From a virus (Duplodnaviria > Caudoviricetes): DNA of 26,729 bases. Positions within the stretch are counted from its first letter, which is position 1, and every line of letters begins with the position of its first letter. The position numbers were made by a program, and so were the translations under genes. The notes under the pieces are model-generated. The model did not search any database and was not told the DNA's origin. It was given only the letters and a program-made list of their open reading frames with translations. Location: positions 1 through 26,729 of the IMG/VR virus record IMGVR_UViG_3300029318_000083; one strand, given 5' to 3'. Of the stretch, positions 1 to 26,729 are shown piece by piece.

Positions 1-2
1 CT

Positions 3-734
3 CAGCTCATCCACATGAGCTTTCTGCAGTCGGAGAACAAGCGGGACAAGAGGATCACCATGAAGACGCAAGGACGATCTGGAACGCCAGTGAACCTGTT
101 GATCGAGCGGACTGATGATGGTTGGGTTAGTCACGGTGACGGGGAGAGCGTGGAAGAGGCGGAGCGTTTGCAGTTGGCGGCAAATGAGCTGAGTGGAAGG
201 CAGGCCGACTTCTTTGACTACATAGAAATGCGCTGGCAGTTGGGAAGCTTTGCTGTAAGTGCGAGCGAGCTGGGGCAGAACTTTAACCTGACGACGAACA
301 AGGTCAGTCGGTACGTGAAACAACTCGTTACAAAGGGCCTTGTCTCGCCTTGCGGTCAAACTGAGCCGGGCCTTGACGGTGGTAGGCCGAGCACCCTCTA
401 TCGACCCTCTGCAAATACCGGGTTAGAAACGTGCGAAACGTTAGAAACACCGGCCCTCACGCATGAAATAGAAAGTTTCTCACCTTTATCACCTTACAAA
501 CTCAACTCGGCGGAGAGTGGTTTATCACCCTCGACCCCTGTTGAGCGGCTGATGGCTGATGGGACCTGGCAGTCGGGCTGGCTGATTAAAGATGCGAGCA
601 AGCCACATGCTGTGGCGATTGAGAAGCTAGGTAACCCGATGTATGTCATCAGGAACTGTCGCTGGGGCATTGACCTTAGGCGATCTGACAATGTGTTCGG
701 AACAGCAGACACCGAGGAGGAAATGGAGTTCTGA
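3..734 (+). CDS. Replication protein, C-terminal part (probable RecA-like/AAA_25 helicase end plus winged HTH); 5'-truncated
   Basis: Frame is open from position 3 (CAG CTC ATC CAC ATG), so the gene probably starts before the window. wHTH-like segment ASELGQNFNLTTNKVSRYVKQLVTKGLV...GGRPSTLYR; the N-terminal beta-rich ..GR..L.I..W..G pattern resembles AAA_25 C-termini. Family assignment is by eye. Confidence 0.55.
   Translation, partial: QLIHMSFLQSENKRDKRITMKTQGRSGTPVNLLIERTDDGWVSHGDGESVEEAERLQLAANELSGRQADFFDYIEMRWQLGSFAVSASELGQNFNLTTNKVSRYVKQLVTKGLVSPCGQTEPGLDGGRPSTLYRPSANTGLETCETLETPALTHEIESFSPLSPYKLNSAESGLSPSTPVERLMADGTWQSGWLIKDASKPHAVAIEKLGNPMYVIRNCRWGIDLRRSDNVFGTADTEEEMEF
422..528. repeat. 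Converging 9-bp iteron-like repeats inside the replication gene
   Basis: GTTAGAAAC (422), GTGCGAAAC (431) and GTTAGAAAC (440) in tandem; reverse-strand variants GTGAGAAAC (475-483), GTGATAAAG (484-492) and GTGATAAAC (520-528). Confidence 0.5.
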
Positions 735-742
735 GTCTTTGC

Positions 743-753
743 TGTGCTACACT
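743..753 (+). promoter_or_regulatory. Extended -10 promoter for the candidate sRNA
   Basis: TGTG-C-TACACT; G at 760, 7 nt after the -10 box, begins a hairpin, as at the other early promoters. Confidence 0.55.
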
Positions 754-759
754 CTGTAA

Positions 760-858
760 GTTGAGCTTGCATGAACGAGGCAACTCAACCCTGAGTGTGT
801 GACTCGGGTCTGTGGAGCTGATGGTCGTAGGGAGTCGGGACCTTACGGCCATTTTTTT
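760..858 (+). ncRNA. Candidate three-hairpin trans-acting small RNA
   Basis: P1 GTTGAG-c-TTGC/GCAA-CTCAAC (760-789); P2 CCTGAGT/ACTCGGG with GTGTG loop (790-808); P3 12-bp terminator stem with AGTCGGGA loop (821-852) then a T-run. Intergenic, with an upstream promoter; loops are complementary to early-gene leaders. Confidence 0.65.
821..858 (+). terminator. Rho-independent terminator
   Basis: ATGGTCGTAGGG/CCTTACGGCCAT stem (2 G-U pairs) followed by T7. Confidence 0.8.
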
Positions 859-915
859 CGGCTTTGTTTTTTCTCTCGATAAATAAAACTAATGTGTTAT
901 ATAAAAAAGTGTTAT

Positions 916-943
916 TTGAAAGAATTTTTCGACTAGATAGAAT
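916..943 (+). promoter_or_regulatory. Sigma70-type early promoter P1
   Basis: TTGAAA-16-TAGAAT with an AT-rich upstream region; AGTGTT-CTT-AACACT palindrome just downstream (954-968). Confidence 0.6.
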
Positions 944-968
944 CAATTAGCACAGTGTTCTTAACACT

Positions 969-1418
969 TTGTTCCTAAATCTCCCGACCAGCATCAACAA
1001 TGACGAAATTAAGTCGTTGGCTATCAAGCCGATCTTTGCTGACAGAATCAGAGATCGATCCAAGACTTTTGAACTCAGGACTTACCCACCTGGAATCCTG
1101 CCAGGTAGCTGGGTTGCTCTGTATGAATCAGCTCCGACAAAGGCAATCCAGACGATCTTCAAAGCAGGCAGAACCTTTCGGCTAACACCGAATGACGCCT
1201 GGGAAATGTACGCCGATGAGTTTGGCATTGACTTCGACAGCTACTTTGGCTATTTCCGACGCCGTGCATGGGCTTATGGAGTCGAGGTCAAAGAAGTAAG
1301 GTCCTTTGAGCCGATCTCATTGTCAGAACTGCGCACTTCTGGCGACTTCAATGTTCCACAGATGTGCCAGCGGCTTAAATCCACTCATAAGAGGATCTTA
1401 ACTGCTGCAGCAGCCTGA
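969..1418 (+). CDS. ASCH (PUA-like) domain protein
   Basis: SLAIKPIFADRI..RSKTFELR matches the ASCH (G)xKxxExR motif; LYESAP.KAI and PISLSELR..F.VPQ also fit. The TTG start is uncertain. Confidence 0.85.
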   Translation: MFLNLPTSINNDEIKSLAIKPIFADRIRDRSKTFELRTYPPGILPGSWVALYESAPTKAIQTIFKAGRTFRLTPNDAWEMYADEFGIDFDSYFGYFRRRAWAYGVEVKEVRSFEPISLSELRTSGDFNVPQMCQRLKSTHKRILTAAAA

Positions 1419-1432
1419 TAAGAATCGCTAAA

Positions 1433-1460
1433 TAGACACCACAGAATTTGATCCTATGAT
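1433..1460 (+). promoter_or_regulatory. Sigma70-type early promoter P2
   Basis: TAGACA-16-TATGAT; hairpin GTCTCA-CC-TGAGAC begins 7 nt downstream (1467). Confidence 0.6.
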
Positions 1461-1503
1461 CAGCACGTCTCACCTGAGACACACTCTCTCCCGACTTAAT
1501 TCA

Positions 1504-1980
1504 ATGATTGCAAGGCAAGTTCGCCCCTCAGGCGACCCATTGATTTACAACAATTTGATTCTGCTCGCCAAAGGCGTGCTGGAACATTACAAAGACGATC
1601 TGTATTTACACGATCGTAAGATTCTCACCGAAGGACTGCCTCTTGGCTCGTCTTGGTTGTGGATTGTTCACAAGTGCGGCACTCACATGGCTCGATGGGA
1701 TCAAGATCCCTTTGCCGACACCAAAGACTCACATGTTGAGAGCCTTGTCCGATGCCTTTCTAGAGGTGATTGGAGCGGCAACCACGTACATCTCTTCCAT
1801 GTCAATGGATTTGATGAAGAGTTTGGTGCGATTGGCTGGGTGTCAGGTCGTCTAGAGATAGCCGACATTGAGGAGGCACTTCCTCGTCCTTTGCCGGTAA
1901 AAGCTCCACATCCACAGGAGCAAGCTGTTTACTCTGCCCACGTCGGCCTTGCTGCCGCATTCAAAACTTCCGCTGACTGA
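1504..1980 (+). CDS. Hypothetical early protein
   Basis: ORF track gives 1456..1980, but ATG 1456 lies inside the -10 box. In-frame ATG 1504 follows the shared TCCCGAC leader motif. Confidence 0.7.
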   Translation: MIARQVRPSGDPLIYNNLILLAKGVLEHYKDDLYLHDRKILTEGLPLGSSWLWIVHKCGTHMARWDQDPFADTKDSHVESLVRCLSRGDWSGNHVHLFHVNGFDEEFGAIGWVSGRLEIADIEEALPRPLPVKAPHPQEQAVYSAHVGLAAAFKTSAD

Positions 1981-1982
1981 TC

Positions 1983-2348
1983 ATGCAAAAGACCGTTTCT
2001 CACGAGTTCCACGCCGACTGGATGAATGCTCACTATTGCGATAAGCATCACACGCTCATGGTCGGTGATAGCAATGATGACTCGGTGAACTTATATGATG
2101 TTCCCCGACGTTTGATGATCAGATTTGTTCGGAACTTTCTGTTTCTCCACACAACGTCTGAACCGGACTTGCTTCCGTCACGTAAGTGGAGCGTAGAGGA
2201 TCTTTCTGAACAGGAGATCGCCTACCTTCAGGAAATACAAGCTGGACTTAATGAGTTCTTTGCTCCGCCGACCATTGAGAGCAAAGAGGTCACAGTTGTC
2301 GAGCTACCCAAAAAACGTGGGCCGGGTCGTCCCCGCAAGAATCGATGA
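1983..2348 (+). CDS. Hypothetical protein with C-terminal AT-hook-like motif
   Basis: Starts 2 nt after the upstream stop; ends KKRGPGRPRKNR. Confidence 0.7.
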   Translation: MQKTVSHEFHADWMNAHYCDKHHTLMVGDSNDDSVNLYDVPRRLMIRFVRNFLFLHTTSEPDLLPSRKWSVEDLSEQEIAYLQEIQAGLNEFFAPPTIESKEVTVVELPKKRGPGRPRKNR

Positions 2349-2725
2349 CAAGTTCTTTCTTTTCTGACTTTTCTTTCGACAAATCTATGAATTGCAGTCC
2401 GGTTTTAACTTGCCCAGATTTTCATGCTCTGGGCCGACTTGTTATCAGTCAATTAGTCCACGCCAGATCTGAGCATGACGCGCTTTTCTGTGATCATGTC
2501 TCGAAGGCTCTGCAACTTTTTCGCAAAGGCGATTGGGGTGATCTTGATGAGCACGATTGGCAGTCTAACATTGACACTTGCAAAGCCGCCAGTGGTGGTC
2601 AACTGCTCGGATGTTACAAGCTCTTTGACGGCACAAGACTGTGGATCTTGACCGCAGGTTATGGAAATCAAAATCTCGGACCTGACTACTGCTACACCAC
2701 CGTTCTTTTCCCGCAGGAGTATTGA
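2345..2725 (+). CDS. Conserved plasmid/phage-related hypothetical protein
   Basis: GDWGDLDEHD...N, RLWILT and TTVLFPQEY motifs typical of a small mobile-element family. ATG 2387 is an alternative start. Confidence 0.7.
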   Translation: MTSSFFSDFSFDKSMNCSPVLTCPDFHALGRLVISQLVHARSEHDALFCDHVSKALQLFRKGDWGDLDEHDWQSNIDTCKAASGGQLLGCYKLFDGTRLWILTAGYGNQNLGPDYCYTTVLFPQEY

Positions 2726-3027
2726 TGGGCGACCACACCAAAATGGGCTATCACACCAAAATCAACACCGACAAACTCAAGAAACATCTTGAGTCAATCG
2801 AACATCAGCAAACAATTGAGGCTCCTTTCTGGACTCAACTTTGCTTCAATGACACGAGAAAAGAGTATGGCTTTTCTCAGGAATTATGGGCTACATCATT
2901 CGATGATGCCTGTAAGAAGGCCGCGGCCTATTGGAGGGTTGAGAGCAACGTACCCGACGGCATGAGCTACATGGTCTGGGGTGCAGGCGGCAGCATCAAA
3001 ATGGTCACACCTCTTCCGACAAAATGA
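2722..3027 (+). CDS. Hypothetical early protein
   Basis: Coupled to both neighbours (ATG 2725 likely); N-terminal 18-bp duplication MGDHTK/MGYHTK. Confidence 0.65.
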   Translation: MMGDHTKMGYHTKINTDKLKKHLESIEHQQTIEAPFWTQLCFNDTRKEYGFSQELWATSFDDACKKAAAYWRVESNVPDGMSYMVWGAGGSIKMVTPLPTK

Positions 3028-3248
3028 CACAGTACACAGAGCCGCTTAGCAATCTCACGCTCAAGCCGTGGGAGCTAGATGACAATGAGATCGCCTCTCT
3101 TGTCATCATGATGGAGGATTTAAGAGGCATCAAAAGACCCGATGGCACTTACAATCTTCCAGACTACTATGAGAACATCAAGCAGAAACTAAAAATCCAG
3201 TTTCAAAGGGTTAAAAATAACCCATCAGAATCGCTCATAGGTTTATAG
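3024..3248 (+). CDS. Hypothetical early protein
   Basis: ATGA overlap with upstream gene; followed by a terminator. Confidence 0.65.
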   Translation: MTQYTEPLSNLTLKPWELDDNEIASLVIMMEDLRGIKRPDGTYNLPDYYENIKQKLKIQFQRVKNNPSESLIGL

Positions 3249-3254
3249 CTGCCG

Positions 3255-3277
3255 GCCCCTTGACAGGGGCTCTTTTT
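3255..3277 (+). terminator. Rho-independent terminator overlapping the -35 of P3
   Basis: GCCCCT-TGAC-AGGGGC followed by TCTTTTT. Confidence 0.7.
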
Positions 3278-3288
3278 AATGTTAATTT
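3260..3288 (+). promoter_or_regulatory. Sigma70-type early promoter P3
   Basis: TTGACA-17-TAATTT with TG extension; hairpin GTCAGTTG-ATCACAC-CGACTGAC begins 7 nt downstream (3295). Confidence 0.75.
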
Positions 3289-3340
3289 TACATTGTCAGT
3301 TGATCACACCGACTGACTGTTCTACATTCCCCGACTAACT

Positions 3341-4327
3341 ATGTCACACGAGTTCACCGATGGAGTCATGATGCAAGGCGAGAAAGCCTGGCATGACCTC
3401 GGACAAGTTGTAGATGGCACACTCCCCGCCAGGGAGGCATTCACCCGAGCCAATGCACTCTTCACAGTCGAGAAAGCACCACTGATCTTCCGCAACCCTG
3501 TAACAGGTGTTGAGTCGGCCTCTGAGCACAGATGTGCGACATACAGAGCAGACACAGGCGATCAGCTAGGTACTGTCAGCCTCGGCTATGAGGTCATCCA
3601 GAACGAGGAACTTTGCAAATTTGCAGAGATGCTTCGAGATGACTGTGAGATGGAGACCGTTGTTGTTCTCAAAGGTGGAGCCAAGATCGCCTTCTCAGCA
3701 AAGATCCTGGGCACTGACGCCGAAGTTGTCAAAGGTGATGTCATCCACAGGCGGCTCAATGGCTACCTGTCACATGATGGCACGACCTCCTTTGGAGGTA
3801 TGTTCAGCAATGTTCGCATTGTCTGCAGCAACACCCTCGGCTGGGCCATGCAAGATGCCAACAAACACGGCAAACAGTTCAAGATCTCACACACCAAACT
3901 CGGTGTGTCACAGATTGACTCGACTCTCAGGTCCATTGACATTGCTCGACAGACCTTCAACCAAGAGGTCGAGGACTACAAACGTATGGCCGAGACTCAG
4001 ATGGACTTTGACTCTTACAGGACTTGGCTGACTGATCTTTACAACATGCCGAGTGTCAAGATGGATGATGGCACTCTGCGTCCAGGCCAGATTGAGGACT
4101 CCAAGGTCAAGTGGAACAAGCTCAGGAATGCCTGGGCCGGTGGCTATGGCACATCTATTGATGGTGTGTCCGACACTGTGTGGGGTGCATTCAATGCTGT
4201 CACCGAAGTGGAGACCAGCCTTAGAGACGCCCCAGAGAGCAGGAACATCGCCACTGTCAATGGTTACTATGTCCAACAAATTGTGAACAAGGCACGCCGC
4301 TCTGCTGCAGAGTTGTGTACTGTCTAA
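3341..4327 (+). CDS. DUF932 family phage/plasmid protein (TIGR03299-like)
   Basis: AWHDLG, R.DT...LG.V...YEVIQN, SHDGT, VRIVCSNT and TVWGAFNAVTE motifs. Confidence 0.9.
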   Translation: MSHEFTDGVMMQGEKAWHDLGQVVDGTLPAREAFTRANALFTVEKAPLIFRNPVTGVESASEHRCATYRADTGDQLGTVSLGYEVIQNEELCKFAEMLRDDCEMETVVVLKGGAKIAFSAKILGTDAEVVKGDVIHRRLNGYLSHDGTTSFGGMFSNVRIVCSNTLGWAMQDANKHGKQFKISHTKLGVSQIDSTLRSIDIARQTFNQEVEDYKRMAETQMDFDSYRTWLTDLYNMPSVKMDDGTLRPGQIEDSKVKWNKLRNAWAGGYGTSIDGVSDTVWGAFNAVTEVETSLRDAPESRNIATVNGYYVQQIVNKARRSAAELCTV

Positions 4328-4348
4328 CCGTGATGGGTTGGATACCAT

Positions 4349-4372
4349 GGGGCCGCAAGGTCCCTTTTTTTT
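4349..4372 (+). terminator. Rho-independent terminator
   Basis: GGGGCC-GCAA-GGTCCC followed by T8. Confidence 0.85.
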
Positions 4373-4390
4373 GCCCTGCTAAGCCGATTT

Positions 4391-4561
4391 ATGGAACGCT
4401 TCTTTTGTGTCTACACCGAATGGGTTGATGGAATTAAATCCAAACGTTACAAGAGCATTCTGGCAGATGATATGGAACAGGCTTTGTTCAAATGGTCCGA
4501 GGACAGAGCAGAAAATCAGTTCCTTGAATCCATCAAACAGGTGCCCTTGTCCGAAGACTGA
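4391..4561 (+). CDS. Hypothetical 56-aa protein (not in ORF track)
   Basis: ATG..TGA: MERFFCVYTEWVDGIKSKRYKSILADDMEQALFKWSEDRAENQFLESIKQVPLSED; ends exactly where repeat element A begins. Confidence 0.5.
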   Translation: MERFFCVYTEWVDGIKSKRYKSILADDMEQALFKWSEDRAENQFLESIKQVPLSED

Positions 4562-4722
4562 CTTTTTCCATTTGTTTTGCAGCATGACCTAACCTACCTC
4601 CTGCACCTTTTATCAAAAAAAAATTGATTCGGTGCAGTGGTGGCCTGGGTTCCCAGGTGTCCATAGCGGACATCTGACCTACCAGGTGGGTGATTTCATC
4701 CACCCCAAGGTGGGTAAAAATT
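4562..4722. repeat. Modular element A (M1-M2-M3-M4-M5)
   Basis: M1 4584-4605, M2 4611-4632, M3 4635-4656, M4 4658-4671, M5 4677-4689; each has a counterpart in 5662-5785. Confidence 0.85.
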
Positions 4723-4771
4723 CTTAATGTTCGGTGTATCCCCACGGACTACAGCGATTCAAGTCTTGCGA

Positions 4772-4799
4772 TATATTAAGAAAGTGATCAATAGATCAC
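4772..4799 (+). promoter_or_regulatory. Early promoter P4 (-10 only) with 5' hairpin
   Basis: TATATT; hairpin GTGATC-AATA-GATCAC begins 7 nt downstream (4784); no good -35. Confidence 0.5.
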
Positions 4800-4820
4800 A
4801 CAGCCCTTTTCCCGACCCAC

Positions 4821-5036
4821 ATGTCTATTCACACCACTGACATCCGAACTGCACTGACACTTTGTGCCAAGGCAGCCGTCCTCAAGCATGAAGTCAATGC
4901 CGAGGATCTGCCCTTTGATCTCAACTGCCCCGGTGATTCTGAAAAGTTCCATGACACTGTGGAACTTATTGAGCAAGCTCTCACCGAACAAATGATCACC
5001 ATGGTGGTCGATGCAATCCACAAGGGAGGTCTTTGA
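4821..5036 (+). CDS. Hypothetical small protein
   Basis: First gene of the cassette, preceded by the TCCCGAC motif. Confidence 0.7.
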   Translation: MSIHTTDIRTALTLCAKAAVLKHEVNAEDLPFDLNCPGDSEKFHDTVELIEQALTEQMITMVVDAIHKGGL

Positions 5037-5200
5037 TGCCGAAGTACACCACTCTTCGTCTCACTTATACCGAACTGCTTGGCTTGCTTGATTCCGTGGA
5101 AGGTGTCTTTCCAGAACTCCGCACTCAGGAGGAAAACCAGATTCTTGATCGGCTCAACAAGCGCATCAACAAAGCAATTTATCGACTGGAGTCCAACTGA
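5036..5200 (+). CDS. Hypothetical 54-aa protein (not in ORF track)
   Basis: TGATG coupling at both ends: MPKYTTLRLTYTELLGLLDSVEGVFPELRTQEENQILDRLNKRINKAIYRLESN. Confidence 0.7.
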   Translation: MPKYTTLRLTYTELLGLLDSVEGVFPELRTQEENQILDRLNKRINKAIYRLESN

Positions 5201-5421
5201 TGCCGTACTTACCTGATCTCAACCCCCCGAAGCCCAAGTCACCTGGCAACCGACTTCTGTATGCCACCAGGCTCCGAAAAGCACTAGAGGAGCTTATGAC
5301 GGACACAGAGCGTGACCATTACTCGGGTCTATTTGAACACTTCTCCGACTTTCAAAATGACATCCTTGCCGACCTTCAAGACTCAGTCCCAGCAATTGAT
5401 CCCTCCAAGCTTCATGACTAA
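5200..5421 (+). CDS. Hypothetical small protein
   Basis: TGATG coupling to upstream gene. Confidence 0.65.
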   Translation: MPYLPDLNPPKPKSPGNRLLYATRLRKALEELMTDTERDHYSGLFEHFSDFQNDILADLQDSVPAIDPSKLHD

Positions 5422-5614
5422 ACTCGACCCTCAGGCATCTGCTGATGAACTAATCGGCAAACTCCATGAGCTTAGAGTCGAGCGTGACTGCCTCAGAGAC
5501 GATTATGAGGTGTTATGTCACAGCATACGCCGAAAGTTTGACACTGAGCATGACGATCTAACCAAGAAAATTGAACAAGTTCAAGCCGCACTAGACAAGT
5601 TCACAAACAACTGA
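5414..5614 (+). CDS. Hypothetical coiled-coil protein
   Basis: In-frame ATG 5414 of ORF 5312..5614 overlaps the upstream stop; heptad-like sequence; followed by a terminator. Confidence 0.65.
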   Translation: MTKLDPQASADELIGKLHELRVERDCLRDDYEVLCHSIRRKFDTEHDDLTKKIEQVQAALDKFTNN

Positions 5615-5629
5615 AAATCCAACTAACAG

Positions 5630-5653
5630 CCCTGGGGTAAAATCCAGGGTTTT
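5630..5653 (+). terminator. Rho-independent terminator
   Basis: CCCTGG-N8-CCAGGG followed by TTTT. Confidence 0.6.
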
Positions 5654-5803
5654 CTGTGGCAACCTACCAGGTGGATCAGGATGTCCACAGCGGACCTTTT
5701 TGCTCCAGTGGTGGCCTTGCATCCCAGCTTCCGAATCAATTTTTTTTTGATATAAGCTCTTGGATGACCTAACCTACCTGGTGCATTTGATGCAGAAAAA
5801 AGA
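5635..5803. repeat. Modular element B (M5-M4-M3-M2rc-M1)
   Basis: M5 5662-5674, M4 5682-5695, M3 5706-5727, reverse-complement M2 5731-5752, M1 5764-5785. Confidence 0.85.
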
Positions 5804-5821
5804 AGCTTTCGGCTTTACCCC

Positions 5822-5827
5822 TATAAT
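5822..5827 (+). promoter_or_regulatory. -10 box of the packaging operon promoter
   Basis: TATAAT with G 7 nt downstream (5834); no consensus -35. Confidence 0.5.
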
Positions 5828-5848
5828 GGTCGGGTTATTGCAGTATTT

Positions 5849-6433
5849 GTGCAGATGAGCGGCAAAGATGACACACTTCAACCGCTTTCATCCCTAAAAC
5901 AGGACCATAAAAACGCCAGAAAGCGCACTGTTCAATCGAAAAACCTGATTGAGGAGTCCATTAACCGCTATGGCGCTGCCCGATCGATTGTTATTGATGA
6001 ATCGAACCGCATTCTTGCTGGAAACGGTACGGTAGAAGCCGCAGCCGCTTCGGGTATTGACAAAGTCCGAATTATTGAGACCGATGGCGACGAAGTAATT
6101 GCAGTACGCCGCACTGGACTAACTGAAGAGTCGAAAGTCGGCCTGGCACTTGCCGACAACCGCACTGCTGAGTTAGCCGAGTGGGATAAAGAAATGCTTA
6201 ACACGCTTTCGAGTGAGCATGACATCGAGCCATGGTTCTCTGATGACGAACTTATGGCAATTCTCGCTGGCAATGAGTCGGACTTTAGTGAGGATGAGGA
6301 AGTAGACGATCAATCAGGCAAGATTGATGCCGTCTTTCAGATCATCGTCAACTGCCGCAATGAAGAGGAACAAACCGCGACTCTTGACTACTTGATGGGT
6401 CAGGGGCTCGATTGTAAAGCCATGAATGCCTGA
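5849..6433 (+). CDS. ParB/Srx N-terminal-domain protein
   Basis: NARK..., SI.RYG..RSIVID...ILAGNG, LADNRTAELAEWD; no obvious HTH. ATG 5855 is an alternative start. Confidence 0.85.
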   Translation: MQMSGKDDTLQPLSSLKQDHKNARKRTVQSKNLIEESINRYGAARSIVIDESNRILAGNGTVEAAAASGIDKVRIIETDGDEVIAVRRTGLTEESKVGLALADNRTAELAEWDKEMLNTLSSEHDIEPWFSDDELMAILAGNESDFSEDEEVDDQSGKIDAVFQIIVNCRNEEEQTATLDYLMGQGLDCKAMNA

Positions 6434-6435
6434 AC

Positions 6436-7578
6436 ATGCCGCATCTTAATTTTTCTAAGTCGTCTGAAATTAAAAGGACGGCTAGGGTCGCACAACTGGA
6501 GGGACTTTTTGACATTGTTCCATCCCCAAAGTCCACAGTTTCCTATGACATCGATGTACCTATCGAAACATTCGATTGGAACATTGGCGTTATTGTCGGC
6601 CCTAGTGGCTGTGGTAAGACGACTATTGCCAGGGAACTATTTGGCGACAAAATTGACCAAGACTTCAACTGGGCAGGCGATAAAAGTATCGTAGATTCTT
6701 TCCCAAAGTCGATGGCTATCAAAGACATCACGGCTTTGCTGTCATCTGTTGGCTTTAGCTCGCCTCCGAACTGGTTGAGACCGTATCATGTTTTGTCGAA
6801 TGGCGAACAATTTAGAGTCGGAATCGCTAGAGGTTTAGCCGAGTCGCCTGACCTGTTTGTCGTTGACGAGTTTACGTCAGTCGTGGACCGGACTGTTGCG
6901 CAGATCGGTAGTGCCGCTATCGCCAAAGCAGTTCGCAAACGCGGTCAAAAGTTTGTAGCAGTCGCCTGTCATTATGACATTCTCGACTGGTTGCAACCCG
7001 ACTGGGTGTTTGATCCTTCTACCTCCCGCTTTGCGCGGGACTGTCTTCAACGACCCCAAATCACTCTCACGGTTCAACCCGTATCAGGCAAGCAATACTG
7101 GCCGATCTTCAGTAAGTTTCACTATCTGAACCGAGGCATCCATAATGGCGCGAAATGTTTTTGCGCTTTCTATCAGGGCCGGCCTGTCGCATTTACCGCA
7201 GTTCTTACGATGCCATGCCCGCAAGGGACCCGCTGGAAAGAACACCGCACCGTTTGTCACCCTGATTTTCAAGGTGTAGGCATCGGCAATGCCATGTCCA
7301 ACTTCATCGCCTCTTGTTTCCATGGAACTCGTGGTCGATACTATTTGTCGGTCACGGCCAATCCGGCAATGGTTGCTTACCGTGCTAAGTCGCCACTTTG
7401 GAATATGACCCGAAAGCCGACAAACAATTGTGACCAACGCGCAAGACGGGCTACAAAAGCCAAGACGGCAGCAATGACTCAATGGCGACAAGCACTAGGC
7501 ACAGACCGAATTACGGCAAGTTTCCGCTATTGTGGACCTAGGAACCCTGCAGGAGCCGCAGCACTAGGGATTAAGTAA
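6436..7578 (+). CDS. ABC-type ATPase fused to a GNAT acetyltransferase (putative DNA-modification enzyme)
   Basis: Walker A GPSGCGKT, signature LSNGE, Walker B VVDEF, H-loop ACH; GNAT motif A RTVCHPDFQGVGIG; no transmembrane segment. Confidence 0.85.
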   Translation: MPHLNFSKSSEIKRTARVAQLEGLFDIVPSPKSTVSYDIDVPIETFDWNIGVIVGPSGCGKTTIARELFGDKIDQDFNWAGDKSIVDSFPKSMAIKDITALLSSVGFSSPPNWLRPYHVLSNGEQFRVGIARGLAESPDLFVVDEFTSVVDRTVAQIGSAAIAKAVRKRGQKFVAVACHYDILDWLQPDWVFDPSTSRFARDCLQRPQITLTVQPVSGKQYWPIFSKFHYLNRGIHNGAKCFCAFYQGRPVAFTAVLTMPCPQGTRWKEHRTVCHPDFQGVGIGNAMSNFIASCFHGTRGRYYLSVTANPAMVAYRAKSPLWNMTRKPTNNCDQRARRATKAKTAAMTQWRQALGTDRITASFRYCGPRNPAGAAALGIK

Positions 7579-7928
7579 TGCCACGTCCTCGGAAAGATGG
7601 AAAACCAGTTTCTCGACGTGCATCTGCGGCAGAAAAACTATATCGTTACAATCGTTTATTTAATCTAATAAGAAACGGTGGCACAACTGCGGATTGTATT
7701 CGCTTTGCTACACAACAATGGGGAATTAGTGAAGAAACTGCGAAGAAATATATGCCGCATGTGAAGGAGATGATTATGAAAGATTTTGAGGTCGATCGTG
7801 CACAATTTGTTGCCGAACTTATGCAGCAAGCCGCCAGTATTCAGATGGAAGCGCGTCGCACTAATCAGCTAAATATCGCATTAGGCGCTGTGAACACACT
7901 TGCCAGGCTCGGCCAAGTTGATAAATAG
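7578..7928 (+). CDS. Probable terminase small subunit
   Basis: HTH-like TTADCIRFATQQWGISEETAKKY; coupled directly upstream of the large subunit. Confidence 0.65.
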   Translation: MPRPRKDGKPVSRRASAAEKLYRYNRLFNLIRNGGTTADCIRFATQQWGISEETAKKYMPHVKEMIMKDFEVDRAQFVAELMQQAASIQMEARRTNQLNIALGAVNTLARLGQVDK

Positions 7929-9271
7929 TGTCGATTCTGTCAGATAGGGTTGGGTGCGTTTTAGACCGCCTCGATAGTGGTGGAAAGCGGGTTCATGCTG
8001 CGACGTTGCTCGACAACATAAAAGCCGAGTTGCATCCAGGTCAGCTGGACTTTGTTAATGACAACAGCACAGAAATTCTCGGCCTAAGTGCAGGCTATGG
8101 ATCGGGTAAAACTTTTGCAATGTGCGCGAAAGCTGTGATCTTGGCGCTTGCAAATCAGGGATTTATTGGCTGTGTGATGGAGCCAACTGGTCCACTTGTA
8201 CGCGATATTTGGTTGAATGATTTTGACGACTTTCTAGATCGTCATGGCATTCCACATAGTTTTAGATCATCGCCACTGCCAGAATATGTTTTGCATTTGC
8301 CAGGTGGAGATACAAAAATAATTTGCCGTAGTTTCGAGAGCTGGAGCCGCATTGTGGGCTTGAACCTCGCCTGGGTCTTGTGCGATGAGATTGATACTGT
8401 CGCGCCAAGCATTGCCAATAAAGCATTTCCCAAGATCTTGGGCCGTCTACGTTCTGGCAATCAGCGGCAATTTGCAGCGTCATCAACGCCTGAGGGCTTC
8501 AGGTGGATGTGGCAGACATTTGGCACGGAAGAGGCGCAACAGCGAGATGATCGCAAGCTGATCAAGATGCGCACTACCGACAATCCACATCTGCCAATGG
8601 ATTTTATCGACAGAATGCGCAGTAACTATGATCCGAAGACTTTACAGGCATATCTGAACGGAGAATTTACGAACCTCACAATGGGGCAAGTTTATGACAG
8701 ATTTAGCCGAGAAAAGCATGTGTGCAAAGCCGTCTCAGCAGCAACTGAGCCGATTCACTGTGGGTTGGACTTTAACGTCAACAATATGTCTGCAGTGATC
8801 GCCGTAAGACTTGATAATAAGCTTGTGGTGATCGATGAAGTCTCAGGTTCAAAAGACACCGACGCACTAGCCCAAGAGATCCAGCGAAGATATGATGGCC
8901 GCAAAACATATATCTATCCTGATGCCTCTGGTGGCAACCGCAGCACAAATGCGTCGCGCACAGACATCCAGATCCTTGAATCCTATGGATTCAGCAATCA
9001 ATCCCCTCGTGCTAATCCTCCAGTACGTGATCGGGTGGCTTCTGTTCAAGCTGTGTTGGAGAATGGGAAAGGAGAAGTGCGGCTTCAAGTGCAGGAAAAC
9101 TGCAAGCGGCTGATTGAGTGCCTGGAACTACAAAGTTACAAAGACAATGGCGACCCAGATAAGGATGCCGGCTATGATCACATGAATGATGCGCTGGGTT
9201 ATTTAATCTGGCGACAATTTAATCCACTTCATGCTCGTGCTGGCCGTGGCACTGGCATTAGGATTTATTGA
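7928..9271 (+). CDS. terL: Terminase large subunit
   Basis: Walker A GYGSGKT, Walker B VLCDE, nuclease motifs GLDFN and HMNDALGY. Confidence 0.95.
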   Translation: MSILSDRVGCVLDRLDSGGKRVHAATLLDNIKAELHPGQLDFVNDNSTEILGLSAGYGSGKTFAMCAKAVILALANQGFIGCVMEPTGPLVRDIWLNDFDDFLDRHGIPHSFRSSPLPEYVLHLPGGDTKIICRSFESWSRIVGLNLAWVLCDEIDTVAPSIANKAFPKILGRLRSGNQRQFAASSTPEGFRWMWQTFGTEEAQQRDDRKLIKMRTTDNPHLPMDFIDRMRSNYDPKTLQAYLNGEFTNLTMGQVYDRFSREKHVCKAVSAATEPIHCGLDFNVNNMSAVIAVRLDNKLVVIDEVSGSKDTDALAQEIQRRYDGRKTYIYPDASGGNRSTNASRTDIQILESYGFSNQSPRANPPVRDRVASVQAVLENGKGEVRLQVQENCKRLIECLELQSYKDNGDPDKDAGYDHMNDALGYLIWRQFNPLHARAGRGTGIRIY

Positions 9272-9302
9272 TTAAACTATAAGCACTGGGCGCGATAGCA
9301 CT

Positions 9303-10706
9303 GTGTATTCTGGCTTTCAGCATTATGATCGGCAGCATCACAAGACTGTCGCCAAAGTTCAAGACGAAAATAGCGCGTGGCATAACATGCAGCCACATTG
9401 GGTCCTGATTGAGGATCTAATTGGTGGAACTTATGAAATCAGGCGAAGACATCGACGCTATTTGCCACAAGAATTGCGCGAACTAGATGAGTCATATGAT
9501 CGTCGGCTGGCTACATCTATTTGTCCACCTTACTATCAACGGCTAGAGCGCATGTTAGCGGGCATGTTGACTCGCAAGCCTGTTCGACTAAATGACACTT
9601 CTGATCAAATTCGCGAGCAACTTTTCAATGTTGACTTGCAAGACGATCTAAATGTATGGACTTATGAGACTGCACGTCAAGCCATCCGCTATGGTCACGT
9701 TGGCGTCTTAGTTGATGCACCGACTGATGGCAAAGGCCGACCCTATTGGGTACGCTACACTCCTCGCCAGATACTAGGCTGGAGACATGAGATCCAAGAC
9801 GGACAGCAGGTTCTAACGCAATTACGGCTGCAGGAAACAGTAACAGTTGAAGACGGTGAATTTGGGGAGAAACAGGAGCAACAGGTCCGGGTACTTACAC
9901 CAGGCGAGTACAAGGTCTATCGGCGCACCGAGAAAAACAGCGACTTTGTTGTTGTGGATGAGGGTCGCACATCTCTCAATAAAATTCCATTTAGCGTCGC
10001 TTATAGTAACCGCATCAATTATCTTGAGTCTCGGCCGCCACTAGAAGATATTGCAATGTTGAACCTGAAGGCTTATCAGGTTCAGTCCGACTTGGACAAT
10101 CAATTGCATATCAGTGCGGTGCCAATGCTGGCATTCTTCGGGTTCCCTTCTGCTGCTGAGGAAGTTTCCGCAGGACCGGGTGAGGCGATTGCATTTCCTG
10201 CTGATGGTAGGGCCGAGTATATTGCTCCACCATCTGACGCATTTGCGTCTCAATTTGAGCGACTTAAGCAGATCGAGACGCAGATCAATGAGCTAGGTCT
10301 GTCGGCTGTGTTGGGTCAAAAGCTCAGTGCAGAGACGGCTGAGGCAAAGAGGATTGATCGCAGTCAGGGAGATAGCACCATGATGGTGATCGCCCAGAAC
10401 ATGCAGGACATGATCGACAATTGTCTGCAGTTCCATGCTCAGTACCTTGGCGACAATCAGCCTGGCAGTGCTTATGTAAACCGCGACTTCCTTGGCAGCA
10501 GACTTGAGCCGCAAGAAATTCAGTCTCTGCTTCAGCTTTATACGGCTGGAACTATCACGCAAGAAACGCTGCTGATGAACCTAAGCGAGGGCGAAGTGCT
10601 GGGCGATGATTTTGACGTGGATCAAGAACTTGATGCGACCCAAAATGGCGGGTTGCTGGAAAGTGAAGAGAGCACTCTAGTGGAGGAACCCCGACTTAAC
10701 ACCTGA
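9303..10706 (+). CDS. Portal protein (DUF4055-like)
   Basis: Follows terL; YLPQ..RE....Y.RRL, YGHVGVLVD.P and ETAEAKRID motifs. Confidence 0.9.
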   Translation: MYSGFQHYDRQHHKTVAKVQDENSAWHNMQPHWVLIEDLIGGTYEIRRRHRRYLPQELRELDESYDRRLATSICPPYYQRLERMLAGMLTRKPVRLNDTSDQIREQLFNVDLQDDLNVWTYETARQAIRYGHVGVLVDAPTDGKGRPYWVRYTPRQILGWRHEIQDGQQVLTQLRLQETVTVEDGEFGEKQEQQVRVLTPGEYKVYRRTEKNSDFVVVDEGRTSLNKIPFSVAYSNRINYLESRPPLEDIAMLNLKAYQVQSDLDNQLHISAVPMLAFFGFPSAAEEVSAGPGEAIAFPADGRAEYIAPPSDAFASQFERLKQIETQINELGLSAVLGQKLSAETAEAKRIDRSQGDSTMMVIAQNMQDMIDNCLQFHAQYLGDNQPGSAYVNRDFLGSRLEPQEIQSLLQLYTAGTITQETLLMNLSEGEVLGDDFDVDQELDATQNGGLLESEESTLVEEPRLNT

Positions 10707-10745
10707 TATGTTCTGCGGCAGAATAGATGCAGTCAGGCTTTCGCC

Positions 10746-11000
10746 ATGGATCATGAGATTGAGTCTCGGACGTTGCAGTACATTCAACGCAAACTCCCAG
10801 AAAACACTTTTGCCATTGTTCGCATGACTTGGTTCTACGACGGCGAAGTGGACAATGTAGAAGAGGTGCGGATCATTGATGAGGGCCAGGATACAATTGA
10901 CGGCTTCATTGACGCGATGAAAGCTGCAGTTGAGGCTGGCGCTGATGTTTCCATCATTTCACCATATGACCCCGAGGATATTGGCTTAGAAGAACAATGA
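10746..11000 (+). CDS. Hypothetical acidic protein
   Basis: ATG ORF with ATGA overlap to the next gene. Confidence 0.6.
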   Translation: MDHEIESRTLQYIQRKLPENTFAIVRMTWFYDGEVDNVEEVRIIDEGQDTIDGFIDAMKAAVEAGADVSIISPYDPEDIGLEEQ

Positions 11001-12289
11001 CTGTCCCTGCCGAGCTTTACAGAAACGCGATCGATCTCAATCGGTTTAGTAATGGTGTTGCTCGGCGCATTATTAACGTTTACAACGATATTATCATTCG
11101 CGCTGTAAATGAGCTGAGGATCATTGATGACCTTGGGTTGGATGATGATGGTCAGCTCTTTCGCGCCGCAAGACTAAGAAGCATTCTCGCACAACTTAAG
11201 GTATCGCTTGATGGTTGGGCCGGTGACGCAACACAGTTCACAGTCTCACAACTGCAAGGTGTAGCCGAGCTTCAAAGTGAGTTTGTGACACAGCAACTGC
11301 GCAATGTCTTGCCAAGAGGCGAGCGGTCCCTTGTCAATACTGTTGAGGTGTCGGGTGACTTTGCTCAATCTGTTGTACTAACCGACCCTACAGACGTAAA
11401 TGTTGTCGCATTGAGCGATGACCTTTACAAGGCGGTTTATGGTGTGCCTGATCCTGGTGTTCAGGGCATTGTGGGTCGAGCAACATTCAACCTGACAGCG
11501 ACTCAAGGCACAACAATTACGCTGCCCAACGGCAAAACAGTCGCAAAAGCTTTTCGTGGCTTGGCAGAAAGTCAGGCTGCATTGTTCGGCCAGATTGTCA
11601 GGCAGGGTCTCTTGTCAGGCCAGACACTTCCACAGATCACACGCCGGCTCAAAGGGCGCTTGAAGTTTGGCGACTATGCGCCATTGTCAGTTGGTCAGGT
11701 CAGAGCGGCTGGCTTGTCAATGAAACAGTTACAGCAGGCCGGTGGTGAGTTGACGGCAGTGGCAAACCATCAAGTCATGACTCTTGTCCGAACAAGCGTA
11801 AATCAGGTGACTAACACGGCTGCCATGAATGTGTATGAGGCGAACAATGACATCACAAAGAAGTATGAATACATCGCCACGTTGGATGCAAGAACAACCG
11901 CTATTTGCATGGCGCTTGACGGCCAACAGTTTGAGTATGGGAAGGGACCTGAGCCACCACAGCACTTCAATTGCCGATCTACTATTGCCGCTGTAGTTGA
12001 CTATGACAATCTGCCATTCTCGGCTCCAGATGATGAGGGTGAGCGAGCTGCCATAGGCGGCATGGTGCCAGCTGACATGAAGTATGGTGATTGGATCGCA
12101 CAACCTGAGAATGTTTCCATCAGAGTCAAAGCTTTAGGCAAAGGCAGAGCCGATTATTTTGACAAGCTACGACGCCAACCAGGCATGAACCCGCAAAAAG
12201 CACTGCAAAAACTCGTGCGTGATGATGGAAGTGAAGTTACCCTCGAAGAGCTAAGAAACAGGTACGGCCCAATCAATGCAAACAACTAA
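10997..12289 (+). CDS. Minor head protein (Mu gpF / SPP1 gp7 family)
   Basis: ATLDARTTAIC..LDG...PPQHFNCRS motif. Confidence 0.9.
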   Translation: MTVPAELYRNAIDLNRFSNGVARRIINVYNDIIIRAVNELRIIDDLGLDDDGQLFRAARLRSILAQLKVSLDGWAGDATQFTVSQLQGVAELQSEFVTQQLRNVLPRGERSLVNTVEVSGDFAQSVVLTDPTDVNVVALSDDLYKAVYGVPDPGVQGIVGRATFNLTATQGTTITLPNGKTVAKAFRGLAESQAALFGQIVRQGLLSGQTLPQITRRLKGRLKFGDYAPLSVGQVRAAGLSMKQLQQAGGELTAVANHQVMTLVRTSVNQVTNTAAMNVYEANNDITKKYEYIATLDARTTAICMALDGQQFEYGKGPEPPQHFNCRSTIAAVVDYDNLPFSAPDDEGERAAIGGMVPADMKYGDWIAQPENVSIRVKALGKGRADYFDKLRRQPGMNPQKALQKLVRDDGSEVTLEELRNRYGPINANN

Positions 12290-12569
12290 GTTTGTCACTC
12301 GGACTCTGTGGATTGAAAGGAGCCGTCGGCGTGAAGGTCCCAAAGTTGTATATACCGTCTACGCCAAAAACTCATCGCGATGCTTCACAGATCACAAAGC
12401 GATCTTAAAACATGTGAAGTGGCCCAAAGGCACGCCAACTGGCGACGCACTGCGTGAATGGTTGCAATCATTTGAGCCAAACGAGCCTGAGGACCAAACT
12501 AAGTCAACTAAGTCGACTAAGCCCACTTCAGAAGATGACCCAACCGCTAACACAAAGATGATAACTTAG
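12276..12569 (+). CDS. Hypothetical protein
   Basis: Overlaps the gpF stop; 9-bp tandem repeat ACTAAG(T/C)C(A/G/C) x3 at 12498-12524. Confidence 0.6.
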   Translation: MQTTKFVTRTLWIERSRRREGPKVVYTVYAKNSSRCFTDHKAILKHVKWPKGTPTGDALREWLQSFEPNEPEDQTKSTKSTKPTSEDDPTANTKMIT

Positions 12570-12592
12570 AATGAATTATTCGCATTGGAAAA

Positions 12593-12676
12593 ATGCCTCA
12601 AGGTCCTGGAACTTACGGCTCAAAAATGGGCCGGCCACCTAAGAAGAAAAAGATGAAAAAGGGTGGCAAGAAATGA
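12593..12676 (+). CDS. 27-aa highly basic peptide (not in ORF track)
   Basis: MPQGPGTYGSKMGRPPKKKKMKKGGKK; ATGA overlap with the next gene. Confidence 0.7.
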   Translation: MPQGPGTYGSKMGRPPKKKKMKKGGKK

Positions 12677-12915
12677 AGACTAAGCCAGGCAAAGGAACAC
12701 GAGTTAGTTGGCTGTATCGCGGTGTAAGAACTTATGGCGTGGTTACAGGTTCTGCGGGAAAGAGAGGCAGCATCAAGGGTCCCTCGGGTGGCACTGTCAG
12801 TCGGGTCGGCACTAAAGATGATCCTGTCATCCGTATCAAATCAGATAGCACGGGCAACCCAGTCCTCAAGAAGCAATCTGAGCTGAGCAAAGCCGGCAAA
12901 AGGAGCAAGAAGTAA
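12673..12915 (+). CDS. DUF2945 / Hva1-TUDOR-like basic protein
   Basis: G.RVSW...G.V...R.GT.DDP...IKSD.TG..V.K..S.L pattern. Confidence 0.7.
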   Translation: MKTKPGKGTRVSWLYRGVRTYGVVTGSAGKRGSIKGPSGGTVSRVGTKDDPVIRIKSDSTGNPVLKKQSELSKAGKRSKK

Positions 12916-13034
12916 TGCCGAAATCAAAATACTCGGCCAAACAACGCAAGATGGCAGCGTTGGCTCCACCACGTGACAAAATTACTGCCGCTGACCTTAA
13001 AAAGTTGCGCGACAAAAAAAGGAAGAAAAAGTGA
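12915..13034 (+). CDS. 39-aa basic peptide (not in ORF track)
   Basis: MPKSKYSAKQRKMAALAPPRDKITAADLKKLRDKKRKKK; TAATG and GTGA coupling. Confidence 0.7.
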   Translation: MPKSKYSAKQRKMAALAPPRDKITAADLKKLRDKKRKKK

Positions 13035-13216
13035 CTGATGACTGCTGGGAACTTACTGTCACTGCGGACGCTGTACGGCTTCTGCATCGGTCAGTAAGTT
13101 TCTATTATGAGAAATGGCCCGGCGGACCTGACCCAGAAGAACAGGAGAATCTAAGGGAACTTAAGTCGATCTTGTCAGCAATGATGCTGGAAACTTTATA
13201 CGATCAGCAGTCATGA
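13031..13216 (+). CDS. Hypothetical protein
   Basis: GTG start; coupled on both sides. Confidence 0.65.
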   Translation: MTDDCWELTVTADAVRLLHRSVSFYYEKWPGGPDPEEQENLRELKSILSAMMLETLYDQQS

Positions 13217-13497
13217 GCAAAAAAGATCCACGATTAGAAAAGCATGGGCTGAGAGGATTCAATAAACCCAAGCGCACACCAAGTCACCCAACCAAGTCGC
13301 ACGTAGTTCTTGCCAAGGAAGGTGACAAGGTAAAGCTGATTCGGTTTGGTCAGCAAGGTGAGAAAGGCAGTCCAGCCAAGAAAGGAGAATCAGAAGCTAG
13401 CCGCAACAGACGCAAATCATTCAAGGCTCGACATGCAAAGAACATTGCACGTGGAAAGATGAGTGGAGCCTGGTGGGCAAATAGAGTCAAGTGGTGA
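13213..13497 (+). CDS. Conserved basic phage protein
   Basis: KSHVVLAK.G..VKLIRFGQQG...RRKSFKARH...W pattern; ATGA coupling. Confidence 0.75.
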   Translation: MSKKDPRLEKHGLRGFNKPKRTPSHPTKSHVVLAKEGDKVKLIRFGQQGEKGSPAKKGESEASRNRRKSFKARHAKNIARGKMSGAWWANRVKW

Positions 13498-13625
13498 TGG
13501 ACAAGCAGCATAAGAAATTGGCGAAGTGTTTGCAGAAGGCCGAAGACTGTTTATCACGAGAAAAGGCACAAAAGATCATTCAGAAAGCCGAGAAGATACA
13601 TCAGAAGATCGGCAATCAGCAGTAG
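13497..13625 (+). CDS. 42-aa basic helical peptide (not in ORF track)
   Basis: MDKQHKKLAKCLQKAEDCLSREKAQKIIQKAEKIHQKIGNQQ; TGATG coupling. Confidence 0.6.
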   Translation: MDKQHKKLAKCLQKAEDCLSREKAQKIIQKAEKIHQKIGNQQ

Positions 13626-13658
13626 GCGGATAATATGGCTTGTTAAATCCGCTTACAT

Positions 13659-14333
13659 ATGTCAGAAGAGCAAACCACTCCTGTGGAGCAAGGTGCCGAC
13701 AATTCTGCACTTATTGCAGAACTAGAAGCAATGCGGCGCAAGAATGCTGAGCTGTTGGATGAGTACAAGCGAGCCAAACAGCAGGCAAAGGCCGTTCCAG
13801 AAGGTGTGGATATTCAGGAGCTGATTGAGTTCAAGCAAAAAGCCGAACAATCACAGCTTGAATCGCAAGGTAAATACACAGAAGCACGGCAGGCACTTGA
13901 GCAACAATTCAGAGATGCCACGGCTGAGAAAGATCAACGCATTGCCGAGTTAGAGGCACGAGTCAAAGAACTAGAACTAATCACGCCTGCAATCAGTGCG
14001 TTGGCCGATGTTGTTCATGACCCTGACATGGTTCTAAAAACCAAGCTGTCACCTGATCGCATTGAGCGTGAGCAAGACGGCACTGTAGTTGTTGTTGATG
14101 GCTATGAGCGCCGACCTGTAAATGAGTGGGCGAAGAATAGTCTTCCTGACTGGATGCAAAAATCGCCACGTCCTACTGGAGGTGGAGCACCATCATCGCG
14201 TACAAGTACAGAGACTCCATCTGGTATGAAGAATCCATTTGCACGTGAAAGTTACAACCTGACAGAACAATCACGACTGTTCAGAACTGATCGCGACCTC
14301 TACGAAAGATTTAAGTCTGCGGCTAATAGTTAA
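13659..14333 (+). CDS. Capsid scaffolding protein
   Basis: Coiled coil, GGGAP linker, C-terminal KNPF...NLTEQ..L; directly upstream of the capsid gene. Confidence 0.85.
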   Translation: MSEEQTTPVEQGADNSALIAELEAMRRKNAELLDEYKRAKQQAKAVPEGVDIQELIEFKQKAEQSQLESQGKYTEARQALEQQFRDATAEKDQRIAELEARVKELELITPAISALADVVHDPDMVLKTKLSPDRIEREQDGTVVVVDGYERRPVNEWAKNSLPDWMQKSPRPTGGGAPSSRTSTETPSGMKNPFARESYNLTEQSRLFRTDRDLYERFKSAANS

Positions 14334-14404
14334 TATATAACTACGGCAAGGCTGTGCTGCGCTGACGCCTCTGTGGGGCATAAGTAAATTTCTCTGACTG
14401 TATC

Positions 14405-15454
14405 ATGGCGACTCTTCGCTCTGATATTATCGTCCCCGAGGTATTTACTCCGTATGTTATTGAGCAAACTACCCAGCGCGATGCCTTTTTGTCATCGGGT
14501 GTTGTTCAGCCTCTTGCGGAGCTGAATGCTACAGAGGGCGGCGATTTTATCAAAATCCCTTTCTATAAAGCTAATCTGACTGGCGACTTTGAGGTGCTGA
14601 CTGACAGCTCTTCACTGACTCCTGGCAAGATTACTGCCGACAACCAGATTGGAGTTATGCTCCACCGTGGACGCGCCTTTGAAAGCCGCGACCTTGCTGC
14701 TCTGGCTGCCGGTTCTGATCCCATGGCTGCTATCGGCCAAAAGGTTGCTGATTATGTTGCTAATCAACGCCAAAAGGATCTGCTTTCTTGCTTGGCCGGC
14801 GTGTTTGGAAGCCTGGGCACTACTAGCTCTTCTGCTGCTTTCTTCCCGCTGACCATTGATGGTGAGTCTGGCGATTCACCCACCATGCTTTCTCCCCGCC
14901 ACATTGCTGAGGCTAAGTCTCTGCTGGGCGACCAAGGTGAGAAGCTGACCGCCGTTTGTATGCACAGCTCGGTTTTCTACAGCCTGGTTGAGCGTCGCGC
15001 AATTGATTATGTGACCAACACTGAGGCTCGCCTTGACACCGCAGCCACTGGCGCATCCACCATCAATGCTTTCGGTGGTTCTATTGCACGTGCCTATGAA
15101 GATGCGAACACTTTCGCAACTTACATGGGTCTGCGCGTGATTGTCTCCGACGATGTGCAAACTGCCGGCTCTGGTAGCAGCACTGAGTACGCAACCTACT
15201 TCTTTACTCAAGGTGCAGTCGCCTCTGGCGAACAACTGGCCCTGCGTACTGAAACTGATCGCGATGTGCTCGCTAAGTCGGATGCAATGGCTCTTGACCT
15301 CCACTATTGCTACCACCCTGTTGGTGCTAAGTGGGCTGTCACCACTGTGAACCCGACCCGCTCTCAGCTTGAGACTGTGGGCAACTGGTCGAAAGTGTAC
15401 GAGACTAAAAACCTCGGCATTGTTCGCGCCACTGTTACTTCCAACCTGGATTGA
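14405..15454 (+). CDS. Major capsid protein
   Basis: T.RSDIIVPEVF.PY, G.DPM.AIG, Y.GLRVIV.D and ETDRD.L motifs; 349 aa. Confidence 0.92.
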   Translation: MATLRSDIIVPEVFTPYVIEQTTQRDAFLSSGVVQPLAELNATEGGDFIKIPFYKANLTGDFEVLTDSSSLTPGKITADNQIGVMLHRGRAFESRDLAALAAGSDPMAAIGQKVADYVANQRQKDLLSCLAGVFGSLGTTSSSAAFFPLTIDGESGDSPTMLSPRHIAEAKSLLGDQGEKLTAVCMHSSVFYSLVERRAIDYVTNTEARLDTAATGASTINAFGGSIARAYEDANTFATYMGLRVIVSDDVQTAGSGSSTEYATYFFTQGAVASGEQLALRTETDRDVLAKSDAMALDLHYCYHPVGAKWAVTTVNPTRSQLETVGNWSKVYETKNLGIVRATVTSNLD

Positions 15455-15465
15455 GGTAACTAATC

Positions 15466-15831
15466 ATGGCATCTATCTTTGAGGCAACAGCGGGCAAACT
15501 AATCGGCCCCACCACTGGCGGTACTGTCACTCAGGCCACCAGCAAGTCAACCGGCGTGACGCTTAATGCTGCATCCGGTCAAATCACAATGGATGATGCG
15601 GCACTTGCTGCTGCAGCCGAAGTTTCTTTCACTGTTACCAACAGTGAAGTCGCTTCTACCGACGTTGTGATTGTCAACCATGGTTCTGCTGGCACGGCTG
15701 GCAGTTACTTGGTTCAGGCAAACAGCATTGCTGACGGATCCTTTGCGATCACTGTCGCCAATGTTTCCGCAGGTTCTTTGGGCGAGGCAATCGTCCTGAA
15801 CTATGTGGCTCTGAAGGGCGCTAGTTCCTAA
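15466..15831 (+). CDS. Probable capsid decoration / minor virion protein
   Basis: A/T/S/G-rich beta protein directly after the capsid gene; GAGG upstream. Confidence 0.6.
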   Translation: MASIFEATAGKLIGPTTGGTVTQATSKSTGVTLNAASGQITMDDAALAAAAEVSFTVTNSEVASTDVVIVNHGSAGTAGSYLVQANSIADGSFAITVANVSAGSLGEAIVLNYVALKGASS

Positions 15832-15995
15832 TGGGTTACTTCGCTTTTAAGCGACTGAGGGCACAAGAGGCTGCTGCGGAAGCGGCGGCCTCCACCCCTG
15901 AAGTCAAGAAAACTAAGCCTGAGACTAAGAATGGCAGTAACAATCGACGCAACAGCAGGAGGAGCAAACGCGAACAGCTACCTGACACTGAGTGA
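15831..15995 (+). CDS. 54-aa hypothetical protein (not in ORF track)
   Basis: TAATG coupling; MGYFAFKRLRAQEAAAEAAASTPEVKK...; overlaps the next gene by 65 nt. Confidence 0.5.
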   Translation: MGYFAFKRLRAQEAAAEAAASTPEVKKTKPETKNGSNNRRNSRRSKREQLPDTE

Positions 15996-16491
15996 CGCCA
16001 ACGACTTTGTTGACGCGATGGTTAAGAATGCTGATGTCACTGATTGGGGCACTGGCAACGATGATAGTCGCAACCGAGCGTTGGCTTATGCTGCACAGCG
16101 ATTAGATCGCGAAAGATTTTTAGGCGCAAGGGCGACAGACACCCAGGCATTGCAATGGCCGCGTACTGGTGTGCGAAAGCCAGACACTTATATCAACACT
16201 TATTCTGTCGGCTTTCCTTTCAGAGTCACAACTGACTACTACACCGATACAGAGATTCCATATGAGATTAAACGTGCTCAAGTTGAGCTAGCCGTTTATC
16301 TGCATAACAACAAAGAGGGTATCAGCCTTAGCGGCTTGGAAGACTTCAAGAGTCTAGAGATCGGCAGTATCAAACTTGAAACTGACAAATATGGAGCTGT
16401 TGGTGTGGAGCGTATTCCACCAATGGTCGAGCGTTATTTGATTGGACTTAGAATTAGTGGGCCGGGTAACATTTCAGTAAAGCGGAGTTAA
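15931..16491 (+). CDS. Head-tail adaptor (DnaT-like ssDNA-binding annotation family)
   Basis: ANSY.TL..A..F, FLG......QALQWPR and IP.EIK.AQ.ELA motifs. Confidence 0.8.
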   Translation: MAVTIDATAGGANANSYLTLSDANDFVDAMVKNADVTDWGTGNDDSRNRALAYAAQRLDRERFLGARATDTQALQWPRTGVRKPDTYINTYSVGFPFRVTTDYYTDTEIPYEIKRAQVELAVYLHNNKEGISLSGLEDFKSLEIGSIKLETDKYGAVGVERIPPMVERYLIGLRISGPGNISVKRS

Positions 16492-16493
16492 TC

Positions 16494-16718
16494 ATGATGT
16501 ATGCCAGTGGGGCAGAAGTAATTACTGACACGGCAGCACATACAGGCCGCTTTTGCGCTATTTACTTTTATGAGGCCAGCACGATTAGTGCAATCTCTAG
16601 TGAGGATCTGACTGGCAACTCTCTTGTTAATGAGCAGTTTCCGGCTGATTCTTACTTATATGGAACGATTACGAGCATCACATTGAGCGGTGGTGCTGCA
16701 GTTGCTTACCGCATCTAA
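16494..16718 (+). CDS. Small putative virion protein
   Basis: Beta-rich 74 aa in the neck cluster; TAATG coupling. Confidence 0.6.
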   Translation: MMYASGAEVITDTAAHTGRFCAIYFYEASTISAISSEDLTGNSLVNEQFPADSYLYGTITSITLSGGAAVAYRI

Positions 16719-17098
16719 TGTCACTTAAGGCGGCGCTAAGAAAGGTTGCTGATACAGCGATCAAGAAAGTTGGTGGCGACGTAACTGTCAACTTTGTCAC
16801 CCGTGGGGCATATAACACAACTACTGGCGAGGTGGCTGAGTCCATCACATCTGAGACGGTGAAAGGCGTCTTGGATGATGTTAAGAAAAGCGAGCTTAAT
16901 GATCTTGCTTATGGCGCAAACAAAGTTGGACATTTGCAAATTGATAAACGCCTGACTGTTTCTGCACTATCGCTTGGCAGTGAGCCGCTGCCTGATGACA
17001 AAGTTACCATTGAGAGCAAGATTTATCAGATTGTCACTGTTGAGACGATTGAACAGGACAATGAGGCGATTGTTTACGACATTTACCTGCGAGCGTAG
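16718..17098 (+). CDS. Head closure (stopper) protein
   Basis: G.Y...TG motif and P...D.V.I....Y.IV.V; position in neck cluster. Confidence 0.7.
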   Translation: MSLKAALRKVADTAIKKVGGDVTVNFVTRGAYNTTTGEVAESITSETVKGVLDDVKKSELNDLAYGANKVGHLQIDKRLTVSALSLGSEPLPDDKVTIESKIYQIVTVETIEQDNEAIVYDIYLRA

Positions 17099-17562
17099 TG
17101 GCTAAGCAGATCGTAAAACTAGATGATCTTGATGATTATTTGCGCGACTCAGTAGAGAAACTTCTGCGTGTCGTTGTATTTGAGACTGACAAGCGCCTTA
17201 AAAAGGCCACATCTGTCGATACAGGCACTCTTAGAGCTAGCTGGCAGATCGGTGAAAATACAGACAGTGGGCCGATCAAGGAAAAAGCAGATTATGGCAA
17301 AAAAATTCTCCCACCTGTCGGCGTAAACTACGTCGCTGGCAATGAAAAGCTCGGCAACAACTATCATTGTTTCAACAACCAACCTTATGCTGAGCCTGTA
17401 ATCTTCGGCACTAATTTGCCCTATTCATGGCGCAATGCAAAGCCAGCTGGCTGGCGAACTAAAAACAATCAGATCAAAAAGGGCTACCCAGATTTGATTG
17501 CAAAGTCGATGCAACGCTTCGTGACTAAGGCTTATGACGAAATTATCAATGGTAAGAGGTAA
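17098..17562 (+). CDS. HK97 gp10-like tail completion protein
   Basis: VDTG.LR.SW and NN.PYA..V..G motifs. Confidence 0.8.
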   Translation: MAKQIVKLDDLDDYLRDSVEKLLRVVVFETDKRLKKATSVDTGTLRASWQIGENTDSGPIKEKADYGKKILPPVGVNYVAGNEKLGNNYHCFNNQPYAEPVIFGTNLPYSWRNAKPAGWRTKNNQIKKGYPDLIAKSMQRFVTKAYDEIINGKR

Positions 17563-17987
17563 TGGCAGCCGCAAACTTAAACACAATCAGAGCAGTCATT
17601 GAGGGTCGGCTAGCAACTGAACTGGCGAACAGTCCTGCAATACCTGTTGTCTTTAACAACCTACCATATGAGCCGACACCAAATTCAACTTGGGTACAGT
17701 GCGAGGTTACATTTGACGAAAGTCAGTATTTAACACTCAATGAGGCAACTGGCAGTGACAACCTTATTGTCGGACTTGTTGTTGTCAATATATTCTCCGC
17801 ACCTGGCGTAGGTAGTGGCCCTAATTACACCGTAGGGAAGCGTATTCGTGATCTCTATAATAGGATTAACGTGTCAGATGTTTATTTTGACGCGCCAACT
17901 GGACCATCTGTAATTACTACCACATTACCAGGTGGATTTTTTCAGACACAAGTTCGCGTCACCTTTGAATTTATTGAGGAACTCTGA
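17562..17987 (+). CDS. Tail terminator protein
   Basis: Directly before tail tube; G.V.VNIF...G.G pattern. Confidence 0.7.
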   Translation: MAAANLNTIRAVIEGRLATELANSPAIPVVFNNLPYEPTPNSTWVQCEVTFDESQYLTLNEATGSDNLIVGLVVVNIFSAPGVGSGPNYTVGKRIRDLYNRINVSDVYFDAPTGPSVITTTLPGGFFQTQVRVTFEFIEEL

Positions 17988-17989
17988 CT

Positions 17990-18406
17990 ATGGCCTTTTA
18001 TCGCGGTGAGGAGGGAAGCGTCAAATTTGATGATGCTGGCTCCTCCAACTCTGCAATCACTAGCACTAGATCCTGGTCTTTGACTCTTGATAAGGCCGTC
18101 CTTGAGACTACGTCCATGGGCGACACTTATGCAGGCAATGTCGGCGGCATTGTTAGTGGTTCTGGCAGTGTAGAGGTCATTTACACCGCTTCATCTTCTG
18201 ATGAGACGGCAGCATTTGTTGACCACATCAATACGGCAACAGATGAGGGAACAGCATCATTTGAGTTGTTTCTTGACACTTCAGGCGACAAAAAAGTCAC
18301 TTTTGATGGCGTTGTGACTTCTGCTGAGATGGGCGCAACTATCGGTGAGCTTGAGATCATCACCGTTAATTTTGTAACTAACGGCACTATCACTACCTCT
18401 ATCTGA
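17990..18406 (+). CDS. Tail tube protein, copy 1
   Basis: RSWSL...ETT.MGD...G..SGSGSVE motifs typical of tube proteins. Confidence 0.8.
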   Translation: MAFYRGEEGSVKFDDAGSSNSAITSTRSWSLTLDKAVLETTSMGDTYAGNVGGIVSGSGSVEVIYTASSSDETAAFVDHINTATDEGTASFELFLDTSGDKKVTFDGVVTSAEMGATIGELEIITVNFVTNGTITTSI

Positions 18407-18408
18407 TC

Positions 18409-18831
18409 ATGGCTTTTTATCGCGGACAACAAGGAACTGTCAAGTTCGACAAAGATGCTGCTGGTGTGGCACTTGGTGAGGTTGCTGCTGTGCGATCTTG
18501 GTCATTGAGTGTCGAAAAAGAGCAGCTTGAAGTCACTGACCATGGCGACACTTTTCGTGCTTATGTCGGTGGCCTAGTGGGTGGCTCAGGGTCTGTTGAG
18601 ATTCTTTATGACGCTCCAGGCTCAGGAGACAAGCTCGACCTTATCAACGAGGTTCTAACTACTGAGGACCCTGCCAACGCCAACTTTGAGCTGTATCTTG
18701 ATGAGACCGGCGGCAAAAAGATCAGCTTTGCAGCACTAATAACTTCTGCGGAGTATGCGGCTACAGTGGGCGAGATTGAAGTGATCTCGGTCAACTTCAC
18801 CTGTAACGGCACGATTACTAACGCCATCTAA
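18409..18831 (+). CDS. Tail tube protein, copy 2
   Basis: About 48% identical to copy 1 by hand alignment (67/140). Confidence 0.8.
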   Translation: MAFYRGQQGTVKFDKDAAGVALGEVAAVRSWSLSVEKEQLEVTDHGDTFRAYVGGLVGGSGSVEILYDAPGSGDKLDLINEVLTTEDPANANFELYLDETGGKKISFAALITSAEYAATVGEIEVISVNFTCNGTITNAI

Positions 18832-19184
18832 TGACCCAGAAGGATAGAACAGTTGACATGCTCGTCGGCATGTTTGACTTGTCTGAGCGCCGCAAATTTG
18901 AAGTCAAAAAACCTGACGGCTCTGTCGGAATGACTTTGTACTTCAAGGCGATCACACGTGCAGATCGCAAGCGTGCGCAGTCTCTTGCTAACTCGGACCA
19001 AGCTCTTGACATTAGCACTCAGATGCTGTGTCAAATGGCCGAACGTGAGGATGGAAGTAAGGCATTTGCTTCGGCTGATGTGCCAAAACTACAGCGCGAG
19101 CTGCCTGAAAAGATCCTCAATGAACTTGAGCTGTTCTTGTTCGACCTTGAGGAAGAAAAGGTCGATGAATCAAAAAACGACTAA
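18831..19184 (+). CDS. Tail assembly chaperone (gpG-like)
   Basis: Between tube and tape measure; ends in slippery A AAA AAC (19172-19178). Confidence 0.8.
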   Translation: MTQKDRTVDMLVGMFDLSERRKFEVKKPDGSVGMTLYFKAITRADRKRAQSLANSDQALDISTQMLCQMAEREDGSKAFASADVPKLQRELPEKILNELELFLFDLEEEKVDESKND

Positions 19185-19360
19185 AGCAGGACAACTGGCT
19201 CTACTTTGAGTTCTTTTTGGCCTGCGAACTTGGCATGACTGTCAGTCAGCTTCGGCGTGACATGACACAGGAGGAGTTTGTATATTGGGCGGCATTTTAT
19301 GATCTAAGAAATGAGCGCGAGCGGCAAGCACAAGAACGTGCTAAAGCGCAGCGCAGGTAG
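19178..19360 (+). CDS. gpT-like -1 frameshift extension of the tail chaperone
   Basis: -1 frame reads RLKQDNWLYFEFFLACELGMTVSQLRRDMTQEEFVYWAAFY...RR to TAG 19358-19360; LA.ELG.TV..L...M...E...W is a gpT-like pattern. Confidence 0.8.
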   Translation, partial: RLKQDNWLYFEFFLACELGMTVSQLRRDMTQEEFVYWAAFYDLRNERERQAQERAKAQRR

Positions 19361-19388
19361 AGTGTTTTTAGACATTTAATGCGATATA

Positions 19389-21713
19389 GTGGCCGCTGTT
19401 GAGATTATTGTCAAGGCGGCTCAACCCGTCCAGCAATTCAATCGAATAACTGCAGCCACTGATCGGCTTAAAAAGGGCGTAAAACGTGCCCAGGAGGCTC
19501 TAGACGCGGCTGGGAAGCAGGGCAGGAGGGCAGGTACTGTTATTAAGCGTGGACTCGATCAGGCGGCTCGTAGCGCAGATAAGTTTGCCGACAAAATGGG
19601 CAACCTTAGGAATGTGCTGGTTGGCATCGGCGTAGCTGAGTTCACGCGGCGCATTGTGCAACAGGCTGCGACATTTGAGCAGACACAACTGCGGCTTAAG
19701 TTGCTGTCAGAAGAATTTGGTGAGTTTGATCGCGTACAGGAACTGGTACGTCAGAACGCAAAAGACTTTAACTTGTCACTTGCCGAATCAGGCAGTGCAT
19801 TCAGCGACATTTTTGCACGTTTACGTCCACTTGGCGTCTCACTGGATGACATTCAAAGTGTGTATGCCGGCTTTAACGCGACAGCACTGGCTAGTGGCAC
19901 AAGCGCATTAGAGGCTTCAGCCGCGTTTAGACAGCTAAGTCAAGCGTTGGGTTCTGGCAGGCTGCAGGGCGATGAATTTAGAAGCATCTCTGAGCAACTT
20001 CCAGGCATCTTGAGTCTTGTTGCCGAAGAAATGGATGTGCAAGAGGGTCAGCTTAGGGAGCTAGCGAAACAGGGCAAGATCACTGCCGATGTTTTGATTA
20101 ACGCTCTGGCAAAAGGTTTTGAGGTCAATGGGGAGAAAGTCAAGGCATTGATCGATCAATCGCCTGCTCAGAAGTTTCAGGCGCTAAATAATGCAGTCAA
20201 AGGTTTGAGTACGAGTCTTGGACAGTCTTTGCTTCCTGCTCTTGTGCCAGTTGTCGAGCAATTGACAAAGGTCGTCAAACTGTTTGATGGACTGCCTGAT
20301 GAAGTTAAAACTCTGTCAGCGGCCGCTATTGGTATTGCAGGCGCGTTGGCGATTGTTCTTCCAGCCCTTGCTGTATTTATCAAAAGCGTTGGCGTTGTTG
20401 CGGGAGGAATTGCAGCTATTGGTGGCGCTGCTGTTATTGCAAAGGGCGCGTTAATTGCTTTACCACTTCTTATTGTCGCGGGTAATTTGGCACATTTTGC
20501 TAGCAAAGCTAAGGAAGCTGCTGAACGGCAGGAAGAACTCAATAAAGCACTCAAAGTTGGAAATTATGAGACCAATCAGCGCCTTCTGAATGAGGAACTG
20601 GAGCGGCAGTTTGATTTGCAAGAAAAGCTGAGAGTAGCCGAGCGCATGGGTGAGATGGGCTTTGGCAATCAAGTCGGCAACATCAAAGAACTTAAAAAGC
20701 AAATAGGTGAAACAAGGACCAACATTAACCTGCTGATTGATCGGATGCAGAAGCTTGGTAAGCCGTCTGAGCCTGCCAAAATCAAGACCCCGACAATTAT
20801 TGATACTGAGGATGATCAGGGAGGAGACATCAATCAGATGTTGTCGCGACGTTTGCAGTTGCTGCAGATTTCATCTGATGAGGAGCGTGCTATTAAGCAA
20901 CTAGAGCACGAACGTGCTGATATTCTCGCCAGGATCAACAAGACTGAGAACGCCACTAAACGTGTGCAGAATCGCGAACTTGTAGATGCAGTCTTCCAAG
21001 AAGAAAGCGACAAAGTTAGAGCTGAATTTGCCCAGAAGAGATATGACACTTATGTAAAAACACTGGAGAATATATATCAGCAAGCCGATGCAACTGAGAT
21101 GCTCACATTAGAGCAAAAAGAACTCACTGATGAGGCCGTCAAGCTAGCTGACACGATCAACAATGAGATTGTTACCGGCATTGAGGGCATGATTGACGGA
21201 ACCAAGACACTTGGCGAAACGCTAACCAGTGTCCTCAAACAGTTCCAGCGACAGCTTCTTGAAACGGCGATCATGGGTGAGAGAGGCTCAGGTGGGTTGT
21301 TTGGCTCAATACTCAAAGGCATAGGCGGCATTTTTAGCCCTGCTAGCTCAGGTTTTGGAGCAAATATGGCATCTGGCTTGGATTCAAAAGCATTATTTAG
21401 TACTGACCTAGGTTTGCCGTCTTTTGGTGACATACCTAGTGGATTTAAGTTCGCCAATGGTGGCAGACCTCCAGTGGGCAAAGCTTCTTTAGTTGGTGAA
21501 CGTGGCCCTGAGCTCTTTGTACCATCACGGTCAGGAACAATTGTTCCTAATCATCAATTAGGCGGATCTAACATAACAGTAAATGTTGATGCTTCTGGTT
21601 CATCTGTTGAGGGCAGCTCCGATCAAGCTTCACAGCTTGGCAAAGCAATCGGCGTAGCAGTTCAGCAAGAACTTGTGAGGCAAAAACGTCCTGGCGGCCT
21701 ACTTGCAACTTAA
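19389..21713 (+). CDS. Tape measure protein
   Basis: QLSQALGSGRLQGDEFRSISEQ tape-measure domain, hydrophobic middle, C-terminal FANGG...VGERGPELFVP. Confidence 0.93.
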   Translation: MAAVEIIVKAAQPVQQFNRITAATDRLKKGVKRAQEALDAAGKQGRRAGTVIKRGLDQAARSADKFADKMGNLRNVLVGIGVAEFTRRIVQQAATFEQTQLRLKLLSEEFGEFDRVQELVRQNAKDFNLSLAESGSAFSDIFARLRPLGVSLDDIQSVYAGFNATALASGTSALEASAAFRQLSQALGSGRLQGDEFRSISEQLPGILSLVAEEMDVQEGQLRELAKQGKITADVLINALAKGFEVNGEKVKALIDQSPAQKFQALNNAVKGLSTSLGQSLLPALVPVVEQLTKVVKLFDGLPDEVKTLSAAAIGIAGALAIVLPALAVFIKSVGVVAGGIAAIGGAAVIAKGALIALPLLIVAGNLAHFASKAKEAAERQEELNKALKVGNYETNQRLLNEELERQFDLQEKLRVAERMGEMGFGNQVGNIKELKKQIGETRTNINLLIDRMQKLGKPSEPAKIKTPTIIDTEDDQGGDINQMLSRRLQLLQISSDEERAIKQLEHERADILARINKTENATKRVQNRELVDAVFQEESDKVRAEFAQKRYDTYVKTLENIYQQADATEMLTLEQKELTDEAVKLADTINNEIVTGIEGMIDGTKTLGETLTSVLKQFQRQLLETAIMGERGSGGLFGSILKGIGGIFSPASSGFGANMASGLDSKALFSTDLGLPSFGDIPSGFKFANGGRPPVGKASLVGERGPELFVPSRSGTIVPNHQLGGSNITVNVDASGSSVEGSSDQASQLGKAIGVAVQQELVRQKRPGGLLAT

Positions 21714-22054
21714 TGGCTACTTTTCCGTCCATAACACCTACTTATGGGCTGCAAAAAAGCAGCGCACCGAATTTTCGCAAGGTGCAATTTGGCGATGGTT
21801 ATGAGGCCCGACTTACATTCGGTCTGAATCAGAATCCGAAAATTTTTAACTTAACTTTTGAAGTCTCTGAAGCGGACGCAGACACTATTGAGACATTCTT
21901 AGACTCTCGCGCAGATGATAATGCGCCATTTGATTTCACCCCACCAGGTGAAAGTCGAAGCTCAAAATTCATTTGCGAGGAGTGGAGCAAGTCAATTCCT
22001 TACTTAAACCGCGCCACAATTCAAACAACCTTTCGCGAAGTATTTGAACCGTAA
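21713..22054 (+). CDS. Minor tail protein, lambda gpM-like
   Basis: VQFGDGYE.R...GLN and F.FTPP motifs. Confidence 0.9.
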   Translation: MATFPSITPTYGLQKSSAPNFRKVQFGDGYEARLTFGLNQNPKIFNLTFEVSEADADTIETFLDSRADDNAPFDFTPPGESRSSKFICEEWSKSIPYLNRATIQTTFREVFEP

Positions 22055-23091
22055 TGGCAGTTGCAACATGGGCCGCTAGCACCGCATTTTCCGTTGGTGA
22101 CGTTCGTCGCCCCACGGTTTCGTATGGCACTGGCTTGTGGTTCCGCTGCACAACTGCTGGAACGTCAGCTAGTTCAGAGCCGACTTGGCCTACTGATATA
22201 GCCAGCACGGTTACGGATGGAACATGTGTGTGGACTGCGATCAGCAGTGTTTATGACGAGCTGCTAAAGCTTGCACCAAGTGCGGTTATTGAGCTATTTG
22301 AGCTGCGACTAGACAGCACTTTGCACGGAAGTTCTGATGTATATCGTTGGCATGCAGGCATGAGTCGGAATGATCGCAATCAAGACGTTAATGTAGTTTT
22401 CGATGGCAATGAGTACACGCGACTGCCGGTCAAAGCAGAAGGATTTGAATACAAAGGCACAGGTACGCTGCCGCGTCCAACACTGACGGTCAGCAACCTT
22501 GACAGCACAATGACAGTCTTGCTCGCTTTAGTCAATGCGACAACAGCAGGCAATGATCTTGGTGGAGCGGAAGTTCGGCGCATTCGTACTCTCAAAAAGT
22601 ACTTGGATGGCATTAACTTTCGCACTGAGACTGTAGCGATTGCACAAGGTGGCGATACTTTAACAACTCAAGGCGGAGACACCTTGAATCTAGAAACGGT
22701 CCGAAACCCAAGTGGAGTCCCAGACCCAAATGCACAGTTTCCTCAGGAGCGTTGGTTTATTGACCGCAAAGCATCTGAAACACGAGATACGGTGACATTT
22801 GAATTGGCGAGTAAATTTGACTTGGCTGGTCAAAAACTGCCAAGACGACAAGTTATTGCCAATGTATGTCAGTGGGTCTACAAGTCCTCAGAGTGTGGTT
22901 ACAACCCTTCTGTCGGTCCAGGCAAGACAATTGATGGTACTAACTTCAGACGCTTTGATGTGAACAATGAAGGGGTGACAACTGATGCCGATGATGTGTG
23001 TGGCAAGAGGATAGCAAGTTGCAAATGTCGCTTCGGCGACAATGCTCAATTACCATTTGGGTCATTCCCTGGTGCAGGTCTGACTAAATGA
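22054..23091 (+). CDS. Minor tail protein, lambda gpL-like, with N-terminal extension
   Basis: P..AEGFE..G.G.LPRPTLTVSN, R.RTL.KYLD..NF, four Fe-S-type cysteines (CQW..C...CGK...C), PFGSFPG. Confidence 0.92.
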   Translation: MAVATWAASTAFSVGDVRRPTVSYGTGLWFRCTTAGTSASSEPTWPTDIASTVTDGTCVWTAISSVYDELLKLAPSAVIELFELRLDSTLHGSSDVYRWHAGMSRNDRNQDVNVVFDGNEYTRLPVKAEGFEYKGTGTLPRPTLTVSNLDSTMTVLLALVNATTAGNDLGGAEVRRIRTLKKYLDGINFRTETVAIAQGGDTLTTQGGDTLNLETVRNPSGVPDPNAQFPQERWFIDRKASETRDTVTFELASKFDLAGQKLPRRQVIANVCQWVYKSSECGYNPSVGPGKTIDGTNFRRFDVNNEGVTTDADDVCGKRIASCKCRFGDNAQLPFGSFPGAGLTK

Positions 23092-23798
23092 TGCGTTTGT
23101 CAGCAGCAATAAAGGCCGAAATTTTACAGCACGCCAAATCAGAAGCACCTCGCGAATGTTGTGGTCTAATCGCTGTAGTAAAAGGACGGCGCAAGTATTT
23201 CTCATGTCAAAACATTGCCGCAACACCTGATGAGCATTTTGTTCTCAGTGGATGGGACAAGGTCGAGAATCAAGGTGAAGTGATCGCCATTATCCACAGT
23301 CATCCAATCACGAAGCCAGAGCCATCTGCAGCAGATCTTGTCGCTTGTGAGAAGTCAGAGCTGCCATGGTTTATTGTCAACCCTAACACCGAAGCTTGGG
23401 GCTACTGCGAGCCAACTGGCTTTCGACTGCCTTATGTGGGTCGTGAATTTGTTCATGGTGTAGTCGATTGCTACAGCCTTGTGCGTGACTGGTACGCAAG
23501 AGAATACGGCATTGAGTTGCGTGATTATGACCGACGTGATCAGTGGTGGGATCATGGTCAAAATCTGTACTTGGATAACTTCGCCAAAGAGGGCTTTAGT
23601 AAAATAGAAGTCAAGGAAGTACGACGTGGAGATTTGATATTGATGAATCTCGTGTCACCTGTGCCGAATCATGCAGCAATTTATATGGGCGATCAGCAGG
23701 TGCTGCATCATGTGCAGGGCAGGCTTTCAAGTCGTGATATTTTTGGCGGCTATTATGCTAAAAGTACAGCCTGCGCCTTAAGGCATGAAAGTCGTTAA
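23088..23798 (+). CDS. Tail assembly protein, lambda gpK-like (JAB + NlpC/P60)
   Basis: PRECCG, HSHP...S..D, DCYSLVRDWY and NHAAIY..LHH motifs. Confidence 0.93.
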   Translation: MMRLSAAIKAEILQHAKSEAPRECCGLIAVVKGRRKYFSCQNIAATPDEHFVLSGWDKVENQGEVIAIIHSHPITKPEPSAADLVACEKSELPWFIVNPNTEAWGYCEPTGFRLPYVGREFVHGVVDCYSLVRDWYAREYGIELRDYDRRDQWWDHGQNLYLDNFAKEGFSKIEVKEVRRGDLILMNLVSPVPNHAAIYMGDQQVLHHVQGRLSSRDIFGGYYAKSTACALRHESR

Positions 23799-24432
23799 GG
23801 TCTATGGCGCATTACGCAAACGACTTGGACAATGCCGTTTCGAGTTTGACGTAAACACGCCTGCACAAGCGATCAAAGCATTGTGTGTTAATTTCCCAGG
23901 TTTAGAAAAGTGGTTGATTGATAGTGAAAAAGATGGTGTTGCATATCGCGTAACTCTTGGGAAGGAGAAAGTCACAGACGACCTATCCCCATTGGGCTTT
24001 CCATTTAGTGATAGAGAAGTGTTTAGCATTACGCCCTTAGTTGCTGGTGCCGGTCGAGGCTTTGGGCAGATTGCGGTCGGGCTTGGATTAGTGGCACTTG
24101 CCATTGTGACACAGGGCGGATCATTGTCATTTGGACTTGGAGGCTTTAGTGCTACTGCTGGGGCGAAAGCAGCTTTCGGCGCCAAATTAGCCGCTCTTGC
24201 AGGCAACTTAGGTGTTGTTTTAACGCTTTCAGGTATTGCAACAGCAATTTCGCCACAGCCTGATAGTGGGCTTGAGCGCGGACGAGAAGCGGCAAAACTT
24301 GAGTCATTTGTCTTTAATAATGTCGTCAATACTTCTAAGCAAGGTTTGCCAGTGCCCATAGCTTATGGGCGATTATTCGTTGGATCAGCAGTGCTATCCA
24401 GCGGCCTTGATGTTGATCAGAAACAGGCATGA
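23785..24432 (+). CDS. Tail assembly protein, lambda gpI-like
   Basis: V.VYG.L...G, AI.ALC...PG, I.P.VAGAG and F....N...QG.PVP..YG...VGS motifs. Confidence 0.92.
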   Translation: MKVVKVYGALRKRLGQCRFEFDVNTPAQAIKALCVNFPGLEKWLIDSEKDGVAYRVTLGKEKVTDDLSPLGFPFSDREVFSITPLVAGAGRGFGQIAVGLGLVALAIVTQGGSLSFGLGGFSATAGAKAAFGAKLAALAGNLGVVLTLSGIATAISPQPDSGLERGREAAKLESFVFNNVVNTSKQGLPVPIAYGRLFVGSAVLSSGLDVDQKQA

Positions 24433-26729
24433 CACAAACTAAGTACATTCAGGGTGCTGGTGGTGGCGGCAAAGGTGGTGGCGGCAGTCGCACACCCACT
24501 GAAGCAGATGACACTCTTCAGTCGATTCAGTTTGCAAATGTACTGGATCTAATCAGTGAGGGCGAAATTCAAGGCTTGGATGACGGCAATAAGAGCATAT
24601 TTCTTGATAGCACTCCGATCCAAAATGCTGATGGCAGCAACAACTTCTCTGGGTTTTCTGTTGTAACCCGTGCAGGCACTCAAGCACAAAATCATATACC
24701 TGGGGACTTTGGATCGACACAAGTTGAGAGACCTGTTAATGTCGAAGTTACAAATGGCACTTCTGTCACCAGGAATGTGCTTGGAACAGATGTTGATCGC
24801 CTACGGGTAACGTTGACAATTCCTAGCCTGCAAAAGGTAGAGGATGATGGCGACATTGTCGGACATAGTGTTCAAATTAAAATCCAAGTTCAGTACGACG
24901 GTGGTGGATTTAATGACGTAGTTACAGACACGATCAGCGGCAAAAGCAGCAACCGCTATCAGCGTGACTACATGATTACGCTTAGCAGCAGCACTAATGT
25001 TCAAGTACGCATGGTGCGTGTAAGTGCCGACGAAACAAGTCAAAAACGAGCTAGCACAACAATCTTCCAGAGTTTTACCGAAATTATCGATGAAAAATTC
25101 AGCTATCCAAACTCTGCGCTAGTTGCGCTTCGCTTTGATTCTCGTGAGTTTCAAAGTATTCCGACTCGCAAGTATTTGATTCGTGGAATTAAGGTCAAGA
25201 TTCCGAGCAATGCCACAGTAGACACCACAACACATATTGGCCGCATCACATACTCAGGCGTTTGGGACGGTACTTTTTCAGCAGCGACTTGGACAAATGA
25301 TCCGGCCTGGTGTTTATATGATTTGTTGATCTCAGATCGCTATGGAGCAGGCATTCCTGAGAGCACACTCGACAAATATGATTTTTTTGCTGTAAGCCAG
25401 TATTGCAATGATTTAGTTGACAATGGCAGAGGCGGTCAAGAACCGCGTTTTAGCCTAAATATGTTAATCAATAGTCGTGCTGAAGTTTACACTGTCATCC
25501 AGGAGATGACAGCTATCTTTAGAGGTATTGCATACTATGGTGCGGGCTCGTTAGTTCTTGCTCAAGACAAGCCGACTGATGCCTCTTACGCAATCGGTCC
25601 AACCAATGTCATAGACGGGTTATTTGAATATAGTGGAACGTCACAAAAAGCACGACACACTGTTGCAACGGTTGCCTATCAAAATTACGACACATTGGGC
25701 GATACTGAGTTTGAATATGTCGAAGACCATGATGCTGTAGCCAAATACGGCATAATCAACAAAGATATTAAAGCCGTTGGATGTTACAGCCAAGGGCAGG
25801 CACACAGAATTGGCAAATGGACGCTCCTGAGTGAACAGAATCTAACAGAAACAATTCAGTTCTCTGTCGGCCTTGAGAGTGGAATTATTCTTCGTCCTGG
25901 TCAAGTCATAGATGTTGCCGATCCAGTCAGAGCTGGTGTTCGTAGAAGTGGTCGCGTCAAATCTGCAACAAGCACACAACTGACTGTTGATAGCAGCACC
26001 AATCTTTCAGTCAGCGTGGCGACCAGCACCAATGATCCAAAGGTGACAGTGATGCTACCCAGTGGCATTGCAGAAACGCGAAGCATACCTGCAGGCGGCA
26101 TCCAGCCACAAGCCAATGGTACGGCAACAATTGACGTGACCTCTGCTTTTAGTCAGACACCTACAACTGGCTCGGTATTTTTAGTTCAAACATCAGACAT
26201 ACAATCGCAGCAATTCAGAGTTATTTCCGTCTCAGAGTCTGAGGATGGCATTTATGGCGTTAGTGCAGCTGCTTACAATGCTACGATCTATGACGCAGTT
26301 GAGTCTGACAATGAGCTAACTAATCGCGATATTACAAACCTTTCAGCCACACCTAATGCAGTTGACTCAATTACGGCAGAAGAGTTTCTGTATGAAACGG
26401 GCCAGGGTGTGTTTGTTGGTGCGTCAATTAGTTGGCAGCATGATCGTGTCAACATTAGTGAATTTAGGGTCCAGTACCGCATTGACGATGACAACTTTGA
26501 GACGCTAACTACAGCATCACCGTCAATAACAATTCGTGACATTCGAGCTGGCAATTTGCAAGTGCAAATCCAAGCCAGAAACTATCTGAATCGTGGCAGC
26601 ATAATCACGAGCGATACATTCACAATCCAAGGCAAAACGGCACCGCCGCAGCTGATCACTGATACATCAGATGCAAATTATATTGACTTCGACATGATTC
26701 CTGTTAATGGTCAGGCAAAACTAACGTGG
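24429..26729 (+). CDS. Tail tip / host-specificity protein, lambda gpJ-like; 3'-truncated
   Basis: ATGA overlap; begins MTQTKYIQGAGGGGKGGGGSRTP...DLISEGEIQG; later WTNDPAWCLYD and EPRF motifs; runs off the window. Confidence 0.92.
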   Translation, partial: MTQTKYIQGAGGGGKGGGGSRTPTEADDTLQSIQFANVLDLISEGEIQGLDDGNKSIFLDSTPIQNADGSNNFSGFSVVTRAGTQAQNHIPGDFGSTQVERPVNVEVTNGTSVTRNVLGTDVDRLRVTLTIPSLQKVEDDGDIVGHSVQIKIQVQYDGGGFNDVVTDTISGKSSNRYQRDYMITLSSSTNVQVRMVRVSADETSQKRASTTIFQSFTEIIDEKFSYPNSALVALRFDSREFQSIPTRKYLIRGIKVKIPSNATVDTTTHIGRITYSGVWDGTFSAATWTNDPAWCLYDLLISDRYGAGIPESTLDKYDFFAVSQYCNDLVDNGRGGQEPRFSLNMLINSRAEVYTVIQEMTAIFRGIAYYGAGSLVLAQDKPTDASYAIGPTNVIDGLFEYSGTSQKARHTVATVAYQNYDTLGDTEFEYVEDHDAVAKYGIINKDIKAVGCYSQGQAHRIGKWTLLSEQNLTETIQFSVGLESGIILRPGQVIDVADPVRAGVRRSGRVKSATSTQLTVDSSTNLSVSVATSTNDPKVTVMLPSGIAETRSIPAGGIQPQANGTATIDVTSAFSQTPTTGSVFLVQTSDIQSQQFRVISVSESEDGIYGVSAAAYNATIYDAVESDNELTNRDITNLSATPNAVDSITAEEFLYETGQGVFVGASISWQHDRVNISEFRVQYRIDDDNFETLTTASPSITIRDIRAGNLQVQIQARNYLNRGSIITSDTFTIQGKTAPPQLITDTSDANYIDFDMIPVNGQAKLTW

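Follow-up and report, generated by a model that had tools for sequence, protein, structure and literature searches.

A 99-nt segment (positions 760–858) of the window, by which the whole analysed virus record of 26,729 bases (69% complete) is meant, is predicted to form a small RNA whose two exposed loops pair with a two-part tag marking where several separate early units of this phage begin. That 760–858 pairs with these early leaders is highly probable on the comparative evidence, and that it is a self-standing, trans-acting small RNA repressing dispersed early units without a Shine-Dalgarno (SD) motif as a group is the likely, less firmly held reading. The observations are of sequence, fold prediction, motif placement, conservation and co-variation; from them, we infer a transcript, its pairing in cells, repression and its timing.

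The window reads from the end of an AAA_25 replication gene through about 5 kb of small genes, including a DUF932 gene, into ParB-like, ABC-ATPase/GNAT, terminase and structural genes. The small-gene block would be early, to judge from its position, gene content and host-type promoter motifs. PF13481 is present in full-length relatives of the replication gene, and a 97%-identical relative adds genes for a sigma-70-type factor, SSB, a Rad52-like protein, DUF3799 and RusA. Because the replication gene matches only Synechococcus phages S-CBS1 and S-CBS3 among named phages, the host is presumed to be a marine or estuarine Synechococcus, and the phage itself, uncultured and of marine type, falls in a siphovirus group related to S-CBS1. 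No tyrosine or serine integrase was detected in two 97%-complete relatives (PF00589 in 0/5 records, PF07508 in 0/2), no antirepressor family among the 17 window proteins scanned, and no prophage relative in genome contigs, where matches reached only 20–23%. The parts of the RNA unit and the gene before it are as follows.

15–734, + strand: AAA_25 replication gene, 3′ part, cut by the window start; tblastn matches to S-CBS1 gp41 (50%) and S-CBS3 gp45 (36%); stop codon 26 nt before the RNA unit.
743–753, + strand: predicted extended −10 (TG-c-TACACT), 6 nt ahead of the start of hairpin 1, from sequence and hexamer conservation.
760–858, + strand: predicted small RNA, 99 nt, with three hairpins and a U tail; 99/99 identical to L255, with flanks at 78–94%.
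760–789, + strand: hairpin 1 (fold), likely for 5′ protection; its sequence is not kept between lineages.
790–808, + strand: hairpin 2 with seed A; open loop GUGUG at 797–801, extendable over 793–803 and, on the 1504 leader, to 809.
809–819, + strand: unpaired linker (fold) with GGAG at 814–817.
820–858, + strand: terminator-like hairpin (fold; terminator-like site at 820–853) whose 8-nt loop, 833–840, is seed B.

The sequence-only reading of this DNA had described three stems and a terminator here. Folding of 760–858 agrees, returning three hairpins at −39.9 kcal/mol with a z score of −3.63 (2 of 200 shuffles are equally stable) and the terminator-like site. Apart from the hairpin-1 loop, linker and tail, the fold leaves just GUGUG (797–801) and AGUCGGGA (833–840) unpaired, which complement CACAC and UCCCGACU, respectively. 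The loop region 793–803 is complementary to a second target element as had been claimed, but only five of its 11 bases (797–801) are unpaired. The extended −10 is likewise a partial success: its sequence is as described and its position is conserved, but there is no −35 and a consensus promoter scan did not list the site. Support for it comes from positional conservation among lineages, a TAnnnT hexamer lying 4–7 nt before hairpin 1 in six of six. A sigma-70-type factor encoded in a close relative (L176, 6574–7440) is a candidate reader of this −10 besides the host factor.

The targets predicted in the window, each with an upstream element a facing seed A and a start-proximal element b facing seed B, are listed below.

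964–988, + strand: predicted target at the start of ORF 969–1418; weak ACACT at 964–968 and TCCCGAC at 982–988; −11.1 kcal/mol; promoter-like site at 916–943.
1467–1506, + strand: predicted target leader of a 158-aa gene (1504–1980); 5′ hairpin, a at 1472–1486, b at 1489–1496; promoter-like site at 1433–1460.
3004–3026, + strand: predicted target preceding ATG 3024, within the last part of the upstream ORF; a at 3004–3010, b at 3014–3020 with one G-U; −7.5 kcal/mol.
3295–3343, + strand: predicted target leader of the DUF932/TIGR03299 gene (3341–4327); a at 3304–3309 in a hairpin loop, b at 3330–3336; −10.2 kcal/mol.
4785–4823, + strand: predicted target leader of a 71-aa gene (4821–5036); 5′ hairpin, a at 4796–4802, b at 4810–4816; −11.0 kcal/mol.

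All 14 motif stretches quoted in the sequence-only reading are found in the DNA as it gave them, that at 3330–3336 being CCCGACT, a 7-nt complement of 833–839. TCCCGAC occurs three times on the plus strand (982, 1489, 4810) and once on the minus strand, in the loop itself, against 0.6 per strand expected from dinucleotide shuffles. The two-part pattern CACAC-N2-25-YCCGAC is found four times in 26.7 kb, always on the plus strand and directly before an early ATG; 0.165 ± 0.42 are expected, and the maximum in 200 shuffles was three. Within the window, YCCGAC lies at −20 to −1 of 4/11 early and 0/29 late starts (Fisher p 0.004). Across the five lineages with seed B, which are kin and not independent, YCCGA precedes 23/59 early and 0/56 late starts, and in L115, the lineage without seed B, 0/6 early starts. 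The counts across lineages, as well as the early/late energy comparisons, used gene calls made blind to the motif. Mock loops drawn from the late region match the 11 early leaders as well in 0/5000 (8-mer) and 4/5000 (11-mer) draws, and in the energy model, the six best-scoring of 37 called starts in the window are all early. The four tagged ATG leaders have no SD motif by pattern; many late genes also lack an SD, and they lack the tag.

The site at 982–988 departs from the earlier account, which had put it in the start region of an ASCH unit. TCCCGAC is present there, but it falls in codons 5–7 of ORF 969–1418 because no in-frame start other than TTG 969 precedes the homologous part; ATG 1000 lies in another frame. 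The ASCH label was not upheld, as Pfam gave no family and a PDB search gave only weak matches (E 0.004). These are to 5Y6C/5GUS/5GUQ, which we take to be an ASCH-domain ribonuclease; were the protein of this ORF, which adjoins the RNA, such an enzyme, it could act on RNA as a partner or be no more than a target. The structure prediction for this protein has a pLDDT of 35, and an Atlas search with the protein of the 1504 gene returned no match.

Pairing was modelled with accessibility-corrected Turner energies in our own implementation. Seed B is predicted to pair at −7.5 to −12.5 kcal/mol, with no cost of opening the RNA, and site b is unpaired in four of five leader folds. In four of the five start-region folds, an open C-rich tract comes after a 5′ hairpin, and element a sits in a hairpin loop at DUF932. 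The strongest b pairing, −12.5 kcal/mol, is that of the 1504 leader, whose structure is open and whose element a can pair over 793–809 (net −4.8). The weakest of the five targets, 3004–3026, is partly paired in its own fold. Predicted net energies for seed A in the window are weak (−2.8 to −4.8, none at ORF 969); two leaders permit longer pairing with hairpin 2, and the hybrid on the 1504 leader would reach −21.3 if hairpin 2 opens. A caveat of the earlier reading stands for the window phage: since the two elements lie in the same order in RNA and target, 2–20 nt apart in the latter, the pairing is expected to form two separate helices. Among 354 tiles scanned, the leader sites take ranks 3, 8, 10 and 15, the 3014 site falls outside the best 16, and matches of the linker within coding or antisense sequence are equally good; single-site energy is not unique, and specificity would come from position together with the second seed. 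Promoter-like sites precede 969 and 1504, in a scan whose total of six is no more than chance, and similar sites before 3295 and 4785 were read by eye, as was the TTGACA at 3260–3265 upstream of the DUF932 leader. Separately, the linker (809–820) has predicted pairings of 9–12 nt in early coding sequences at 1127, 1353 and 1902 and equally good ones at 11628 and 21626; these pairings in early coding sequences represent a third seed or chance.

Relatives were gathered with five marker proteins, which gave six lineages with the early block and its upstream DNA: the window with L169, L255 and L256; L172 with L173, L171 and L170; L106 with L013; L096 with L097 and L098; L100; and L115. In all six, a folded unit of 81–106 nt (z −2.05 to −4.4) occupies the same place, starting 19–35 nt after the stop of a same-strand gene, and this upstream gene differs. 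In four within-lineage pairs, the RNA is 99/99, 98/99, 101/106 and 85/87 identical, which exceeds the identity of the downstream spacers (86/110, 104/110, 83/94 and 91/98). No reading frame over the unit, antisense or other, is kept across lineages. The units could not be aligned by sequence between the six lineages (MAFFT), and a covariance model built from L096, L098, L100 and L106 and run on 100 of 402 loci, with the window, L172, L171 and L115 among the 100, gave no match except one at E 0.6 in S-CBS1; the lineages are therefore grouped by where the unit lies, how it is built and its cores GUGA and UCGGG. Stem co-variation is thin: 4/16 pairs change on both sides in the four sequences, a level reached by 6/500 shuffles and equalled by a slide −1 control, and in the L172 group the count is 0/38. 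The last hairpin of L106, L096 and L100 has no U tail, and its seed B is partly G-U paired. In L172 (9658–9668), seed B is located in the linker, with a weak predicted pairing to the U tail, and not in the terminator loop. A further observation concerns 831–842 of the window (terminator loop and closing pairs), which is 10/12 identical to the hairpin-2 loop of L106, L096 and L100 (L106 4350–4361), as if seed hairpins had been duplicated or swapped as modules.

A blastn search of 600–1100 against 50,697 phage records gave no match, and a pattern scan of viral contigs gave 33, comprising six from known members (5–6 tagged starts downstream), 27 others (0–2) and no new member. Among 403 sequences, no distant phage that shares only the replication, ABC or DUF932 gene has at least three tagged starts, all 18 entries that do being of this group. 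No regular tags were found in the replication module. One 200-aa gene of that module in the L100 lineage (L343 3114, minus strand) has a tagged leader of early type, so that the regulon there may reach beyond the early block.

In agreement with the proposal that loops and leaders co-vary among relatives, the comparison is mostly favourable. The window and L106 have GUCGGG as seed B and CCGAC in their leaders (4/4 each); L100 and L172 have AUCGGG as seed B, and their leaders carry CCGAT in 5/5 and 2/4 cases, respectively (in L172, one has C and one lacks the motif). For seed A, the pairs are GUGUG/CACAC, GUAGUGA/UCACUAC (7 nt in 2/4 L106 leaders) and GAGGAGAGG with CCUCU or CUCUC. The most distant lineage, L115, has neither UCGGG nor CCCGA and uses GUGGUGGGUG/CACCCACCAC; between its RNA and its two orthologous leaders, the matches span 10 and 8 nt, at −14.6 and −13.8 kcal/mol. 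Counted without a tree, this amounts to about four independent switches of seed and tag, and most leaders in the seed comparison, the 1504 and DUF932 orthologues excepted, were chosen with the motif in view. The own-lineage assignment of seed A is the best among the permutations of four seed types (1/24), and the window leaders match seed A over 8, 6, 6 and 7 nt, a length of 6 or more being seen in 2% of 1056 late windows.

For the 12 orthologous 1504 and DUF932 leaders, 2/720 permutations of the energy matrix are as good as the cognate assignment (2/24 without L115 and L096). When RNA accessibility is left out, the numbers are 25/720 for all lineages and 5/24 without L115 and L096; seed B alone gives 8/120. 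The energy test leans on the distant lineage L115, and the cognate RNA ranks first for only 6/12 orthologous leaders. In L096 and L098, a C stands opposite the U of CCCGAU leaders (4/4), and early and late energies are alike there (p 0.5). The L096 and L100 leaders match seed A of L115 as well as or better than their own (mean 6.5 and 5.2 vs 5.0 and 4.6). A swap of L096 and L100 at the homologue of ORF 969 discriminates on the L096 site (−17.7 vs −14.1) but not on the L100 site (−17.3 vs −17.0). Taken together, comparison supports well the earlier claim that the loops pair with the phage's own early leaders.

Four other explanations were weighed. The pairing could be real while the unit is only the 3′ end and terminator of the replication mRNA, the long mRNA or a cut piece of it silencing the leaders with no promoter of its own. 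The position 19–35 nt after a same-strand stop, the missing −35 and the failure of the consensus scan to list the −10 would all fit; the TAnnnT hexamer nevertheless keeps its distance to hairpin 1 in 6/6 lineages while the bases around it and the upstream gene differ, and this explanation is considered unlikely. More doubtful is an activating role, in which the RNA would serve as a ribosome-recruiting adaptor on the tagged SD-less leaders, supplying a GGAG-type SD in trans and switching the gene class on. GGAG-type motifs pair with the 16S rRNA tail; GGAG is present in a loop, loop edge or linker in 5/6 RNAs, with 814–817 of the window unpaired, and the four tagged ATG leaders lack an SD motif. 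This is countered by G-rich stretches that vary with the leaders while the 16S tail is invariant, by the lack of GGAG in L115 and by the many late genes that have neither SD nor tag. In addition, a bulky hairpin at −15 to −4 is expected to hinder 30S loading.

A chance resemblance, in which the tag of the leaders acts as a translation enhancer or as a protein- or DNA-binding site, its complement in the hairpins having arisen by accident or as a stray reverse copy, is judged very improbable. The seeds are short (5–9 nt), the cores CCCGA and UCAC hardly vary, the switches number only about four, and the L096 seed is mismatched, all of which it would accommodate. It is hard to reconcile with the rarity of equally good mock loops, with both complements falling in open loops and with the joint replacement of tag and seed in L115; the unit is also not a copy of the tag, because the two elements lie in reverse order on the minus strand, and no antisense reading frame is kept across lineages. 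The least probable of the four is that the RNA mainly sponges the host small RNA Yfr1 and its kin and that the leaders merely resemble the Yfr1 motif. Yfr1 is abundant and near-universal in cyanobacteria according to the available part of PMC2190773, and the hairpin-2 loop region of the window is complementary over 8 nt to the 13-nt Yfr1/Yfr10/Yfr18 consensus given in the portion of PMC2518516 consulted. An invariant target predicts an invariant seed, so the 4–6-nt matches of the other five lineages, to different parts of the consensus, count against a sponge, which also leaves seed B and the pattern of loss in L115 unexplained. Yfr1 sponging could be a side role in the window's lineage only.

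Under the preferred explanation, repression by a trans-acting RNA, seed B (core UCGGG) would cover about −15 to −4 before the AUG, a C-rich open tract with no SD, or codons 5–7 at ORF 969. Seed A (core GUGA, with variable flanks) would hold a CA- or CU-rich element 2–20 nt further upstream, sometimes in a hairpin loop. Masking of the open, SD-less start region would, most simply, block 30S loading. The early units, with host-type promoters, would be translated at once after DNA entry and then silenced as the RNA accumulates, whether transcribed from its −10 or made as the 3′ end of the replication operon; early proteins would appear in a burst before being shut off together. Terminator loops matter in some small RNAs, to go by a section title likely without base-pairing (bioRxiv 10.1101/2024.01.16.575843, seen as an excerpt).

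P1 C4 and P4 CI RNAs serve as the comparison systems. An Rfam search, which the sequence-only reading had suggested, gave no match at E ≤ 1 over 760–858, and C4 was not found at gathering score in L171, L106, L096 or L115. In the C4 antisense RNA of P1/P7, loop b′ lies at the ribosome-binding site and a′ upstream, according to the available passages of PMC5320573 and PMC12197685. As far as these excerpts describe C4, the present unit resembles it in its small size, its three stems and its two seed loops, of which one faces the ribosome-binding position and the more variable other a site upstream, and in lineage specificity through co-varying seeds; here, the complementarity of both loops to the two target elements was found by computation. 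By the same descriptions, C4 is closed by a stem cut by RNase P, whereas the fold predicted here is three hairpins in a row with a predicted −10 and terminator of their own, and C4 targets the ant mRNA that encodes it, whereas here the targets are four to five separate, downstream early units over 4 kb. Nor was an ant transcript of a temperate phage recognised in which to place it, with no antirepressor annotated among the scanned proteins and no integrase in 2/2 near-complete relatives. The RNA works like P1 C4 but is not a C4.

GcvB of enteric bacteria is about twice as long as this RNA and Hfq-dependent. Its G/U-rich seed masks ACA- or CA-rich translation-enhancing elements in many mRNAs, which are silenced at these enhancers (PMC3879156, in part). 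The conserved, exposed seed complementary to several initiation regions found here, with lineage exceptions, is of this multi-target kind; GcvB is host-encoded with targets that keep an SD, in contrast to a phage-encoded RNA with seeds in hairpin loops and its own SD-less targets. SviR of the Vibrio satellite PLE, in the accessible text of bioRxiv 10.1101/2022.04.08.487710, is likewise a trans-acting small RNA of a mobile element that addresses several of its own operons with distinct seeds, but it acts in satellite–phage conflict, reduces the translation of helper-phage genes and changes how its own mRNAs are processed, and no shared leader tag is described in that text. GibS, MasB and BatR of Bacteroides are set apart by description as host small RNAs with the protein partner RbpB (PMC11697453, in excerpt). 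The cyanobacterial Yfr1 and Yfr2–5 share a GUGUG-type stretch complementary to a CACAC-type motif (PMC2518516 and PMC2190773, each in part), but they are host RNAs, and the complementarity is not kept across lineages; RF01116 (Yfr1) has no match in the window (0/1) and matches the control genome, Synechococcus elongatus. The cyanophage RNAs described in the available part of PMC12197685 (CfrI, wcaG, manA, glnA, abiF) are not of this sort, and no description of the present RNA was found in the literature searched, coverage of which excludes most subscription journals and bioRxiv supplements. The feature is judged real, and what would be new is a two-seed phage antisense RNA that acts in trans on dispersed early units.

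To our knowledge, early-gene shut-off in phages without an evident repressor is poorly known. If the proposal is true, several dispersed operons would be switched as a class by RNA only, through a shared, co-evolving leader tag. The RNA might also let related phages exclude one another, as P1 and P7 do through C4, and the six natural pairs of RNA and leader are ready-made material for swaps.

Public expression data touch the region lightly. Five RNA runs hold 5–7% of its words, and four metatranscriptome contig sets give patchy, low cover in short scattered contigs at a depth of about 2, showing neither ends nor strand. One metatranscriptome contig crosses 695–898 at depth 2.4.

Finally, several features of the surrounding genome are recorded. 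A 380-aa ABC-ATPase/GNAT fusion (phrog_11143; 6436–7578), between the ParB-like gene and the small terminase, is 85–86% identical across lineages whose terminase large subunits differ widely (27–84% to that of the window). An inverted repeat of 26 nt (96%; 4607–4632 and 5731–5756) and a direct repeat of 29 nt (79%; 4628–4656 and 5699–5727) bracket the small genes at 4821–5614; they may serve in gene shuffling, packaging or replication, and L013 seems to have stretches like them. An 18-nt tandem duplication (2725–2760) lies at the start of ORF 2725 and varies among relatives.
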